Origin: Spirochaetia bacterium
Lineage (GTDB): Bacteria > Spirochaetota > Spirochaetia > SZUA-6 > Bin103
DNA length: 64,000 nucleotides
Assembly (NCBI GenBank): GCA_965208575.1
Contig: CBDBOV010000006.1
Location: forward strand, 864,001 to 928,000
Direction of reading: 5' to 3'
The translations under genes and the position numbers were made by a program. Below are positions 1 through 64,000 of the stretch, in pieces. Within the stretch, counting starts at the first letter, position 1. Every line of letters starts with the position of its first letter. The notes below the pieces were generated by a model that made no database searches, had not been told where the DNA came from, and was given only the letters and a program-made list of their open reading frames with translations.

Positions 1-1
1 C

Positions 2-829
2 GCCGACCGCGGGGCGTTCCAGGACGCGGACGATCCGGCCGCGCGCCTGCTGCCGGCCGCCACCCACGTGTCGCTGGTGGAGACCCAGCTTCGCCGCCTG
101 CTGCAGATTCCGGGGTGGCAGGGGCTGACCCGGCGCGTGCGCGCCGCGCTGATCGGCGGCAGCGCGCTGTCCGCCCCGCTGCTGCGCCGGGCCCGCGACG
201 CCGGCTTGCCGGTGTGCGCCTCCTACGGCTGCACGGAGATGGCCTCGCAGGTCGCCACCACCCGTCCCGGCGACCCGCGCGAGACCTTTTCCGGCGCCGC
301 ACCCGTGCTGCCCCACCGGGAGGTCGCGGTCAGCACCGGCGGCGAGATCCTGCTCGGTGGGCGTACCCTGTGCCTCGGCTACCTCGAACGGGAACGCGTG
401 CGGCCGGCTGCCGGCGCCGGCGGCTGGTTCGCCAGCGGCGACCTGGGCCGGCTCGACGGCGAACGGCTGTCGGTAACCGGACGCCGCGACGCCCGCTTCA
501 TTTCCGGCGGCGAGAACATCCAGCCCGAGGAAGTGGAGCGGGCGCTGCTCGAACACCCGGCGGTGCTCGCGGCGGTGTGCGTGGCGGTGCCGGACACCGA
601 GTTCGGCAGGCGCCCGGCGGCCTTTCTTTCCGTGGCGTCGGGTGCGCTGCCTCCGCGCGACATCGAAGCCCATCTCACCCCCCGCCTCGCTCGCTTCAAG
701 CACCCGGTACGCTACTTTCCCCTGCCGGCGCAACCGAGTGCCACCGGCGACGCGGGCAGCGGCGCCATCAAGCACGCGCGCAGAGCGCTCGCGGCTCGTG
801 CAGCGCGGACTGTCGCCGAGGCGCACTGA
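2..829 (+). CDS. menE: o-succinylbenzoate-CoA ligase-like AMP-binding enzyme (5' partial)
   Basis: Frame is open from the window edge; motifs THVSLVETQL, SYGCTEMASQ, SGDLG, ISGGENIQPEEVE. Confidence 0.8.
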   Translation, partial: ADRGAFQDADDPAARLLPAATHVSLVETQLRRLLQIPGWQGLTRRVRAALIGGSALSAPLLRRARDAGLPVCASYGCTEMASQVATTRPGDPRETFSGAAPVLPHREVAVSTGGEILLGGRTLCLGYLERERVRPAAGAGGWFASGDLGRLDGERLSVTGRRDARFISGGENIQPEEVERALLEHPAVLAAVCVAVPDTEFGRRPAAFLSVASGALPPRDIEAHLTPRLARFKHPVRYFPLPAQPSATGDAGSGAIKHARRALAARAARTVAEAH

Positions 830-901
830 TGCCGCGCGGGACGCGCCGTGCGGTCGGTTGACGGCCGCGGCTCGTGCCCGTACCGTTGCTGGTGAGGCTG
901 G

Positions 902-1387
902 GTGGTGGAGTATCTGCCCTACATCTGGGCCGCGTTGGGACTGGTGCTGATCGGCGCCGAGCTCCTGCTGCCGAGCTTCATGATCTTCTTCTTCGGCGCC
1001 GGGGCGCTGGTCACCGCGGCGCTGACCGCGCTCATTCCGGGGCTGCGCGAGCACCTGCTCCCGCAGGTGCTGGTATGGCTCGGGGCCTCCACGGCCACGT
1101 TGTTCTCGCTGCGCCACTGGCTGCGAGGGGTGTTCGGAGGCAGCGTGCAGCGCGATCGCGAACAGGAGGATGTCGCCGGCAAGCAGGCGGTGGTAGTGGA
1201 GGCGATTTCTCCGCAGCGTCCGGGGCGGGTGCGGTTTCAGGGGACGACCTGGGAGGCGCGCAGCTACGAGGGCAGCTTCACCCCGGGGAGCGCGGTGCAG
1301 ATCGTCAAGAACGACAATTTGGCCCTGGTAGTGACCCGCGTGTTCAGCGACGACATGCTGGACGACGGCGGCGGCGAGGAGGGCTGA
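902..1387 (+). CDS. NfeD-like (YbbJ-type) membrane protein
   Basis: Hydrophobic N-terminus with ELLLPSF, C-terminal GRVRFQGTTWEA; stop overlaps the SPFH start. Confidence 0.85.
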   Translation: MVEYLPYIWAALGLVLIGAELLLPSFMIFFFGAGALVTAALTALIPGLREHLLPQVLVWLGASTATLFSLRHWLRGVFGGSVQRDREQEDVAGKQAVVVEAISPQRPGRVRFQGTTWEARSYEGSFTPGSAVQIVKNDNLALVVTRVFSDDMLDDGGGEEG

Positions 1388-2340
1388 TGGTATTCGATAT
1401 CGTGGTGGCGCTGCTGGCGGTAGGTGTCGCGGTGTGGCTGTTCTCCCGCCTGGTGCGCATCGTGCCGGAACAGGAGACCTACATCGTCGAACGACTCGGC
1501 AAGTTCACCCGCATGCTCGGCCCCGGCTTCCACGTGCTCATTCCGCTCCTGGAACGCGTCGCCTACCGGCAGAACCTCAAGGAGGAAGCGATCGACGTGC
1601 CGCCGCAAGTCTGCATCACCCAGGACAACGTCCAGGTAGAGGTGGACGGCGTGCTGTACCTGCGGGTGGTCGATCCGCAGAAGGCGAGCTACGGCATCGA
1701 CGACTTTCGCTTCGCCACCACCCAGTTGGCGCAGACGACGATGCGCTCGGAGATCGGCAAGATCAACCTGGAGCGCAGCTTCTCCGAACGCGAGGCGTTG
1801 AACGACGCCATCGTGCGCAGCGTGGACGAGGCGTCCGATCCGTGGGGCATCAAGGTGACCCGCTACGAGATTCGCGACATCGCACCGCCGCCCGGGGTAC
1901 TGGAGGCGATGGAGCAGCAGATGCGCGCCGAACGCGAGAAGCGGGCCCGCATTCTGGAAAGCGAGGGCGCCCGCACCGCCCGCATCAACCTCTCCAAGGG
2001 CGAACGCGAGGAGGCGATCAACGTCAGCAAGGGCGAGCGCCAGCGCCGCATCAACGAGGCGCAGGGCCGGGCGCACGCCATCGAGGCCACCGCCGCGGCC
2101 ACCGCCGACGGCATCCGCGAGATCGCCGCCGCAACTCGGCTCCCGAAGGGCCAGGAGGCGCTGGCGATGCGCATCGCCGAGCAGTTCGTGGGCCAGTTCG
2201 GAGAGATCCTGGAGCGCGCCCGCACCTCGGTGATGCCGGTCGACGTCGCACAGATCCGGGCGCTGCTGCAAAGCGTTCTGCCGGCCGGCGGCGCGGCACG
2301 GTCCGCCGCGCGTCCCGACTCCGGGGAGGATCGGTCATGA
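1387..2340 (+). CDS. SPFH/stomatin (QmcA-like) protein
   Basis: ATG overlaps the upstream TGA; motifs VERLGKF, ITQDNVQVEVDG, WGIKVTRYEI. Confidence 0.92.
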   Translation: MVFDIVVALLAVGVAVWLFSRLVRIVPEQETYIVERLGKFTRMLGPGFHVLIPLLERVAYRQNLKEEAIDVPPQVCITQDNVQVEVDGVLYLRVVDPQKASYGIDDFRFATTQLAQTTMRSEIGKINLERSFSEREALNDAIVRSVDEASDPWGIKVTRYEIRDIAPPPGVLEAMEQQMRAEREKRARILESEGARTARINLSKGEREEAINVSKGERQRRINEAQGRAHAIEATAAATADGIREIAAATRLPKGQEALAMRIAEQFVGQFGEILERARTSVMPVDVAQIRALLQSVLPAGGAARSAARPDSGEDRS

Positions 2341-3320
2341 CCGCACTGCTGATCATCGTTGGCCTGTTCGCGCTGGGGGTGCTGTGGGCGCTGGTGCGCA
2401 GCGTGCGCGTCGTGCGCGCGCAGACGGCATTGGTCGTGGAGCGGCTCGGCCGTTACAGCAAGACCCTGGCCGCGGGGTTTCACATCCTGGTTCCGTTCAT
2501 CGACCGGGTGCGCTATCGCCACAGCCTGAAGGAACAGGCGATGGACGTGCCGTCGCAGCCGAGCATCACCCTGGACAACGTCAAGGTGATGGTGGACGGC
2601 GTGCTCTACTACCGCGTGGTCGATCCGCGTGCCGCCAGCTACGGCATCAAGAACTACCAGTACGCCACCGTGCAACTCGCCCAGACCACGATGCGCTCGG
2701 TGATCGGCCAGTTGGAGCTGGACCGCACGTTCGAGGAACGCGAGCGCATCAACGCGCAGATCGTCGCCAGCGTCGACCAGGCGTCCGACCCGTGGGGTGT
2801 GAAGGTGACCCGCTACGAAGTGCAGAACATCAATGTTCCCGCCAGCGTGCTGGAGTCGATGGAGTACCAGATCCGCGCGGAACGGGACAAACGGGCCGTG
2901 ATCGCGCGCAGCGTGGGAGAGATGGAGTCGCGCATCAACCGTTCCATGGCGGAGATGCAGGAGGCGATCAACAAGAGCGAGGGCGAGAAGCAGCGCCAGA
3001 TCAACGAGGCCGAGGGCCAGGCCGAGGAGATCACCGCGCTCGCCCGCGCCACCGCGACCGGGCTGCGCGAGGTGGCCGGCGCGATCGCCGCCGCCGGCGG
3101 CGAGGACGCGATGCTCCTGCGGATCGCCGAGGCCTACCTGGATCAGCTCCGCAAGCTGTCGAACAGCGCCACCGAGGTGGTGCTGCCGATGGACCTGACC
3201 GACATCGGCTCGGTAGTGGACGCGCTGCGCGGCGTCCTGCAGCCGGGTGCAAGCCCCGGCCGGGCGATGCCGCGACCGTCACCGCCGTCAAGTTCGACTG
3301 CAGACGGTCGCGATGAATGA
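2337..3320 (+). CDS. Second SPFH/stomatin paralog
   Basis: ATGA overlap; motifs VERLGRY, ITLDNVKVMVDG, WGVKVTRYEV. Confidence 0.92.
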   Translation: MTALLIIVGLFALGVLWALVRSVRVVRAQTALVVERLGRYSKTLAAGFHILVPFIDRVRYRHSLKEQAMDVPSQPSITLDNVKVMVDGVLYYRVVDPRAASYGIKNYQYATVQLAQTTMRSVIGQLELDRTFEERERINAQIVASVDQASDPWGVKVTRYEVQNINVPASVLESMEYQIRAERDKRAVIARSVGEMESRINRSMAEMQEAINKSEGEKQRQINEAEGQAEEITALARATATGLREVAGAIAAAGGEDAMLLRIAEAYLDQLRKLSNSATEVVLPMDLTDIGSVVDALRGVLQPGASPGRAMPRPSPPSSSTADGRDE

Positions 3321-3412
3321 CCGCCGCGGGCCGTCCTGTGACGGGGAGCAGGTCCGGCTTCCCAGGTTCGTGCCGGAGGACCGGATCCTCGGCGCGTGGA
3401 CGGGCAGGTCGA
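3313..3412 (+). pseudogene. Degenerate copy of the 5' end of the ADP-ribosylglycohydrolase gene at 4305
   Basis: VRLPRFVPEDRILGAWTGRS versus VRIPKFVLEDRILGAWVGKS; near-identical DNA ttcgtg(c)(c/t)ggaggaccggatcctcggcgcgtgg. Confidence 0.8.
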
Positions 3413-3610
3413 GCCGGGCTGAGACGCACGGCACTCGACCGCGCGCCGTTCGTGCCCGCCGCTACGCCACTCCACGCCGCCCACTCGAAGCCGCCCACTC
3501 CATGCCGTTGTGGTACCATGCGGCCCCGGCATCGGGTGGTCCCACCACCGGCCGGCGTATCAGTCTCTGCGCGTTGATCACGCGAGTATACCGGCAAACA
3601 GGGGGTTACC

Positions 3611-4294
3611 GTGACGGACGAGCCTGAGTGGAGCTACGAAGGAGACCACGGGCCGGCCTGCTGGGGGTCGATGGACGAGGCATTCTCCACCTGCGCCGAC
3701 GGTGCCGAGCAGTCCCCGATCGATCTCGTGGACGGCGTGGTGGACGGCCGCCATCCGCCGGTCGCATTCGACTATGGACCACGCGCCGGCACGGTCGTGA
3801 ACACCGGCCGCACCATCCAGGTGAACGTCGACCGGGGCAGCGGCATCACGATCGGCGGCACGCTGTTCGAACTGCTGCAATTCCACTTCCACCACGCCAG
3901 CGAGCACACGGTCGGCCGCACGCGGTACCCGATGGAGATGCACCTGGTGCATCGCAGCGACGGCGGCGCCCTCGCGGTGGTCGGCGTGCTGATCCGGGAG
4001 GGTGCGGCCAACGAAGCGCTGGCACCGATCTGGGCGCGCCTGCCTCGTCAGACCGGCTCGCAGGCGGTGCTGCCGGACGCGGTGCAGGTAGCGGCGCTGC
4101 TGCCGGCGACACGGACCGCCTGGCGTTACCGCGGGTCGCTCACCACGCCGCCCTGTACCGAGGGGGTTTCCTGGATCGTCATGACCGAGCCTGTTACGCT
4201 GTCGGGTGCGCAGATCGCGGCGATGGGCGCCCTCTACCCGCGCAACTTCCGGCCCATACAGCCGCTGGGGCGACGCTCCCTGGGCCGCGTCTGA
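3611..4294 (+). CDS. cah: Alpha-class carbonic anhydrase
   Basis: Motifs WSYEG, QSPID, QFHFHHASEH, EMHLVH, YRGSLTTPPCTEGV, NFRPIQPL. Confidence 0.95.
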   Translation: MTDEPEWSYEGDHGPACWGSMDEAFSTCADGAEQSPIDLVDGVVDGRHPPVAFDYGPRAGTVVNTGRTIQVNVDRGSGITIGGTLFELLQFHFHHASEHTVGRTRYPMEMHLVHRSDGGALAVVGVLIREGAANEALAPIWARLPRQTGSQAVLPDAVQVAALLPATRTAWRYRGSLTTPPCTEGVSWIVMTEPVTLSGAQIAAMGALYPRNFRPIQPLGRRSLGRV

Positions 4295-4304
4295 GGCACG
4301 CGCC

Positions 4305-5864
4305 ATGATGAAATCAAGCCACGGGGCGAGCTACGACGATCAACTGGTACGGATTCCGAAGTTCGTGCTGGAGGACCGGATCCTCGGCGCGTGGGTGGGC
4401 AAGTCGTACGGCGCGGCGATGGGCGAACCGCTGGAGTTCGCGTTCAACGGGCGCATCTTCCTGGGCGCGGTGGACGTACAGCAGCACGCGCTGCGCGAGT
4501 GGCTGGTCAACGAAGACGACCTGTACATGAACATGGCGATGCTGGCGGTGGTGGCCGACAGGGGGCTGGCCGCGACCAGCGAGGACTTCGCCGCGCCCTA
4601 CCGGGAGGGCAAGTTCCTGGTGTGGCACGCCAACGGCCAGGCGCGGCAGAACCTGCTGGCCGGCATCCCCGCCGAGCTGGCCGGGCATCCGGCCTACAAC
4701 CCGCACGCCGACGATATCGACTTTCAGATCGAGTGCGACTACATCGGCATGATCTCGCCGGGTCTGCCGGAGGCCGCGCAGGACCTGTGTCGGCGCCAGG
4801 GGCGGGTGGTGAACTACGGCGACGGCATCTACGGCGGCATGTTCTTCACCGCCATGTACGCGGCCGCCTGGTTCGAGACCGACCCGCGCCGCGTCGTCGA
4901 GCTCGGCCGGCGGGCGATCCCGGCGGACAGCAGGTACGGCCTCCTGATCGACGACCTGCTCGCCTGCCACCGCGACCATCCCGATGACTGGATGGCGGCG
5001 TGGCGCGCGATCGAGGGCAAGTGGAACCACGACCTGTGCCCGTGGGGCCCCACCGAGCCGGGCGGCAAGTTCAACATCCAGGCCAGCTTCAACGGCGCCT
5101 ACGTGGCGCTCGGCCTGCTGTACTCCGGCGGCGACTACTACCGCGCCATCGAGATCACCACCCGCGCCGGCCAGGACACCGACAGCAACACCGCCAACAC
5201 CGGCGGCATCATGGGCACGCTGGTCGGCTACGAGGGGCTGCCCGAGCGCGTGAAGCGGGAGATGTGGCCCTACCTGAACCGCATCTACCACCACACCAGG
5301 TACTCGATCGTCACCGCCACCGACGAGTGCGTGCGCCTTGCCGCCGCCAACGTGGTGGCCAACGGCGGCCGGCAACGGGGATCCGACCTGGTGGTACGCC
5401 GCCAGCCGTTCCACCACGATGCGCCGGCCGAGGTTTCCTTCCCCGGCCTGGAGCCGGTCGATGCGTTCGCCGCCACCGATGCACGGCTGGTATGGCGCGG
5501 GCAGTGGGCCCGGCACGGCGAGGGGGAGCCGCTGATGCGTAGCGACACGCCGGGCGACGCGCTGGAGGTGAGCTTTCGCGGCAACGTGATCTTCGTGCAG
5601 GGCGACATCCACTGCACCTGCGGCGTGCTGGAGGCGCGGGTCGACGGCGAACTGGTGCAGGAGCGCGACATGTACCACCCCAAGCAGTGGGTCAACGCCT
5701 GCCAGTGCACGGCGGTGTGGGTGACCGGCCTGGCCGACGGTGAGCACCGGCTGCAGGTGCGCGTCACCGGGCGCCGGAACCCGGCCGCCGAGGGAGTGGG
5801 GGTCACGCTCGGGCGCGTGGTCTCCTACACCGGCCGAGTCGCCGATCTGCCGGAACCCTGCTGA
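4305..5864 (+). CDS. ADP-ribosylglycohydrolase-family protein with a C-terminal beta-sandwich domain
   Basis: Motifs NEDDLY, ADDIDFQIE, GQDTDSN; C-terminal LEVSFRG...GLADGEHRLQV. Confidence 0.8.
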   Translation: MMKSSHGASYDDQLVRIPKFVLEDRILGAWVGKSYGAAMGEPLEFAFNGRIFLGAVDVQQHALREWLVNEDDLYMNMAMLAVVADRGLAATSEDFAAPYREGKFLVWHANGQARQNLLAGIPAELAGHPAYNPHADDIDFQIECDYIGMISPGLPEAAQDLCRRQGRVVNYGDGIYGGMFFTAMYAAAWFETDPRRVVELGRRAIPADSRYGLLIDDLLACHRDHPDDWMAAWRAIEGKWNHDLCPWGPTEPGGKFNIQASFNGAYVALGLLYSGGDYYRAIEITTRAGQDTDSNTANTGGIMGTLVGYEGLPERVKREMWPYLNRIYHHTRYSIVTATDECVRLAAANVVANGGRQRGSDLVVRRQPFHHDAPAEVSFPGLEPVDAFAATDARLVWRGQWARHGEGEPLMRSDTPGDALEVSFRGNVIFVQGDIHCTCGVLEARVDGELVQERDMYHPKQWVNACQCTAVWVTGLADGEHRLQVRVTGRRNPAAEGVGVTLGRVVSYTGRVADLPEPC

Positions 5865-5951
5865 CGCTGCCCACGCAACCCGCCCGGTCAGCGGCAGGCA
5901 CGATTCCGTGTGCTACACTGGCCGGCAGGGCGCCGTTCGGGCATTCCGCGG

Positions 5952-7649
5952 ATGAATTTCAATACCACCAACAACACGTTCCGCCAACTGATGGGCAACG
6001 GGCTCAGCTACCGGGTGCCGTTGTTCCAGCGCGACTACTCGTGGGGGCCTGACGAGTGGGACGACCTGTGGCAGGACATTGTCGCGCTCTTCGAACCCGA
6101 TCCGGAGCCCGCCCACTACATGGGCTACCTGGTGTTGCAGTCCGCGGACAACCGTGCGTTCGACATCATCGACGGTCAGCAGCGCATGACCACGCTCAGC
6201 CTGCTGATGCTCGCCGCCGTTTCCCATCTGTCGGACCTGGCGGTGCCGGATGATCCCGGAGACCCGCAAGCGCGGCGTGCCGAGCAGCTTCGCGCGAGCT
6301 ACATCGGCTACCTGGATCCGGTCAGCCTCGTGCCGCGTTCGAAGCTCACGCTCAACCGCCACAACGACAGCTTCTACCAGAATTACCTGGTGCCGCTTGA
6401 GCGGCTGCCGCAGCGCGGACTGAATGCATCAGAGCATCTCCTGCGCCGCGCGTTCTCCTGGTTCAAGGATCGCATCCGGCGGCGATCGGGAATTGACGGA
6501 ACGGGAGTCGCCAGCTTCGTCGACGGGGCGGTGGACAAGCTCTTCTTTACCGTCATAACCGTGACCGACGAGTTGAACGCATTCAAGGTCTTCGAGACGC
6601 TGAACGCCCGCGGCGTACGCCTCTCGGCGACTGACCTGCTGAAGAACTACCTGTTTTCGGTGGTCGCTCGCGGTGGTGCTCACGAATCCGAAATCTCGTC
6701 GCTGGAGAGCCGGTGGGAGTCGATTGTCGGGCTGCTCGGCAGCGAGAGCCTGCCCGAATTCCTGCGGGTGTACTGGAACAGCCGCCACCGCCTGGTCCGC
6801 AAGGCGGACCTGTTCAAGACCATTCGTGGCGCGGTCGACGGCCGGTCCAAGGTGTTCGCCCTGGTTCGTGACCTCGATCGCCAAGCGCGGGTATACGCGG
6901 CCCTCCGCAACCCGGATGACGGCTCGTGGACCGCCGGGGAACGCGCCAGCCTGTCGCAGTTGCAGATGTTCAGCGTGCGCCAACCGCTTGCGCTGCTGCT
7001 GGCCGCGTTCGATTGCTACTCCGATGAGGACCGGGCTGGGTTTACGCGCCTGCTGCGGGCGGTAGCGGTGGTTTCGCTGCGGTACAACGTTATCTGTGGG
7101 AGGCAGAGCAACGAGCAGGAGTCCGTCTACAACCAGGTAGCCGTCGCGATTTCACAGTCGCGCCTCGCCAGCCCCGGTGCCGCGATCGAGCAGCTACGTC
7201 CGGTATACCCGGAAGACGCCGAGTTCCGGGCGGCGTTCACGGACAAGACGCTGCGCACCACCGGCACCCGCAACAAGAAGGTCGCGCGCTTCCTGTTGTT
7301 CCAGATCGAGCGGCATGCCTCCGGCAGCAGCTTCGACTTCGAGAGCGCCAAATACGACCTGGAGCACGTACTGCCCGAGAATCCCGGCGATGACTGGCAA
7401 CAGTTCGACGACCAACAGCGCGAGGCATGCACCTATCGCCTCGGCAACCTCACACTCCTCACCGCGACCGACAATCGAGCCGCCGGAAACGTCGGCTACC
7501 GTGCGAAACGACGAATCTACGGGAACAGCGAATTCGCCATCACCCGCAAGCTCGCCGAGGACTACGACACCTGGACCCCCGACAAGATCCGCGCCCGCCA
7601 GGCATGGATGGCCCGCCAAGCCACCACCATCTGGCGCATCGATTTCTAG
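5952..7649 (+). CDS. DUF262-DUF1524 (GmrSD-like, type IV restriction) nuclease
   Basis: Motifs VPLFQRDYSW, IIDGQQRMTT, FETLNARG, LEHVLP, LGNLTLL. Confidence 0.9.
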   Translation: MNFNTTNNTFRQLMGNGLSYRVPLFQRDYSWGPDEWDDLWQDIVALFEPDPEPAHYMGYLVLQSADNRAFDIIDGQQRMTTLSLLMLAAVSHLSDLAVPDDPGDPQARRAEQLRASYIGYLDPVSLVPRSKLTLNRHNDSFYQNYLVPLERLPQRGLNASEHLLRRAFSWFKDRIRRRSGIDGTGVASFVDGAVDKLFFTVITVTDELNAFKVFETLNARGVRLSATDLLKNYLFSVVARGGAHESEISSLESRWESIVGLLGSESLPEFLRVYWNSRHRLVRKADLFKTIRGAVDGRSKVFALVRDLDRQARVYAALRNPDDGSWTAGERASLSQLQMFSVRQPLALLLAAFDCYSDEDRAGFTRLLRAVAVVSLRYNVICGRQSNEQESVYNQVAVAISQSRLASPGAAIEQLRPVYPEDAEFRAAFTDKTLRTTGTRNKKVARFLLFQIERHASGSSFDFESAKYDLEHVLPENPGDDWQQFDDQQREACTYRLGNLTLLTATDNRAAGNVGYRAKRRIYGNSEFAITRKLAEDYDTWTPDKIRARQAWMARQATTIWRIDF

Positions 7650-7718
7650 GGCGACACGCACCACCATCAGACTCAATCAAGGTAGCGGGCACTTGCGCCG
7701 CGTTCGAGGGTGGCTCAG

Positions 7719-8486
7719 TTAGTGGGCCAGGAACCCGCCGTCGACCATGTAGGTGTTGCCGCTGCTGTGGGCGCTGTCGTCGCTGGCCAGGAACAGCATC
7801 ATCCGGGCCACATCGACCGGCCGGCCGTAGTGGCCGAGCGGAATCGAGCGCACCGCCCCGGCTTTCCATTTCTCGCCTTCGCCGGGGCGGTACTGGTTCT
7901 CGATCGAGCGCATCATGCGGGTCTCGATCGGCCCCGGGTTGACAGTGTTGACGCGAATGCCGTGCTTGCCCCCCTCCAGCGCCGCGCAGCGCATCAGGCC
8001 GATCACGGCGTGCTTGCTGGTGTGGTACGGGGCCATGCCGGCCAGTCCCATCACGCCGGCCGTCGACGAGGTGATGACGATGCTGCCGCCCTTGCCGCGA
8101 TCGCGCATCGCCGCCATCGCGTACTTCAGACCCAGCCACACGCCGCGCACGTTCACCGCCATGACGCGGTCGAAATCCTCGACGGCGCAGTCGGCGATCG
8201 GATCGGTGCCGCCTTCGATGCCGGCGTTAGCCAACAAAACGTCGACCGCACCGTAGCGCTCGAGCGCCGCCGCCACGTAGGCCTGGGCCTGCGCCGGCTC
8301 GGTTACGTCGGCGGCGAAGTGGCTGACCTCGCCATCGACGGTGGACGCGGCCGCCTCCAGGGCGCCTGCGTCCAGATCCACCATCAACACCTTGGCTCCT
8401 GCCGCCGTGAACAACTGCGCCGCCGCCACGCCGATGCCGCCGGCCGCGCCGGTGATAATCGCAACCTTGTCGTCTAATCGATTCAT
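7719..8486 (-). CDS. SDR-family oxidoreductase
   Basis: Motifs TGAAGGIG, NAGI, YHTSK, IRVNTVNPG. Confidence 0.95.
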   Translation of the reverse strand: MNRLDDKVAIITGAAGGIGVAAAQLFTAAGAKVLMVDLDAGALEAAASTVDGEVSHFAADVTEPAQAQAYVAAALERYGAVDVLLANAGIEGGTDPIADCAVEDFDRVMAVNVRGVWLGLKYAMAAMRDRGKGGSIVITSSTAGVMGLAGMAPYHTSKHAVIGLMRCAALEGGKHGIRVNTVNPGPIETRMMRSIENQYRPGEGEKWKAGAVRSIPLGHYGRPVDVARMMLFLASDDSAHSSGNTYMVDGGFLAH

Positions 8487-8567
8487 CGCGTGACTACCCT
8501 ACCCCCCGGCGCGGCGACAGGGAAGCACGCCGAAACGAGCCGGCAGCCGGTGACGCGCCCCGGGCTG

Positions 8568-8996
8568 CTACGGGCCGGCGGCGCCATCCGCGAGCCGGGA
8601 AAGGGGCGGTGGCAGTGGCACCGGTTCGGTGCCGGAGCCGTCGAGCGCGACGTGGCGGGTGGCGGCGCGCGCCTTGATCTGGCCCGCCGGGTCGCGGAAG
8701 CGGTAGGTCACCCGGTAGGAGTGGTCGCCGCTTCGGGTGAGGGTCAACTCTACCTGCAACCGGTCGCCCACGCGGATCGGCTTCATGAACTCGGCCTCCA
8801 CGGCCACAACCGGCAGGAGCACCTCGCCCTCCGCCAGGATCCGGCCCACGCCCAGCCCGGCCTCGTCCAGCAGCGCCTCGTACGCCTCGTGCGCCATCTC
8901 GAGCAATCGCGAGCAGAAGATCACCCCGGCGGCGTCGGTGTGGTACAGCCGCACGGTGACCGGGTGGACGAAGTGGGGACGCTCCTTGACGGGCAT
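8568..8996 (-). CDS. Hotdog-fold acyl-CoA thioesterase (possibly DHNA-CoA hydrolase)
   Basis: VRLYHTDAAGVIF...AHEAYE motif; menE lies nearby. Confidence 0.8.
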   Translation of the reverse strand: MPVKERPHFVHPVTVRLYHTDAAGVIFCSRLLEMAHEAYEALLDEAGLGVGRILAEGEVLLPVVAVEAEFMKPIRVGDRLQVELTLTRSGDHSYRVTYRFRDPAGQIKARAATRHVALDGSGTEPVPLPPPLSRLADGAAGP

Positions 8997-9171
8997 GCGG
9001 CCAGCGTACCCCGTGAGCGCCCACCACTGCGATGGCGGCCAGACGCCCACCGCTGCCCGCTGCTGTCTGGCCGCGGCACCGAGCGCCGGCGCTGGAGTCC
9101 CCGTTCGCCCGCGCCGAACCGCTTGCCGGGGCGGCGGAGACCTCGCCAGGGTTGCGGCAACCGATGCCGGC

Positions 9172-9295
9172 AGGGCCCCGCTTCGGCGCTGAAGTCGCCA
9201 GCACGACGGCTGACCCACCTGGACGGCTCCTTCCTGGCCTGCGCCGGGGCCCTGCTTCGGCGCCGAAGTCGCCAACACAACGGCGCGCGCCGGCG
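9172..9295. repeat. Two ~40-bp direct repeats, 75 bp apart, each containing the palindrome CTTCGGCGC(C/T)GAAG
   Basis: ggccc(c/t)gcttcggcgc(t/c)gaagtcgcca(g/a)cac(g/a)acggc, with palindrome cores at 9181 and 9256. Confidence 0.75.
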
Positions 9296-9363
9296 CGCCG
9301 CGGCGGTGAAGTGAAGGAGCACGTGTGCCCCAACGCCCGCAAACAATGCACAATGCGGCCGTT

Positions 9364-12138
9364 ATGACTGGGACAGACGACGGCCGCCGGCTCGGCGAGG
9401 CGCGGGCGCGGGACGCGGCGATGCGGGCGGACATTCATTTCCTTGGCGACCTGCTCGGCCATACCCTGGTGCGGCAGCACGGCGCGGAGCTGCTGGAGCT
9501 GGTCGAGCGGGTGCGCTCCCTGAGCAAGCAGGCGCGCGACCCCGGCGCCGATGACCGCGCCGCCGCCGAGCTGGACGCCCTGCTGGCCGGGCTCGACATC
9601 GCCGACATCACCAACCTGGTGCGCGCCTTCTCGACCTTCTTCCAACTGGCCAACGTGGCTGAGCAGACCCACCGGGTGGACGAGCACGGGCCGCGCAGCG
9701 GCATCGCCCGCGGACGCCTGCGCGCGCTGTTCGATCACATCCGGGAGGACGAGGCTCAGCGCGCCGCGCTGCGCGAGGTGGCCACTCGCCTCGACGTGCG
9801 GCCGGTGTTCACCGCCCACCCCACCGAGGCGGCGCGCCGTTCCGTGCTCACCAAGCTGCAGCGCATCGGCGAGTTGCTTTACGAACGGGCGGACCCGCGC
9901 CAGACCGCGGTCGACCAGGAGCGCATCCGGCGCCGGCTCGCCGAGGCGATCGACCTGATCTGGCAGACCGACGAGCTGCGCGTCCACCGCCCCACCCCGG
10001 TGGACGAGGCGCGGGCGGCGATCTACTACCTGGAGGAGTTGTTGCGCGGGGTGAGCGGTGACTTGTTCGATGAGTTGGACACCCAACTTGGCCGGGTCGG
10101 CGTCGAGCTGCCGGCCCGCGCCCGCACGCTGCACTTCGGGAGCTGGGTCGGCGGCGACCGCGACGGTAATCCGCTGGTCACGGCAGAGGTCACCACGGCG
10201 GTGCTGGAGTTGCAGCACGACCGTGCGCTGACCGAGCTGCTGCGCGCGGTTGACGCGCTGTCGGCGGAACTGAGCAGCTCCGAGCACGTACACGGCGTGT
10301 CGGAGGAGTTGGCCGGCAGTTTGCGCCGTGACGCCGCGGCGCTGCCGGCCACCGACCGGGAGGCGCGGCGCCGCAACACCGGCGAGAGCTACCGGCTGAA
10401 GCTGGCGTTCATGCGCCGGCGCCTGGAGAACACGCGGCGGCGCATTGCCGAGCACGCGCGCCACGTACCGCGCCACGACTACCTGACCGCCGACGAACTG
10501 GTGGCAGAGCTGGAACTGCTGCAGCGCTCGTTGCGCGCTCACCGCGGCGCGGTGATCGCCGACGGCGCGGTGCGCCGCCTGCTGCGCCGGACGACGGCGT
10601 TCGGTTTCCACCTGGCGACGCTGGACGTGCGCGAGCACGCCGAGAAGCACCACGCGGCGCTGGCCGCGCTGTATCGCCGGCTGCCCGACGCCCCCGATTA
10701 CGCGGCGCTCTCCCCGGTGGAGCGGTTCGACGTGCTCGCCGCCGAACTCGCCCGCCGGCGGCCCATCGGCACGCCGGCCACCCGGCTGGCTGACGAGCCG
10801 GGCGTGACGCTGGCCACGATGCAGGCGGTGCGCGCCGCCCTCGACCGGTTCGGGGAGCGTGCCATCGAGAGTTACATCATCTCCGAGACGCTCGGCGCCG
10901 ATGACGTCCTCGCCGCGGTGGTGCTGGCGCGCGAGACCGGCCTGGTCGACCTGTCGGCGGGGCACGCCGCGATCGGCTTCGTGCCGCTGTTCGAGACCCC
11001 CGAATCGATCCGGCACGCGGACGTCACCCTGGGCAAGCTGCTGCGCGAGCCGAGCTACCGCGAGCTGCTGCGGCTGCGCGGCGGCCCGCAGGAGGTGATG
11101 CTCGGCTACTCCGACTCCAACAAGCTCGGCGGCATCACCACCGCGCAGTGGGGACTGAACCGCTGCGCGCTCCGCCTGCGCGAGGTGGCCGCGGCGGCGG
11201 GCGTGCCGCTGCGCTTCTTCCACGGCCGCGGCGGCACCGTGGGGCGGGGCGGCGGCCCCACCGCGGAGGCGATCCTGGCGCAGCCGTGGGGCACCGTCGA
11301 CGGCGCCATCAAGATCACCGAGCAGGGCGAGGTGGTGGCGGACAAGTACGCGCTGCCGCGGTTGGCGCGCGACAACCTGGAGTTGACCCTGGCGGCGTCG
11401 ATCGAGGCCACCGTGCTGCACCGCAGCGCCGAGCGCCCGACCGCCGACCTGGAACGCTGGAACGCAGCCATGGAAATCGCCTCCCAGGCTGCCTATTCGG
11501 CTTACCGCGCGCTGGTGGACCACCCGTCGCTGGTGCCCTACTTCCTGTCCGCCACCCCGGTGGAGGAGCTGGCCTCGCTCAAGATCGGCTCGCGGCCGTC
11601 GCGGCGACCCGGCAAGGACGCCGGCATCGACGGCATGCGCGCCATCCCGTGGGTGTTCGGCTGGACCCAGACGCGGCAGGTGGTGCCGGGCTGGTTCGGT
11701 GTGGGCAGCGGGCTGGCGGCCGCGCGCGCGGCGGGAGTCGACTTTCTGACCGACATGTACGAGCGCTGGCCGTTCTTCCGCATGTTCCTGTCCAACGTGG
11801 AGATGGTGCTGGCCAAGACCGACCTGGTCACCGCCCGGCGCTACGTGGACGCCCTGGTGCCCGCCGCCCACCGCCACATCTACGACCTGATCGCCGCCGA
11901 GCACGAGCGCTCGGTGCGGGAGGTGCTGGCCGCAACCGGCAAGCCCGCGCTGCTGGCCGACTACCCGGTACTGGGCCGCACCCTGCAAGTCCGGTCCGCC
12001 TACCTGGAGCCGCTGCACCTGCTGCAGATCGCCCTGCTGGAGCAGCACCGCGCCTCCGCCACCGTCGACCCGCGCGTCGAGCGCGCCATCCTGCTCACCG
12101 TCAACGGCCTCGCCGCCGGCCTCCGCAACACCGGATAG
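9364..12138 (+). CDS. ppc: Phosphoenolpyruvate carboxylase
   Basis: Motifs VFTAHPTE, SWVGGDRDGNP, MLGYSDSNK, FHGRGGTVGRGGGP, RAIPWVF, C-terminal GLRNTG. Confidence 0.98.
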   Translation: MTGTDDGRRLGEARARDAAMRADIHFLGDLLGHTLVRQHGAELLELVERVRSLSKQARDPGADDRAAAELDALLAGLDIADITNLVRAFSTFFQLANVAEQTHRVDEHGPRSGIARGRLRALFDHIREDEAQRAALREVATRLDVRPVFTAHPTEAARRSVLTKLQRIGELLYERADPRQTAVDQERIRRRLAEAIDLIWQTDELRVHRPTPVDEARAAIYYLEELLRGVSGDLFDELDTQLGRVGVELPARARTLHFGSWVGGDRDGNPLVTAEVTTAVLELQHDRALTELLRAVDALSAELSSSEHVHGVSEELAGSLRRDAAALPATDREARRRNTGESYRLKLAFMRRRLENTRRRIAEHARHVPRHDYLTADELVAELELLQRSLRAHRGAVIADGAVRRLLRRTTAFGFHLATLDVREHAEKHHAALAALYRRLPDAPDYAALSPVERFDVLAAELARRRPIGTPATRLADEPGVTLATMQAVRAALDRFGERAIESYIISETLGADDVLAAVVLARETGLVDLSAGHAAIGFVPLFETPESIRHADVTLGKLLREPSYRELLRLRGGPQEVMLGYSDSNKLGGITTAQWGLNRCALRLREVAAAAGVPLRFFHGRGGTVGRGGGPTAEAILAQPWGTVDGAIKITEQGEVVADKYALPRLARDNLELTLAASIEATVLHRSAERPTADLERWNAAMEIASQAAYSAYRALVDHPSLVPYFLSATPVEELASLKIGSRPSRRPGKDAGIDGMRAIPWVFGWTQTRQVVPGWFGVGSGLAAARAAGVDFLTDMYERWPFFRMFLSNVEMVLAKTDLVTARRYVDALVPAAHRHIYDLIAAEHERSVREVLAATGKPALLADYPVLGRTLQVRSAYLEPLHLLQIALLEQHRASATVDPRVERAILLTVNGLAAGLRNTG

Positions 12139-12247
12139 CGTCTCCGCTTGCCTGAGTCGGACACCCGCTGACAAGAGACAATCAGCACCTTGAAACGACC
12201 GCACAAATCAGGCAGCTTGGATTGATCAGCAGGCTGGACGGGTACCA

Positions 12248-12685
12248 ATGAGCACTGTTCTGGATGACGTTACCAATGACCAAATCGACGCACCCCACAT
12301 TCGGCGCCGAGTAGAGGACTGGGTCAACCGCTTGCGTACACTCTATGCCATGATCGGCGGCTGGCTCCCGGAGGGATGGACCGCCCGAGAGGGTGCTCCC
12401 GTCCGCATGCATGAAGAAATGATGCGAGAGTTCCGCGTCGACCCGAAGCAAGTACCGACCCTCGAACTGGTCCACCAGACGGGCGACGTGGCCACGTTGG
12501 AGCCGCGTGCACTCTGGGTCATCGGCTGTAACGGGCGTGTCGACCTCAAGCGCAACAACCGTCGTTTCCTCATTGTCGATCTCGCAGATAGCTTCGAGAG
12601 GGCGGACTGGCAGGCATCGCGTGCCGACCGGCGCGGCGAGCGCGAACCCGTCACACGTGACTGGCTGGTCGGCGTCCTTCAGTGA
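12248..12685 (+). CDS. Hypothetical protein
   Basis: 145-aa ORF with protein-like composition (LWVIGCNGRVDL); GTGA overlap with the next gene. Confidence 0.7.
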   Translation: MSTVLDDVTNDQIDAPHIRRRVEDWVNRLRTLYAMIGGWLPEGWTAREGAPVRMHEEMMREFRVDPKQVPTLELVHQTGDVATLEPRALWVIGCNGRVDLKRNNRRFLIVDLADSFERADWQASRADRRGEREPVTRDWLVGVLQ

Positions 12686-13149
12686 GCGATCTGCGAGCCA
12701 TCGCAGACCTGTATGCCGATGTCGCCGAATCCCTGGAGGCTGTGCGCGACAAGGCCATGGCCGATGGCGACACCATTCTGCGTGACCGCACCGAACACAA
12801 GCAGCGGCTCAACGACCAAGCCTACTTCGTGCTCGCCTGGGGTCAATTGGAGGCCGACATCGTGGATGCATGCCGCAGCACGATCCGGCATGCTCAGACG
12901 CATGGCAACTGGCGCGATCGTCGTGCCTGGACCTTGTACAACCCGGACGATCGGAGGTTGTCCGGCCTGAGCTTCGAGAGCCGATTGATGCTCGTCCTCG
13001 AAAAGGGTTCCGGGAATTGGAAGAGGGTGTTGCAGCACTACAACGTACGTAACCAGATTGCTCACGGAAGGCTTCGCTCGCAGCGCATAGATGTCTCCAA
13101 CGTTATCCAGGAGTTCTATGAAATCCAGGCATCCCTGGCGCGCAACTGA
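12682..13149 (+). CDS. HEPN-like putative RNase
   Basis: Helical-looking 155-aa protein with RNQIAH (Rx4H). Confidence 0.65.
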   Translation: MSDLRAIADLYADVAESLEAVRDKAMADGDTILRDRTEHKQRLNDQAYFVLAWGQLEADIVDACRSTIRHAQTHGNWRDRRAWTLYNPDDRRLSGLSFESRLMLVLEKGSGNWKRVLQHYNVRNQIAHGRLRSQRIDVSNVIQEFYEIQASLARN

Positions 13150-13200
13150 CACAGCGATCCGCACTCGCCCGGCTCAGCGTCCGTGCGGTACCGCGAGGCG

Positions 13201-14091
13201 CTACCCGTAGTGTTTGCGGAAGTAGTCCAGGGAGGAGGTGCGGCTGACGCCGCCGAACAGGCTGCGGTTGTAGCCGAGCAGGCGCTGCAACAGTTCCGGG
13301 AGGCCGGCTACTACCTCGCGGGGGATGCCGAGGTACTGGTTCTCCTGCTGGCGCAGCCAGCTCAGGTTGAAGTTCAGGTTGATGGAGGTGCGATACCGAT
13401 CCGGAGTCCGGTTCTCGCCGCTGCCGTGCCACACCGCGCCGTCCCACACCAGCAGCGAACCCGCCGGCATCTGGGCGTCGACCGCCTCCGCGTCCTGGTC
13501 GACCGGCTCGACCGACCGGTGGCTGCCGGGCACCACCCGCGTGGCCCCGTTCTCGCGGGTGAAGTCGTCCAGCGCGATCAGCGTGTTGGCGACCACCGGG
13601 AAGTGCGGGCGCGGGACCCCGTACATCACGTCGTCGCGGTGCAGCACCTGGTTCACGGCGCCGGGACCGGGACGCATCGCACACGCCACCGAGAGCTGAA
13701 ACGCCGGCCCGAGCACGCCCTCGATCACCTTCAGGAGCAGCGGATCGGTGGCGATGCCGTCCGCCGCGCGCGTACGGGCGAACAAATTGCACACGTGGAT
13801 CGTGTTCTCGCCGCCGCCGGCCGGCAAGCGCTTGCCCTTGATGACCAGGTGGTCGGGCAGCTCGAACACGGCGGCCAGTTCCTCGCGCGCCCGCCGCGTA
13901 CGCTCGCCGTCGAGCAAGCCGGGCACGATGGCGTACCCGTGTTCGCGTACCGACCGTACCGCTCGGTCCACGCGCGCCTGGTCGACGGCCGACAGCTCGA
14001 TGCCCTCGGCGAGCCGGTCGAACCTGGCATAGGCGTCGCGCTCGATCGTCTCGTGGGCCGTTCCGGTGGACGAATCCGTTCCCTGCTCCAT
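13201..14091 (-). CDS. PhyH-family Fe(II)/2-oxoglutarate dioxygenase
   Basis: Motifs LHRDD, ALDDFTRENGATRVVPGSH, WHGSGEN. Confidence 0.93.
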   Translation of the reverse strand: MEQGTDSSTGTAHETIERDAYARFDRLAEGIELSAVDQARVDRAVRSVREHGYAIVPGLLDGERTRRAREELAAVFELPDHLVIKGKRLPAGGGENTIHVCNLFARTRAADGIATDPLLLKVIEGVLGPAFQLSVACAMRPGPGAVNQVLHRDDVMYGVPRPHFPVVANTLIALDDFTRENGATRVVPGSHRSVEPVDQDAEAVDAQMPAGSLLVWDGAVWHGSGENRTPDRYRTSINLNFNLSWLRQQENQYLGIPREVVAGLPELLQRLLGYNRSLFGGVSRTSSLDYFRKHYG

Positions 14092-14300
14092 GCGTCTCTC
14101 CTCTGGATGCTCTCCGAGCCTGTCGGGGTGTGACAGGCCCGTAGTATAGGCCGGTTGCGGACGCCAGTCCGCGACGCGGTTCGGCGGGAAACGCGCCTCC
14201 CGGCGGCACCGGGAGCGCCAGGACGCAGGTCTCGGGCGCCGGCGAGCGCGTCGTCCGCCGCCCGCACACCCCCCGGCTGGCCGCCGCGCTGCACCGCGGC

Positions 14301-14390
14301 GCGTCGGCGTGGCTCGGCGTGGCTCGGCGTGGCTCGGCGTGGCTCGGCGTGGCTCGGCGTGGCTCGGCGTGGCTCGGCGTGGCTCGGCGC
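14301..14390. repeat. 10-bp VNTR (GGCTCGGCGT)n
   Basis: 7 perfect copies at 14311-14380 plus one imperfect copy on each side. Confidence 0.97.
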
Positions 14391-14402
14391 GGCGGGCGAC
14401 CG

Positions 14403-14432
14403 TTGACAGGGCGGGAGGAGATCGAATAGGGT
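14403..14432 (+). promoter_or_regulatory. Putative sigma70 promoter for the SBP gene
   Basis: TTGACA-N18-TAGGGT. Confidence 0.5.
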
Positions 14433-14749
14433 TCGTTACTGGATTTCAAGGGGCAGATTTCACGCCAAGATCACCTGCACTGACAGCGGACGGGCATCAC
14501 GCACCTCCGGCAGCGCACATGCTCGCCGGTACCGCGAATGCATCATGGACCCTACCTCAACAAGCTGAGCACCAACGAAGGCGCACGTCCGCGTGCCTTA
14601 CAGGGAAGGCCACCCACGCCCCAAGTGGGTTTTCAAGCCGTCTCCACGAAAGGAGAAGGGAGGTGAACGCCTGGTTCTCGACACCGGACACAACTTGAAG
14701 TGAATCGAATCGACGATTCATCGAACCGGACAACACACACAGGGAGGTA

Positions 14750-16546
14750 GTGACTATGAATCGCTACACAACTGTACTCATCGGCATCCTGGTGTCCACC
14801 GCAACCGTGCTGTGGGCAACCGGAGAGGCGGAGGGGACAGCCGTCATGGAACAAGAGATGGTGCAGAACTGGCTCGGTGAAACGGTGCCGAAGCCGCAAC
14901 ATGGCGGCGTGCTCAACATCCCGACCGCGTTCACGGCGGTGGACTCCTGGGACCAGTGGCGCTATCACCAGACCGGAACGCCGTTTACCGCCAGTATCTA
15001 CCAGGCTTTCGGAGCAATCGACATCAGGACGCCGATCGAGGACAACCAGTTCCAAAGTGCCATGTTTACCTGGGATCAGTGGTACGGCATCATCGCCGAG
15101 AGCTGGGAGCAGGTCGATCCCCTGACCCTCACCATCGGCGTCAGACAGGGCATAAAGTGGCAGAACAAGGAACCGATGAACGGTCGCGAACTGACTGCCG
15201 ACGATGTCGTCTTCACGCTGCACCGGCAGTACGGCCTGGGCAGCGGCTACACCGAAAAGAGCCCGCACCTCGGCGACGTTCACGTGGAATGGTTCGCCGG
15301 CGCGGAGGTAACCGCTCCCGACCGCTACACGGTCAAGATCGTAACCACCGAGCCGCGACCGTTCCTGGCGTTCGCCACCATGTGCTTTGGTTGCGGCTTC
15401 GTCATTCAGCCGCCGGAAGTCGTCCAGCAATACGGCGACCTGGAGGATTGGCGCAATGCGGTCGGTACCGGAGCCTGGATGCTGGTCGACTACGTGCCCG
15501 GCTCCAAGGTGCAATATGCGCGCAATCCCGACTACTGGGAGAATGATCCGCGCTATCCGGACCAAAACCTTCAACTACCGTACGCAGACGAGCTCAATGT
15601 CCTCATGATACCGGACGAGTCCACGCGCATGGCCGCATTGCGGACCGGCAAGGTGGCGATGGCCGGCGGTTCACAACAGAATATCGACTGGCGGACCGCG
15701 GAGAGTCTGCAACAGACGAATCCCGAGTTGGGCTACCTCGAGGTGGCCGGATCGGGAGGCAACGCCTGGGGCTTCAGCATGCGTGTCGACCGGGAGCCGT
15801 TCGACGATATCCGGGTGCGGCAAGCCATGGCGATGGCCGTGAACACGACGGAGATCGCAGAGGACTACTACGGCGGCAACGCGGAAGAGTATCCTTATGC
15901 CAAGCTGTCGTTGCCATGGCCCAAGCAATACATCAAGGCGATCGATTGGTTTACCCCTGAAGTCCAGGCCACGTTCGGCTATGACCCGGAGGCGGCGAAA
16001 CAGCTTCTCGCGGAGGCCGGCTACGCCGACGGCTTCAAGACCGATATGCCGATTTCCGCCGTAATGGACCTCGAGTTGTATGAGCTTGCGGTCAGCTACC
16101 TGGCGGCGGTCGGTATCGACGTCGACATCAGAGTGATGGAGCACGGTGTCTACAAGGACATCGAATATGCCGCCGAATACGACGGGATGTTCTCTCAGTA
16201 CGACCCGATGTCGGTGCTGCCTCCGTATCACGTCCTGAGCTGGTACCAGACCGGCATAGGGTGGAACGCCAGTCAGGTGAGCGACCCGGTGTATGACAAC
16301 CTGCGGCTCGCCGTATTGAAGGAAACCGACAAGGAAAAGCAGGATGAAATGTTCCACCAATTGTACGCGATGCCGTACGAGAATACGTGGATCATTCCGT
16401 TTGCCCTGGCCAAGGAGTTCGTGTTCTGGCAGCCATGGCTCAAGCACTTCCGCGGCGAGGAAAAGACCCACGGCTGCGACCAGAAGCTGAACGTCATGAA
16501 GTACGTCTGGATCGACCAGCAACTGAAAAACGAGATGGGCCACTAG
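14750..16546 (+). CDS. ABC transporter family-5 (DppA-like) solute-binding protein 1
   Basis: Signal peptide; motifs AESWEQ, VGTGAW, RNPDYW, IRVRQAM, LLAEAGY; SD GGGAGG. Confidence 0.93.
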   Translation: MTMNRYTTVLIGILVSTATVLWATGEAEGTAVMEQEMVQNWLGETVPKPQHGGVLNIPTAFTAVDSWDQWRYHQTGTPFTASIYQAFGAIDIRTPIEDNQFQSAMFTWDQWYGIIAESWEQVDPLTLTIGVRQGIKWQNKEPMNGRELTADDVVFTLHRQYGLGSGYTEKSPHLGDVHVEWFAGAEVTAPDRYTVKIVTTEPRPFLAFATMCFGCGFVIQPPEVVQQYGDLEDWRNAVGTGAWMLVDYVPGSKVQYARNPDYWENDPRYPDQNLQLPYADELNVLMIPDESTRMAALRTGKVAMAGGSQQNIDWRTAESLQQTNPELGYLEVAGSGGNAWGFSMRVDREPFDDIRVRQAMAMAVNTTEIAEDYYGGNAEEYPYAKLSLPWPKQYIKAIDWFTPEVQATFGYDPEAAKQLLAEAGYADGFKTDMPISAVMDLELYELAVSYLAAVGIDVDIRVMEHGVYKDIEYAAEYDGMFSQYDPMSVLPPYHVLSWYQTGIGWNASQVSDPVYDNLRLAVLKETDKEKQDEMFHQLYAMPYENTWIIPFALAKEFVFWQPWLKHFRGEEKTHGCDQKLNVMKYVWIDQQLKNEMGH

Positions 16547-16581
16547 CAGCCGCAAGCTGCCCAAACGTGGAAGCATCGATC

Positions 16582-16617
16582 AGGGGTCTGCCGGCAGCCG
16601 TCGGCAGACCCCTTTTC
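16582..16617 (+). terminator. Intrinsic terminator
   Basis: aggggtctgccg...cggcagacccct followed by a T run. Confidence 0.75.
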
Positions 16618-16662
16618 TGGTGAGCGCCGGATGATACGCCCCGGCACCACCTCGTCAGCGGA

Positions 16663-17637
16663 TCAACTCGACTTCCGGGCGTCGGCCTTGCCAGCCAGAA
16701 TGGCGCCTCTCTTCGTCTCCATGCCGGCGTAGCTGCCGGCGCCCCCCCTCAGCCTCGGGTCGAGCAGGTCGCGCACCGCGTCTCCGAACATGTTGACCCC
16801 GTAGATCACGGCGCCCAGGGCGAGGCCCGGCCAGAGCGCAAGGCCGGGCGCCAGGAACAGGTACTTGCGCCCGGTCCGACTCAGCATACCCCCCCAGCTC
16901 GGCTCCGGCGGCGGGACCCCGAAGCCGAGAAAGCTCAACGTGGCTTCCAGCAGGATGACGCTCCCCATCCTGATCGAAACGATGATCAGCACGGCGGGCA
17001 TGATATTGGGCAAAAGGTGGCGCACGAAGATCCTCCACAGCCGGCATCCAATGGCATCCGCCGCCTGCACGTAGACCTGTTCCTTGATGCCGAGCACCGC
17101 GCTTCTTATTACCCGTGAAGTAGTGATGCCCATGTGCAATCCGACAATCAGTATCACCTGTCCGATGCCGGGCCCGACGATCGACATGATGGTGATCAGA
17201 ATCAGGATGTCGGGAAAACACATCCAGGCGTCGACGAAGCGTTGCATCAGCATGTCGTACTTGCCGCCGAGGAACGCGCTCGGGATACCGATCAGCAGAG
17301 ACACCGCGACCGACAGCAGGGTGGCAAATACCCCGACCATCATGGAGATTCTCGCACCGTAGATGACCCGGCTGAGCATGTCCCTGCCGAGCGTATCGGT
17401 GCCCAGAAGGTACTGCGCCGACGGTGGGCTCAAGCGGTCGGCCGGATGCGGCTCATTGACGCCGTCAGGGGCCAGGATCGGCGCGAAAATACCGGTGAAG
17501 AAGAACACCAGGACCACGACGCCGCCGAGCGCCCCGAGCGGCTTTTCCCGGACCAACCGGCCGCAAAACTCAACCAGCGGACCCCGTCTGAACGGCTCCG
17601 TCGCGGCGCCCGCGCGGTTTTGCTCGGCGCTACTCAC
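16663..17637 (-). CDS. DppC-like ABC permease
   Basis: Motifs LGTDTLGRD, EATLSFLGFG, PSWGGML, DLLDPR. Confidence 0.93.
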   Translation of the reverse strand: MSSAEQNRAGAATEPFRRGPLVEFCGRLVREKPLGALGGVVVLVFFFTGIFAPILAPDGVNEPHPADRLSPPSAQYLLGTDTLGRDMLSRVIYGARISMMVGVFATLLSVAVSLLIGIPSAFLGGKYDMLMQRFVDAWMCFPDILILITIMSIVGPGIGQVILIVGLHMGITTSRVIRSAVLGIKEQVYVQAADAIGCRLWRIFVRHLLPNIMPAVLIIVSIRMGSVILLEATLSFLGFGVPPPEPSWGGMLSRTGRKYLFLAPGLALWPGLALGAVIYGVNMFGDAVRDLLDPRLRGGAGSYAGMETKRGAILAGKADARKSS

Positions 17638-18610
17638 TGCCCGCGTCCTGGCCGGTCTGGTATGAAATCCGTGGATCGAGCCACGCGTAGGTCAGGTCGA
17701 CCCCCAGGTTGACCAGCAGCACGAATCCGGCAAAGAACAGGTTCACTCCGGAGACAATCGTGTAGTCCCGGTAGCTCAGGGCGTCCACCGCCAGCATGCC
17801 CATGCCCGGCAGTGCAAATATCTTCTCGATCACCACTTGGCCGCCAATCAGGACAGGAATCATCAACCCGATGTAGGTGATCACCGGGATCAACGCGTTC
17901 TTGAGCGCGTGCCTGAACACCACGAGCCGTTCCCGGAGACCCTTCGACCAGGCGGTCCGGACGTAGTCCTGGCGCAGCACGTCCAGCATCATGGTGCGCG
18001 ACATCCTCATGGTGACGCCGGACATGCTCATGCCCAGAACGATTGCCGGAACCAGGACCGTTTTCAGGTTTTCCAGCGGATCCTCGGAAAAGGGGACATA
18101 CAGCACGGGCGGCGACCAGTTCCACCAGATGGACGGGTACACCATGACCATGGTTGCCAGCCAGAAACCGGGAACGGCGATGCCGAATATGGCGAAGGTG
18201 CGGCCCACGTAGTCGCCGATCGTGTCCTGCCGCAAGGCGGAGTAGACGCCGATCGGTACCGCCACCAACTGCGACAGGATGAGGGCCAACAGTCCAACTT
18301 CGAAAGAGACCGGGATGCGGCGCAGTATCTCCTCGGTGATCGGCGTCTTCCAGCGCAGCGAGTTGCCCAGGTCGCCATGCATCAGGATATTGCCGATCCA
18401 GCGCACGTATTGGACGTGAGCCGGCACATCCAGTCCCAGCATCTTTTCCAGCCGCTCGCGGTCGATGTTGCCGATGCCGCCGCCCAATTCAGACAACGTC
18501 AAGGTTATTATGTCACCGGGAATGAGCCGAACGGTGAAAAAGACGATGAGCGTGACTATGAAAAGGGTGGGGATGACGAGCAGCGTCCGTCTGATCAGGT
18601 ACCCGGCCAT
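17630..18610 (-). CDS. DppB-like ABC permease
   Basis: Motifs RLIPGD, DYVRTAWSKG, HALKNA, LDPRI. Confidence 0.93.
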   Translation of the reverse strand: MAGYLIRRTLLVIPTLFIVTLIVFFTVRLIPGDIITLTLSELGGGIGNIDRERLEKMLGLDVPAHVQYVRWIGNILMHGDLGNSLRWKTPITEEILRRIPVSFEVGLLALILSQLVAVPIGVYSALRQDTIGDYVGRTFAIFGIAVPGFWLATMVMVYPSIWWNWSPPVLYVPFSEDPLENLKTVLVPAIVLGMSMSGVTMRMSRTMMLDVLRQDYVRTAWSKGLRERLVVFRHALKNALIPVITYIGLMIPVLIGGQVVIEKIFALPGMGMLAVDALSYRDYTIVSGVNLFFAGFVLLVNLGVDLTYAWLDPRISYQTGQDAGSE

Positions 18611-18674
18611 GTTCGCTTCCCGCCGCTAGGGTCGCCGCTCGAATGCAGCCGGAGTTTCGCCACGGGCTGCCAGC

Positions 18675-18702
18675 AGTCTACACCACCCCGGCAGCATGTC
18701 AA
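18675..18702 (-). promoter_or_regulatory. Putative internal promoter for the second permease pair
   Basis: TTGACA-N16-TAGACT on the minus strand, overlapping the upstream stop codon. Confidence 0.5.
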
Positions 18703-19664
18703 CTCGCTCCCGCCCGCTCCCTCCGGCCGGTGCCCCGTGCATCGCGCGCGGCAGCCCGGCTGACGCCGCGGCCTCCCATCCTTCCGCTGGCGCCGCGCAG
18801 CCGGGGGTCGAGCAGGTCGCGCAGCGTGTCGCCGAACATGTTCAGGCAGTACACCACCAGCGCCAGGCAGAACCCGGGCCAGAACGCCAGGCTCGGCGCG
18901 CGTTCCATGTAGCGCCGCCCCTCGTCGCTGAGCATCCCGCCCCAACTGGGAATCTCCGGCGGCAGGCCGAACCCCAGGAAGCTCAGTGACGCCTCCGCCA
19001 GGATCACGTACCCGATGGTGGTCGAGAACAGGATGATCACCGGCGGCACCACGTTGGGCAGCACGTGGCGCAGCAGGATCTTCAGGCGGCTGGTGCCGAT
19101 CGCCTCCGCGGCGGTGAGGTAGGCGTTCTCCTTGATGCCGATCACGGCGCCGCGGATCACGCGCGAGGCCTGAATGCCCGAATAGGTGCCGACGATCAGG
19201 ATGATCTGCAGCATGCCCGGCCCCACCAGCGACATGATGGTGATCAGAAGCAGGATGCCCGGAATGGCCATGAACGCATCCACGAAGCGCTGCACGGCGA
19301 TGTCGAGCCGGCCGCCCAGGAAGCCGGACGGCACGCCGATCAGGATTCCCAGGCCGGTGCTCAGGGTGGTGGCGGTGAGGCCGATGGTCACCGAGATGCG
19401 CGCTCCGTGCATCAGGCGGCTGAACAGGTCGCGCCCGAGTTGGTCGGTGCCGAGCCAGTAGGTGGCGGACGGCGGCTTGAGGCGGTCGGTCATGCGCACC
19501 GCGTTCACGTCGTGCGGCGCGAGCTGGTCGGCGAAGATGCCGGCAAACAGCATCAGCACCACCACGCCGCCGAACACCGCCCCGGCCGGCTTGCGGCGCA
19601 CCAGTTCGCCCAGGAACGCGACGAAACCGGTCCCGCGCGCAGTCGGTTCCCGTGCGCTACTCAT
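18699..19664 (-). CDS. DppC-like ABC permease
   Basis: Motifs LGTDQLGRD, EASLSFLGFG, DLLDPR. Confidence 0.93.
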   Translation of the reverse strand: MSSAREPTARGTGFVAFLGELVRRKPAGAVFGGVVVLMLFAGIFADQLAPHDVNAVRMTDRLKPPSATYWLGTDQLGRDLFSRLMHGARISVTIGLTATTLSTGLGILIGVPSGFLGGRLDIAVQRFVDAFMAIPGILLLITIMSLVGPGMLQIILIVGTYSGIQASRVIRGAVIGIKENAYLTAAEAIGTSRLKILLRHVLPNVVPPVIILFSTTIGYVILAEASLSFLGFGLPPEIPSWGGMLSDEGRRYMERAPSLAFWPGFCLALVVYCLNMFGDTLRDLLDPRLRGASGRMGGRGVSRAAARDARGTGRRERAGAS

Positions 19665-20619
19665 GGCGCACCCGCGGGTCGAGCCACGAGTAGGTGATGT
19701 CGGTGAGCAGGTTGACCAGCACCACCACGGCGGCGAACACCACGTTGATGCCCGACACCAGCGGGTAGTCGCGCCGCCCCACGGCGTCCACCAGCAGGCG
19801 GCCCATGCCGGGCAACTGGAAGATCTCCTCCACGATCACCGCCCCGCCGATCACGACCGGAAGCTGCACCGCCACGTGCGTGAGCACCGGAATGGTGGCG
19901 TTCTTGACCGCGTGCCGGATCACCACCAGGCGCTCGGAGAGGCCCTTCGACCAGGCGGTGCGGATGTAGTCGGCGCGCAGCACCTCCAGCATCATGGTGC
20001 GCGTCATGCGCATGCTCAGGCCGGCCAGCGCGGTGCCCAGCACCACCGCCGGCAGCAGCACGTGGCCCAGGTGGCCGATCGGATCCTCGACCAGCGGGTT
20101 GAGCTCGATCGGCGGCGCCCAGCCCCACCACACCGACGGGTAGATCATCACCATCGTGCCGGTCCAGAACGGCGGCACCGACACCAGGACGATCGCCACG
20201 GAGCGCGCCAGGTAGTCCGCCACGCTGTCCTGGCGCACCGCCGAGTAGATGCCCACCGGCAGCGACACCAGCAGGCTGACCACGATCGCCATCGCGCCCA
20301 GCTCCAGGGTCACCCCGATGCGCTGCCGGATCAGCACCGACACCGGCTCGATCGCCATCAGCGGATCGCCGAAATCGCCGCGCAGCACGATGTCGCCGAG
20401 CCACGCCAGGTACTGGACGTGCAGCGGCCGGTCCAGCCCCAGCGCCGCCTCCAGCGCCTCTCGGGAGGGCAGATTGGCGCGCCCGCTCACCGACATCTGC
20501 GCGAACATCACGTCGATCACGTCGCCCGGGATCAACCGCACCGACAGGAACACGATGACGCTGACGATCAGCAGCGTCGGGATCAGCAGGAGTACGCGTC
20601 TGAGGATATAGGTATACAT
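19657..20619 (-). CDS. DppB-like ABC permease
   Basis: Motifs RLIPGD, DYIRTAWSKG, LDPRV. Confidence 0.93.
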   Translation of the reverse strand: MYTYILRRVLLLIPTLLIVSVIVFLSVRLIPGDVIDVMFAQMSVSGRANLPSREALEAALGLDRPLHVQYLAWLGDIVLRGDFGDPLMAIEPVSVLIRQRIGVTLELGAMAIVVSLLVSLPVGIYSAVRQDSVADYLARSVAIVLVSVPPFWTGTMVMIYPSVWWGWAPPIELNPLVEDPIGHLGHVLLPAVVLGTALAGLSMRMTRTMMLEVLRADYIRTAWSKGLSERLVVIRHAVKNATIPVLTHVAVQLPVVIGGAVIVEEIFQLPGMGRLLVDAVGRRDYPLVSGINVVFAAVVVLVNLLTDITYSWLDPRVRHE

Positions 20620-20648
20620 CGGCGCGCGCGGCGAACTCGGGGAATCAG

Positions 20649-20693
20649 AAAAACGAGGCCGTCATCCCGCGGTCTGATGCGGGATGACGGCCC
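20649..20693 (-). terminator. Hairpin or terminator after SBP gene 2
   Basis: ggccgtcatcccgc...gcgggatgacggcc followed by a T run on the minus strand. Confidence 0.7.
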
Positions 20694-20748
20694 GGAATAC
20701 AGGATCGTAGATCAACCAGGATCGAAGATCCAACCAGAATCGAAGCCG

Positions 20749-22557
20749 TCAGTATCCCATCGACTCCTTGAGAGGCTGGTCGACCCACACGCGGGCGAAC
20801 ACCTGGCCGAAGCCGTAGTCGGTGCCGAGGCGGAACTCGCCGCGGTAGCTCTTCAGCCACGGCCACCACACGCGGTAGTTGCCGTTCATGGCCAGCGGTA
20901 TGAGCCAGTGTTCTTTCATGACCCGGTCGTTGGTGGCCGTCAGGTTGGCCACGTAATCGTCGATGTCCCCGGAGGCGAGTCCGGCCCTGTAGGTCGCGTC
21001 GTAGGTCTCGTCGTCATGGCGTCCGATGTTCCACGGGAAGGGATCGCCGCCGCGCCCGAAGAAGTGGTTCATCGACCCGTCGACGCCGGGATAGGCGGCC
21101 CCGAATCCCTTCGGCGCCATCTGCTCTAGCTGGCCGCCCATCACGTGTTCGTTGTAGGCGGTCGGCTCCATGGTCTTGATCTCCATCTCCACGCCGATCT
21201 CGGCAAAGTAGCTCTGCGCGATCCGGAACAGGTCCAGGTCGTCCGCGGAGCTGATCACCAGGGTGGTCTTGAACCCGTCGGGATAGCCGGCCTCGGCGAG
21301 CAGTTCGCGCGCCCGCTCCGGGTTGTACTGGAATGCCTGCTGGACCCGCTCCGGCATCTCGTCGAACGGAGTGTAGTAGCCGGTCACGCACGACCAGCAC
21401 ACGAAGTTGTCCTCCATCAGCGAGTTCAGCACCCCGCCGCCCCAGGTCGCCGCCAGCTCGTCGCGGTTGATCGCCATCTGCAGCGCCTCGCGCACCCGGA
21501 TGTCGGGATAGAACGGCTCCGCGCCGTGGCGCATCACGATGCTCTGGCCGGTCATCGCGAACTGCTTGTACTGGAGGTCGGGATGAGTCTTCTCCAGGCT
21601 GTCGCGCTCCTCCCAGGTCACCCCGACGTCGGTGAAGTTCAGCGGGCCGAGCGCGTCGATCTGAGCGGAGCGCAGGGCCGCCAGCTTGGTGGCCTTGTCC
21701 GCGATGAACACCTGCTTGTACTCGTCGACATAGGGAAGCTGGAACTGCTGATCCGGGAACAGCTCGTCATGGCCCCAGTAGTTGGGATTGCGCACCCAGG
21801 TCAGCGAGGTGCCCGGGTTGTAGTCCTGGATCATGAACGGGCCGGTGCCGCGGAGGTTGGTCAGCACCTTGCTGTCTTCGCCGAACTCCTCGATCACTTC
21901 GCGCGGCGGGGCGATCGTGTCGGCCCAGCCGGCGACCAGAAACAGGTACAGCACGAACGCGTTGGCCGGGTGCTTGAACTCCACCGTGTACTTGTCTATC
22001 GCCTCGACCGACTCCATGGTCTCGAAGAACGTGTGGCCGTTGAACGGCGATTTCTCGTACACGCCGCCGACGCCGTAGATGCGCTGGAAGTGAAAGACCA
22101 CGTCGTCCGCCACGAACTCGCGTCCGTTGACCGGCGGCAGGTCGTGCCAGTGCACCCCCTGGCGCAGGTGGAAGATCGTGGTATTGGCGTCCGGCTGCTC
22201 CCAGCTCGCCGCCAGGCCCGGGACCGCCGTGCCGGGTGACCACCAGGCCGAGTAGTCCTCGATGCTGCGGTCCGCCGCCCAGTCGTTGGCGCCCAGCCGT
22301 TCCGCACCGGGCGAGTTGGTCATCGCCGCCCAGCCGTAGTAGTTGTCGAAGCCATGCTCTTCCGTCTCCGGAACGCCGATAAAGGTGATGGTGCCACCGT
22401 ACTCGGGCTTCTCCTGCATCTCGCCCCAGACGTTTTCGATCATCTCCCGTTCCGGCAGCGCCGCCTGCTCCGCCTCGCCGGTCGCCCACGCGGCACCGGC
22501 CACGAGCCCGAGCATCAGAACCACCGCCACCGGGCTCTTCCATCTGCAACAACGCAT
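20749..22557 (-). CDS. DppA-like solute-binding protein 2
   Basis: SD AGGAGG; motifs KPEYGG, LAASWEQ, GTGPF, RNPNYW. Confidence 0.93.
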   Translation of the reverse strand: MRCCRWKSPVAVVLMLGLVAGAAWATGEAEQAALPEREMIENVWGEMQEKPEYGGTITFIGVPETEEHGFDNYYGWAAMTNSPGAERLGANDWAADRSIEDYSAWWSPGTAVPGLAASWEQPDANTTIFHLRQGVHWHDLPPVNGREFVADDVVFHFQRIYGVGGVYEKSPFNGHTFFETMESVEAIDKYTVEFKHPANAFVLYLFLVAGWADTIAPPREVIEEFGEDSKVLTNLRGTGPFMIQDYNPGTSLTWVRNPNYWGHDELFPDQQFQLPYVDEYKQVFIADKATKLAALRSAQIDALGPLNFTDVGVTWEERDSLEKTHPDLQYKQFAMTGQSIVMRHGAEPFYPDIRVREALQMAINRDELAATWGGGVLNSLMEDNFVCWSCVTGYYTPFDEMPERVQQAFQYNPERARELLAEAGYPDGFKTTLVISSADDLDLFRIAQSYFAEIGVEMEIKTMEPTAYNEHVMGGQLEQMAPKGFGAAYPGVDGSMNHFFGRGGDPFPWNIGRHDDETYDATYRAGLASGDIDDYVANLTATNDRVMKEHWLIPLAMNGNYRVWWPWLKSYRGEFRLGTDYGFGQVFARVWVDQPLKESMGY

Positions 22558-22715
22558 CACGTTACCTCCTTGCGTCACTGTGTGAGTGCCCTCTCCTTAC
22601 CACGCCCCGCCCCCGTGGTCAATTCCCGCGACCCCCGGCGCACCCGGCGCGCTACCCCGCCGAGCGGCGGTTGAGCCATGCCACCGTGTCAGCGCTCGGG
22701 ACACCTTCGCAGAGG

Positions 22716-23147
22716 TCAGCGCAGGCGTTGCAGGAACCACCAGTGGTGGCCCTCGGGGTCGCGCGCCTCGTAGCTGCGGTCCACCCAGTAGCCGTCGCCG
22801 TAGTCGTCGGTGGCCGGCTCCACCGTGATCGCCGCGCCGGCGGCGCGCGCCCGCTCGCAGTGGGCATCGACGTCGTCGACGTACACGGCCAGCGACTGCG
22901 TGTTGGCGCCGCCGACCGCCAGCGGAGAGCGCGGGTACGTCCGGTCCGGGTGCAGGCCCACCTGACCCACCATGATGAGCCCGCCGTCCAGGACAAGCTG
23001 CGAGTGGACGATCTGCCCCGCGTCGTTCTCGACCCTCTCCCGCACCGCGAAGCCAAAGGCGTGGGCCAACCAGTCGATCGCGGCCGCCGCATCGTCGTAG
23101 AACACGGCCGGCGCAATCCTCGGCCAGCCGTCAGGCGGATTCTTCAT
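22716..23147 (-). CDS. VOC/glyoxalase (PhnB-like) protein
   Basis: Motifs YDDAAAAIDWLAHAFGF, VDDVDAH, RDPEGHHW. Confidence 0.9.
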   Translation of the reverse strand: MKNPPDGWPRIAPAVFYDDAAAAIDWLAHAFGFAVRERVENDAGQIVHSQLVLDGGLIMVGQVGLHPDRTYPRSPLAVGGANTQSLAVYVDDVDAHCERARAAGAAITVEPATDDYGDGYWVDRSYEARDPEGHHWWFLQRLR

Positions 23148-23161
23148 CTCATCTCCTTCGT

Positions 23162-23587
23162 CTATTCGAGGTGAACCAGCCGATGATTGAAAACCCGCTG
23201 CAGCTTGACGATGGTTTTCAGCGTCGGATTCGACTTGGCCGGATCTTCGATCCTCTGATATGTCTGATAGGCGATACCGAGCTGTTTGGCCACGTCGGAC
23301 TGCGACATCCCGCGTGCCTCGCGACTTCGTTTGAGCCAGATAGCAAATCCCACGCTCGTCTCCGGTTCGATCGGAAACACGTTGTCGCCGGCGAGTTCGG
23401 AGCTTGCCGGCACCTTGAGCTTGCGGCTGTCGATCGACTCCAGGTACGCACTCAGCGCCTCTCGTGCGTTGTCCTTCGCTTCCTCAAGGGTATCGCCGAA
23501 CGTCAGGCACCCGGGAAGGTCGGGGAAGCTGACGTTGTATGCGTCGTCCGCGCGGTCGTATTCAATCACCGCCGGGTAACAGATCAT
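23162..23587 (-). CDS. hicB: HicB antitoxin with C-terminal XRE helix-turn-helix
   Basis: VSFPDLPGCLTFGDTLEEA; SQSDVAKQLGI. Confidence 0.92.
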   Translation of the reverse strand: MICYPAVIEYDRADDAYNVSFPDLPGCLTFGDTLEEAKDNAREALSAYLESIDSRKLKVPASSELAGDNVFPIEPETSVGFAIWLKRSREARGMSQSDVAKQLGIAYQTYQRIEDPAKSNPTLKTIVKLQRVFNHRLVHLE

Positions 23588-23763
23588 CGGATCCCCGCCT
23601 CCTTGAGGATAGCGTTCAGCGTCCCCTTGGGAACGTCTCGCGAGCCGTGCACCGGTACCGAAATGGTCGCGGCTTCCTTAACCATCATGTGGTGCGAACC
23701 ACGTACCCGATCCAGCCGCCAACCGTTGGCGCGCAAGAGCCTCAGCAGATCGCGGCCGCTCAC
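23584..23763 (-). CDS. hicA: HicA toxin (59 aa, not in the ORF track)
   Basis: Manual translation MSGRDLLRLLRANGWRLDRVRGSHHMM...VPVHG...KGTLNAILKEAG; ATGA overlap with hicB. Confidence 0.9.
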   Translation of the reverse strand: MSGRDLLRLLRANGWRLDRVRGSHHMMVKEAATISVPVHGSRDVPKGTLNAILKEAGIR

Positions 23764-23769
23764 ACTGGG

Positions 23770-23791
23770 ATATTACAGCATTAAAGCTGTA
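23770..23791 (-). promoter_or_regulatory. hicAB -10 box and putative operator
   Basis: TAATAT 6 nt before GTG; inverted repeat TACAGC-N6-GCTGTA. Confidence 0.6.
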
Positions 23792-23880
23792 CATACAAGA
23801 TAGTAGATGATACCAACGCCGTTTCAGCCGCACTCCGCGCGGCCCGGGAGCTGAGCCGCGCGAGTCGGCTACGGTGCAGA

Positions 23881-24903
23881 TCAGCGGCCACTGGTCACCC
23901 TCCGTAGATGCTCGGCGGCTTCCTCGCCTCTGACGCCAACTACGCGCAGATCCGCGTAAACCCTGGGCCACGGGGCAACGCGCAGGCCGCCTTGCATCAC
24001 CGCAAGCCGCCTGGTGGTGACCGTCGGAAACGGACGCAGAGTGAGCCGGCCTCCTTCAATCGGCCGCAATCCGACCTGAGATGCCACCGACTCGAGTGCG
24101 GGAATAGTTTCCCTGTCGACGTAGACTTCGGCAGTCGTCACCGTCGTGAGGTAGGGTGCAAGGACCATAGCCGCCAAGGAGCCGGTGGCCGCCCACAAGA
24201 TCCCCGTGCTCGACCACTGGTGGCCGGTGCGGCTCAAGCCTGCCTCAAGATCGCGCCACGTAACTCCTACCGTGAGAGCCGGCACCGGAGCCATCGCCGC
24301 GGCGGCGGAAGCGTACTCGTCCAGCAATCGGTCGGAGTCCAAAACGGAACGCCCAGAGTTACGCCCACGGCGTGCCATCGCGCCCAAGAGCCCGAGGTCG
24401 CCGAGCGAACGGAGCGCGTTGGCGGCGGCTCCCGCGGACAACCCGGTCGTTTGCCGAACCGCGTTGACGGTAGCCTTTCCGCCCCACAACAACGCCTCGG
24501 CAACCGCCAGCACGGCGGGAGTCCAGCGGGGTGGCTTGGGCGGAGGCTGCACCGGACGCCCGCTCCTGGAGACGATCAACGATCTCAACGCGATCTCTGC
24601 GGCGCCGGTCTCATCTACCCAGCCTACACCCTCCGCGGAGAGCGTCTCGCGCGCGCCGGGTGACATGCGGCGGGCCACCACTACTTCCGGAAGGCGCTTG
24701 CGGTCGGCGATCAACTCCCGGGCTTGCCGCAGTCCGCCCTCGCCGATCCACCTGGCCGTTACGCTCATCCCGTTGATCTCGAGGCTGACGGTATGACCCT
24801 CCGCACGGCGACGCCGCACCGTGACCGACCGCGGGAGCACTGCCACAACGGCGACTTCCAAGCGTTGGGCTATACTGCTACTGGCGCGGACCTCAGACTT
24901 CAT
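23881..24903 (-). CDS. AbiEi-like (type IV toxin-antitoxin) winged-helix antitoxin
   Basis: Motifs GVGWVDETG, LLDEYA, PRVYADLRVVGVRGEEAAEHL. Confidence 0.7.
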   Translation of the reverse strand: MKSEVRASSSIAQRLEVAVVAVLPRSVTVRRRRAEGHTVSLEINGMSVTARWIGEGGLRQARELIADRKRLPEVVVARRMSPGARETLSAEGVGWVDETGAAEIALRSLIVSRSGRPVQPPPKPPRWTPAVLAVAEALLWGGKATVNAVRQTTGLSAGAAANALRSLGDLGLLGAMARRGRNSGRSVLDSDRLLDEYASAAAAMAPVPALTVGVTWRDLEAGLSRTGHQWSSTGILWAATGSLAAMVLAPYLTTVTTAEVYVDRETIPALESVASQVGLRPIEGGRLTLRPFPTVTTRRLAVMQGGLRVAPWPRVYADLRVVGVRGEEAAEHLRRVTSGR

Positions 24904-25031
24904 ACCTCGCCAAGAATGATACTACACACTCACTGTGAAGTATACCTATTCAGTGGACATTATCACGGCCCCTCGGTAGCTGCGGCCGTCACCGGCGCTA
25001 AAGTACATCCACAAAGTCGACTCCGTCCTGC

Positions 25032-26066
25032 TCAGTCCGTGGACTGTTCGTTCACCGTTCGGGGTGTTCGGCCGAGCAGGCGGGTCAGGCCGAGGATGGC
25101 GCCGATGATGGCGGCCAGGGCGAATACGGCGGCGTAGTCGATCAGGGGGATGCGCAGCACTTCGTTGAGCCGGCCCCAGCCGAGGGGCGCGTACACGGCC
25201 AGCACGCCGGCCACGTAGGCGGCCAGCACCAGGGCGCGCACCGGCCGTGACCAGCCGAGCCCGTGCATCTGCGTGATCACGAAGATGCCGCCGAAGCCGA
25301 ACGCGAACATCGGCCACATGCCCTCGCCCTGGTTGATCGCCACCAGGGTGCCGTGGGCGAGCACCGCCACCTCCAGGGCGAGCGTCCACCAGCGGTTCAC
25401 GTGCGCACGGGTCAGGAACAGGCTGCCCTGCAGGAGCAGCAGGAAGATGTACAGGAATCCGATCAGGTGCCCGCCGGTGGCCTCCATCGGGTGGTACCAG
25501 AACGTGTACACGATGGCCCAGGCGAAGTAGTAGCCGTGGTAGCGCCGCGCCGCTTCGGTGAGCCGGCGCGGGAACCCGACCCGCTTCCCGAAGAACAGGC
25601 CGCGGCGCGGATTCTCCATCAGCAGCACCCAGACCAGCATCACCACCACCGACCCGAGCGCGCTCCAGATCGACACGTCCTGCGCCAGTCCGTCGTACCA
25701 GAGGTGGGTCTGCACCAGGTGCAGCACCACGAAGAACCCGTTCACGCCGAGCGCCAGGTAGTTCACGGTGCGCAGCGACCTGCTGTAGCGGGGCCGGCTG
25801 CGCCCGACCGTACGTTGCGCGTAGGCGATCAGCGCCCAGAACGAGACCTGGTGCAGCAGGTAGAAGCCCCACGCCGTCAGGCGGCTGGCCGCAGTCGGCT
25901 CGATCAGCTTCCAGTAGTACCAGGACGCACCGGCGTCGGCAGCGTGCGGCACGTCGGCCAACCGTCCCGCGAGCAGCCAGATCAGCCCCGTGAACGCCAG
26001 GCTGGCGGCGGTCCCGATGGCCAGAGCCCGGTACGCCGACCCGGCCAACCGCTCCCGGCCCGCCAT
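25032..26066 (-). CDS. Polytopic membrane hypothetical protein
   Basis: Multiple hydrophobic helices; HLVQTHLWYDGLAQD, FWYHPME. Confidence 0.8.
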   Translation of the reverse strand: MAGRERLAGSAYRALAIGTAASLAFTGLIWLLAGRLADVPHAADAGASWYYWKLIEPTAASRLTAWGFYLLHQVSFWALIAYAQRTVGRSRPRYSRSLRTVNYLALGVNGFFVVLHLVQTHLWYDGLAQDVSIWSALGSVVVMLVWVLLMENPRRGLFFGKRVGFPRRLTEAARRYHGYYFAWAIVYTFWYHPMEATGGHLIGFLYIFLLLLQGSLFLTRAHVNRWWTLALEVAVLAHGTLVAINQGEGMWPMFAFGFGGIFVITQMHGLGWSRPVRALVLAAYVAGVLAVYAPLGWGRLNEVLRIPLIDYAAVFALAAIIGAILGLTRLLGRTPRTVNEQSTD

Positions 26067-26209
26067 CTCGCCTGCGCTGCGTCCCACTTCAACCAATGTC
26101 GAAGCCGCACCCGCCGGCGGTCAACAGTCGAGGATCTCCATGACGTTCCTTCGCCGCTCCAGCAGCCACGAGAGGCCGCGGTTGTTCTGATCATCGGCGG
26201 CCGTGCGGA

Positions 26210-26480
26210 CTACACGGACGGAGGTGGTTCGACACGTTCGGCGAGGGACTGGAAGAATGTGTATCCCACAGTTCCAGTTCCGCGTCGTCGCGGATGAACG
26301 GGCGGACGTCGTGTTTTGCCTGATCGAAATCCACCTGCCCGAATCTTTGCCGCAGGAGCCGGCGCAGTTGCGGGATGTCCAGTTCGCGGTCCCGCTGCCA
26401 GTGACCGGTCTGCGTCATGCGGGCCTGCAGATGGCGGTCGTTGCAGGGGATCTGCCGCCCGAGATACCAGACCAAGTCGG
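26210..26480 (-). pseudogene. AbiEii-like nucleotidyltransferase C-terminal fragment, frameshifted
   Basis: DLVWYLGRQIP...HLQARM...VDFDQAKHDVRPFIRDDAELELW, then FFQSLAERV in another frame. Confidence 0.6.
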
Positions 26481-26673
26481 GCGCCCGGTGAACGCCCGGT
26501 GAACGCTGGGCCAGAATCGCTGTTGACGTTTCTTGCGCGGCGCCCCATACTACCAACTCACGATTCGACGGATGGTGATGAAGCGCCACGACGACAGTAC
26601 GCGCAGTAACCGGCTGGCGGTGAGGCAGCCGGTGCGTCTGAATCCCCCCCCCAACTTTTCGAACAGAGAAACA

Positions 26674-26761
26674 ACTAACCGCTCCGGCTGATCGCCCCGT
26701 ACGTGCCCCCGCGCACGCCGTCGCCTTCACCACCGCCGTAGCTATCCGTGGCGCCGACTCG
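26674..26761 (+). repeat. Upstream element U1 (paralog of 40442-40529)
   Basis: actaaccgc..cggctgatcg..ccgtacg....cgccgtcgccttcaccaccgccgtagctat. Confidence 0.85.
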
Positions 26762-27017
26762 GTCGATCGCCGGGCCGCCCACGCCGTTCTCGTCGACCGC
26801 GACCGTGCCGGATCCCCACCTGCGATACCCCCGGCGTTGCCGGCCATTCAGACTCGCTGCTTCGCCGACTACCGCCGCGCGCGGTGTTGTGACCCAGCTC
26901 CCGACCTCCGGCGAGCGGTCGGCGTCTGCACGATCGGGAGCACACCCGCTGCGTGCACCGCACCCCATCTTACGTCTATTGCCGGCCCGAGACAGGCAGC
27001 TTCCGTCACGCATCTGG

Positions 27018-27229
27018 CAGGGCACCCTGTGCCCCATGTGAGGAGGTGCAAATGAAACTCAAAGAACCGCACGCGCGCGCGGCGTGAGCCCGGGTGAACC
27101 CGGATGAGTCACACGCCGCGCGCCTCACAAATTGACGCAGACTGGCCGTCCGCGTTGCGGGCCCGAGAGTAGCCAGGGAGCGGTACTCCGCTACGCAATA
27201 CTCTCGAAATAACATTCAAGGAAGAAACG
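27018..27229 (+). promoter_or_regulatory. Conserved structured 5' leader L1 with uORF
   Basis: SD GGAGGT, uORF, 12-bp stem 27075-86/27112-23, second domain 27142-27206; homologs at ~40620 and ~59090-59300. Confidence 0.75.
27052..27087 (+). CDS. Putative leader peptide MKLKEPHARAA
   Basis: AGGAGGT SD; conserved in three leaders. Confidence 0.55.
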   Translation: MKLKEPHARAA

Positions 27230-29038
27230 ATGAAGATATCTTTCACAAGGACCTTCGCGGTTGCGTTGGTCCTCGTCCTGACCGCAACCGGCCTGTGGGC
27301 TGCTGGCGCAGAAGAAGAGGCACCGGCAGCCGCTGCCGACAAGCAGTATGTCACCGACCCCACCACCGGCAAGGTAGTGGTGGCGCCCCAGTACGGCGGG
27401 ACATTAACCGCCGGTAATACTTCGACCATTGGTTCTGGGGGTCCTAATGACCCCTATTTCGGCAATCCGTGGGGCCCAGGAGGGACGGCCGTCAATGAGA
27501 GGCTTGGTATCGGGAACTGGGGATTAGATAGAGACGTATTTGACTTTAAGTTGGCCTTCGTCCCTCTGTCTGCCCTAACGGGGAGGCTGGCTGAAAGCTG
27601 GGAAATTTCCCCGGACGGCCTCACCTATACCTTCAACATCCGCAAGGGCGTTAACTGGCAGAACAAGGCACCGATGAATGGGAGGGAATTCACTGCGGAT
27701 GATGTCGTATTCAACTTTCACCGTTATCTGGGTCTGGGCGACTTCACCGAAGCCGGACCTAGCACCTATAGTGGCGCTGCCAGCTTCATCTCCATACCGT
27801 TCGAATCGGTAACGGCCACCGATAAATATACGGTTGTGATGAAGCTGAAGGAGCCACAACTCGATGCGCTGGAGATTATCCTCAACGACCCTGCTACAAA
27901 TATATTGCCCCCCGAGGTAATCGAGCAACATGGCGAGTATCAGGATTGGAGGATCCTGGTCGGCACCGGACCCTTTATGGTGACTGATTTAGTCGAGGAG
28001 AGCAGCATCACCTGGACCAAGAATCCTGACTACTGGGGCTATGACGAAAAGTACCCGCAGAACCGCTTGCCCTACGTTGACCAGTTAAGGCGACTGGTTA
28101 TTCCAGAGGAAGGAACAATTATGGCGGCACTACGCTCAGGCAAGCTTGATTTCAGAATGCATGCCCCATCAGATATCGACTCGATAGAGAGCCTGCAGCG
28201 GACCAACCCCGAAATCGCGGCGCACCCGATTTATTTTCGGTCGAGTGATTCTTTTGCTCCTAATCATCGCGTGCCGCCCCTTAGCGACCTCAACGTGCGC
28301 CGCGCGATGCAGATGGCGCTGGACAACGAGACTGTTGCGCGTACGTACTGGAAGGGTTGGGCAGATCCGACACCTCACGGGCTGGTAGGGTTGACAGGGT
28401 ATTTCATCCCCTTCGAGGAATGGGACGAAGAGGTCAAGCAATACTACCGGTATGACCCGGAAGCTGCCGAGAAGCTCCTTGATGAGGCTGGGTATCCGCG
28501 CGGCGCGGACGGCATTAGACTCAAGACCGCCCTGAATCACCACCCAGGGGCAGGCTTAGACTATGCAGAAATAGCTGCCTCCTACTGGGCTGAGATTGGC
28601 ATCGAGGTTAAGATTGATGCGGGTTCCGCCCCCGAATGGGTCGAGAAGATATCCTCTCGTACTTATGAAGGCATGCATAGTGCCATTGCGGGCGCCGGGT
28701 ATGCCCCTCTCTTGATGGCAGGCTGGTATCACTCGGATGCGGGGCCGATAGGGAACCGCGGCGGATCCCAGTGGCCTGAGATGGACGCCATGGTTGACGC
28801 CGCCCTAGCCGCTACTACTGAGGAGGAGCAGAAGAGGCTGATTGCAGAGGCAGATATGTACGCGATAAAGAAGCACTGGCTGATATTTGGTCCTAAAACT
28901 GCATCTTTTCATTTTGCCCAGCCGTGGGTCATAGGCTATAGCGGTGAATCTCCAAGTGGTTTGGGCCGAACAGAAGATTATACCGTCATGGCCCGCCTCT
29001 GGATTGATAGCGAGCTGAAGGAGGCAATGGGTTATTAG
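27230..29038 (+). CDS. DppA-like solute-binding protein 3
   Basis: Motifs APQYGG, LAESWEISPDG, VGTGPF, KNPDYW. Confidence 0.94.
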   Translation: MKISFTRTFAVALVLVLTATGLWAAGAEEEAPAAAADKQYVTDPTTGKVVVAPQYGGTLTAGNTSTIGSGGPNDPYFGNPWGPGGTAVNERLGIGNWGLDRDVFDFKLAFVPLSALTGRLAESWEISPDGLTYTFNIRKGVNWQNKAPMNGREFTADDVVFNFHRYLGLGDFTEAGPSTYSGAASFISIPFESVTATDKYTVVMKLKEPQLDALEIILNDPATNILPPEVIEQHGEYQDWRILVGTGPFMVTDLVEESSITWTKNPDYWGYDEKYPQNRLPYVDQLRRLVIPEEGTIMAALRSGKLDFRMHAPSDIDSIESLQRTNPEIAAHPIYFRSSDSFAPNHRVPPLSDLNVRRAMQMALDNETVARTYWKGWADPTPHGLVGLTGYFIPFEEWDEEVKQYYRYDPEAAEKLLDEAGYPRGADGIRLKTALNHHPGAGLDYAEIAASYWAEIGIEVKIDAGSAPEWVEKISSRTYEGMHSAIAGAGYAPLLMAGWYHSDAGPIGNRGGSQWPEMDAMVDAALAATTEEEQKRLIAEADMYAIKKHWLIFGPKTASFHFAQPWVIGYSGESPSGLGRTEDYTVMARLWIDSELKEAMGY

Positions 29039-29043
29039 AGAAC

Positions 29044-29089
29044 AAGGGAGCTGGGGGTGTCGCCGGCAAGCGCGCTTCCCAGCTCCCTT
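29044..29089 (+). terminator. Post-SBP stem-loop
   Basis: aagggagctggg...cccagctccctt; related stems at ~42622, ~57275 and ~62613. Confidence 0.65.
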
Positions 29090-29171
29090 ACTCATCGAAG
29101 AGTGAGAGGACGGCAACGAGGTTGCCGCGCCCCGATGAATCCAGGCCCGCAATGAGAGGGATTGGTGTGAC

Positions 29172-30182
29172 GTGAGAGCCTATCTCATGAGGCGGTTATT
29201 GCTCATAATCCCCACCTTGTTGAGCTTGAGCATCCTGGTCTTTCTCTCGGTACGCTTCATCCCCGGCGACGTAATAGACGCAATGGCGGCTAGGATGGTC
29301 GGCGGTGATTTGGGGAGCGGGGGCTTGATTGACCGTGAAGCTCTTGAGTATATGCTGGGATTGGACGTGCCTGTCTACGTGCAGTATGGACGCTGGCTAG
29401 GAGTGTTGCCAACTCCTGACTTTGTTACCAAGGAGTCTCACTTCAACGGTCTCCTCCAGGGCACCCTTGGTGAATCACTGATGAGCTCTTTTACGGTAGA
29501 GGAGAAGATAAGAGGGAGATTGCCAGTAACCATTCAGCTTGGTGTCATGGCAATCGTAATTGGGCTCGTGATAGCGCTGCCGGTCGGCATCTACTCGGCG
29601 ATTCGCCAGGATACCGCCGCCGACTACCTGGGGCGCTCGTTTGCCATCCTCGGCCTGGCAACCCCCAACTTCTGGCTGGCACTTATGGTCGTGCTCTACC
29701 CCGCCATCTGGTGGGGCTGGTCGCCATCGATGGAGCTGATTCCTCTTGCCGAAGACCCGCTGGGGAATCTCGGGATGTTCCTCATTCCCAGCCTGATTCT
29801 GGGGACGGCCTCGGCTGCCGCCACCATGCGGATGACGCGCACCATGATGCTGGAGGTGCTCAGGCAAGACTATATCAGGACCGCCTGGGCCAAGGGTCTC
29901 AGGGAGCGGGTGGTCGTCATGCGGCACGCCGTCAAGAACGCACTCATCCCGGTAGTTACCCTGATCGGCCTGCAGTTGCCGATCCTGATCGGTGGCTCGG
30001 TTATCATGGAGAACATATTCAACCTGCCGGGGTTGGGTCGTCTCATGGTGGTTGCGCTGGAAGAGCGAGACTACCCGGTGGTCTCCGGGGTCAACCTGTT
30101 CTTCGCCACCGCGGTGGTGCTGTTCAATCTCCTGATCGACCTGCTCTATTCCTGGCTGGACCCGAGGGTGCGCTACGAGTGA
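29172..30182 (+). CDS. DppB-like ABC permease
   Basis: Motifs RFIPGD, DYIRTAWAKG, LDPRVRYE. Confidence 0.93.
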   Translation: MRAYLMRRLLLIIPTLLSLSILVFLSVRFIPGDVIDAMAARMVGGDLGSGGLIDREALEYMLGLDVPVYVQYGRWLGVLPTPDFVTKESHFNGLLQGTLGESLMSSFTVEEKIRGRLPVTIQLGVMAIVIGLVIALPVGIYSAIRQDTAADYLGRSFAILGLATPNFWLALMVVLYPAIWWGWSPSMELIPLAEDPLGNLGMFLIPSLILGTASAAATMRMTRTMMLEVLRQDYIRTAWAKGLRERVVVMRHAVKNALIPVVTLIGLQLPILIGGSVIMENIFNLPGLGRLMVVALEERDYPVVSGVNLFFATAVVLFNLLIDLLYSWLDPRVRYE

Positions 30183-30219
30183 GGCTCTTTGGCTGGGCCG
30201 CGAGTGTGCTGTCTATGAG

Positions 30220-30307
30220 TGAGGCTGTACGGTCACTCCGTGACATGGAAGACGATGAATACCGATGCCGAAGCATCGGCCGCCGGCCGGCTTTTTCGGA
30301 CCAGGCT
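30220..30307 (+). mobile_element. ~81-bp structured dispersed element, copy R1
   Basis: Absent from the paralogous site at 43797-43803; AGGCT at both ends. Confidence 0.75.
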
Positions 30308-30336
30308 TCTTGGCTCGACCCGGGAGTGCGCTACCT

Positions 30337-30667
30337 ATGAATGAGGCGCGGGGGCCGTTTGCCGGTCGTTGGTCTGGCGGCGACCACGCTGAACGTGGTG
30401 GTCGCCACCCTGATCGGTGGCACCTCCGGATTCCTCGGGGGCAAGCTGGACCTGGCGGTGCAGCGCTTCGTCGACGCCTGGATGGCGTTCCCGGGGCTGC
30501 TGTTGTTGCTCACGATCATGTCGGTCGCGGGGCAGGATCTGCTACAGATCATCGTGGTGCTGGGGGTCGCCGGCGGCGTGGGCGGCTCGCGCGTGGTCAG
30601 AGGCGCGGTGGTCGCCACCAAGGGCAACGACTACTTCCTGGCAGCCAAGGCGGTGGGCGCGCCCACG
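30337..30667 (+). pseudogene. DppC-like permease pseudogene
   Basis: Compared with the 43833 paralog: ~230-bp deletion near 30363 causing a frameshift; homology ends at ~30667. Confidence 0.85.
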
Positions 30668-30910
30668 GGGGAGCAAGAAGCCAGCGCGACGCACCCCCTG
30701 CGGCTCCCTAGTCGTGATGTCCCGCAGGTAGGTCTTGGCCCAGATGTTTGGCGCTCGATCGCTCCGCCGCTGGCCTTCTTCGGCTTCGCGGCCCCGCCCT
30801 GCCGACCCGTGCGTGTGCGGCCGACCGGCAACCCGCGGGTCACGCTGGGCCGCGTAAGGAGTGAGATTCAGCGGCGGTGTGGTGTCCGGGTGCGAACGCA
30901 GAAAGCGGTA

Positions 30911-30995
30911 GCGTGGTCCGACAGAGCCGGCCGGTGGGCAGTGCTTGGGTGCCGGGTTTCATCGTCTTCCATGGCATCGAGTGCTGTACAGATTC
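30911..30995 (-). repeat. Degenerate inverted copy R2 of the 81-bp element
   Basis: tggtccgacagagccggccgg...ttcatcgtcttccatg...gagtgctgtacag aligns with R3-R5. Confidence 0.65.
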
Positions 30996-31270
30996 CGACC
31001 GAGAGTGGAGACGGTGCGAGGCAGCCCGCCGTACCGACAGATCGCGAACACGGAGAGAAATCGGAAAAAAGTTGCGCGTACCCCTTGACGCGATTTTCGG
31101 TGCCCATAAGCGCCCGCCACGGCCCGTGGCGGCCCCGCCGACTCTCCGAAAACGACTCGGCCTCCGTGGACGCGGCAGCGCGCCGCTGAGCGGCGCTCCG
31201 GGCGCCGTTTCACCGCCATCGAGGACTCGAACGAATCAGCTATTTTCAATCCCATGGTATACTTATGAGT

Positions 31271-33220
31271 ATGAGTGAAGCGCCTTCCGCCACTTGGTCC
31301 ACCGTTGCCGCGCTCCCCGATCACGTCCTCCTGGCGCAGACCGCGCAGCTCGCCCGCCACGAGCAGGCGCTGCAGATCCTGGTCCTCGACCACCTGCGCG
31401 AGATCGAGGCGCGCCGCCTCCACCTGACCCGCGGCTACGGGAGTTTGTTCGACTACGTAGTGCATGAACTGGGCTACACCGCGGCCGCCGCCTGGCGGCG
31501 CATCAAGGCGATGCGGCTGTGCGACCAGACCAGCGGGGCGCGCGAACTGCTGCAGGACGGCTCCCTGAACCTGAGCAACGCGGCGCAACTGCAGAACCTG
31601 TTCGAGCGCAGCGACCGCAGCCGGGGCCGGCCACAGGGCAGTGACGCGACCGGTGGCGGCCAAGGCGGGACGCCGCGGAACGACGGCGCATCGGGGGAAC
31701 CGGCACCGGCTGCACCGAAGCGCCCCGGTGAGTCCGACGCGGCGCCGGTACCCGGGCCGGTGCTGGACGCGGCGGCGCGGGAGGAACTGGTCAGGCAGGC
31801 GGCGGGCAAGAGCACCCGCGAAGTGCAGCAGATGCTGGCCGAGGTGGACCCGGAGCTGGCGCAGCCGAGCGACCGGATGCGCGCACTCGCAGGAGGGCGC
31901 TGGGAGTTGAAGGCGACGATCGACACGGAGTGCCGGCACGGCCTGGAGAAGCTGCAGATGTTGCTGTCGCACACGGACCCGCACCTGACGCTGGGCGGAC
32001 TCATCGCGCGGCTGGTGCGGGACGGCCTGGACCGCTACGACCCGGCGCGGCCCCGGGGCACGCGGGGCACCGGCGGTCGCGGCTCGGTCAACGGCGCGCG
32101 AACCGTGAGCAAGCCGGCGCGGCGCGATACGGAAACGGTGCAGCAATGCGCGGTGCGCGGGCGCGGGAGCGATGTCGAACGGCAGAGCGAAGTCGTGCAG
32201 GGTGACGCACCGTCCGCGACCGTGCGGGATGTGGTGCCCGCTTCGGCGCCGAAGCGCCCCTTGGAAGCCGGGCACGGCAGCGCGTCACCGGCGACGGCAC
32301 CCAACAACGGCGGGCACACGACTTCGGCGCGGAAGCGCGCCTCGGAAGCCGAGCACGGCAGCGCGTCACCGGCGACGGCACCGAACAGCGGCGACCACAC
32401 CATTTCGGCGGCGAAGCGCCACGAGCAAGCCGAGTTCGGTCGCACTTCCCGTGCGGCGGCGGGGGTCGGCAGCGGGCGGGCCGCTTCGCCGGCGAAGCCG
32501 TATACGGAAGCCGAGGCCGGCAGCACGAAGTCCGCGGTGGTGCGCAGCAGCGGCGGGCACACCACTCCGCCGGCGAAGCAGGTCGCGCAGGATGAGGACG
32601 CGCACATCGAGGTAGCGGAGCGCCTTTGTGGCGCCGCCGTTCCCGCGCCGGACCGCCGTCGGGAGACCGAGCAGGCATGCGGGCAACCGAAGGCCATGCA
32701 CGGAAACGGCGGCCGGGCTGCTTCGCCGGCGAACCGGCCAGGGCGGGCCGACGACGATGGCCGGGGCGCGGCGGGAGCGCAGTTCGATGCCGGCAAACGC
32801 GGCGCTTCGCGGGCACCGGTACGGGGCCACGACCGGTTCACGAGTTCGGCGGCGGAGCGGCTGGCGTACGCAGCCGGGCAAGGCGCGGTGGAGCGGTCGC
32901 CGGCCCTGGCGCGGCACCTCGCCGCGTTGAACGGCTTCGGCGCGTCGCCGGGCTCCCGCTCACGGTACATCCCGGTGGCCGTGCGGCGCGAGGTGTGGCG
33001 CCGCGACAACGGTTGTTGCAGCTATGTCGACCCGCACAGCGGCCGGCGCTGCGGTTCCCGCTATCGGCTGGAGATCGACCACGTGGTGCCGTTCGCGCTC
33101 GGCGGCGCTACCGAGCTGTGGAACCTCAGAATTCGGTGCCGTGCCCACCACAGGTTGCGCCACGCTCCGCGCCATGCCCACCCGGCGAGTGTGCCGAGTG
33201 AGAACCCGGGCGCACCGTGA
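31271..33220 (+). CDS. DUF222-like HNH endonuclease with a central repeat region
   Basis: N-terminal HLREIEARRLH..GYGSLFDY; C-terminal VRREVWRRD..C..C..LEIDHVVPFALGG..NL..C..HH; TATACT 7 nt upstream. Confidence 0.85.
   Translation: MSEAPSATWSTVAALPDHVLLAQTAQLARHEQALQILVLDHLREIEARRLHLTRGYGSLFDYVVHELGYTAAAAWRRIKAMRLCDQTSGARELLQDGSLNLSNAAQLQNLFERSDRSRGRPQGSDATGGGQGGTPRNDGASGEPAPAAPKRPGESDAAPVPGPVLDAAAREELVRQAAGKSTREVQQMLAEVDPELAQPSDRMRALAGGRWELKATIDTECRHGLEKLQMLLSHTDPHLTLGGLIARLVRDGLDRYDPARPRGTRGTGGRGSVNGARTVSKPARRDTETVQQCAVRGRGSDVERQSEVVQGDAPSATVRDVVPASAPKRPLEAGHGSASPATAPNNGGHTTSARKRASEAEHGSASPATAPNSGDHTISAAKRHEQAEFGRTSRAAAGVGSGRAASPAKPYTEAEAGSTKSAVVRSSGGHTTPPAKQVAQDEDAHIEVAERLCGAAVPAPDRRRETEQACGQPKAMHGNGGRAASPANRPGRADDDGRGAAGAQFDAGKRGASRAPVRGHDRFTSSAAERLAYAAGQGAVERSPALARHLAALNGFGASPGSRSRYIPVAVRREVWRRDNGCCSYVDPHSGRRCGSRYRLEIDHVVPFALGGATELWNLRIRCRAHHRLRHAPRHAHPASVPSENPGAP
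32241..32735 (+). repeat. In-frame 81-bp (27-aa) tandem repeats anchored on a palindrome
   Basis: CTTCG-N4-CGAAG-like cores at 32241, 32322, 32403, 32484 and 32565, with degenerate units to ~32721. Confidence 0.8.
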
Positions 33221-33489
33221 AGTCGCATGACGCGAGCCGTCGCGCCGGTACGTGATCGCGCCATCGTGGAGACCTGTGACGCCACGCATGATCGCGCCGC
33301 CGCTCCAGCTCGCATCGCCTTCGCAGTCTCCCTCGCTACGATGTGGATGCTATCTGCCTACCGCTTCACGCATGCGGCGCGAGCCTGCAAATCCTGCGTT
33401 CCCCAGAGCCGCAAGACCGGCGCGGCGCCGCTAGTTGGTCCCGAGAAGGCTTGACGCCTGCGCGCACCTGCGCTACCTCTACCAGCAGG

Positions 33490-34047
33490 ATGCGAGCGTC
33501 AGACCTGATCCTGTACATCCTGCAGTACCGGCCGCTGCCGACGACCAAACTGGTGAAGTTGCTGTATCTCGTCGATCTCGCCTGGGTGCAACTCACCGGG
33601 AAGCCGTTGACCAATCTCCCGTATATCTGGTACCTGCGCGGTCCTTACTGTGACGAGATTGAGGCTGCGCTATGGGACCTGGAGGATGAGCGAGCCGTAA
33701 CCGTCACGTCGGGCACGACGCAAGACGGGCATGATTACACGCTGTATAGGGCTGCGACTGATCTCGCCGAGCATGTCGGTCCCGAAGTGGAGAAGGTTGT
33801 GAAGTACATTGTGCGCCGCTTCTCCGACATGAAACTGCAAACCCTGCTCGATTACGTGTACGCGACGCCGCCGATGGCTCAGGTTCAAACAAGGGGCGAG
33901 AGGTTCGTGAAGCTGGACCTCGAGCTGGATCCGAAGCGGCGGTTCAGTCGGGACGACGTCCTGTCCATACTTGATCAGCAGCTCGCCGCCGACACTGCCA
34001 AGCGCGTGCCCGGCGACGAGGTGATGAACAAGCTCGGCCTCGATTGA
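33490..34047 (+). CDS. Panacea/DUF4065 (SocA-like) antitoxin
   Basis: TKLVKLLYLVD...GKPLT...Y...RGPY; LLDYVYATPPM. Confidence 0.8.
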   Translation: MRASDLILYILQYRPLPTTKLVKLLYLVDLAWVQLTGKPLTNLPYIWYLRGPYCDEIEAALWDLEDERAVTVTSGTTQDGHDYTLYRAATDLAEHVGPEVEKVVKYIVRRFSDMKLQTLLDYVYATPPMAQVQTRGERFVKLDLELDPKRRFSRDDVLSILDQQLAADTAKRVPGDEVMNKLGLD

Positions 34048-34339
34048 GCGCTCGCACGCCTACGATTCAATACACCGAGAATGCCGAGAGCTACCTCCTG
34101 GGGCGCTGGGGTGATCTGACTCCCGCTCAGCAAGCAAGGGCGCGAAGGTTCTTCGCCGACTTCCACGCGCCGACCCGTGGTCGATGGCCCGGGAGCCGGC
34201 GTTGCCGCTGAACGGCCCCTGGTACGCCGAGCGCCCGATAGGCGAGGGCCGGATTGCGAATGTGCACATCAAGACAGAGACCGCGCACGGCAAAACCACC
34301 GTGGTGGTGCTCGCCGTTTCGTTCGCCTACGTGATTTAG
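34044..34339 (+). pseudogene. Frameshifted small ORF coupled to Panacea; possible RelE/ParE-like toxin
   Basis: TTG overlaps the antitoxin stop; removing 2 nt at ~34165 restores a ~97-aa ORF. Confidence 0.5.
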
Positions 34340-34355
34340 CTTTTAGCGGGCGAGG

Positions 34356-35329
34356 TCAGCCGCCGTGGCCAGACGATCGGCGCAGCGCGGAAAGGAAATC
34401 GGCCTCATCGGCGCAGCCGAGGGCCGCTGTCAGCAGCGCCGCCTCCGACGCCGTGGCGAACGCCTCCGCATCGGCAGAGAAACCCTCCGACACCGCAATG
34501 CCCCGCGACTGCAGAATCTGGCGGACCATCCGTGCACGACCTTGCGCCAAGCCGCGCTCGAACCCCTGGCGCCGTTGCGAGCGCAGCAGCGGGTCGTCGT
34601 CCGGGCCGGTGCCTTCGCGCGCGCCGAGCGCCGCGGCAACCCGCTCCACGGCCGCGCTCGTCTGCGCCGACGGCGCCGGTTCGTTCAGCGCCAGGTGAAT
34701 CTCTTCGGCCCGCCAGCCGGGAAAGGCCCGGCTCGCGGCCGCGACCCGGAACCGGCCATGCTCCAGCACATGAATCGTCAGTCCCGAGGGACGCCGGTGC
34801 GGCCGGCTCGGCGACGGCGCGTCCGGCACCTCCACCCACACTTCCGGGAATCCCCACGCTTCGTACAGCGCGAGCTTGCCGCGGTGGACGTCGGTGGTGT
34901 GATCCACCTCCAGCACCACGTCGGGAAAGTCGTCCTCGCCCACCACCATGGCGCCGGCCCCGGCTTGGCCCGCCCCGGATGCAGGTACACCGACTCGTCG
35001 GCCTGCATGATGCGCCGCGGCTCGCCGGCGGCGTCGCGCAGCAGCAGGTCCATCGAGCCGTACGATTCGATCGGCGAACCGCGCACCCTGGCTATCCGCT
35101 CAGTCAGGCGCGTCAGGAGCCGCGACGGCCGCTCGTGATAGGGAGTGGTGGGGTCGCAGATCCAGGCGGTCTCGGTGGCCGCATCCCAGTACTCGAGCCG
35201 CCCCTCGAAGCGGTCGATCTCGGTGCGCGGCAGGTGCACCGGCTTGCAGCCGGGGAACGCCGGCGGGTGGGCGCGTCGGGGTTGGGCTGCCGCGTGGCGC
35301 CCGGATGGCGGTGCTTCGGTGCTGGCCAT
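34356..35329 (-). pseudogene. Uma2/DUF820-like endonuclease, frameshifted at ~34960
   Basis: QADESVYLHP in one frame; PDVVLEVDHTT..KLALYEAWGFPEVW in another. Confidence 0.75.
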
Positions 35330-35414
35330 GACGCCATGGTAGGCCATCTCGCGCGCGCATGCAAACCGAACGTTCCAGATCCGCCAGAGCCGGGAACGCA
35401 TCAAAACCGTGAGA

Positions 35415-35443
35415 TTGACAGTGTGCGGCGGGCGGTGCATAGT
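35415..35443 (+). promoter_or_regulatory. Putative sigma70 promoter
   Basis: TTGACA-N17-CATAGT, ~390 nt upstream of SBP4. Confidence 0.45.
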
Positions 35444-35831
35444 AGAGTTTTTAGGGATTCTTGCCTCATGCCGACGACGCTCGACCATAGCACTCAGCGC
35501 TGTCACCAGTTGACGCAGTTGGTTACGCCCCCCCCCGGAGATCGAAGGACTCGGTAGGGCCTGACCGCTCACCGCGCCGCGTCCGTATCTTCCACGTTGC
35601 CGGCGGCGGCGCGGTTCCCGTAGACAGCCACATCCATCACACCACGCCCGCCCGCGGCGGCGGCCGCGGGGCACCCTCAGCCCTGGCAGCCAGCCACGAG
35701 CCGCCAGGCCCCGGGGCGACCACCCGCACCCTGCGAACCAGACGGAGTTTCCGGCCGGAGTTTCCGGCCACACATCAAACAACACGGGTACCGGGATGCA
35801 TCCCGATCCCGAGAACGAGGAGGAGTACGTT

Positions 35832-37622
35832 ATGACTCCAAAACTCATTGTACTGTCACTGGCGTTCGCGCTGGTGGCTGTCGTTACGTTCGCCAGCGCC
35901 GACGCCGAAGAGGCGGGCGCGGCGATGGAGAAGGAGATGGTGCTCGACCCCACCACCGGCGAGATGGTGCTCGCCCCCGAGTACGGCGGGACCTTGACCT
36001 ACGCCAACAATCAGGAGCCGCCAAACAGTGACATGTTTGTTGGGTCGCTGACTGCGGGATGGGCCATTTCGGGGGTGCTTGAGAAACTCAGTGTCGCCGA
36101 CTGGGGCGTGGACCGGAGTGTGAACAACCTGCGCAACGAGTATCTCTCGGACGATCAACTGAGACCGGCGCTGGCGGCAAGCTGGGAGAACCCCGATCCG
36201 AACACGTATATCTTCCACATCCGCCAGGGTGTGCACTGGCACGACAAGGCCCCGATGAACGGCCGGGAATTGACTGCTGAGGATGTCGTGTTCAACTATC
36301 ACCGGGCAACGGGGATGGGCAGTGGCTTCAGTAAACCCGAGGAGCTGAGCAGCCAACTCCCGACCCTGGAATACGAATCGATCTCGGCGAGCGACCAGTA
36401 TACGGTCGTTGTCAAGTTGGAGAACCCCCGCCTCGATGCGTTCCGAGTGCTGGTCGAAGACAACGTCGGCTTTATAGCACCCCCCGAGGTCATCGAGCAG
36501 CACGGCGATCATTCGGATTGGCGGAACCTGGTCGGCACCGGGCCGTTCGAGCTGACGGATTGGGTCGACGGCTCGTCGCTGACCTGGACCAGGAATGCGA
36601 ACTACTGGGGCACTGACGAGAAGTACCCGCAGAACCAGTTGCCCTATATCGACACCCTGAGATTACTGGTGATGCCGGACGAGGCATCCCGCCTCGCGGC
36701 CCTGCGTTCGGGGAAGGTGGACTACATCGGTCACAACGCCGGCTCGTCGATCAAGACCCCGGACGCGGTCGAGAGCATCGAGCGGACCAACCCCGACCTC
36801 AATATCTGGCCGTACTATTTTCGCTCGAACGCCGGTATGGCCTATGACGTGACCAAGCCGCCCTTTGACGATATTCGGGTCCGCAAAGCCCTGCAGATGG
36901 CCGTGGATGTCGAGACTATCAACGACACCTACTACAAGGGATTGGCGGTGGCGACTCCGCAAGGCAACCTGGGCAACTTCCAAACCGCGTTTGCCATCCA
37001 CTATGACGACTGGCCTGAAGAAATAAAAGCCGGCTATCGGTACGACCCCGACGCCGCAGAGAGGCTGTTGGATGAGGCCGGGTATCCGCGCGGTGAAAAC
37101 GGCATTCGGTTCAAGACACCTATGGATGGCACCACCTATGCCGCCTTCAATGCCGATTATTTCGACATCGTCAGAGACTACTGGAGCAAGATTGGCGTCG
37201 GAACAGAAATGGCGCTCCATGAAATAACGGCGTGGGCCGCTCGCGCTCAGAAGCGTGAGTTTGAAGGGATGAGCTGGGCGATAGCAGCTGGCCCTTATCA
37301 TCCTTTGAACACCCTGAACACGTTCACCTCCGGCTTCACCTGGAACAAGGGTGGAGTGAGTGACCCGAAGTATGACGCCCTCTATGAGTCGATGAGAACC
37401 GCTCAAACTGCGGAGGAGTTGGGGAATTACGCCAAGCAGGCCGATCTCTACGCGGTTGCCCAGCACTGGCAACTCTTTGGACCCGTTGAACCTTCGTACA
37501 ACGTCACCCAGCCATGGCTCAAGGGTCACATCGGAGAGTTCTACATGGGGGTATGGAACAAGAATGCCGTCTACGCCCGCGTCTGGATCGATCAGGACTT
37601 GAAGGAAGAAATGGGCTTCTAA
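35832..37622 (+). CDS. DppA-like solute-binding protein 4
   Basis: SD GAGGAG; motifs APEYGG, LAASWE, VGTGPF. Confidence 0.94.
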   Translation: MTPKLIVLSLAFALVAVVTFASADAEEAGAAMEKEMVLDPTTGEMVLAPEYGGTLTYANNQEPPNSDMFVGSLTAGWAISGVLEKLSVADWGVDRSVNNLRNEYLSDDQLRPALAASWENPDPNTYIFHIRQGVHWHDKAPMNGRELTAEDVVFNYHRATGMGSGFSKPEELSSQLPTLEYESISASDQYTVVVKLENPRLDAFRVLVEDNVGFIAPPEVIEQHGDHSDWRNLVGTGPFELTDWVDGSSLTWTRNANYWGTDEKYPQNQLPYIDTLRLLVMPDEASRLAALRSGKVDYIGHNAGSSIKTPDAVESIERTNPDLNIWPYYFRSNAGMAYDVTKPPFDDIRVRKALQMAVDVETINDTYYKGLAVATPQGNLGNFQTAFAIHYDDWPEEIKAGYRYDPDAAERLLDEAGYPRGENGIRFKTPMDGTTYAAFNADYFDIVRDYWSKIGVGTEMALHEITAWAARAQKREFEGMSWAIAAGPYHPLNTLNTFTSGFTWNKGGVSDPKYDALYESMRTAQTAEELGNYAKQADLYAVAQHWQLFGPVEPSYNVTQPWLKGHIGEFYMGVWNKNAVYARVWIDQDLKEEMGF

Positions 37623-37651
37623 GTCTGGCCGGGAACTGTTCCGCCATGGAG

Positions 37652-37686
37652 ACAGGCGCCGGGAGATACCTCTTCCGGCGCCTGTC
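37652..37686 (+). terminator. Post-SBP stem-loop
   Basis: gacaggcgccgg...ccggcgcctgtc. Confidence 0.6.
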
Positions 37687-37703
37687 AGACCTCCTCGCCA
37701 CCC

Positions 37704-38660
37704 ATGAAAGCGTACATTATCCGCCGGGTTCTGCTTCTCATTCCCACCTTTCTGCTGTTGACGATTCTGGTGTTCCTGTCAGTCCGCTTCATCCCGGGAG
37801 ATGTCATAGACAGGATGATGGTCGACATGGAAGCCCACTTCGCGGACAATGTGGACCGCGCAGCGCTCGAGCGCAAGTTGGGACTGGACCAGCCCGTGTA
37901 CGTACAGTACGGACGCTGGATGGGAGGTATCCTACTGCGCGGTACCCTCGGCAATTCACTATTCGGCGACTGGTCGGTCGAGGAGAAGATATTGGGCAGA
38001 TTGCCGGTCACCATCGAGTTGGGTGTCATGGCTATCGTAATCGGGCTGGTGATAGCCCTGCCGGTCGGCATCTATTCCGCGATTCGCCGCAACACGGCAG
38101 CCGACTATGTGGGGCGCTCGGTCGCGATCGTCGGTCTGGCGACTCCCAACTTCTGGTTGGGGACGATGGTGATGATCTTTCCGGCCATCTGGTGGGCCTG
38201 GTCGCCACCCATGGAGCTGGTGCCGCTGGCGGAAGATCCGCTCGGCAACTTCGGCGTGTTCATCATTCCCGGTCTCATCCTGGGGACCTATCTGGCCGCG
38301 GCCACCATGCGGATGACCCGCACCATGATGCTGGAGGTGCTCAGGCAGGACTACGTCAGGACTGCCTGGTCCAAGGGTCTGAAGGAGCGGGTGGTCGTCA
38401 TGAGACACGCCGTCAAGAATGCCCTCATCCCGGTCGTCACCCTGATCGGCCTGCAGTTGCCCATCCTGGTAGGCGGCTCGGTGATCATGGAGAACATCTT
38501 CAACCTGCCGGGGCTCGGCCGCCTCATGCTGGACGCTCTGACGAACAGAGACTACCCGGTGGTGTCCGGAGTAAACCTGTTTTTCGCCACCGCGGTGATG
38601 GTGATCAATCTCGTCACCGACCTGACCTACGCGTACCTGGACCCCCGAGTCCGCTGGTAG
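37704..38660 (+). CDS. DppB-like ABC permease
   Basis: Motifs RFIPGD, DYVRTAWSKG. Confidence 0.93.
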   Translation: MKAYIIRRVLLLIPTFLLLTILVFLSVRFIPGDVIDRMMVDMEAHFADNVDRAALERKLGLDQPVYVQYGRWMGGILLRGTLGNSLFGDWSVEEKILGRLPVTIELGVMAIVIGLVIALPVGIYSAIRRNTAADYVGRSVAIVGLATPNFWLGTMVMIFPAIWWAWSPPMELVPLAEDPLGNFGVFIIPGLILGTYLAAATMRMTRTMMLEVLRQDYVRTAWSKGLKERVVVMRHAVKNALIPVVTLIGLQLPILVGGSVIMENIFNLPGLGRLMLDALTNRDYPVVSGVNLFFATAVMVINLVTDLTYAYLDPRVRW

Positions 38661-38683
38661 CTGGGAGTGACCCGGGCTGACCC

Positions 38684-39592
38684 ATGGGCGTGTCGCTGAA
38701 ACGACTGGTACAACGACTGGTAAAGGAGCAACCTCTTGGCACACTTGGGGGGTGTGTCGTCCTTGCATTCATCGTCGTGAGTATCTTTGCCGGTGCTCTG
38801 GCTCCGTATGAACCTGACGACCTGCACCTGGTGGACAGGTTCCAAGGCCCGTCGGCCCGCTATCTTCTGGGTACCGACCAACTCGGACGCGACCTGCTGA
38901 GCCGCCTGATCTACGGGGCGCGGATTTCGGTATTCGTCGGGCTGGCCGGAACTACGGTGCACGTGGTGGTGGCCGCGCTGATCGGCGGCACGGCCGGGTT
39001 CTTCGGGGGAAAACTGGATCTGGCAGTGCAACGAATCATCGATGCCTGGATGTCGTTCCCGGGACTGCTGCTGTTGTTGACGATCATGTCCATAGCCGGG
39101 CAGGGACTGGCGCAGATAATCATCGTGTTGGGGGTGTCCGCCGGCATTACCAATTCGCGGGTGGTGAGAAGTGCCGTCATCGGGATCAAGGGGAATGACT
39201 ACTTCGCGGCGGCACAGGCGACCGGCAGCCAAACCCCGCGCACGCTGATGCGGCACGTGCTGCCCAATGTCGCAGCACCCATGATCATCATCTACTCGAT
39301 TACCATCGGCGGCATCATCGTGTCCGAGGCCTCCCTGAGTTTTCTGGGATTCGGTCTGCCGCACGACGTTCCCAGTTGGGGTGGGATGCTCAGCCGCGAA
39401 GGACGCCAACACATGGAGATAGCCCCGCGGCTGGCGCTGTGGCCCGGTCTCTGCCTGACGATTGTCGTGTACAGCGTCAACATGTTCGGCGATGCGCTGC
39501 GCGACCTGCTCGACCCGCGGCTCAGAGGCGGCGACGGTGGGCTGGGCTCCCCCGGCAGCAGTTCGGTCAGGAGAGCCGCCAAGGCCGAGTGA
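38684..39592 (+). CDS. DppC-like ABC permease
   Basis: Motifs LGTDQLGRD, EASLSFLGFG. Confidence 0.93.
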   Translation: MGVSLKRLVQRLVKEQPLGTLGGCVVLAFIVVSIFAGALAPYEPDDLHLVDRFQGPSARYLLGTDQLGRDLLSRLIYGARISVFVGLAGTTVHVVVAALIGGTAGFFGGKLDLAVQRIIDAWMSFPGLLLLLTIMSIAGQGLAQIIIVLGVSAGITNSRVVRSAVIGIKGNDYFAAAQATGSQTPRTLMRHVLPNVAAPMIIIYSITIGGIIVSEASLSFLGFGLPHDVPSWGGMLSREGRQHMEIAPRLALWPGLCLTIVVYSVNMFGDALRDLLDPRLRGGDGGLGSPGSSSVRRAAKAE

Positions 39593-40057
39593 CAGAGCGA
39601 CACGGAGTCGCACAAGCTGCGGCGCAACCCGGGGCCGGGGGAGGCGGCGAAGCTGGCCGTTCCGGTGGAGGCGCCGGCCGGCTCGGTGATCGTGTTCCAC
39701 GGCAACCTATGGCATGGATCGTTTCCACGGGCGAATCCCGGACTGCGGCTGACGATCACGGCGTTCTACAGTGCCCACTACTGCCGCCCGCAGGAGCACT
39801 TCCCCGGCCAGGTTACCGACGAGAGCCTGGCCCGCAATGGCGAGCGGTTTCGGCAACTGGTCAACCTGCAGGACGTCTGGGGCATCGAGACCGCGGGCGA
39901 CCACGGGGTTCCCCGGTGGGAGCGCGGCACCGGGGTGACGCTGCGTCAGATCCAGGAGGGGACGGTCACCCATCACGGTCGGACCTATCGCATCGAGAAC
40001 GACGACACCATCACCGAACACGCGGCGGGGCGCATGCGCTACCGCGCCGTCGACTGA
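39589..40057 (+). pseudogene. PhyH-family dioxygenase, N-terminal half deleted
   Basis: SHKLRR..VPVEAPAGSVIVFHGNLWHGS..RPQE is present, but the HxD region is missing. Confidence 0.7.
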
Positions 40058-40165
40058 GCCGGCATGGGGGAGGGGCACCGCGCCGCGATGGGCTCTCCAT
40101 CGAGTGGCACAACCTGCAGCCGGACATTTGAGCGCACGCTGGTAGGCCGCTTTCTCGACGAACTC

Positions 40166-40312
40166 GACGACGTGCGCTTGACGGCCTGTTGCGGCGGCGC
40201 CTATGATGACCGCCTTGGGTGCCCGACGGATGCGGACGATGCATGCGATGTATGCGATGTATGACGCGCGCTTGACGGCTGTTGCAGGGTCGGCTATGAT
40301 GAGGGCCCTTGG
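40166..40312 (+). promoter_or_regulatory. Tandemly duplicated sigma70-like promoter
   Basis: TTGACG-N18-TATGAT (40178-40207) and TTGACG-N17-TATGAT (40272-40300) with similar flanks. Confidence 0.6.
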
Positions 40313-40441
40313 AATCGCGACCGATGCGAATGCTGCATGACCACAGGTTCCGGCGCAGCCACCGGTTAGCTTCACTGCCGCCGGTGCGCCTCCCCCCCCC
40401 TCCCCCTCCCCCCGCAACTCTTTATACAATAATCCATTAAC

Positions 40442-40529
40442 ACTAACCGCCCCGGCTGATCGTCCCGTACGCGACCTCGCGTACGCCGTCGCCTTCACCA
40501 CCGCCGTAGCTATAGCTGGCGCCGCCTCG
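40442..40529 (+). repeat. Upstream element U2 (paralog of U1)
   Basis: Aligns colinearly with 26674-26761; both follow poly-C tracts. Confidence 0.85.
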
Positions 40530-40623
40530 ATCCATCGCCGAACCGGCATGCGGGCCGCCCGCCACGCGCAGCGCACCCGACAAACACGGCAAGCACCCGG
40601 ACCAGGGCCTACCTACAGAAAAC

Positions 40624-40812
40624 GGAGGTGCAAGTGATACTCAAAGAACCGCACCATGCGCGCGGCCCGAGTTCATGACGCTCATGCCGCGCGCATGACC
40701 ACCAGGGATTGCCGCCGCTGTCTGGCCGCCTGCGTTGCGGGCGCGAGAGTGGCAGGGAAAGGCAACTCGCTCGGAGAGCACTCTCAGAATCTCAGATATG
40801 GGAGAGATCAGT
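40624..40812 (+). promoter_or_regulatory. Conserved structured 5' leader L2 with uORF
   Basis: GGAGGT, uORF, 12-bp stem 40655-66/40686-97, GTT-loop hairpin, gagagtg/cactctc pairing. Confidence 0.7.
40634..40678 (+). CDS. Putative leader peptide MILKEPHHARGPSS
   Basis: GTG start after GGAGGT; LKEP conserved. Confidence 0.5.
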   Translation: MILKEPHHARGPSS

Positions 40813-42603
40813 ATGATTTTTCCAAGAATCGCACACCCCTTCGTGGTTGTGCTCGTGTTCGCCCTGACCGCCACCGGCGTCTGGGCCAGTCCGGCCGGAG
40901 AAGAGGAGCCGGCAGCCGCCGCCGACAAGGAAATGGTGCTCGACCCCACCACGGGCAAGATGGTGACCGCGCCGGAGTACGGCGGGACAATGACCGTTTG
41001 GGGGGGCGCCTGGGTTACTGAGTCTTCTAGTGACCCCTATTTCAGCTACAGCGACGCCACCGTAGGCGTCGTAGAGAAGCTAGGTATTTCGGACTGGGGC
41101 ATAGATAGAGACGAATTTGACTTTAGAACAGTGTTCTTCCCTGACTCTTTCCTGACAGGGAGGCTGGCTGAAAGCTGGGATATTTCCTCGGACGGCCTCA
41201 CCTATACCTTCAACATCCGCGAGGGCGTCAACTGGCATAATAAGGCACCGATGAACGGTCGTGCGCTGACAGCCGAGGATGTCGTATATAACTTTCACCG
41301 TCAATTGGGTCTGGGCAACTTCACCGACGCCGGGCCTAGCCCCAACTGGCCCGCCGGCAACCTCAAGCGCATCCCATTCGAATCGATAACAGCCACCGAC
41401 GATTCGACGGTTGTCATGAAGCTAAAGGAGCCATCCCTCCCCGCGCTGAATATTATTCTCCTCGACCTCCCTACTTACATAATGCCCCCCGAGGTAATCG
41501 AGCAACATGGCGACGTTCAGGATTGGAGAAACCTGGTCGGCACCGGACCCTTTATGCTGACTGACGTAGTCGATGGGAGCTCTGCCACCCGCACCAGGAA
41601 TCCTGACTACTGGGGCTATGACCCAAAGTACCCGCAGAACCGCTTGCCCTACGTTGACGAGTTAAGGATAGTGGTAATGCTAGAGGAATCATCAATTTTC
41701 GCAGCACTACGCTCAGGCAAGCTTGATTTCAGGGCTCGGGCTCTGTCCCTGGACTCGGTAGAGAGCCTGCTGCGGACCAACCCCGAAATCGCGGTGACCC
41801 CGATTTGGTTTCGGTCGAGCGATTCTTTTGCTCCTGACGTGCGCGTGCCGCCCTTTAACGACATCAACGTGCGCCGCGCAATGCAGCTGGCGCTGGACAA
41901 CGAGACTGCGGCGGCTTCGTACTGGAAGGGTCAGGCAAATGCGACACCTCAGGGGCTGATAGGGGTGAAAGGGTATTACATCCCCTTCGAGGAGTGGGAC
42001 GAAGAGGTCAAGCAATACTACCGATATGACCCGGAAGCTGCCGAGAAGCTCCTTGATGAGGCCGGATACCCTCGAGGCGCCGACGGCACTAGATTCCAGA
42101 CCGTCTTGAATACAGCGGCTTTTGCAAGCTTAGACTTTGCCGAAATCGCTGCCGCCTACTGGGCTGAGATTGGTGTCGATGTTAAGATTGATGTACTGAC
42201 CGCCCCCGAATTTGCCCAGAGGATGCGCCCCCCCAGTGATTTGGAAGGCATGTCCGGTGCCACTGCGGGCCAACTTGGAGACCCTGTCACGGTGATAGAC
42301 GATTTTCACTCGGATTCAGAGGTGAACCGCGGCGGAGTCCAGGATCCTGAGTACGACGCCATGGTTGAAGCCGCCCTAGGCGCTACCAGCATTGAGGAGC
42401 AGAAGAGGCTGATTGCAGAAGCAGATATGTACGCGATCGAGAAGCACTGGCATATATTTGGTCCCAAAAGTCCAGTGTACTATTTGGCCCAGCCGTGGGT
42501 CAAAGGTTATAACGGTGAAGCTGGCTTGAATAAATGGGAAGACTGGCTCATTTTTACCTACCTCTGGATTGATAGTGAGATGAAGGAAGCAATGGGTTAT
42601 TAG
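40813..42603 (+). CDS. DppA-like solute-binding protein 5
   Basis: Close paralog of SBP3; motifs APEYGG, LAESWDISSDG. Confidence 0.94.
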   Translation: MIFPRIAHPFVVVLVFALTATGVWASPAGEEEPAAAADKEMVLDPTTGKMVTAPEYGGTMTVWGGAWVTESSSDPYFSYSDATVGVVEKLGISDWGIDRDEFDFRTVFFPDSFLTGRLAESWDISSDGLTYTFNIREGVNWHNKAPMNGRALTAEDVVYNFHRQLGLGNFTDAGPSPNWPAGNLKRIPFESITATDDSTVVMKLKEPSLPALNIILLDLPTYIMPPEVIEQHGDVQDWRNLVGTGPFMLTDVVDGSSATRTRNPDYWGYDPKYPQNRLPYVDELRIVVMLEESSIFAALRSGKLDFRARALSLDSVESLLRTNPEIAVTPIWFRSSDSFAPDVRVPPFNDINVRRAMQLALDNETAAASYWKGQANATPQGLIGVKGYYIPFEEWDEEVKQYYRYDPEAAEKLLDEAGYPRGADGTRFQTVLNTAAFASLDFAEIAAAYWAEIGVDVKIDVLTAPEFAQRMRPPSDLEGMSGATAGQLGDPVTVIDDFHSDSEVNRGGVQDPEYDAMVEAALGATSIEEQKRLIAEADMYAIEKHWHIFGPKSPVYYLAQPWVKGYNGEAGLNKWEDWLIFTYLWIDSEMKEAMGY

Positions 42604-42748
42604 GGGCTGAGCTTAGGAAAAAAGGGAGCTGGGGGGTGTCGCCTGGGCGCGCTTCCCAGCTCCCTTACTCATTGAAGGGTGAGAGAACGGCAACGAGATC
42701 GCCAGGCCCCCATGAATCTTGGCTCGCAATGACAGGGAGTACTGTGAC

Positions 42749-43759
42749 ATGAGAGCCTATCTCATCAGGCGGTTGCTGCTCATAATCCCTACCTTGTCTG
42801 TATTGACCATCATGGTCTTTCTAGCGGTCCGCTTCATTCCTGGCGACGTGATCGACGTAATGGTGGCTAGGATCACGGAACAAGGTGCCGAGGGCGCGGA
42901 GATTGACCGCGCAGCTCTTGAGCGTAGGCTCGGATTAGACGTGCCTGTGCACGTGCAGTATGGACGCTGGATAGGAGTGTTGCCAACCCCTGACTTTATT
43001 ACCGGTGAGTCCCACTTCAAAGGTCTCCTCCAGGGCGCCCTTGGCCAGTCACTGTGGGGCGCCCATTTCTCGGTGGAGGAGAAGATAATAGGCAGATTGC
43101 CAGTAACCATTCAGCTTGGTGTCATGGCAATCGTAATCGGGCTCGTGATAGCGCTGCCGGTCGGCATCTACTCGGCGATTCGCCAGGATACCGCCGCCGA
43201 CTACGCGGGGCGCTCGGTCGCCATCATCGGCCTGGCAACGCCCAACTTCTGGCTGGGAACCATGGTCATGCTCTACCCGGCAATCTGGTGGGGCTGGTCG
43301 CCACCGATGGAAACGATTCCTTTCACGGAAGACCCGCTGGGCAATATTGGGATGTTCCTCATTCCGAGCCTGATTCTGGGGACGGCCTCGGCTGCAGCCA
43401 CCATGCGGATGACCCGCACCATGATGCTGGAGGTGCTGCGCCAGGATTTTATCAGGACGGCCTGGGCCAAGGGTCTCCGGGAGCGGGTCGTGGTGCTGCG
43501 GCATGCCGTCAAGAATGCCCTGATCCCGGTGGTGACCCTGATCGGCCTGCAGTTGCCGATCCTGATAGGTGGCTCGGTCATCATGGAGAACATCTTCAGC
43601 CTGCCGGGATTGGGTCGTCTCCTGCTGACTGCACTCGATACCAGAGATTACCCAATGGTCTCCGGAATAAACCTGATTTTCGCCACCGCGGTGGTGCTGT
43701 TCAATCTCCTGATCGACCTGCTCTATTCCTATCTGGACCCGAGGGTGCGCTATGAGTGA
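42749..43759 (+). CDS. DppB-like ABC permease
   Basis: Motifs RFIPGD, DFIRTAWAKG. Confidence 0.93.
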   Translation: MRAYLIRRLLLIIPTLSVLTIMVFLAVRFIPGDVIDVMVARITEQGAEGAEIDRAALERRLGLDVPVHVQYGRWIGVLPTPDFITGESHFKGLLQGALGQSLWGAHFSVEEKIIGRLPVTIQLGVMAIVIGLVIALPVGIYSAIRQDTAADYAGRSVAIIGLATPNFWLGTMVMLYPAIWWGWSPPMETIPFTEDPLGNIGMFLIPSLILGTASAAATMRMTRTMMLEVLRQDFIRTAWAKGLRERVVVLRHAVKNALIPVVTLIGLQLPILIGGSVIMENIFSLPGLGRLLLTALDTRDYPMVSGINLIFATAVVLFNLLIDLLYSYLDPRVRYE

Positions 43760-43832
43760 GGCTTTTTGCTAGGCCCGCGAGTGTGCTGTCTATGAGTGAG
43801 GCTTCTTGGCTGGACCCGGGAGTGCGCTACCT

Positions 43833-44726
43833 ATGAATGAGGCGCGCGGCCAGTTTGCCGATTTCTTCGGCAGGTTGTGGCGGCAGAAGCCCCTGGGCAT
43901 CGCCAGCGGGATCGTCATCCTGATCCTGATTTTGTTGGCGATCTTCGCCGATGCTCTGGCCCCCTATCCGTTCGATCAACTGAACCTGGCAGAAAGGCTG
44001 CAGGGCCCGTCGGCCCGCCATCTGCTGGGGACCGACCAGTTGGGCCGCGACCTGTTGAGCCGGCTGCTGTTCGGGGCGCGCATCTCGCTGGTCGTTGGTC
44101 TGGCGGCGACCACGCTGAACGTGGTGGTCGCTACCCTGATCGGCGGCACCTCCGGGTTCATTGGGGGCAAGCTGGACCTGGCGGTGCAACGTTTCGTCGA
44201 TGCCTGGATGGCGTTCCCGGGACTGCTGCTGTTGCTCACGATCATGTCGGTCGCGGGGCAGGGTCTGCTACAGATCATCGTGGTGCTGGGGGTCGCCGGC
44301 GGCGTGGGCGGCTCGCGCGTGGTCAGAGGCGCGGTGGTGGCCACCAAGGGCAACGACTTTTTTCTGGCCGCCCGGGCGGTGGGCTCGCCGACGCGACAGG
44401 TCCTGGTGCGCCATGTTCTGCCCAATATCGTGGCGCCGCTCATCATCGTCTTCAGCATCAACGTCGGCGGTGTGATCCTGGCCGAGGCGTCCTTGAGCTT
44501 TCTCGGCTTCGGGCTGCCGATCAAGGTGCCGAGCTGGGGCGGGATGCTCAGCCGGGAGGGGCGGCGGTTCATGGAGCAGGCGCCGTGGCTGGCGCTGTGG
44601 CCCGGGCTGTGCCTGACGATCGTGGTGTACAGCTTCAACATGTTGGGTGATGCGATGCGGGACCTGCTCGATCCGCGGCTGCGCGGCGGGGGGCGTCTGG
44701 CTGCCGGCGGCGCCACGTCGGTGTAA
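43833..44726 (+). CDS. DppC-like ABC permease
   Basis: Motifs LGTDQLGRD, EASLSFLGFG. Confidence 0.93.
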   Translation: MNEARGQFADFFGRLWRQKPLGIASGIVILILILLAIFADALAPYPFDQLNLAERLQGPSARHLLGTDQLGRDLLSRLLFGARISLVVGLAATTLNVVVATLIGGTSGFIGGKLDLAVQRFVDAWMAFPGLLLLLTIMSVAGQGLLQIIVVLGVAGGVGGSRVVRGAVVATKGNDFFLAARAVGSPTRQVLVRHVLPNIVAPLIIVFSINVGGVILAEASLSFLGFGLPIKVPSWGGMLSREGRRFMEQAPWLALWPGLCLTIVVYSFNMLGDAMRDLLDPRLRGGGRLAAGGATSV

Positions 44727-44737
44727 AAAGGAGTGAA

Positions 44738-44930
44738 CACTCGGTCACCTCGCCGTTGTTGGCCCACTTCAGGGCCACCGTCTTGGGACGGCCGAACACC
44801 ACGCACAGCGGCACAGCGGCACTCCGCCGAACGCCACGAAATGGTCGGCCAGGGTGCGGATCAGCGCCTCGGCCACCTGATTGGGCACCAGATCGACCAC
44901 CGCCCAGCGCGACCACTTCAGCCGCGAGCC
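44738..44930 (-). pseudogene. IS21-family IstA transposase internal fragment
   Basis: RLKWSRW..LVPNQVAEALIRTLADHFVAFGGVPL, then (frameshifted) CVVFGRPKTVALKW. Confidence 0.65.
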
Positions 44931-44999
44931 GGTCAACATAGATGCAGAAAGATCGCATGGCATCACCCATTGGTGGCGGAGCCGACTTGTTGCGAGTGC

Positions 45000-45370
45000 T
45001 CAGCGGAGCGCCGTCATCACCTCGCGCGCGTCCACCAGGTGGACACCGGTAGCCGGATCGGTTCTGGTCGATGCCTCGGGCACGAACAGCGCACTGATCA
45101 CCTCGCTGTCGCGCGCACCGGGTGTCGCCTCGATACCGCGCCGCCGCCCGGCACGAGACACCGCTCCCGGTCGCACCGAACACTTCACTTCGCCCACCAG
45201 CATCCGCCGCCCGTCTACCGAACGCGCGAGGATGTCGAACTCCGGGGCGTTTCCGTGCCAGTAGCGCTACGCCGGTTCCCAGGGGCCGAGACCGGCCAGC
45301 GGGCCGTCGCATCGATGCAGCGCGCCCCATCACGGTGTGCGGATCGGCGGCACCAACGCAAGCGGTGACG
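45000..45370 (-). pseudogene. DUF234-like PD-(D/E)xK C-terminal fragment of an ATPase gene
   Basis: RYWHGNAPEFDILARSVDGRRMLVGEVK...ALFVP..VHLVDAREVMTALR, with an upstream in-frame stop. Confidence 0.55.
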
Positions 45371-45444
45371 ACGCAAGTGGACACCCGATGGACACCCGGT
45401 GAACGCCGGGCCAGCTGGGCTATGGTGACCCCCTGGCGACCCCC

Positions 45445-45723
45445 GTGACCCCGATCCGATGGCAGCTTCACGCCCTGGAACGGATGCTGGAGCGGAGCAT
45501 TTCCCGCGAAGAGGTCGTACGCGCAATCGTGAACGGACAGGTGATCGAGCCGTACCTTACGGACAGGCCACTTCCAAGCTGCCTCTTGTTGCACATGGGA
45601 GAGCACCCCCTCCACGTTGTCGCAGCCGTCGATGTGGAAGCGGGCATCGGCTACGTGATCACCGCCTACCGGCCGGATCTGGAGCATTTCGAGGCGGACT
45701 ACAAGACGCGAAGGAGGGCTTGA
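45445..45723 (+). CDS. DUF4258 protein (putative toxin)
   Basis: HALERMLERSISREEV, GQVIEPY, PLHVV, VITAYRPD. Confidence 0.85.
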   Translation: MTPIRWQLHALERMLERSISREEVVRAIVNGQVIEPYLTDRPLPSCLLLHMGEHPLHVVAAVDVEAGIGYVITAYRPDLEHFEADYKTRRRA

Positions 45724-45968
45724 TGAAGTCGAACGAGGGCAGATGTGCCCTGTGTGGGGGGCCGCATGAACCGGGCACGACGGTCTTTGCCGTGGATCTG
45801 AAGACCGGAGTCGTCGTCGTCCGCGGAGTTCCGGCCCGGGTCTGCTCGCAGTGCGGCGAGGCCTGGATCGAAGATGCCGTGGCGGCGCGCCTGGAGACCA
45901 TCGTCGCCGAGGCCCGCCGGAAGCACACCGTGGTCGAGGTTATCCAGTGGGAACAGGTGGCGGCCTGA
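45723..45968 (+). CDS. YgiT/MqsA-type zinc-finger protein (putative antitoxin)
   Basis: CALCGG...VVRGVPARVCSQCGE; TGATG overlap. Confidence 0.85.
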   Translation: MKSNEGRCALCGGPHEPGTTVFAVDLKTGVVVVRGVPARVCSQCGEAWIEDAVAARLETIVAEARRKHTVVEVIQWEQVAA

Positions 45969-46361
45969 CCGCCGCGGCGGCGTCCAGCGGACATCGCCGA
46001 CACGCAGGCCGAGGCAACGGAATGACGAAGCTGCCCGTCGCCCCCGGAGATCGGAGCGTGCTTTGGTCGGCCAATAGCATGGTATCACCCACTTGGTGGC
46101 GGAGCCGACTTGTTGCGAATGCTCAGCGGAGCGGCGTCATCACCTCGCGCGCGTCCACCAAGTGGACACCGGTACCCGAATCGGTCCTGGTCGATGCCTC
46201 GGGCACGAACAGCGCACTGATCACCTCGCTGTCGCGCGCACCGGGTATCGCCTCGATACCGCGCCGCCGCCCGGCACGAGACACCGCTCCCGGTCGCTCG
46301 CTAGGCGGGCGCCTTTCCCCAGGGTCGGCGGTCGGGTATCATTGGGCGCATTGTGCGAAGC

Positions 46362-47495
46362 ATGGATGTGGCGGCGCCGGGCGCCGGCCACCCGGTCCTC
46401 AGCGCGGCCGACGCGCAGGGCGTCAGCGCCGAAATACAGCGCCTGCTGGACAACGTCCGCTCGCTGATCTACATCGATCCGCGCACGCTGGAGTTCCTGA
46501 TCGCCGCCAAGATCGCCGGCGGCCACGTGATCCTGGCGGACTCCCACGGGGTCGGCAAGACCTCGCTGGCGCGGGCGCTGGCGCAGTCGATACAGTGGAC
46601 GGGGCCGCGCCGCGGGGGCGCCGACGGTACGGACGGCGAGGTGGCACGCATCGACCAGTCGGTGGCGGACGTGTCGGCGGAAAACGTGCCGATCTCCAGC
46701 TTCAGCCGCATCCAGTGCACGGTCGACCTGCTGCCGCAGGACATCCTCGGCTTCTCGCGCTACGAACTCAGCACCAGCTCGCTGATCTTCAACCGCGGCC
46801 CGATATTCGCCCACTTCGTGCTGTGCGACGAAATCAACCTGCTCACCCCCAAGACCCAGGGCAGCTTCTTCCAGGCGATGGAGGAGCAGGCGATCTCGAT
46901 CGAGGGCAACACCTATCACCTGCCCGACCCGTTCTTCATCATCGCCACCATGAACCTCAAGGGCGCGCACCTGTTCCCGCTGCCGGTGCCGCAGCTCGAC
47001 CGCTTCATGGTGCAGCTCTCGCTCGGCTACCCGAGCGACGACGACGAGGAGCGCATCGTCCACCAGCACGGGCGCGACGACTCCTGGCGCGGCTTTGCGC
47101 CGGTGGTGGCGCAGGAGCGGCTCAACCAGTGGCAGGGCATGGTGGACTCGATCACCATCCACGACGAGGTGGTCTCCTACCTGGTGACCCTGATCCGCCA
47201 GACGCGCGGCCACCCGGCCATCGAGACCGGCGCCAGCCCGCGCACCGGCGTCAAGGTGTCGCGGCTGGCGCGCGCGGTGGCGCTGGTGCGCGGCGACAAC
47301 TGGGTATCGGTCGACCTGATCAAGGAGATCTTCCTGCCGGCGGTGGCACACCGGCTGATCATGCAGGACCCGGCCACTCCCGCCGCCGGAGTGCTGGAAG
47401 AGATCCTGGAGACGGTGCCGGTGGACGGCCGGCGGCCGGCACCGCGCGACGTGCCGGACAGCGTTCGGGCGGCGCCGGTGGCCGCCACCTCCTGA
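46362..47495 (+). CDS. MoxR-family AAA+ ATPase
   Basis: Motifs GVGKT, RIQCTVDLLPQD, LCDEIN, AMEE, PQLDRF, GASPR. Confidence 0.92.
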   Translation: MDVAAPGAGHPVLSAADAQGVSAEIQRLLDNVRSLIYIDPRTLEFLIAAKIAGGHVILADSHGVGKTSLARALAQSIQWTGPRRGGADGTDGEVARIDQSVADVSAENVPISSFSRIQCTVDLLPQDILGFSRYELSTSSLIFNRGPIFAHFVLCDEINLLTPKTQGSFFQAMEEQAISIEGNTYHLPDPFFIIATMNLKGAHLFPLPVPQLDRFMVQLSLGYPSDDDEERIVHQHGRDDSWRGFAPVVAQERLNQWQGMVDSITIHDEVVSYLVTLIRQTRGHPAIETGASPRTGVKVSRLARAVALVRGDNWVSVDLIKEIFLPAVAHRLIMQDPATPAAGVLEEILETVPVDGRRPAPRDVPDSVRAAPVAATS

Positions 47496-48103
47496 GCCGG
47501 AACATGGCCGCGAGCGTTGCAACCCGGACTGGCGACCAGCGCACGCACCACGACACCAGCGACGGTCGCGCGCGCGCCGCGACGGCCCCCTGCGCAGGTT
47601 CCCCACCGGGCGGGTGCACCGCTGCGTCGCCAGCCGTACGCCCGCCATGCCGGCGGGCGCACCACGTGCCCGCCTCTTGTGCGCCCTGCACTACCGGGCG
47701 GGCCGCTGCCGTTTCGCCCCGGGCATCCCAGGCCGGGTCGCATGCACGCACCACCGCAGTTTCCGGCTTACACCAGGATACCCGCCGGGCAGCCGACGGA
47801 TGGATACCGGCACGCCACGGCAGCGTGGACCGGCGCCGCGCGGCCGCTCCCGGCGCACACGCCGGTGCCGGGTGGACCGCCGCCGGCTCAGCACGGGCCC
47901 GCTCCACCTCGGCGGACGCACGTTCGTCCCTGGTGTCCGGCTCGCACGCACGTTCCGCCCCAGCGCCCGCGGCGCCGGCGCAAAGGGACGATCGCCTGCG
48001 CTACGGCAGGATCGGCTCAGCGGGAGCGGGGAAGGACGGTGGCCGCGATGCGCCGGGCGCGCAACGATCCGCCGCACCGGCGCCGGCGGCGACCCTGCGG
48101 CGC

Positions 48104-49429
48104 ATGGGACCGCGCGCGGGCGGCGCCCTGGACCACGTTGTGCGGGATGCCGCGCGGCGGGTGCTGCACTACTACCCGCTCACCCTGCTCGGCACCGCCC
48201 TGGCGGCGGCGGCGGTGTACCTGCTGGGCAGCGCCTTTGCGAGCGGATCGCCGCACGAGTTTCTGCTGTCGGTGACCGGGTTCCTGGTTCTGCTGGTGCT
48301 GGCCGGGCTCGGGCGGCTGCAGGCGTACCGCTTCAAGCTGGTGGAGTTCGAGTGGGACAGTTCGGCTCCGTTGGGCGCGCGCGAGTATGGCGCCCAGCAC
48401 CGGCTGCGCACGCGCGCGGCGAAGAGCTGGCTGTTCTACCGCATCCACCTGCGCATCGCCTGGCGCCTGCAGGCGGGCCGGCGCGCGGTGCTGCGCGGCT
48501 ACCGCGAGGCGGCCACCTCCGGCGGCGAGGCGGCGATCGCGCTCTGGTTTCCGTGCAGCGGCGTGCTGCAGATGACCGGGCGGTTAACGGTGCGCGACGT
48601 GTTCGGCCTGACGCGCGCACAGATCCGCCCCCCGGAACGGCGCGCGCTGGTGGTGCGGCCGGGGCTGCTCGCCGAGCAGGCCACGCCTCCGGTGGAGATC
48701 TCGGCCGGCTTCGACACCACGCAACGCGCGCAGACCTCCGACGAGGAACAGTACTTCATGCGCGAGTACATTCCCGGCGACCGCTTGAAGGACATCAACT
48801 GGAAGGCGACCAGCCGGCTCGGCGAGCTGATCACCCGTATTTCGCCGATCACCCAGGAACAGACCCAGGAGCTGCACGTGGTGCTGCGCCGCTACCGGCG
48901 CCGCGGCGGCGAGACCCTGGCCGCGGTGCTGCACCTCGACTTCATCAAGAGTTGGCTGCTTACTTTCCTGCGCGTGGTCAAGCAGCACCACCCCGAGTAT
49001 GTTTTCATAGTGGACAGCGGCGGGGAAATCCACCGGGTCGATTCGGCGGACGACATCGAGCGGCTCGCCCGCCGGCTCGCCGAGCTGCCGCTGACCTCCG
49101 AGCTGCCCGCCGCGGACGACGCTCAGGCGCGCGAGCTGTTCATCTTCTCCACCGTGTTCGACGAGGACCTGCCGCGCTTCGTGGAGCGCAGCGGCGCCGC
49201 GTACGTCAACGTGTTCCGCAGCGTGCCGGGCGGGCGCGGCGGCGAGGATGAGCCGGACCCGTACCGGATGAGCGTGTGCGATACGCCGCTGCCGACCTGC
49301 GCCGGCGGCGGCTGGCTGCTGGCCCGCGAACGGCGCGTGCGCATACCGCAGGCGGTCGCCGGCCGGCAGCCGGGGATGCGCGAAGAGCAGCCGCTCAAAG
49401 TGAGTTACCTGTGCACCTCCTCTTCCTGA
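48104..49429 (+). CDS. DUF58 protein (start uncertain; frame also open from 47504)
   Basis: RDVFGL and MREYIPGDRLKDINWKATSR; lies between moxR and the transglutaminase gene. Confidence 0.8.
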   Translation: MGPRAGGALDHVVRDAARRVLHYYPLTLLGTALAAAAVYLLGSAFASGSPHEFLLSVTGFLVLLVLAGLGRLQAYRFKLVEFEWDSSAPLGAREYGAQHRLRTRAAKSWLFYRIHLRIAWRLQAGRRAVLRGYREAATSGGEAAIALWFPCSGVLQMTGRLTVRDVFGLTRAQIRPPERRALVVRPGLLAEQATPPVEISAGFDTTQRAQTSDEEQYFMREYIPGDRLKDINWKATSRLGELITRISPITQEQTQELHVVLRRYRRRGGETLAAVLHLDFIKSWLLTFLRVVKQHHPEYVFIVDSGGEIHRVDSADDIERLARRLAELPLTSELPAADDAQARELFIFSTVFDEDLPRFVERSGAAYVNVFRSVPGGRGGEDEPDPYRMSVCDTPLPTCAGGGWLLARERRVRIPQAVAGRQPGMREEQPLKVSYLCTSSS

Positions 49430-51927
49430 CCCGGCTGCTGGTGTACGCGCTGGCGGTGGCGATGCCGCTGGTGCACCCGGCCGTCACGGTACCCTACGAC
49501 CGCGCCGGCTACCTGGTGTGGTTCGCACTGGTGCCGCTGGAGATGCTGCTGGCCTATTCGCTACGCCACGCCGCCACCGGCAGCACGCCGATTCTCCGCC
49601 GCGGCCGGCTGGCCCGCTTCGCCGCCCGCACGCGCGGCTGGCTGCGCCCGCCCCACCTGCTGGCCGCTGCCGGCCTCGCCGTGGTGGCGGCAATCGCGTT
49701 CGGCACCGGCTTCGACAGCGCAGCGCGGCTGGTGGCCGGCGCCGGCGCCGGCGCCTTCCTGCTCACCCTGCTGATCTTCGGCTCGCGCGAGTACGGCCAC
49801 ACCATCGCCGCCGCCGAGCTGTTCTTCATCGGCTACATCTACGTCAAGATGCTGCGCTTCTCGCGCGCGTCGGCGGAGATCTCGGGAGCCAGTTCGCTGC
49901 TCACCACGGTGATCCTGCTGGTCGCCATCGGCGGCTTCCTGCTGCACGGCATCGTGATCTACCAGGCCGCGTTCCCGAACCGGCGCCCGGGCACCGGGCG
50001 TGCCGAGGACCGCCGGCGCGGGCGCCGGGAGGTAACCCTGTTCGCGTCGGTCATCATCCCGCTGATCATCGTGCTCGCCATCATCCTGCCGCCCGACTTC
50101 GTCGAGCACCGCATCGCCTTCAACGAGCTCAACGAGCTGCCGCCGTCGCCGCCGGTGCCGGTCGACGACTTCAGCACCGCGCCGCCGGGCGGCAACCTGC
50201 GCGGCGACCAGCAGTTCGAGCCGCGCGACAACCAGGGCGGCGGCGGCCAGGGCGACCAGCAGCAGAACCAGCAGGACGGCGAAGGCGAGGGGGAAACCGG
50301 ACAGATGCCGGGCCTGGTGGGCATCCCGGCGCGCGAGTGGGACCAGCGCAGGCAGCCACAGCAACCGCAGCCGCAACCGCAACCCCAGCCGAGCCAGGGA
50401 CAGGGTCAGGGGGAGACCGATGGCAGCGGCGGCGGCAGCACCGGCGAGCAGGGCCAGTCGGGCGGCGGCTCCGGCCAGCCCAACGACCAGAACCAGGGCG
50501 AGACCGGCGAGGAGGGCGACGGCAACCAGGACAGCGGCGACGGTGAGGGCGAGAACCAGCAGCACGCGGTGATGATCATCGCCAGCGAGCACGATCCCGT
50601 GTACGCCGCCGACGGCTACTTCGGCCTGTTCGACGGCACCCTCGGGTTCTCGTACTCGCGCGACGAACCGCTCAACGAGCTGGTGTACCGCCGCCTGTTC
50701 GAGACCTGGGAGGATCCCGCACCGCCGCGCGAGCTGGGCCGCAGCCCGCTCGAGCACGGCTTCTTCTCCACCATCCCGGAGCGCGTCATGCCCTACCGCC
50801 CGCTGGCCGTGGAGCCCACCGTGCAGCAGCGCCGCTATCACCCGTTCGATCTTTCCTACCGGGTGCTCTCGCAGGTGAGCACCGCCGGCCCGCCCGGTTG
50901 GAACCAGGCGCGCCCGCTGTCCGACCGCGAGCGCGCGCGCATGAGCGACTTCCTGGAGGTGCCGCTGGACGCCGAGCAGCGGGCGCGCTTCCAGGTCTAC
51001 CTCGACGAGGCGGTGAGCGATGCCGGAACCGACTTCGAGAAGATCGACCAGCTTATGCGCAGCTACGCCGACTACCAGTACGAGATCGGCTTCACCGACG
51101 ACGTCTCGATCGCCCACGTCGACAACTTCCTGTTCGAGACCAAGGCCGGCGACTGCACCGAGTTTTCCAACACCTCGGCGATCCTGGGGCGCATGCTCGG
51201 CATTCCGACGCGGGTGGTGACCGGCTGGCTCGGTTCCGAGTCGCTGCAGACCCCGCAGCACGCGCGCGGCGCCGCCATTCTGCGCCAGGCGATCGAGCCG
51301 CTGCAGGAACACCCGGTGGAGGACCTCTACCTGATCACCACCGCGCACCGCCACTCCTGGACCCAGTTCTGGCTGCCCGACTTCGGCTGGATCGACTTCG
51401 AAACCACCACCCACGCCAAGACGCCGCCGCCGGGCCAGGACGCCAACTCGCTGGACATCGTGATTCCGATCATCGAGGTGGAAGAGGTTCCGGTGCCGCG
51501 CGATTTCGTGTTCCCGTGGCGCTTCGCCCTGACCGTCCTGGGCACTCTGGCCGCGGCCGGCATCGCCGGCGCCTACGGCCTGCGCTACGGGCGCGAGGGC
51601 TGGCTCACGATGCGTGCCCGGCACACCGACGCCGGCGGCCTGCGCGCCCTCGGCAAGCTGCTGTACATGCGCATGGCCAGCGCCGGCTGCGCGCTCAAGC
51701 CGCACGCCCACACCGTGCAGGAGTACGCCCGGCAGTATCCCCAGATTGGCCGCTTCGCCGCCCTCTACACCATGCTGCGCTACCGCGCCGCCTTCGACCC
51801 CGGCGAACGCACCAGCACCTGGCAGGAGCTGCGCACCCAATACCAGGCCGCCCTCAAGGAAGTGCGCCCAGGCGGCATCCTCCCCCTCCTGCGCCGCACT
51901 TTCAGCCTGCGCGCCCTCTACTACTGA
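49411..51927 (+). CDS. Membrane transglutaminase-like protein
   Basis: N-terminal TM helices, Q/G-rich linker, GDCTEFS, GIPTRVVTGW, HSW, GWIDFETT. Confidence 0.88.
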   Translation: MHLLFLTRLLVYALAVAMPLVHPAVTVPYDRAGYLVWFALVPLEMLLAYSLRHAATGSTPILRRGRLARFAARTRGWLRPPHLLAAAGLAVVAAIAFGTGFDSAARLVAGAGAGAFLLTLLIFGSREYGHTIAAAELFFIGYIYVKMLRFSRASAEISGASSLLTTVILLVAIGGFLLHGIVIYQAAFPNRRPGTGRAEDRRRGRREVTLFASVIIPLIIVLAIILPPDFVEHRIAFNELNELPPSPPVPVDDFSTAPPGGNLRGDQQFEPRDNQGGGGQGDQQQNQQDGEGEGETGQMPGLVGIPAREWDQRRQPQQPQPQPQPQPSQGQGQGETDGSGGGSTGEQGQSGGGSGQPNDQNQGETGEEGDGNQDSGDGEGENQQHAVMIIASEHDPVYAADGYFGLFDGTLGFSYSRDEPLNELVYRRLFETWEDPAPPRELGRSPLEHGFFSTIPERVMPYRPLAVEPTVQQRRYHPFDLSYRVLSQVSTAGPPGWNQARPLSDRERARMSDFLEVPLDAEQRARFQVYLDEAVSDAGTDFEKIDQLMRSYADYQYEIGFTDDVSIAHVDNFLFETKAGDCTEFSNTSAILGRMLGIPTRVVTGWLGSESLQTPQHARGAAILRQAIEPLQEHPVEDLYLITTAHRHSWTQFWLPDFGWIDFETTTHAKTPPPGQDANSLDIVIPIIEVEEVPVPRDFVFPWRFALTVLGTLAAAGIAGAYGLRYGREGWLTMRARHTDAGGLRALGKLLYMRMASAGCALKPHAHTVQEYARQYPQIGRFAALYTMLRYRAAFDPGERTSTWQELRTQYQAALKEVRPGGILPLLRRTFSLRALYY

Positions 51928-52699
51928 CTCATGTTGACAGAGCGCTCCCGCAGAGCGCATAGTAGCCTCGATGCGAAACGAGCGTTCCACCCGATTCTGT
52001 GGAAACGCCGATTGCTCCGGCGATGTGTTCTCCAAGTGGAAGATGATTGGGTATTCGATTCCGTTTTCCGGTTTGATTTTGATTCCACAAGTGGTCCAGG
52101 ACATTCGCACACTGAGAACTACAAACCTTGATCTCGAACTTGGTGCAGGCATCATCGTGTTGCTGATCGTTTGGTTCGCCAGCGTTGCTATGGTGGCTCA
52201 CGAATAGACGAACCACTTTTTGACGCTAGTTCTGTCCAGCTTGGGCGCCCCGGCGTTCCTGCTTGGCCTCATGAATCTGTTTTCCCGCTGATGAGCGAGA
52301 GAGGAGTGTCTTGGTGCGTACAATGACCGTATTTGTGACTCTCTTGTTTGTCGGAGTGACATTGCACTCTCAGGATGGCCTCGCTGGTCTCGATGGATTC
52401 GCTCCGACCGGACAATCGTACATGATTGACGACTATACCGCGTGGCACTATACCGCGTGGCACAGATTCCGTGTCTTCGCGACAGCGATCGCTAGACCAA
52501 GTCGACTCTCCGATCTTCGCGCTGCATACGAGATCCCGGGCAGCGAATACATCAACTCGCCCGAATTCGACGCAAACAGATTTGCGCGGGACCTGGCCAA
52601 CATGAATGCTGTGGTTGGAGAGTATGGTGAGAGCGGTGACATCTTCCTTCCGTTTACGCCGAGTGACTACAACAACTGTAGTGTACAGTGTTGGGCTAA

Positions 52700-54678
52700 A
52701 CCGAGGTTTGAGAGGCCGTTCTTGTAACTGTTTCCTATTACAGGAATTAGCGTGTTCATGGGTGTAAATCGTGTCCATGTAAATAGTCCTGTGGTTCAGC
52801 GTTAATTTTCTCTCATCTGGTTGACATGTAATTATTAAATGATCTACCATTCCCTCCGTAGGGTGCCCATGTACATCGACACCGTCCCCAACCGCAACTC
52901 TCCCCCGGCCGTCCTCCTCCGCGAGTCCTTCCGCCAGCACGGCAAGGTCAAAAAACGCACCATCGCCAACCTCTCCAAGTGGCCCGATCACCTCGTCGAG
53001 GGTTTGCGCGTCCTCCTCAACGGCGGTATCGCTCTGCGCTCTCCCAACGAACTGCTCTCCATCTTGCGCAGCTATCCCCACGGCCACGTCGCCGCCGTCC
53101 TCGGTTCCCTCCGCAAGCTCTCCCTCCATTCCCTCGTCGCTCGTCCCGCCTCCCGTGAACGCGACCTGGTCGTCGCCATGATCGTCGCTCGCGTCGTCGA
53201 CGCTCGCTCCAAACTCGCCACCGCTCGCGGCCTGAACCCCGAAAGCGCCGTCTCCTCCCTCGGCCACCTGCTGCAGTTGGGAGCCGTCGACGAGAATGAG
53301 CTGTATGCCGCCATGGATTGGCTGCTCGCTCGCCAGCACGGCATCGAGCAGCGCTTGGCCAAGCGCCATCTGCATGACAACACGCTCATGTTGTACGACC
53401 TGACTTCCAGTTACTTCCATGGCCACACCTGCCCGTTGGCGCGCCGTGGTCACAGCCGCGACGGCAAACGCGGCACCTTGCAGATCGTGTTCGGCCTGCT
53501 GTGTACCGCAGACGGCTGTCCCATCGCCGTCGAGGTATTCGAGGGCTCCACCAGTGACCCCAAGACGGTCGCCGCTCAGGTCGACAAGATTCGCAACCGT
53601 TTCGGCTTGCAGCGCGTCGTGCTGGTCGGCGACCGCGGCATGCTCACCGGCGCGCGCATCCGCGAGGACCTGCAGGGGATCGACGGCCTGCGCTGGATCA
53701 CGACCCTGCGGGCGCCCACCATCCGCAAGCTGATCGAGGCCGGCGAAGTGGCGCAGACCATGTTCGACGAGCGTGACCTGGCGGAGATCAGCTCACCCGA
53801 GTTCCCCGGCGAGCGGCTGATCGTGTGCCGCAACCCGATCCTGGCCGAGCAACGGCAGCGCAAGAGGCAGAAGTTGCTGGCCTCCACGGAGGAGGAACTG
53901 ACGCCGATCGTGACGGCCACGCAGCGCGCCAAAAAGCCGCTGCGCGGCGCCGCCGCGATCGGCCTGCGGGTGGGCAAGGTGATCAACCACTACAAGGTGG
54001 GCAAGCATTTCACCACCACCATCACCGACGACTCGTTCTCGTTCGTGCGTGACCTGGACAAGATCGCGGCCGAGGAAGAACTGGACGGGCTCTACATCGT
54101 GCGCTCCAACGTGGAGCCGGAGCTGTTCGACGCCGAGCAGACGGTGACGGCGTACAAGGATCTGGCCAAGGTGGAGCGCGCCTTCCGCAGCATGAAAACG
54201 GTGGATCTGAAGGTGCGACCGATCTATCACCGCAGTGCTGACCGGGTGCGGGCGCACGTGTTCCTGTGCATGCTGGCCTACTACGTGGAGTGGCACATGC
54301 GCAGCAAGCTGGCGCCGGTGCTGTTCGACGACCACGACCGCGCCGCCGGCGAGGCGCTGCGCGAGTCGGTGGTGCAACCGGCGGAACGCTCACCGGCCGC
54401 ACACCGGAAGGCGGCGAGCAAGCGTACCGACGACGGTCTGCCGGTGCACAGCTTTCGCAGCCTGATGAGCGAGTTGGGGACGCTGACGGCCAACCGCGTG
54501 CGGATAGTGGATAGCGGCGCCACGTTCACCATGCACAGCGAACCGACCGCGCTGCAGCAGCGCTGTTTCGATCTCCTGGAGGTCAGCGCCCAAGTGTAGC
54601 CAGTAACGGACATCGGCTGTTGAGCGCAATTTTCAGATCAATAACGAATTAACAAGATTCCCGCTCTGGAACTTCGGG
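52700..54678 (+). mobile_element. IS1634-family insertion sequence
   Basis: Imperfect TIRs accgaggtttgagag / cccgaagttccagag (rc); CTAA duplicated at 52696-99 and 54679-82. Confidence 0.85.
52869..54599 (+). CDS. IS1634-family DDE transposase
   Basis: Motifs VLLRESFR.GKVKKRTIANLS, LYDLTSSYF, GHSRDGK, VGDRGM, VERAFRSMK, RPIYHR. Confidence 0.93.
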   Translation: MYIDTVPNRNSPPAVLLRESFRQHGKVKKRTIANLSKWPDHLVEGLRVLLNGGIALRSPNELLSILRSYPHGHVAAVLGSLRKLSLHSLVARPASRERDLVVAMIVARVVDARSKLATARGLNPESAVSSLGHLLQLGAVDENELYAAMDWLLARQHGIEQRLAKRHLHDNTLMLYDLTSSYFHGHTCPLARRGHSRDGKRGTLQIVFGLLCTADGCPIAVEVFEGSTSDPKTVAAQVDKIRNRFGLQRVVLVGDRGMLTGARIREDLQGIDGLRWITTLRAPTIRKLIEAGEVAQTMFDERDLAEISSPEFPGERLIVCRNPILAEQRQRKRQKLLASTEEELTPIVTATQRAKKPLRGAAAIGLRVGKVINHYKVGKHFTTTITDDSFSFVRDLDKIAAEEELDGLYIVRSNVEPELFDAEQTVTAYKDLAKVERAFRSMKTVDLKVRPIYHRSADRVRAHVFLCMLAYYVEWHMRSKLAPVLFDDHDRAAGEALRESVVQPAERSPAAHRKAASKRTDDGLPVHSFRSLMSELGTLTANRVRIVDSGATFTMHSEPTALQQRCFDLLEVSAQV

Positions 54679-54827
54679 CTAAAGCGCTGCAAAAATTGCA
54701 GGAGTCTAGTTCCAACAACCCATGGTACGTACTGAGCTTCGATAGGGCCGGCGACTACGGGTCCGACGATCTGCGCGAGTTAATTGTCGATACAAACTCA
54801 TTCGTCCGTGACCCGTGACGGCGGACA

Positions 54828-55070
54828 AGCCCGCGCCAGCAGCTCCGCCGCTGACAGCGTTCTGGCGGCCCGCCTCCACTCTCCGAGCACCACGTCGCGG
54901 TTCACAGCACGGATACCGCGTCGCGCTCGACAGCCCGCTGGAACGGAAATCCCCTTTCCTTCCTGTGCTGCCACTCGTCGTGCGTGTAGGCGAAGATCGA
55001 CGGCGCGGCCCAGGATGTCGCGGCGAGGTCATAGCCGATGTCGCGGAGCGCATTACTACTGAGTCCCAGT
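54828..55070 (-). pseudogene. Junction remnant of an MNT-HEPN toxin-antitoxin pair
   Basis: LRDIGYDL..PSIFAYT..EW..PFQRAVERDAV* overlaps (GTGA) MNRDVVLGEWRRAARTLSAAELL; both are truncated. Confidence 0.55.
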
Positions 55071-55071
55071 C

Positions 55072-55158
55072 GCCTGGTCCGAAGAAGCCGGCCCGCAGCC
55101 GATGCTTCGGCATCGGTATTCATCGTCTTCAATGTCACGGAGTGACCGTACAGCCTCA
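55072..55158 (-). mobile_element. 81-bp element copy R3
   Basis: Near-identical to R1; lies directly after the dppC stop. Confidence 0.75.
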
Positions 55159-55159
55159 G

Positions 55160-56110
55160 CTATACCGGCTTGGCGGCGTCGGCGCCGTAGCGGCCGAGGC
55201 GGCCGCGCAGCCGCGGGTCCAGCAGGTCGCGTACCGCGTCGCCGAACATGTTGAGGCTGTAGACGACCACGGTCAGGCACAGCCCCGGCCACAGCGCCAG
55301 GTGCGGCGCCATCTCCATGTACTGCCGCCCCTCGCGGCTCAGCATACCGCCCCAGCTCGGGATGTCCGGCGGCAGGCCGAAGCCCAGAAAGCTCAGCGCC
55401 GCCTCCGACATGATCACCCCGCCGACGTTGATGCTGAAGATGATGATGATCGGCGCCGCGATGTTGGGCAGCACGTGGCGCAGCAGCGAGCGCCGGCGCG
55501 AGCTGCCGATCGCCTGCGCGGCCTGGAAATAGGCGTTCTCCTTCACCCCCAGCACCGCGCCGCGCACCACCCGCGATGCCGGGATGCCGCCCGACACGCC
55601 CAGCACGATGATGATCTGCGGCAGGCCGCGGCCGGCTATCGACATGATGGTGAGCAGCAACAGCAGCCCCGGGAACGCCATCCAGGCGTCGACGAAGCGC
55701 TGCGTCACCAGGTCCAGACGACCGCCGATGAAGCCGGTGGTGCCGCCGATCAACACCGCCACCACGACGGTGAGGGCGGTGGCGGCCAGCCCCACCGACA
55801 GCGACAGCCGCGCCCCGTGGATGAGGCGGCTCAGCAGGTCACGCCCGACGTGGTCGGTGCCCAGCAGGTACGCGGCCGAGGGGGCCTGCAGGCGGTCGCG
55901 CAGGTGGATCTCCTCGAAGCGGTAGGGCGCCAGCGAATCGGCGAAGATGCTGACCAGCACCAGGAACAGGATGACGATGCCGCCGGCGGTGCCCAGCGGC
56001 TGTTCACGGAGCAGCCGGGCGAAGAAACGCCGCGCTCCCGCGTGCCCGGGCGCAGCCGCCCCGGTGGCCGGCTCGGCGCCGGCCGGAGTGATCTGTGATA
56101 CGTCACCCAC
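55160..56110 (-). CDS. DppC-like ABC permease
   Basis: Motifs LGTDHVGRD, EAALSFLGFG. Confidence 0.93.
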   Translation of the reverse strand: MGDVSQITPAGAEPATGAAAPGHAGARRFFARLLREQPLGTAGGIVILFLVLVSIFADSLAPYRFEEIHLRDRLQAPSAAYLLGTDHVGRDLLSRLIHGARLSLSVGLAATALTVVVAVLIGGTTGFIGGRLDLVTQRFVDAWMAFPGLLLLLTIMSIAGRGLPQIIIVLGVSGGIPASRVVRGAVLGVKENAYFQAAQAIGSSRRRSLLRHVLPNIAAPIIIIFSINVGGVIMSEAALSFLGFGLPPDIPSWGGMLSREGRQYMEMAPHLALWPGLCLTVVVYSLNMFGDAVRDLLDPRLRGRLGRYGADAAKPV

Positions 56111-56130
56111 GGGCTCTCCTCATTGCATTC

Positions 56131-56217
56131 GCCTGGTCCGAAGAAGCCGGCCGGCAGCCGATGCTTCGGCATCGGTATTCATCGTCTTCAACGTCACGGA
56201 GTGACCGTACAGACTCA
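56131..56217 (-). mobile_element. 81-bp element copy R4
   Basis: Begins at the TGA stop of dppB. Confidence 0.75.
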
Positions 56218-57168
56218 TTCGTAGCGGATCCGCGGGTCCAGCGACGCGTACAGCAGGTCGGTCAGCAGGTTGACCGCCACCACCACCGTGGCGAAGAACA
56301 GGTTCACCGCCGACACCACCGGGTAGTCGCGCTCGTTGAGCGCGTCCAGCATCAGCCCTCCGAGCCCCGGCAGGTTGAAGATGTTCTCGATGATCACCGA
56401 GCCGCCCACCAGGATCGGTAGCTGCATGCCCACCAGCGTCACCACCGGGATGATGGCGTTCTTGACCGCGTGGCGCAAGATCACCGACCGCTCCAGCAGC
56501 CCCTTGGCCCAGGCCGTGCGAATGTAGTCCTGGCGCAGCACCTCCAGCATCATGGTGCGCGTCATGCGCATGGTGCTGGCCGCCAGGTAGGTGCCCAGGA
56601 TCAGGCTCGGGATCAGGAACATGCCGAGGTTGCCCAACGGGTCCTGGGCCAACGGGACCAGTTCCATCGGCGGCGACCACGCCCACCAGATGGCGGGATA
56701 AATCATCACCATCGTTCCCAGCCAGAAGTTGGGTGTTGCCAGCCCCATGATGGCGACCGACCGCCCCACGTAGTCGGCGGCGGTGTACTGGCGCACCGCC
56801 GAGTAGATGCCCACCGGCAGCGCGATGACCAGGCCGATGACGATGGCCAGCACGCCGAGTTCGACCGTGACGGGCAGTCGTCCCAGCATGCGCTCCTCGA
56901 TGCGCCAACCGCCCATCATTGATTCCCCGAGGGTGCCGCGGAGGATGCCACCGATCCAGCGGCCGTACTGCACGTGCACCGGCAGGTCCAATCCCAGCAT
57001 GCGCTCGACCGCTTCACGGTCAACTCCGCCCTCCCACCATTCCGCCCTGCCCGCCATGACATCTATGACGTCGCCGGGGATGAAGCGGACCGAGAGAAAG
57101 ACCAGGATGGTCAGTATGAACAGGGTGGGAATTGTCAGCAACAAGCGCCTGATGATATAGGCTTTCAT
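56215..57168 (-). CDS. DppB-like ABC permease
   Basis: Motifs MKAYIIRR, RFIPGD, DYIRTAWAKG. Confidence 0.93.
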   Translation of the reverse strand: MKAYIIRRLLLTIPTLFILTILVFLSVRFIPGDVIDVMAGRAEWWEGGVDREAVERMLGLDLPVHVQYGRWIGGILRGTLGESMMGGWRIEERMLGRLPVTVELGVLAIVIGLVIALPVGIYSAVRQYTAADYVGRSVAIMGLATPNFWLGTMVMIYPAIWWAWSPPMELVPLAQDPLGNLGMFLIPSLILGTYLAASTMRMTRTMMLEVLRQDYIRTAWAKGLLERSVILRHAVKNAIIPVVTLVGMQLPILVGGSVIIENIFNLPGLGGLMLDALNERDYPVVSAVNLFFATVVVAVNLLTDLLYASLDPRIRYE

Positions 57169-57171
57169 GTG

Positions 57172-57258
57172 CTCAGGTCCGAAAAAGCCGGCCGGCGGCC
57201 GATGCTTCGGCATCGGTATTCATCGTCTTCCCTGTCACGGAGTGACCGTACAGACTCA
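57172..57258 (-). mobile_element. 81-bp element copy R5
   Basis: Lies between the post-SBP hairpin and the dppB start. Confidence 0.75.
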
Positions 57259-57319
57259 ATGACATCGTGTGTCGGAGCTGGGCGGCTCGAGCCGCCCAGC
57301 TCACAAGGGATGAAACCCG

Positions 57320-59086
57320 CTAGAATCCCATTGCTTCCTTCAGGTCCTGGTCAATCCAGAGGCGGGCCTCGAGGGCATTGGAGATAAAGATTTCACCGTT
57401 CCAACCTTTCACCCACGCCCGAGCCAAATTGAAACTTGGCGTCTGCGGGCCCCATATCGAAAAATGATTCCGTATCAAATACATGTCCAGGTCTTTGGAG
57501 AACTTCTGCTGGTCCGCAACGGTGGTAGCGGCGACATAGCCATTATACGCTGCGTCCAACTCCGCGTCGGCTCCGGGGTTCCCGCCCATGATGTCCTCTC
57601 TGAAAGCAGTGTTATACCAGGACATCAAGTGGTCCACGGAGGTAACGGCCAACGTGCCGGTGCACATCTCATACGTCTTGTCTGTGAGACGGGCGACCAT
57701 GGTCGCCACGTCAACTACATCGATCTCCAGGTCGACGCCAATTTCATCCCAATATGCGGCAGTTACTTCTACATAGCCCAAATCAAAGATGTTACGGTGG
57801 CAATAGGTCAGCTTGAATCGAACACCGTCCGCGCCGCGCGGATAGCCAGCCGCATCAAGCAATGCTTCTGCCCCTTCCGGGTCATACCTGTAGGTCTTCT
57901 TGACCTCTTCGGGCCATTCTTCAAATGGCACGTAGAACCCTTTGACGTCGCCGACGAGCCCCATGGGTACCCACCTTGCAAAACCACCCAGGTAAGTGTC
58001 GTTGATTGTCTCCAGGTCCAGTGCCATCTGCATAGCCTGGCGTACTCTGAGGTCGTCAAGGGGCGGGTTGCGCCGGTTCATGGTCGGAGCGTTACTATTC
58101 GAGCCGAAAAAAGGTTCCACCTGCAGTTCGGAATTGGTCCGCTGCAGGCTCCGTATAGTATCGATACTCCGGATAGAGCCGGCGCCAAGTATGATGTCAA
58201 TCTTACCCGACCGAAGTGCGGCCAGGCGGGTTGCTTCTTCTGGCATATGCAGGGCCCGTAACTGGTCAATATAGGGCAGGCGGTTGTCCGGGTACTTTTC
58301 GTCGTAGCCCCAGTAGTTGGGATTCTTGGTAAAGGTGAAAGAGCTGGCCTCGACGTAGTCAGTCAGCATAAAGGGTCCGGTGCCGACCACATTCCTCCAA
58401 TCCTTCATGTCACCGTGTTGCCGGATCACCTCGGGGGGTAGAATGTAGGCGTTGGTTGAGATGAGGATAGCTCTCAGTGCATCCGGTCTTGTCCGTTCCA
58501 GCTTGACCACAACCGTCCAGTCGTCGGTGGCCGTTATCGATTCGATTGGCAGTTGGGATATTTCATAGGTAGTTACGGGCGGTCCCTCCTCGCTCAAACC
58601 GGTAATACGCAACAGGCTGAACTCGACATCCTTGGCAGTCAGCTCGCGACCGTTCACCGGCGGCTTGTCATGCCAGTGAACGCCTCGGCGGATGTTGAAG
58701 ATCATCGTCTTGTCATCGGGGGTCTCCCAGCTTTCCGCCAACTGCGGTCCCATGGAAAAAAGACCTCTGTACCACGTTTGAAAGTCCGCTTCGTCCCTAT
58801 CTATTGCCCAGTCCTCGACGGATAACCGCTCACTGACACCAGCGAGGAAGAAATGCACGCCGGTGCCATAAAAGGGATCAGAATGCTCACCGAATGAGAC
58901 GCTGGCCTTGGTCAGCGTTCCGCCATACTCGGGCGCGGTCACCGCTTTGCCGGTGGCGGGGTCGGTGACGTACTTCTTGTCGGCCGCGGCTGCCGGCGCC
59001 TCTTCTGCGGCGGCGGCCCACAGGCCGGTCGCGGTCAGGATGAGGACCGACGCGACCGCGAAGGTCCTTGAGAAAAGTAGCTTCAT
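57320..59086 (-). CDS. DppA-like solute-binding protein 6
   Basis: MKLLFSRTFAV signal peptide; motifs APEYGG, LAESWE, VGTGPF. Confidence 0.94.
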   Translation of the reverse strand: MKLLFSRTFAVASVLILTATGLWAAAAEEAPAAAADKKYVTDPATGKAVTAPEYGGTLTKASVSFGEHSDPFYGTGVHFFLAGVSERLSVEDWAIDRDEADFQTWYRGLFSMGPQLAESWETPDDKTMIFNIRRGVHWHDKPPVNGRELTAKDVEFSLLRITGLSEEGPPVTTYEISQLPIESITATDDWTVVVKLERTRPDALRAILISTNAYILPPEVIRQHGDMKDWRNVVGTGPFMLTDYVEASSFTFTKNPNYWGYDEKYPDNRLPYIDQLRALHMPEEATRLAALRSGKIDIILGAGSIRSIDTIRSLQRTNSELQVEPFFGSNSNAPTMNRRNPPLDDLRVRQAMQMALDLETINDTYLGGFARWVPMGLVGDVKGFYVPFEEWPEEVKKTYRYDPEGAEALLDAAGYPRGADGVRFKLTYCHRNIFDLGYVEVTAAYWDEIGVDLEIDVVDVATMVARLTDKTYEMCTGTLAVTSVDHLMSWYNTAFREDIMGGNPGADAELDAAYNGYVAATTVADQQKFSKDLDMYLIRNHFSIWGPQTPSFNLARAWVKGWNGEIFISNALEARLWIDQDLKEAMGF

Positions 59087-59300
59087 CGTTGCTTCCTTCA
59101 GAGTAGTCTTGAGAGCATTGCGGAGCGGATCGCCGCTCCCTGGCTCCTCTCGGGCGCGCAACGCGCGCCGCCAGGCAGAGTCAATCTGTGCAGCGCGCGG
59201 CGTGTGACTCAGCCGGGTTCCACCCGGGCTCACGCCGCGCGCGCGTAAGGTTCTTTGAGTATCATTTGGACCTCCTCTCCTGGGGCACGGGGTCGCCCTG
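59087..59300 (-). promoter_or_regulatory. Conserved structured 5' leader L3 with uORF
   Basis: Reverse complement aligns with L1 over ~200 nt. Confidence 0.75.
59230..59265 (-). CDS. Putative leader peptide MILKEPYARAA
   Basis: AGGAGGT SD; same length as the L1 uORF. Confidence 0.55.
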   Translation of the reverse strand: MILKEPYARAA

Positions 59301-59423
59301 CGAGGTGCTGCTAATTCCACCATCAACAGTGTTGCACACGCCCGGCCACCCGTCAATGAAACGGGATCCCGGCCCGGCGGTTGGCGCTGATGCGGTGGTC
59401 TGGTATACGTTACGTTGGTCGAC

Positions 59424-60593
59424 ATGAAGGCAATCGAGCAACGCCTGTTCACTCCCGGCGACGGCGCCACGCCGCCAGCCCTTACCGGACGGAAGCGGGA
59501 GGAGGCGGTGCTTACGCGGTGCTTGGAGGATCTGCTCGGCGGCCGGGCTCCGCCGCACAACGTCGCTCTGACCGGGCCGCGCGGCACCGGCAAGACGGTG
59601 CTGCTGAATTGGTTCAAGCGCGCCTGCCGCGACCGCGAACCGGAAGTGGACGTGGTGAGCCTGACCCCTGCCGACATCCCGACCCGGGACGCGCTGACCG
59701 AGGTTCTGACGCCGCCGCACGGGTTGGCGAAGCTGCTGCCCAGGAAGCTGGGCGTGGCAGCGGTGGGCTCGGTCGAGTGGGCGCCGGCGGCCGGGGGCAT
59801 GCGCAACCTGCGGCAGGAATTGACCGCCCGGTGCCGCAGGAGGCCGCTGGCGACGCTGGTCGACGAGGCGCACACGCTTGACCTCGAGGTGGGCAGAACG
59901 CTGCTCAACGCCAGTCAACAGGTGCGCGACGAGGCGCCGTTTCTGCTGGTGCTGGCCGGCACGCCGGGCTTGGAGGCGCATCTTGGCGCCATGAATGCGA
60001 CGTTCTGGAGTCGGCTGGACGAAGGTCGCCTCGGCATCGGCCTGCTGAGTTCCGCCGCCGCCCGCGCTGCTCTGGTCGTGCCGCTGGCGGCTCACGGCGT
60101 GAGCATCGACACCGCCACCCTCGATGCGGTAGTCAAGGACAGCCAATGCTACCCCTACTTCATCCAGGTCTGGGGCCGCGCCCTGTGGCAGCGGCGTCTG
60201 GCCACCGGCGCGACCCGGCTGTCCGCCGCCCACGCGGCGGCAGCGCAACCCGACGTGGCAACCAGGGTCACCGACTACTACGAGGATCGATACCTGGAGT
60301 TGGATCGATCCGGCTGGCTAGCCATTGCCGAGCGCGTGGCCGACCGTTTCCAATCCATGCCGACGTTGACCTACGAGGAGTTGAAGTCCGCGGTCGCCGC
60401 CGGTCTCGCTGCGAACGCGGACCCGCAGCAGGTGCATACGGCCCTGACCGTCCTGCAGCGCCTGGGCTTCGTCTGGCGCCCGCCCGGCCAGCTTCCGCCG
60501 GTCCGCTACGAGCCCGGAATTCCCTCGCTGATGGCGTACGTACTCGACCATGCCGCACCGTCGCATGGAGAAGCACTTCCCGAGACCAGGTAA
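59424..60593 (+). CDS. Stand-alone P-loop AAA ATPase with probable C-terminal winged helix
   Basis: FTPGDG.TPPALTGR, GPRGTGKT, LVDEAH, YPYFIQ. Confidence 0.85.
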   Translation: MKAIEQRLFTPGDGATPPALTGRKREEAVLTRCLEDLLGGRAPPHNVALTGPRGTGKTVLLNWFKRACRDREPEVDVVSLTPADIPTRDALTEVLTPPHGLAKLLPRKLGVAAVGSVEWAPAAGGMRNLRQELTARCRRRPLATLVDEAHTLDLEVGRTLLNASQQVRDEAPFLLVLAGTPGLEAHLGAMNATFWSRLDEGRLGIGLLSSAAARAALVVPLAAHGVSIDTATLDAVVKDSQCYPYFIQVWGRALWQRRLATGATRLSAAHAAAAQPDVATRVTDYYEDRYLELDRSGWLAIAERVADRFQSMPTLTYEELKSAVAAGLAANADPQQVHTALTVLQRLGFVWRPPGQLPPVRYEPGIPSLMAYVLDHAAPSHGEALPETR

Positions 60594-60605
60594 CTCTGCT
60601 CGCTC

Positions 60606-61538
60606 TCAAACCTGCCTGGCGGCATCGGCATCGAGGCGTCCGCCGCCGCCCCGCAGCCGCGGGTCGAGCAGGTCGCGCACCGCGTCGCCGAACATGTTCG
60701 AACAGTACACGACAATCGTCAGGCACAGGCCCGGCCAGACCGCCAGCATTGGCGCCACCTCCATGAACTTGCGCCCCTCCCGGCTGAGCAGGCCTCCCCA
60801 GCTCGGCACCCCGATCGGCAGGCCGAAGCCCAGGAAGCTCAAGCTGGCCTCACTCATGATCACCCCGCCGATGCTGATGCTGAATATGATGATCATGACA
60901 GGCATGATATTGGGCACCACGTGGCGCACCAGTGTCGCGGCGCCGCCGCTGCCGATCGCGGGGGCCGCCAGAAAATAGTCATTCTCCTTGATGCCGATGA
61001 CCGCCGCCCTGACTACTCTCGAGGTGCCGATGCCTCCCGCTATGCCCAGGACCAGTATTATCTGCAACACACCGCGTCCCGCTATCGACATCACGGTCAA
61101 CAACATCAGCAGCCCCGGGAAAGCCATCCAGGCATCGACGAATCTCTGCACAGCCAGGTCCAGCCTACCACCAAGGAATCCTGAAATGCCGCCGATCAGG
61201 GCAGCGACCACGACCGTGAGAGCGCTCGCCGCCAGGCCGACAACTATGGAAAGACGAGCCCCTACGATGAGGCGGCTCAAGAAGTCCCGCCCCAACTGGT
61301 CCGTACCCAGCGGATATTGCGCTGACGGGCCCTGCAGCCTGTCTGCCAGGTGCATTTCCCAGTACGGATAAGGTGCCAGCGCATCGGCAAAGATACTGAC
61401 CAGAATCAATATCAGGATGACGATCCCGCTGACCGTACCCAGCGGCTTTTCCTTCACCATCCTGATAAAGAAATCTGCCAACTGGGAGCGTCTCTTCGGC
61501 TCACTTACCGGTGCTGGTATCCCCGTGGCGTCGCTCAT
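60606..61538 (-). CDS. DppC-like ABC permease
   Basis: Motifs LGTDQLGRD, EASLSFLGFG. Confidence 0.93.
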   Translation of the reverse strand: MSDATGIPAPVSEPKRRSQLADFFIRMVKEKPLGTVSGIVILILILVSIFADALAPYPYWEMHLADRLQGPSAQYPLGTDQLGRDFLSRLIVGARLSIVVGLAASALTVVVAALIGGISGFLGGRLDLAVQRFVDAWMAFPGLLMLLTVMSIAGRGVLQIILVLGIAGGIGTSRVVRAAVIGIKENDYFLAAPAIGSGGAATLVRHVVPNIMPVMIIIFSISIGGVIMSEASLSFLGFGLPIGVPSWGGLLSREGRKFMEVAPMLAVWPGLCLTIVVYCSNMFGDAVRDLLDPRLRGGGGRLDADAARQV

Positions 61539-61555
61539 TCTCCTGATTCTCCTGT

Positions 61556-62557
61556 CTACCGGTAACGGACCCTGGGGTCTATATAAGGATAAACCATGTC
61601 GATAAGCAGATTGGTCACCAGCACCAGGGCACCAAAAAACAAGTTTACTCCGGACACCAACGGGTAGTCCCTGTCATTGAGGGCCGTCAGCATGAGACGA
61701 CCGAGCCCCGGCAGGTTGAAGATGTTCTCCATGATAACGGAGCCGCCTACCAGGAGGGGCAACGACAAGCCGACCAGGGTAACTATCGGCATGAGGGCAT
61801 TCCGGATGGCGTGTCTCACAATGACTACCCGCTCCTTGAGACCCTTGGACCAGGCCGTCCTGATATAGTCCTGCCGGAGCACCTCCAGCATCATGGTGCG
61901 CGTCATCCGCATGGTGCCGGCCGACATGGCCGTCCCCAGAATCACGCTGGGAATGATGAGAATCCCGAGATTCCCCAGCGGGTCTTCGGTGAACGGAACC
62001 CAGCGCATCGGTGGCGACCAGCCCCACCAGATCGCGGGGAATATCATGACCATCAGTGCCAGCCAGAAGTTGGGCGTTGCCATGCCGATTACGGCCGCGG
62101 TGCGGCCCACGTAGTCGGCGGCTGTATCCTGGCGAATCGCCGAGTAGATGCCGACCGGCAGTGCGATCACCAGCCCGATTACGATGGCCATGATACCGAG
62201 CTCAATAGTGACCGGCAACCTCCCCAGTATCTCCTCCTCTATCGTCAAGTGGGTGCGCCTCAGTGATTCGCCAAGGGTACCCTGGAGGAGACCCCTGAAG
62301 TGGGCTTCACCGGTCTCCCAATCAGGGGTCGGCAACACTCCCATCCAGCGTCCATACTGCACGTGGACCGGCACGTCCAACCCCAGCATGCGCTCGACAG
62401 CTTCGCGGTCGATGTCGACGCCCCACCGTTCCATCTCCAGCCTCATTGCGTCTATTATGTCGCCGGGGATGAAGCGGACCGCGAGAAAGACCAAGATGGT
62501 CAGGATCAGCAAGGTGGGGATGATGAGCAACAACCGCCTGATGATATAGGCTCTCAT
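61556..62557 (-). CDS. DppB-like ABC permease
   Basis: Motifs MRAYIIRR, RFIPGD, DYIRTAWSKG. Confidence 0.93.
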   Translation of the reverse strand: MRAYIIRRLLLIIPTLLILTILVFLAVRFIPGDIIDAMRLEMERWGVDIDREAVERMLGLDVPVHVQYGRWMGVLPTPDWETGEAHFRGLLQGTLGESLRRTHLTIEEEILGRLPVTIELGIMAIVIGLVIALPVGIYSAIRQDTAADYVGRTAAVIGMATPNFWLALMVMIFPAIWWGWSPPMRWVPFTEDPLGNLGILIIPSVILGTAMSAGTMRMTRTMMLEVLRQDYIRTAWSKGLKERVVIVRHAIRNALMPIVTLVGLSLPLLVGGSVIMENIFNLPGLGRLMLTALNDRDYPLVSGVNLFFGALVLVTNLLIDMVYPYIDPRVRYR

Positions 62558-62679
62558 GGCACACTCTTCCTTGCGATTTTGCCCGTCATTCGCAGTCTTG
62601 TCCTGAAAAATCAAGGGAGCTGGAAGGCTGCCGCCCGCCAGCTCCCTTTGCGCTACGGTCAGCCACGAGGGGTGAACCC

Positions 62680-64000
62680 CTAGTGACCCATGGCTGCCTT
62701 CAGCGCGCTGTCAATCCAGAGGTAGGCCAGGAACGACTGGGTCTCACTATCGCCTATTCTCATTTCGCCGTTGTAACCAATTATCCACGGTTGGGTTGCC
62801 TGGAACTGTGGGGTTTCAGGACCCCATATCCTGAATTGATTCTCGATGATGTACATGTTCGCCTCTTTGGCCAGCTTGTTCTGCTCGTCAAGAGTGGAAG
62901 CGGCAAACATGGCGTCGATCATGGCGTCATATTCGGGGTCTTGCAAACCGTCGCGGCTCGTTCTCTCCGAATAATACGCCCATGTCAAAGGATTGGGGAG
63001 AGAATACCTGAAGGCCCCTTCCCCCCAACTGATTCGGTAGGTATCCTGATCTGCGGTGACCGCTCCGGTTTCCCCAACACCGAAAACGTCTATCTCGACA
63101 TCCACGCCAATCTCGCGCCAGTATCCGGCGGCCAGTTCTGCATAGCTCACATCGTACCGTTCAAAGTAGGCCATGCCCGTCTTGAACCTGATGCCGTCGG
63201 CGCCGCGCGGATACCCGGCGGCATCAAGCAACGCTTCGGCACCTTCCGGGTCATACCGGTAGGTTGCCTTGATCTCTTCGGGCCACTCCTCGAACGGCGT
63301 GCCGATCCCGGCCACGTCATTGCCTATCCGACCGTGCGGAGTCGCATCGCCATATCCCTTGTAGTAGGTATCCACGATGGTGTCGAGATCCAGTGCCATC
63401 TGCATGGCTTGGCGCACCCGGATGTCATCCCAAGGCGGTCTCTGCAGACCGACGAGAAAGAACACGTTGTCGGACCGGAACTTGTATTCATGCAGCACGA
63501 TTTCGGGGTTGGTCCGGTTGAGGCCCTCTACCTCGTCGATAGACCTCAATTGAGAGTCGCCGACAGTCCCCAGCATATCAAGCTGACCGGCGCGCAGAGC
63601 CGCCAGGCGAGTTGCCCCTTCCGGCATCAACAAGGTCACTACCTTGTCGGTATAGGGCAAGCGGTTGTCCGGGTACTTCGGGTCGTAGCCCCAGTAGTTG
63701 GGATTCTTGGTCCAGGTCCTGGAGCTTTCCTCGACCACCTCCGTCAGCGCATAGGGTCCGGTGCCGACCGTGTTCCGCCAATCCTTGTAGTCGCCGTGTT
63801 CCTCGATCACCTCCGGAGGGTATATCACCGCAATCCATTGGCCGAGAAGATTTTTCAGGGCGTGAAAGTTGGGCTTGTTCAGCTTGAAAACGACCGTCCA
63901 ATCGTCGGTGGCCGTTACCGACTCGAAGTCTTCCGGCGGGAAGCCACCGGCCATCGGGCTGGCTCCGGCTTCACTGAACTTGCCCAGGCCCAATAGCCGC
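62680..64000 (-). CDS. DppA-like solute-binding protein 7 (5' end beyond the window)
   Basis: Motifs VGTGPY, KNPNYWGYD, IRVRQAMQMA, LWIDSALK. Confidence 0.93.
   Translation of the reverse strand, partial: RLLGLGKFSEAGASPMAGGFPPEDFESVTATDDWTVVFKLNKPNFHALKNLLGQWIAVIYPPEVIEEHGDYKDWRNTVGTGPYALTEVVEESSRTWTKNPNYWGYDPKYPDNRLPYTDKVVTLLMPEGATRLAALRAGQLDMLGTVGDSQLRSIDEVEGLNRTNPEIVLHEYKFRSDNVFFLVGLQRPPWDDIRVRQAMQMALDLDTIVDTYYKGYGDATPHGRIGNDVAGIGTPFEEWPEEIKATYRYDPEGAEALLDAAGYPRGADGIRFKTGMAYFERYDVSYAELAAGYWREIGVDVEIDVFGVGETGAVTADQDTYRISWGEGAFRYSLPNPLTWAYYSERTSRDGLQDPEYDAMIDAMFAASTLDEQNKLAKEANMYIIENQFRIWGPETPQFQATQPWIIGYNGEMRIGDSETQSFLAYLWIDSALKAAMGH

Follow-up and report, generated by a model that had tools for sequence, protein, structure and literature searches.

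What do the short open reading frame (uORF) and hairpin upstream of three ABC-transporter binding-protein genes do? The genes lie in a 64,000-nucleotide stretch of DNA from an uncultured spirochaete, here called the window. A preliminary description read their leaders as a cis-regulatory system in which a ribosome on the uORF controls folding of the RNA downstream, as in translation-coupled attenuation. Our computational analysis partly supports that interpretation. We propose, at a probability of about one half, that this leader type (R1) is a new, lineage-restricted, translation-sensing cis-regulatory element built of two modules and placed upstream of an expanded set of family-5 ABC binding-protein operons. 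It probably sets the expression level of these nutrient-uptake genes.

Re-reading of the sequence located all three leaders (L1, L2 and L3) where they had been reported. GGAGGT(G/C)CAA stands before each uORF, and the distance from uORF to binding-protein ATG (27230, 40813 and 59086, respectively) is 178-179 nt, in agreement with the earlier figure of about 180 nt. In L1, on the plus strand, the Shine-Dalgarno (SD) sequence AGGAGGT (27041..27047) is followed by MKLKEPHARAA*, which runs from the ATG at 27052 to the TGA at 27087. L2, also on the plus strand, has an SD sequence GGAGGT at 40625-30 and a 14-codon uORF at 40634-78 (together 40625..40678) that encodes VILKEPHHARGPSS* and ends with TGA at 40678. 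Its start codon at 40634 is GTG, which had been given as M; the frames are otherwise as described. L3, on the minus strand (59230..59277), combines GGAGGT at about 59277-72 with MILKEPYARAA* at 59265-59230. The uORF SD had been called stronger than that of the downstream gene, and AGGAGGU is indeed longer than AAGGAA or GGAG. The genes themselves encode proteins of 602 amino acids (SBP3, 27230..29038, plus strand; PF00496, E 4e-70), 596 amino acids (SBP5, 40813..42603, plus strand; PF00496) and 588 amino acids (SBP6, 57320..59086, minus strand; PF00496).

The 12-bp stems reported earlier hold base by base in all three leaders. This hairpin, H1, pairs 27075-86 with 27112-23 in L1 (27075..27123, with one U-A pair), 40655-66 (CATGCGCGCGGC) with 40686-97 (GCCGCGCGCATG) in L2 (40655..40697, checked by hand), and 59242-31 with 59204-193 in L3 (59193..59242, minus strand). 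Its 5' arm begins 23 nt past the A of the uORF start codon and the stop codon falls within the hairpin, in L2 inside the loop. An apical stem, H2 (27090-94 with 27099-103 in L1), is lacking in roughly one copy in four. The predicted folding energy of the L1 leader is -74.3 kcal/mol; 200 dinucleotide shuffles average -61.7 +/- 4.1 (z -3.1), and none of them equals the leader. Because the last uORF codons (four in the consensus) and the stop lie in the 5' arm or loop of this GC hairpin, a translating ribosome must open the stem.

How widespread is the leader? The preliminary description saw three copies; the genome (6.5 Mb, 95% complete) holds 56 of at least 100 nt by blastn, for a leader of about 170 nt, and a covariance model of R1 finds 63 sense-strand matches. 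R1 is in turn one class among at least 70 leaders per genome. All but one of the 56 copies lie on the same strand as a family-5 ABC binding-protein gene and 167-224 nt upstream of it, a constancy that speaks against a dispersed intergenic repeat or MITE. Among ten congeneric genomes, five carry tens of copies and three others carry 1-7; a search of 30 other genomes of the order did not find it. The leader-bearing genomes belong to a few uncultured, sponge-associated spirochaete relatives. A weak model match in a sister genus (G014) is not a leader, because it lies inside a binding-protein coding region, and 19-mer matches in other phyla cover only the hairpin part of the model and were set aside as chance GC hairpins.

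The claim of a conserved cis-element thus stands: it is specific to binding-protein operons and has no counterpart in Rfam. Rfam 15 gives no match at the gathering threshold anywhere in the window. With E relaxed to 10, the region 26900-27300 yields only osmY at 14.7 bits (gathering threshold 46.9) and a microRNA, and with E up to 1, 20 leaders of all classes yield only a partial group II intron match outside the leader. Our literature searches on sponge spirochaete symbionts, leader peptides of ABC binding proteins, start-stop uORFs and pseudoknotted candidate riboswitches found no description of it.

Is the uORF translated? We compared 152 copies from this genome and its relatives, in which the consensus peptide is MILKEPHARAA* (11 codons), and found the three-base periodicity of a coding sequence. 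Minor-base counts at codon positions 1, 2 and 3 are 1/10/22 for CTC, 2/2/19 for AAA, 2/2/28 for GAA and 2/2/28 for CCG; the copies are kin and partly selected by score, so these counts overstate the number of independent events. The Lys-Glu-Pro codons accordingly show 19-28 changes at the third position and two at each of the others, with 70 synonymous and 14 non-synonymous differences. At the start codon, position 1 has 38 changes (G 23, T 8, C 7) and positions 2 and 3 have 7 and 8. ATG, GTG or TTG is retained in 132 of the 152 copies, and an SD-like match precedes it in 113 of these. This coding signature bears out the earlier view of the uORF as a real frame, and the R1 uORF looks translated.

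The preliminary description held that frequent loss of start or frame among homologs would count against it. Such losses are a minority, if not a negligible one: 20 of 152 copies (about 13%) lack an ATG, GTG or TTG start, six of them having CTG, and 37 deviate from the 11-codon frame, with about 10 shifted into long ORFs and eight carrying a stop directly after Pro. Upstream in-frame starts are convincing in only one of the 21 start-less copies listed (one more than the 20 above, apparently from a different motif placement in one sequence); there, an SD and ATG lengthen the frame (MKRRDTGRKKILKEP). The leader is not a classical amino-acid attenuator, as noted before, because the peptide has no run of a single residue; its longest repeat is three Ala, whose codons belong to the stem. 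Gene conversion from the KLKEP motif of the binding protein into the uORF was considered and rejected, as all five synonymous positions differ in SBP3.

The uORF and hairpin had been described as the elements common to the three leaders. Across classes, however, the shared element is one that the preliminary description did not mention, an H-type pseudoknot downstream. In L1, a C-rich, G-poor linker (27124..27141) with TTGAC(T/G)C conserved in the alignments leads to the 5' strand of stem a, CUGGC (27142..27146), whose partner GCCAG lies at 27172..27176. Stem b pairs GAGAGUA (27165..27171) with UACUCUC (27199..27205), and the binding-protein ATG follows 25 nt further on. Two hairpins are inserted: H3, of 6 bp with a GUU loop, in pseudoknot loop 1 (27148..27162), and H4, of 7 bp, in loop 3 (27177..27194). 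The L2 domain (40718..40785, plus strand), drawn by hand and matched by the R1 model at 114 bits, has stem b at 40745-51 with 40779-85, H3 at 40728-33 with 40737-42, and a weaker, register-shifted stem a at about 40718-22 with 40751-55. That of L3 (59111..59175, minus strand), drawn by hand and also matched by the model, has stem a at 59175-70 with 59144-39, H3 at 59169-63 with 59159-53 (including a compensatory G-C), stem b at 59151-45 with 59117-11 (six of seven paired) and H4 at 59139-33 with 59128-22. By eye, C-rich, G-poor linkers follow both the hairpin and the pseudoknot.

Compensatory changes support the prediction that the 3' half of the leader forms a pseudoknot with interleaved helices a, b, a' and b'. 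Paired cells and double-sided changes, the latter subject to the same overcounting of related copies, come to 89.4% and 16 (8.5 +/- 2.2 in shuffles) in the 56 copies of this genome, 93.8% and 19 (6.3 +/- 1.8) in 98 copies from relatives, and 91.3% and 10 (4.7 +/- 1.3) in 43 leaders of other classes aligned with MAFFT independently of structure; in each set, none of 500 shuffles reaches the observed number. Stem b is paired in 86-94% of cells and alternates between UA and CG and between AU and GC, with double changes at five of its seven pairs in this genome and three of seven in the relatives; one stem-b pair in the other classes is UA in 23 leaders and CG in 14. Stem a is paired in 84% of cells in this genome and 95.5% in the relatives, and its equivalent in other classes has differing sequences. 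H3 is paired at 97-98%, with C-G/U-G exchange and some double changes, and H4 has double changes at three of seven pairs in this genome and six of seven in the relatives. For comparison, H1 is paired in 96.4% and 96.8% of cells. The support rests on aligned columns because stem-a complementarity in a single sequence is not significant: 6-18% of shuffles reach an 8-nt complement. The remaining conserved bases outside the hairpin and uORF fall within this pseudoknotted domain. The leader as a whole is constrained: its segments, from the uORF start through the last pseudoknot strand, average a pairwise identity of 0.68-0.83, against mostly 0.3-0.7 at third codon positions of the downstream genes.

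Two further pairings were tried and dropped. Codons 2-3 of the uORF (AUACUC) might act as a decoy for the 5' strand of stem b, but they show no covariation with it: copies with GAGCGUA/UACGCUC retain AUACUC, and copies with AUACGC mismatch their own strand. The motifs UGAGUCA in the hairpin internal loop and UGACUCA in the linker are conserved in the main leader type. Their pairing shows two uncompensated single-sided changes and is missing from the L2 type.

How might the hairpin and pseudoknot act together? The idea that the ribosome controls folding survives in one part, since the stem must open under a translating ribosome. The simple relay that it implied is not evident. In partition-function folds of 44 copies with the uORF region forced single-stranded, computed without the pseudoknot, the unpaired probability of the main SD..AUG stays the same: 0.43 in the free leader, 0.44 with a ribosome covering to 12 nt past the stop, and 0.43 with one stalled at Pro6. 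Minimum-energy constrained folds pair the freed 3' arm with the signal-peptide coding region, which we take as unspecific GC pairing and not as an erm- or trp-like relay. Nor did a scan of the three window leaders find a sense-strand intrinsic-terminator-like site or U-tract terminator.

The transcript context is compatible with a long leader. Of the 56 copies, 13 have a promoter-like motif, by a relaxed definition, ahead of the uORF and none has one within the leader; at the three window leaders, a consensus promoter scan gave no call. Four sponge metatranscriptome runs from three studies, all in the form of contigs, cover the leader and SBP3. Depth in these runs is lower upstream of 27020, a drop that is unusable for placing the transcription start because leader depth sums many paralogs. 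The genome encodes Rho (TIGR00767, 699 bits, above cut-off), and the uORF has a coding signature within a long leader, two things on which uORF-controlled Rho-dependent attenuation of the tnaC or toiL type depends.

The reading that we favour joins these elements as follows. Module 1 would be a strongly initiating 11-codon uORF whose N-terminal Lys-Glu-Pro is conserved as amino acids and whose end forms the 5' arm of the hairpin. Module 2 would be the pseudoknot, CUGGC/GCCAG and GAGAGUA/UACUCUC with their two inserted hairpins, ending about 25 nt before the main start. Ribosomes would load at the accessible, A/U-rich uORF site and, while translating or pausing at Lys-Glu-Pro, unwind the hairpin. 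In this way what becomes of the long leader would be tied to translational status: the linker and pseudoknot might refold, Rho might terminate transcription prematurely, or both might happen. Initiation on the binding-protein gene would then be set or gated by the pseudoknot near its ribosome-binding site. Since dozens of operons for divergent proteins carry near-identical leaders, we would expect a global and not a substrate-specific signal. The analysis shows the copy number and position of the leaders, the coding signature, both pseudoknot stems and the restricted distribution; from these we infer that the uORF is translated, which way regulation runs, what kind of signal acts and whether Rho takes part.

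Which module is the regulator? Other leader classes carry AAGGAGGU with a uORF of two to nine codons, or a bare start-stop uORF, upstream of the shared pseudoknot. Peptide-specific stalling is therefore not a general principle of these leaders. At one paralog (C6:43919-43991), a promoter-like TTGACA-N17-TATGGT stands directly before the pseudoknot domain and both uORF and hairpin are missing, so module 2 can stand alone. These facts lend some weight to a competing view, to which we give roughly half the credence of our own: the pseudoknot would be the true regulator, a small-molecule aptamer or an RNA-binding protein operator that reads global state, and the uORF and hairpin would serve as an accessory, shielding the leader from Rho or nucleases by keeping it translated. 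Only the pseudoknot is common to all classes. Some of its unpaired bases never vary (GAGAG, CGGCA, CUCUC-GAA), and it keeps almost the same distance from the start codon, 22-39 nt in those classes in which it could be placed plausibly. Its presence also tracks the binding-protein tree, requiring 9 changes against 26.6 +/- 1.7 in shuffles, on a tree made by FastTree alone (median support 94, with 90 or more for 58% of branches). Yet relaxed Rfam searches (E up to 1-10) return nothing for it, and no ligand or protein candidate emerged; a CsrA-regulated leader was rejected because CsrA (PF02599) has no match in the genome. Seventy-odd copies of a single aptamer confined to part of one genus would be unusual, and the amino-acid conservation of Lys-Glu-Pro would go unexplained.

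Could the leader instead work without sensing anything? Stable structures, with a ribosome held on the strong SD and mini-ORF ahead of them, might simply protect a highly expressed binding-protein mRNA from decay and keep expression constitutive, much as STAB-SD and ermC-type 5' stabilisers do. Within module 1, nothing is as constant across classes as the strong SD, which is present in those with start-stop ORFs and in one that has lost its start codon in this genome; cells also typically need more binding protein than permease. Such stabilisers block the 5'-to-3' exonuclease RNase J in Bacillus, however, and RNase J was not found here (TIGR00649, no match in the 95%-complete genome). Where a promoter-like site exists, 50-110 nt or more separate the SD from the inferred 5' end. 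Neither the conserved peptide nor the conserved geometry of the pseudoknot follows from stabilisation, which we regard as improbable.

Another possibility is that the leaders resemble one another mostly because they spread recently: they would be copies of a recombining cassette that gene conversion keeps uniform and that does little by itself. R1 leaders do appear to have been exchanged among paralogs. On the FastTree phylogeny, whose support values temper the argument, R1 leaders are scattered nearly as in shuffles (27 changes against 36.0 +/- 2.8, minimum 28). SBP3 is closer (59%) to a paralog with another leader class than to most R1-bearing paralogs (43-50%), and copy numbers range from 0 to at least 65 between congeneric genomes. 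We nevertheless give this account little credence. Orientation and distance are strict, variation is patterned, being concentrated at wobble positions and compensatory pairs, and several species have kept the leaders. A functional leader could be swapped too, and a useful module may have spread in just this way. Least credible of all is a DNA-level or antisense element (a TGAGTCA/TGACTCA operator pair, or a GC stem and T-rich uORF complement terminating antisense RNA), since the minus-strand terminator-like calls at 27083-27066, 27086-27070 and 40662-40650 and the two 7-bp palindromes conserved in the main type leave three-base periodicity, pseudoknot covariation and fixed sense orientation unexplained, L3 has no such call, and the palindromes change on one side without compensation.

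Do known leaders offer a precedent for translation sensing of the kind we favour? For the E. coli topAI-yjhQ leader, Baniulyte and Wade propose that RNA structure changes with the position of ribosomes on the toiL uORF, and that translation of the main gene and premature termination by Rho are controlled in this way (eLife 2025, PMC12121999). R1 resembles toiL in placing a short uORF in a long structured leader of an organism with Rho. It differs in its conserved N-terminal Lys-Glu-Pro and in its number, toiL being a single locus described there without a pseudoknot module whereas R1 has at least 56 copies per genome. The toiL structure occludes the main ribosome-binding site, an effect not seen in our R1 folds computed without the pseudoknot (PMC12121999).

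Peptide-dependent leaders share other features. In the ermC, ermB, cat, cmlA and tnaC leaders, a hairpin overlapping the 3' part of the leader ORF is opened by a stalled ribosome. As in these, peptide sequence appears to matter in R1, to which the amino-acid conservation of Lys-Glu-Pro points indirectly, and the hairpin overlaps the end of the uORF. Their main SD is hidden in a second hairpin, or a rut site adjoins the stop, whereas the main SD of R1 lies about 110 nt beyond the hairpin, behind the pseudoknot; they govern resistance or catabolic genes, and R1 precedes genes of nutrient importers. In the trp, his, leu and thr leaders, too, a short ORF runs at its end into the first strand of a stable hairpin, an arrangement that R1 shares, although it lacks their run of regulatory codons and U-tract terminator hairpin. 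Module 2 recalls the SAM-II, preQ1 and fluoride riboswitches and the rpsO/S15 operator, in which a compact two-stem pseudoknot with conserved unpaired bases sits just 5' of the initiation region. R1 has this architecture as well, but matches no Rfam model in sequence or structure, and its 3' strand does not cover the SD. STAB-SD and other ribosome-block stabilisers act through ribosome occupancy and not through a product; R1 has the same SD and start in its leader, in a genome where the RNase J of the Bacillus cases was not found. Occupancy is also how upstream ribosome-binding sites and mini-uORFs work in Sinorhizobium meliloti, where they couple to or occlude a main site 3-25 nt away (Dietz et al., Microlife 2026, PMC13285730); in R1, about 180 nt separate the two sites.

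In a bolder version of translation sensing, MILKEP would act as an arrest peptide of very small size, either sensory or intrinsic, and park the ribosome at the hairpin; the pseudoknot, as an aptamer or a protein operator, would be a second input. Such a two-input switch would place 50-100 importers of a sponge symbiont under one global signal and would have spread by recombination as a portable cassette. We consider this version speculative and rather doubtful.

If our main reading holds, R1 is an undescribed architecture for a cis-regulatory RNA, in which a micro-ORF, translated into a conserved peptide, is joined to a hairpin and an H-type pseudoknot. It would be used at least 70 times per genome in one uncultured symbiont lineage, where it would control the largest gene family, the family-5 ABC importers. 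Immediate impact is limited, as the distribution is narrow and no host is in culture. The leaders would nonetheless offer a compact natural test bed, with hundreds of natural variants, for the cooperation of leader translation and RNA tertiary structure, and they could reveal how such a module passes from paralog to paralog and by what means sponge symbionts coordinate the uptake of nutrients.

Three leaders in the window, L1, L2 and L3, stand upstream of the binding-protein genes SBP3, SBP5 and SBP6, respectively. The preliminary description proposed them as a candidate new cis-regulatory system consisting of a short upstream open reading frame (uORF) and a GC-rich hairpin. The feature is real and undescribed, but it is far more extensive than first reported. 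The three uORFs lie where they had been placed. On the plus strand, L1 encodes MKLKEPHARAA (ATG at 27052, TGA ending at 27087) behind the Shine-Dalgarno (SD) sequence AGGAGGT (27041-27047), and L2 has 14 codons (GTG at 40634, TGA ending at 40678); on the minus strand, L3 encodes MILKEPYARAA (59265-59230). A 12-bp GC stem pairs exactly in each (27075-27086 with 27112-27123 in L1, 40655-40666 with 40686-40697 in L2, 59242-59231 with 59204-59193 in L3), and in all three cases 178-179 nt separate the uORF start from the downstream gene, which encodes a family-5 solute-binding protein (PF00496). Mean column identity in their mutual alignment is 76%, and the fold energy of L1 beats 200 of 200 dinucleotide shuffles (z -3.1).

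How far does the leader extend? In the genome that includes the window (6.5 Mb, 67% G+C, six contigs), a blastn search with L1 finds 56 copies that span 100 nt or more. Of these, 55 have the same strand as an SBP3-like gene and lie 167-224 nt upstream of it; the remaining copy is truncated. Over the stretch bounded by the uORF start and the final pseudoknot strand, mean pairwise identity is 0.68-0.83 by segment; the flanks are at about 0.5. Among the downstream genes (n=51), third codon positions are mostly at 0.3-0.7 and amino-acid identity is 0.2-0.8 by block. A tblastn search with SBP3 gave 175 matches of more than 300 aa. About 120 of these, at least 40% identical, are paralogs of a single family-5 binding protein of roughly 600 aa, all in a 6.5-Mb genome; the window contains six of them. 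Across the first 100 or so alignment columns of these genes, third-position identity is 0.58-0.80, versus 0.3-0.6 in most later blocks. The signal-anchor coding part (..AGGACCTTCGCGGTTGCGTTGGTCCT.., for example 27256-27282), within roughly the first 90 nt of the genes, contains a 6-bp inverted repeat.

For the uORF analysis, 100 copies from relatives were added to the 56 own ones, and the core could be located in 152 of 156. The relatives' set comprises all 33 matches in one genome, 6 of the 7 in a second, one false match and the top-scoring matches of three more, a choice that biases it to well-conserved copies; the copies are kin, and the counts are occurrences, not independent events. Start codons are ATG (110), GTG (15), TTG (7) or CTG (6), with none in 14; base 1 varies 38 times, base 2 7 times and base 3 8 times. 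In the Leu, Lys, Glu and Pro codons, minor bases at positions 1, 2 and 3 number 1/10/22, 2/2/19, 2/2/28 and 2/2/28, and the four-fold Pro site contains all four bases. Differences in Lys-Glu-Pro are synonymous in 70 cases and non-synonymous in 14. Codon 7 is variable at all three positions and residue 8 is variable too; codons 8-11 belong to the stem. Three-base periodicity of this kind is expected if a translated peptide is under selection, but not for an unpaired RNA motif.

The frame is conserved in most copies but not in all. The 11-codon length is kept in 115 of 152, 107 of them with a start, but not in the other 37; ATG, GTG or TTG is present in 132 but absent in 20. Eight uORFs end directly after Pro, and a 2-nt deletion shifts about 10 into frames of 17-48 codons. 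Among copies without ATG, GTG or TTG, an upstream in-frame SD and ATG rescues one alone. One sub-type without the usual SD and start comprises an own-genome copy (locus L086, contig position C5:846883), where an upstream SD and ATG open the frame MKRRDTGRKKILKEP.., and a copy in a relative's genome (L094, in G008). SBP3 itself contains the peptide VVMKLKEPQ, whose MKLKEP (27839-27856) is identical to that of the L1 uORF (27052-27069), with all five of five synonymous positions different. These binding proteins share a conserved strand with the motif TVVxKL(K/T)(E/R)P, and 9 of 51 paralogs contain LKEP. The shared MKLKEP could be coincidence or an old gene-fragment capture.

A second conserved domain, not in the preliminary description, lies 3' of the hairpin, beyond a C-rich linker. 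In L1, stem a pairs CUGGC (27142-27146) with GCCAG (27172-27176), and stem b pairs GAGAGUA (27165-27171) with UACUCUC (27199-27205). Because their strands interleave, the domain is an H-type pseudoknot, with hairpins H3 (27148-27162) in loop 1 and H4 (27177-27194) in loop 3. In the own copies 89.4% of cells are paired, against 28-54% in slid-register controls, with 16 two-sided pair changes versus 8.5 +/- 2.2 in shuffles (0/500). The 98 relatives' copies, aligned to a covariance model of this leader class (R1: 11-codon uORF and hairpin, then pseudoknot), are 93.8% paired, with 19 two-sided changes versus 6.3 +/- 1.8 (0/500). Between the end of the pseudoknot and the main start, that of the binding-protein gene, lie 22-39 nt. 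Most copies also carry a 7-bp palindrome, TGAGTCA (27105-27111, in the hairpin internal loop), and its complementary version, TGAC(T/G)CA (27133-27139, in the linker), about 28 nt apart. As RNA these could pair; the aligned copies contain zero compensatory changes.

The pseudoknot is not confined to R1. Clustering of the 420 nt 5' of 109 paralogs gave one large cluster (n=54, 51 with an R1 leader) and many small ones, including a 10-member cluster 1 without the pseudoknot. In several of the small clusters the pseudoknot plan recurs with different stem-a sequences (for example CCCUCGC/GCGAGGG, CCGUCGC/GCGACGG and CCCGCGC/GCGCGGG), often lengthened by GUGCCG/CGGCAC, and GAGAG..CUCUC is retained. 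A search for stem-a complements in single sequences was not significant, since 8-nt runs occur in 6-18% of shuffles of this G+C-rich DNA; we therefore counted aligned columns over 43 other-class domains (27 relatives', 16 own), aligned by MAFFT only. These are 91.3% paired, with 10 two-sided changes versus 4.7 +/- 1.3 (0/500). One stem-b pair is UA in 23 and CG in 14; in one class a U.C mismatch in stem a is kept by 5 of 7 members. The other classes, too, open with a strong SD (AAGGAGGU or a close variant), followed by a tiny ORF (MSM, VKK, MKD or MPPQTGYD, each followed by a stop, or a bare start-stop); one own-genome class has lost the start. In one paralog (L264, C6:43816-44034), TTGACA-N17-TATGGT lies directly 5' of the pseudoknot domain, with no uORF and no hairpin; there the pseudoknot would be essentially the entire 5' UTR.

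The R1 covariance model (56 own copies, 185 positions, 37 pairs, stem a not included) has 63 sense-strand matches in the own genome. It matches seven of ten other congeneric genomes (43, 34, 1, at least 65, 38, 6-7 and 2 copies), with zero matches in the other three (completeness 81%, 95% and 95%) and zero in 17 genomes from seven other families of the order. The single weak match among 13 genomes of the sister genus was rejected: it lies inside a binding-protein coding region (..FHLKEPDPRF..). An exact 19-mer scan, one genome per species, found, among the matches listed, many copies in two 'MAG: Spirochaetia bacterium' genomes and one in a sponge-derived 'MAG: bacterium'; matches in other phyla were rejected as the GC hairpin part alone. 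The window sequence is present in sponge metagenome and metatranscriptome runs. The strict pseudoknot motif GAGAG-N10-14-CGGCA-N10-20-CUCUCRA shows the same restriction as R1: it occurs 24, 23, 16, 46, 16 and 3 times in six leader-rich genomes, once among 35 other relatives (in G020) and a single time in a further 300 genomes of the phylum, and its reversed control is absent from 41 of 41 genomes.

On a FastTree phylogeny of 107 paralogs without the signal region (support of at least 90 on 58% of branches, median 94), the presence of any pseudoknot leader requires 9 changes versus 26.6 +/- 1.7 in shuffles. R1 versus other leaders requires 27, close to the shuffles (36.0 +/- 2.8, minimum 28), so the uORF-hairpin class hardly follows the gene tree. 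The pattern suggests that leaders were replaced or converted among paralogs time and again, and this partly accounts for leaders resembling one another more than genes do. Wobble-site variation and compensatory changes show that the leaders are under selection too. Mobile elements may lie nearby. In the SBP3 operon (30341-33220) the second permease ORF matches the first half of BPD_transp_1 only, and the place of the ATPase genes after it is taken by an ORF of 651 aa that carries an HNH endonuclease domain; this may be a mobile-element insertion. A partial match to a group II intron 5' end (RF02005, 23.8 bits, E 6e-4), at L068:287-321 (+), own C4 about 509113-509147, stops at the locus end; it is antisense to a leader copy and lies a short distance 5' of it. 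At least eight copies have a common upstream sequence of roughly 150 nt with a small CCGG..CCGG hairpin, and group II intron copies may lie beside many leaders.

What might the leader do? Its uORF initiation region is A/U-rich within a 67% G+C genome and mostly single-stranded in two of the three minimum-energy folds computed for copies of the consensus type; the L1 fold has a 3-bp local helix only. The hairpin 5' arm starts 23 nt past the A of the start codon and the stop is inside the hairpin, so a ribosome translating past Pro6 must melt it; one stopped at Lys-Glu-Pro would keep it open. In many copies a 4-5-bp hairpin carries the main SD in its loop and the AUG in its 3' strand. Constrained folding, pseudoknot not included, gave no shift in main-site accessibility, and the three window leaders have no sense-strand intrinsic terminator. 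Rho is encoded in the own genome; searches there for RNase J and CsrA found neither. On these grounds we favour a leader that senses translation: translating or pausing on the uORF would control refolding, Rho access or both, and the pseudoknot would gate initiation on the binding-protein gene. Of 56 copies, 13 have a promoter-like TTGACN-N16-18-NANNNT 5' of the uORF and 0 have one inside the leader; a stricter scan found none at the window copies. RNA-library contigs span leader and SBP3, with paralogs not separable and the start not readable from them. On the minus strand, the GC stem and T-rich uORF complement score as intrinsic-terminator-like at 27083-27066, 27086-27070 and 40662-40650; L3 does not.

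No Rfam family matches the leader, and our literature searches found no description of one like it. The toiL/topAI leader, together with peptide-dependent attenuators, is closest in working principle. R1 falls outside both families: a run of regulatory codons, a terminator with a U tract and a relay that sequesters the SD are either absent or not evident. The leader is best filed as a uORF-containing structured leader, a kind already known, with a pseudoknot motif that is new.

Follow-up and report, generated by a model that had tools for sequence, protein, structure and literature searches.

Three genes for family-5 (SBP_bac_5) ABC-transporter binding proteins lie in the window (the whole 64-kb stretch of DNA analysed here), and each is preceded by a conserved, pseudoknotted RNA leader that recurs in front of dozens of binding-protein genes and matches no catalogued RNA family. 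Selection acts on its fold in over 100 distinct copies, which fall into two subtypes, and the sequences of its loops and helices are far better conserved than the genes downstream. We tentatively interpret this leader as a lineage-specific cis-regulatory RNA that acts at the level of translation and responds to one shared cellular input, a reading to which we give slightly less than an even chance.

Organization of the leader

The initial annotation had flagged a pseudoknot-like domain (positions 27142-27206 of the window) directly before the ribosome-binding site of one binding-protein gene as a riboswitch candidate. This region is the 3' domain of a leader of ~190 nt, designated L1 (Table 1), in which conservation sets in ~100 nt upstream of the flagged domain, at 27040, with an SD sequence (SD1), a short uORF and a GC hairpin (SL1). 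The upstream module is absent from the initial annotation and may belong to the mechanism. For the product of the gene behind L1, NCBIfam gives no more than sub-threshold matches, namely to binders of nickel, dipeptides, oligopeptides and opines.

Table 1. Features of leader L1 and of its copies L2 and L3, in window coordinates
Feature	Position	Strand	Remarks
SD1, GAGGAGG (uORF ribosome-binding site)	27040-27046	+	G-rich core kept in 73 copies; 5-6 nt upstream of uORF start
uORF, 11 codons, MKLKEPHARAA (consensus MILKEPHARAA)	27052-27087	+	Stop codon inside SL1 5' arm
SL1, 12-bp GC helix (27075-27086 with 27112-27123) enclosing a small hairpin (27090-27103)	27075-27123	+	Predicted fold
Linker with TTGAC-like motif (27132-27136)	27124-27141	+	Sequence conservation
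P1 5' strand, CTGGC	27142-27146	+	Pairs with 27172-27176
P2 hairpin, GTCCGC-GTT-GCGGGC	27148-27162	+	Conserved GUU loop; 98.4% paired in R1 copies
Pseudoknot (crossing) helix 5' strand, GAGAGTA	27165-27171	+	Partner 27199-27205; 0 nt to P1 3' strand
P1 3' strand, GCCAG	27172-27176	+	Pairs with 27142-27146
P3 hairpin, core AGCGG-TACT-CCGCT (27179-27192)	27177-27194	+	Other copies reach 7 bp
Unpaired GCAA between P3 and pseudoknot 3' strand	27195-27198	+	At least 90% conserved (n = 63 copies)
Pseudoknot helix 3' strand, TACTCTC	27199-27205	+	Ends 24 nt upstream of start codon
A-rich ribosome-binding region (SD2, AAGGAAG, 27218-27224; ATG, 27230)	27206-27232	+	Weak structure
SBP_bac_5 binding-protein gene behind L1	27230-29038	+	Pfam PF00496, E = 4.2e-70
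L2 leader	40624-40815	+	SD1; uORF 40634-40678 (GTG start, 14 aa); hairpin; pseudoknot domain 40714-40792 (R1 model match, contig 904714-904792); gene start 40813
L2 P1, CTGGC with G-CAG	40722-40726 with 40752-40755	+	Bulged
L2 P2	40727-40743	+	
L2 crossing helix, GAGAGTG with CACTCTC	40745-40751 with 40779-40785	+	
L3 leader	59084-59280	-	uORF 59265-59230; pseudoknot domain 59182-59104 (R1 model match, contig 923104-923182); gene start 59086
L3 P1, CTGGC with GCCAG	59174-59170 with 59144-59140	-	
L3 P2, GGCGCGC-GTT-GCGCGCC	59169-59153	-	Exact match
L3 crossing helix, GAGAGGA with TGCTCTC	59151-59145 with 59117-59111	-	
L3 P3	59137-59124	-	

The pairings described by the initial annotation were recovered almost throughout. 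P1 can be read directly from the sequences of L1, L2 and L3, with the reported bulge in L2; all stems of the GTT-loop hairpin P2, which change between copies yet still pair, are as claimed; the compensatory replacement of A-U by G-C in the GAGAG/CTCTC helix between L1 and L2 is present, and this helix crosses P1 as described. GAGAG pairs with CTCTC in all three leaders, although in L3 the helix contains one G.G mismatch. P3, attributed to L1 and L3, was found in both and is weak in L2.

In the aligned copies the uORF begins with ATG, GTG or TTG in 60/72 cases, the other 12 copies (all of the R1 subtype, see below) having no start codon at the aligned position; 72/73 copies have A, G or T as the first base of the start codon. 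Eleven amino acids are encoded by 48 of the 60, and these copies of equal length place the stop codon within the 5' arm of SL1. Variation in codons 4 to 6 (K-E-P) is almost restricted to the third position (0.03/0.00/0.12, 0.03/0.00/0.22 and 0.01/0.01/0.18 for the three codon positions, respectively), which argues for selection on the uORF peptide. A conserved SD, a start codon and a short ORF, the attributes of a leader peptide, are found together. SL1 is nearly invariant in sequence (71 copies, 96.8% of cells paired), and since it is too conserved to vary it carries no covariation signal: the two pairs with two-sided change are equalled by 369 of 500 shuffles.

Covariation and pseudoknot geometry in two subtypes

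The domain exceeds chance: a single match to the gapped motif was obtained where 0.01 is expected, and the complete L1 leader has a folding z-score of -3.67. With a covariance model of the L1-type domain (R1), 60 matches at E <= 0.01 were obtained in the 6.5-Mb genome, and for 57 of these E is at most 3.4e-10. In an alignment of 85 distinct R1 copies, 92.8% of cells are paired and two-sided changes occur at 13 of 25 pairs; none of 500 shuffles reached the observed values on all five measures, and slid controls are only 34-50% paired. Two-sided changes affect 4/5 pairs of P1 (91.7% paired), 4/7 pairs of the crossing helix (93.3%), three pairs of P2 and two of P3 (88.2%), the innermost pair of the latter being GC in 45 copies, GU in 27, AU in 3 and CG in 1. 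At two positions of P2, U.G wobbles occur 30 times each, a sense-strand-specific feature, and over all R1 helices G.U combinations outnumber A.C by 135 to 44, indicating that the sense strand is the structured one.

The R1 model matches the second subtype too weakly (E 0.05-3) and misaligns on it, and a second model, R2, was therefore built. P1 of this subtype has a different sequence (CCCUCGC/GCGAGGG-like) within an unchanged topology and is 97.5% paired. Over 42 distinct copies, 91.5% of cells are paired and 14 of 22 pairs covary, including those of the crossing helix, which had been left out of the structure of the search model; the end pairs of this helix are UA in 21 and CG in 13 copies, and AU in 16 and GC in 16. 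With 7-9 bp in P1 and 7-12 bp in the crossing helix, the two look stable enough to fold ligand-free. Some copies lack P2, or have GAGAG on the 5' side of P2, and the loops differ strongly between the subtypes, whereas the crossing helix is common to both. In those second-subtype copies whose GAGAG-type helix was resolved by a constrained helix finder, the end of the knot lies 16-25 nt from the ATG.

The covariation that the initial annotation had proposed as a check thus holds in larger alignments of both subtypes, and because it does so P1 and the crossing helix can both be regarded as real. The initial annotation had left undecided whether the crossing strands form a pseudoknot or an alternative conformation. 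The junction of 0 nt, a loop 1 of at least 17 nt that accommodates P2 and a loop 3 of ~20 nt that accommodates P3 give interleaved, supported helices with loops of sufficient length to bridge the grooves, as in H-type pseudoknots, and P1 and the crossing helix can stack. An H-type pseudoknot is therefore geometrically feasible, and we infer that both helices form simultaneously; the covariation itself fits simultaneous formation or alternation between the two alike.

Conservation of the leader exceeds that of the coding DNA behind it: between paralogs of 30-55% protein identity (959/1022 pairs) the leaders are ~79% identical, as compared with 68-70% in the best coding-sequence alignments of the same paralogs. 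This contrast favours an element that is recognised or sensed. Six intact genes have leaders lacking part of the knot (L058, L059, L088, L067, L068 and L089), and in the first three of these the 3' strand of the pseudoknot helix is kept in a copy without the 5' strand.

In line with the initial annotation, which saw no fit to the SAH, glycine, ykkC, ZTP or HDV-like consensus, the domain falls outside known families: a search of the 64-kb window with Rfam 15 (4227 models) gave no match at the gathering threshold, and 15 second-subtype leaders gave none at E <= 1. An E-value scan of 26950-27260 returned three sub-threshold matches only, two of them to miRNA-precursor families (E 4.4 and 10). The third, osmY RNA (RF03036; 27149-27232, plus strand), is the sole Rfam alignment over the domain; at 14.7 bits against a gathering threshold of 46.9 (E = 0.6) it is at chance level, and the domain is not a member of that family. 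Nor was a description of the motif found in the literature searched, PMC11109978, searched by term, included.

Distribution and expansion of the gene family

The motif is associated with the 5' leaders of binding-protein genes, in agreement with the initial annotation. The genome that contains the window possesses 130 family-5 binding-protein genes, and an R1 leader is found at 60 of the 130 N-termini; R2 adds 27 further places, bringing the total to ~87 copies, which precede divergent paralogs that presumably bind different substrates. Across genomes the copy number ranges from ~87 to more than 130, with over 500 copies in eight genomes together, and the leader co-occurs with a large expansion of this gene family: leader-less relatives have 8 such genes each, two leader-bearing relatives at least 133 and at least 152.

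The leader is confined essentially to one genus of Spirochaetia, with weak relatives in a sister genus. R1 was found in 0/13 sister-genus genomes, and the R2 matches there (E 1.7e-4 to 4e-3), located 5' of distant SBP5 genes, can fold as a simple long hairpin and overlap a promoter-like TTGACG-N17-AAnGnT sequence at the would-be P1 5' strand; they are possible remote relatives. The matches L177 and L178 look like chance matches within other sequence. When 185,579 species genomes were scanned for an exact 22-nt sequence, the only hits were a single Spirochaetia MAG and a single 4-kb contig from an Acidobacteriota bin. The spirochaete lineage, an uncultured marine symbiont, has been recovered from sponge metagenomes.

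Possible modes of action

The interpretation of the initial annotation stands in its structural part, and the ligand- or protein-sensing aptamer that it proposed is a candidate function. A covarying, structured candidate aptamer, capable of forming a pseudoknot, is conserved in the 5' leader, but a classical expression platform was not found: the sense strand contains no intrinsic terminator, and we detected no mutually exclusive alternative structure that would hide or free the SD. The ribosome-binding region is mostly weakly folded (48 copies, MFE mostly -1 to -7 kcal/mol, mean z = -1.1). A conserved hairpin hiding SD2 or the AUG was considered and rejected, as only weak, non-conserved structures occur there (mean P(AUG paired) 0.57, mean z -1.1), and so was a switch in which the UACUCUC strand acts as anti-SD (its pairing with SD2, at -4.3 kcal/mol, is barely stronger than the -3.4 kcal/mol of shuffles). 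No additional long-range helix emerged when 27 full leaders were folded with RNAalifold; a helix joining the SD1 region to the linker, which 3 sequences had suggested, was not recovered with 27. A ribosome-position-controlled terminator or antiterminator, or an SD-sequestering alternative, as expected of an attenuator, was likewise not found. Among possible partners, a CsrA-regulated leader is not indicated, CsrA (PF02599) giving 0 matches in the 95%-complete genome, and no candidate RNA-binding protein for the knot was identified.

As to transcription, the TTGAC of the linker was discarded as a promoter of L1 after a scan gave no sigma-70 -10 partner, and a promoter consensus upstream of the uORF is present in 2/47 copies only. 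The leader sequence is found at high depth in contigs of four metatranscriptome runs, with a depth of near zero to ~50 over 26862-27023 and of 650-2770 from 27024 on. This mapping covers contigs only, allows 93% likeness, and attaches no meaning to uncovered parts; because the leader is multi-copy and matches of this likeness were admitted, the step at 27024 is unusable as a transcription start, and the data hint, weakly, that the leader sequence occurs in RNA libraries.

According to the shared-input reading that we tentatively favour, the pseudoknot would be the recognition or sensor module, with an RNA-binding protein, the ribosome or a small molecule as candidate input, and this input would tune how translation of the binding-protein cistron is initiated, and with it the lifetime of the mRNA, over most of the expanded regulon. 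The fold ends 16-25 nt before the start codon and leaves the A-rich ribosome-binding site accessible; when folded, the knot may hold its GC-rich and pyrimidine strands off this site, and ribosomes loaded on the uORF might open the GC hairpin and so add a translation-dependent layer. Weighing against this reading are the lack of a detected alternative structure, second-subtype helices that look stable without ligand, intact genes behind incomplete knots, second-subtype copies in which P2 is missing or GAGAG precedes it, and a promoter consensus at only 2/47 copies. Pseudoknots in mRNA that are recognised by proteins and control initiation are exemplified by E. coli rpsO/S15, the alpha operon/S4 and T4 gene 32. 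The leader resembles these sites in its sequence-conserved helices and in the H-type pseudoknot that borders the ribosome-binding site on its 5' side; they, however, are single-copy, autoregulatory and contain the SD and/or the start codon, whereas here the knot ends 16-25 nt before the start and serves dozens of paralogous transporter genes. If the shared-input reading is true, one RNA fold governs most nutrient-uptake binding proteins of the symbiont lineage, and the leader represents a new pseudoknot class among orphan cis-regulatory RNAs as well as an example of a regulatory RNA amplified along with a gene family. With its strong SD, mini- or start-stop ORF and pseudoknot, the leader may illustrate how numerous paralogous transporters are coordinated or boosted post-transcriptionally in bacteria, and the more than 100 distinct natural variants in hand form an unusually rich set for structure modelling and for the hunt for ligands or partners.

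Somewhat unlikely, in our judgement, is a constitutive structural leader that senses nothing: its self-contained fold would insulate the A-rich ribosome-binding site from GC-rich upstream RNA and, jointly with a ribosome parked at the SD and mini-uORF, would protect the 5' region against endonucleases, the outcome being a high and stable output of binding protein relative to the permease genes. The stable helices, the open ribosome-binding site, the lack of a detected switch partner or terminator and the intact genes behind copies missing part of the knot all accord with this. So does the second subtype, in which an SD with a mini-ORF is found in 29/49 leaders, as against 8% of shuffles; these ORFs are start-stop elements or 1-8 codons long and unrelated in sequence (none was detected in the other 20/49), and start-stop or 3-codon ORFs after a strong SD cannot read an amino-acid signal. 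Precedents exist in 5' stabilisers of the STAB-SD type and in the B. subtilis hbs mRNA, protected by initiating ribosomes at a strong SD (PMC5737220; PMC4113751), in bacterial start-stop sites (bioRxiv 10.1101/520783) and in upstream RBSs (PMC13285730), which resemble our leader in that a strong SD precedes an ORF that is very short or a mere start-stop, and in that the leader-bound ribosome makes no functional protein. Unlike such stabilisers, the leader adds to this module a conserved GC hairpin as well as a pseudoknot, and one subtype has a peptide that looks selected. RNase Y is present in the genome, but RNase J (TIGR00649), the 5' exonuclease blocked in the B. subtilis case, was not found in the 95%-complete assembly. 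Constitutive action also leaves unexplained why GAGAGU/ACUCUC, GUU, GCAA and the arms of SL1 are near-invariant amid saturated coding divergence. Were the leader only a constitutive stabiliser, it would still be a useful natural high-expression leader, of modest general interest.

We consider it unlikely that the knot is an aptamer, or the dock of a dedicated regulator, for one nutritional or host-derived signal that simultaneously switches translation of about two thirds of the ~130 genes. Under such a single-signal switch the MILKEP leader peptide would supply a second, ribosome-based input, and a regulon-wide RNA switch would have arisen together with the gene expansion.

A strict small-molecule riboswitch, in which one metabolite or second messenger of nutrient state stabilises the knot and switches translation of the whole set, appears quite improbable. 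Riboswitches commonly place an H-type pseudoknot beside the ribosome-binding site, and translational examples are the SAM-II/V, preQ1, fluoride and guanidine-III classes, all represented in Rfam. Like these, the leader has a compact pseudoknot directly 5' of a transporter or metabolic gene start, conserved loop nucleotides and covarying stems, and it has no terminator; its complex fold, in which unpaired nucleotides are conserved and peripheral stems vary, its consistent position at transporter genes and the lack of a known family match would also suit a riboswitch. It departs from them, however, in an SD placed outside the knot, in the additional P2 and P3 within the loops, in the upstream SD and uORF module, in matching no Rfam covariance model, and in occurring ~87 to more than 130 times per genome in essentially one genus, 5' of divergent paralogs. 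The missing expression platform, and loops that differ strongly between subtypes sharing the crossing helix, speak against it further.

Very unlikely is control centred on the uORF, whereby a ribosome on MILKEPHARAA, through nascent-peptide or termination-dependent stalling, would set the opening of the GC hairpin, to be relayed downstream. The maintained start codon, the third-position-only variation of K-E-P and the stop codon placed in the hairpin arm speak for such control, but the uORF is replaced by unrelated ones or not detected in the second subtype and lacks an aligned start in some R1 copies, its stop lies 143 nt from the main start, and we found no alternative pairing of the freed SL1 arm with the knot.

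Finally, that the similarity has no RNA function, being a by-product of gene duplication or conversion or a DNA-level site, is barely credible: every copy does belong to one expanded gene family, SL1 does not covary and the TTGAC of the linker and its promoter-like counterpart in the sister genus might be DNA-level elements, yet this reading is largely refuted by covariation, with compensatory changes in four helices and two subtypes; against it stand also a three-fold excess of G.U over A.C, leaders conserved above the coding DNA and a second subtype that builds the same topology from different P1 sequences.

Structure of the pseudoknot leader

The helices that the initial annotation proposed at 27142-27206 (P1, P2, P3 and a helix crossing P1; see the table) match the sequence exactly. 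As it had claimed, the P2 stems of the second and third copies differ and still pair, and a compensatory A-U to G-C change occurs at the end of the crossing helix; the third copy has a single G.G mismatch in this helix, and P3 is weak in the second. Alignment of the three leaders revealed that conservation starts ~100 nt upstream of the domain, and the conserved unit is thus larger than the stretch originally flagged. From 5' to 3' it comprises a Shine-Dalgarno (SD) site, a short upstream ORF (uORF), a GC helix (SL1), a TTGAC-like linker, the pseudoknot domain and an A-rich stretch containing the gene's own SD, followed by the ATG at 27230. The whole-leader fold beats shuffled sequences (z = -3.67).

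Features of the leader in the window; pairing and covariation are for the 85-copy alignment
Feature	Position	Strand	Remark	Cells paired	Covarying pairs
SD site of the uORF (GAGGAGG)	27040-46	+	three-leader alignment		
uORF, 11 codons (MKLKEPHARAA)	27052-87	+	three-leader alignment		
SL1, 12-bp GC helix	27075-86 with 27112-23	+	uORF stop sits in 5' arm		
P1 (CTGGC/GCCAG)	27142-46 with 27172-76	+	sequence reading	91.7%	4
P2 hairpin (GTCCGC-GTT-GCGGGC)	27148-62	+	sequence reading	98.4%	3
Crossing helix (GAGAGTA/TACTCTC)	27165-71 with 27199-205	+	sequence reading	93.3%	4
P3 hairpin (AGCGG-TACT-CCGCT)	27179-92	+	sequence reading	88.2%	2
Second copy of domain	40714-40792	+	same plan, precedes another gene		
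Third copy of domain	59182-59104	-	same plan, precedes another gene		

Covariation in a larger alignment, named at the outset as a test of the structure, holds at both 63 and 85 copies. When 63 distinct copies were aligned with MAFFT, 92.0% of cells were paired and 11 pairs showed two-sided change; none of 500 shuffles reached any of five measures. For 85 distinct copies from several genomes, aligned by covariance model, the values are 92.8% and 13 of 25 pairs (slid controls, 34-50% of cells paired; shuffles as high, 0/500); since the sequences are paralogs and their kin, such shuffle counts overstate significance. The crossing helix is absent from the model's structure, so the alignment was not fitted to it. 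The three-to-one excess of G.U over A.C (135 versus 44) is consistent with an RNA in the same sense as the gene. SL1 is 96.8% paired and almost invariant in sequence, so that covariation speaks neither for nor against it. Judging from their proteins, only 30-55% identical in 959 of 1022 pairs, the paralogs are old; the best coding alignments of the same pairs are 68-70% identical and the leaders ~79%, and the leader is thus more strongly constrained than the genes served.

R1, the covariance model of the first subtype, barely detects the leaders of other binding-protein subfamilies, which are 45-52% identical to the first; a base-pair-rule search recovered the same topology in these leaders. 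P1 of this second subtype has 7-9 bp and a different sequence (CCCUCGC/GCGAGGG, with variants including CCGUCGC/GCGACGG and CCCGCGC/GCGCGGG); its 5' strand is followed by an inner hairpin, (C)GAGAGUR and, without linker, the 3' strand, and the 3' part consists of a CGGCA..UGAA loop and YACUCUC(G), ending 16-25 nt before the ATG. Sixteen distinct sequences gave 90.9% paired cells and 10 pairs with two-sided change, and 42 from at least seven genomes gave 91.5%, with 14 of 22 pairs covarying and 0/500 shuffles as high; the terminal pairs of the crossing helix are UA 21/CG 13 and AU 16/GC 16. This subtype is the strongest test of the structure: covariation in two divergent subtypes indicates that P1 and the crossing helix are both selected. 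A junction of 0 nt, one loop of at least 17 nt and another of ~20 nt make it sterically plausible that both helices form at once, as a coaxially stacked H-type pseudoknot; the covariation fits alternating helices equally well. Some copies lack P2 (loci L154 and L159), and in L144, L153 and L037 GAGAG is placed before it. In three R1 copies the crossing helix has lost its 5' strand, and another three are truncated after P2; the genes of all six are intact.

Neither subtype matched Rfam 15, in agreement with the initial view that the SAH, glycine, ykkC, ZTP and HDV-like consensus structures do not fit, and no description of the element was found in the literature, including the accessible portion of one recent motif-discovery paper. 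Among known cis-regulatory 5' leader RNAs it is a new pseudoknot leader class, unusual in how many copies a genome carries, in its modular build (SD/mini-uORF, hairpin and pseudoknot) and in being linked to a lineage-specific expansion of the genes for the binding protein.

Genes served and distribution

The three genes behind the window leaders each encode a ~600-aa solute-binding protein of family SBP_bac_5 (PF00496), and permease genes come next; NCBIfam gives these proteins only sub-threshold likeness to nickel, dipeptide, oligopeptide and opine binders. In the genome that the window comes from (95% complete; 6.5 Mb in 6 contigs), BLASTN found 61 matches to the leader, nearly all directly 5' of ~600-aa paralogs sharing a signal-peptide-like N-terminus. 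TBLASTN located 130 such N-termini, 60 of them with an R1-type leader, and R1, built on the 3' domain, likewise marks 60 places. R2, the model of the second subtype, marks 27 (50 and 55 in genomes G001 and G005), so that ~87 of the 130 genes have a pseudoknot leader of either type.

Of 10 further species in the genus, R1 matched 7, with 1-81 copies each; it matched none of 13 sister-genus species. Across 92 genomes of the order, R2 matched only the taxonomic family of the window's genome and one genome of another family; its sister-genus matches, which sit before distant SBP5 genes, are weak, overlap a promoter-like box and can form a plain hairpin. Two complete leaderless genomes of the genus hold 8 binding-protein matches each, versus at least 133 in one leader-bearing genome and at least 152 in another; leader and gene expansion therefore go together. 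Most sequencing runs in which the locus occurs carry a sponge or marine metagenome label.

The contig L208 (JAPPFQ010000701.1; 4047 nt, low coverage) matches the leader core exactly over 22 nt; it is binned in an Acidobacteriota MAG, probably in error, and would come from a spirochaete of the same genus as the window. Leaderless binding proteins 59-68% identical to the window's occur in unrelated MAGs: a Dehalococcoidia MAG (L030, L033 and L034, preceded by in-frame VVKE/VEVPGETV-like repeats) and low-GC MAGs (L031, L035, L036, L041, L051 and L052). This suggests that the gene family has moved between co-occurring bacteria.

The uORF and possible modes of action

ATG, GTG or TTG occupies the aligned uORF start in 60 of 72 R1-subtype copies, the first base being A, G or T and the T and G fixed; 48 of these 60 encode 11 residues, most commonly MILKEPHARAA (28 copies). 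Variation in codons 4-6 (K-E-P) is almost confined to the third position; together with the start-codon pattern, this marks the peptide as translated and selected. Of 49 second-subtype leaders (some scored 'none' have SDs outside the search pattern), 29 contain a GGAGG-like SD, a 3-10 nt spacing, and a start codon with an ORF, versus 8% of shuffles with SD and mini-ORF; ORF lengths are one codon (start-stop; 10), three (12), five (1), six (1) and eight (5; M.P.TGYD). A putative ribosome-loading site is thus recurrent across subtypes, and the peptide is not common to them. In the second-subtype leaders L151, L180 and L181, the SD and the first part of the mini-uORF (GGAACCGGGTGCCACCCAAGAA) stand in 2-3 tandem copies 5' of the functional-looking uORF, and in L150 and L195 a 1-nt insertion disrupts the MPPQTGYD frame, the TACGACTGA end being kept. 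On the minus strand, 27066-27086 (uORF region plus 5' SL1 arm) reads as a terminator-like hairpin and T-rich run that may block antisense transcription or be a coincidence.

No intrinsic terminator was found on the sense strand, the region from knot to ATG is A-rich and weakly folded, and RNAalifold detected no further conserved helix in 27 full leaders; a textbook expression platform is therefore missing. Pairing of the UACUCUC strand with the SD region (-4.3 kcal/mol) is barely above shuffles (-3.4 kcal/mol), the crossing helix being worth about -9 kcal/mol. Contigs of four metatranscriptome runs cover leader and gene at high summed depth and leave the adjoining intergenic stretch on the 5' side (26862-27023) nearly bare; this depth, from contigs only and for a multi-copy leader, shows just that leader-like sequence occurs in RNA libraries, and does not place the transcription start. 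A promoter consensus precedes the uORF in only 2 of the 47 copies, at distances of 121 and 233 nt.

We tentatively favour a regulated leader acting at the level of translation, in which the pseudoknot would serve as recognition or sensor module for a shared trans-acting partner affecting translation initiation, and the uORF would add ribosome dependence. Such a partner is suggested by the fixed distance from knot to start codon, the near-invariant crossing-helix sequence across subtypes, conservation of the unpaired GUU and GCAA, and the stronger constraint on leader than on genes. CsrA (PF02599) had no match in the 95%-complete genome. A constitutive insulator or stabiliser, for which the stable helices and start-stop ORFs speak, seems less likely given the sequence conservation and the apparent lack of RNase J (no TIGR00649 match in the same genome), RNase Y being present (C5:760620-762131). 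A strict small-molecule riboswitch, set beside the missing expression platform, is improbable. A mechanism centred on the uORF, whose peptide differs between subtypes, is very unlikely, and absence of any RNA function, with both helices covarying, scarcely credible.

Other features near the transporter genes

A different conserved leader (35680-35833), with two hairpins (GGCCGGAGTTTCCGGCC and GGGTACCGGGATGCATCCCGATCCC-like) and then GAGGAGGAG, precedes the SBP5 gene at 35796 and recurs at ~20 other genome loci before numerous paralogs; it lacks a GAGAG/CTCTC-type pseudoknot. Upstream of the SBP5 gene at 14750, a 10-nt unit, TCGGCGTGGC (family D10), is repeated in tandem ~9-12 times (14284-14403). 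The second permease gene of the first transporter cluster matches the permease domain profile in its first half only (positions 2-95 of 184), with a low score. Just after this cluster lie two ORFs: one of 651 aa (31265-33220), whose C-terminal part is an HNH endonuclease domain, and one of 234 aa (33343-34047), which has a domain resembling the SocA/Panacea antitoxin.
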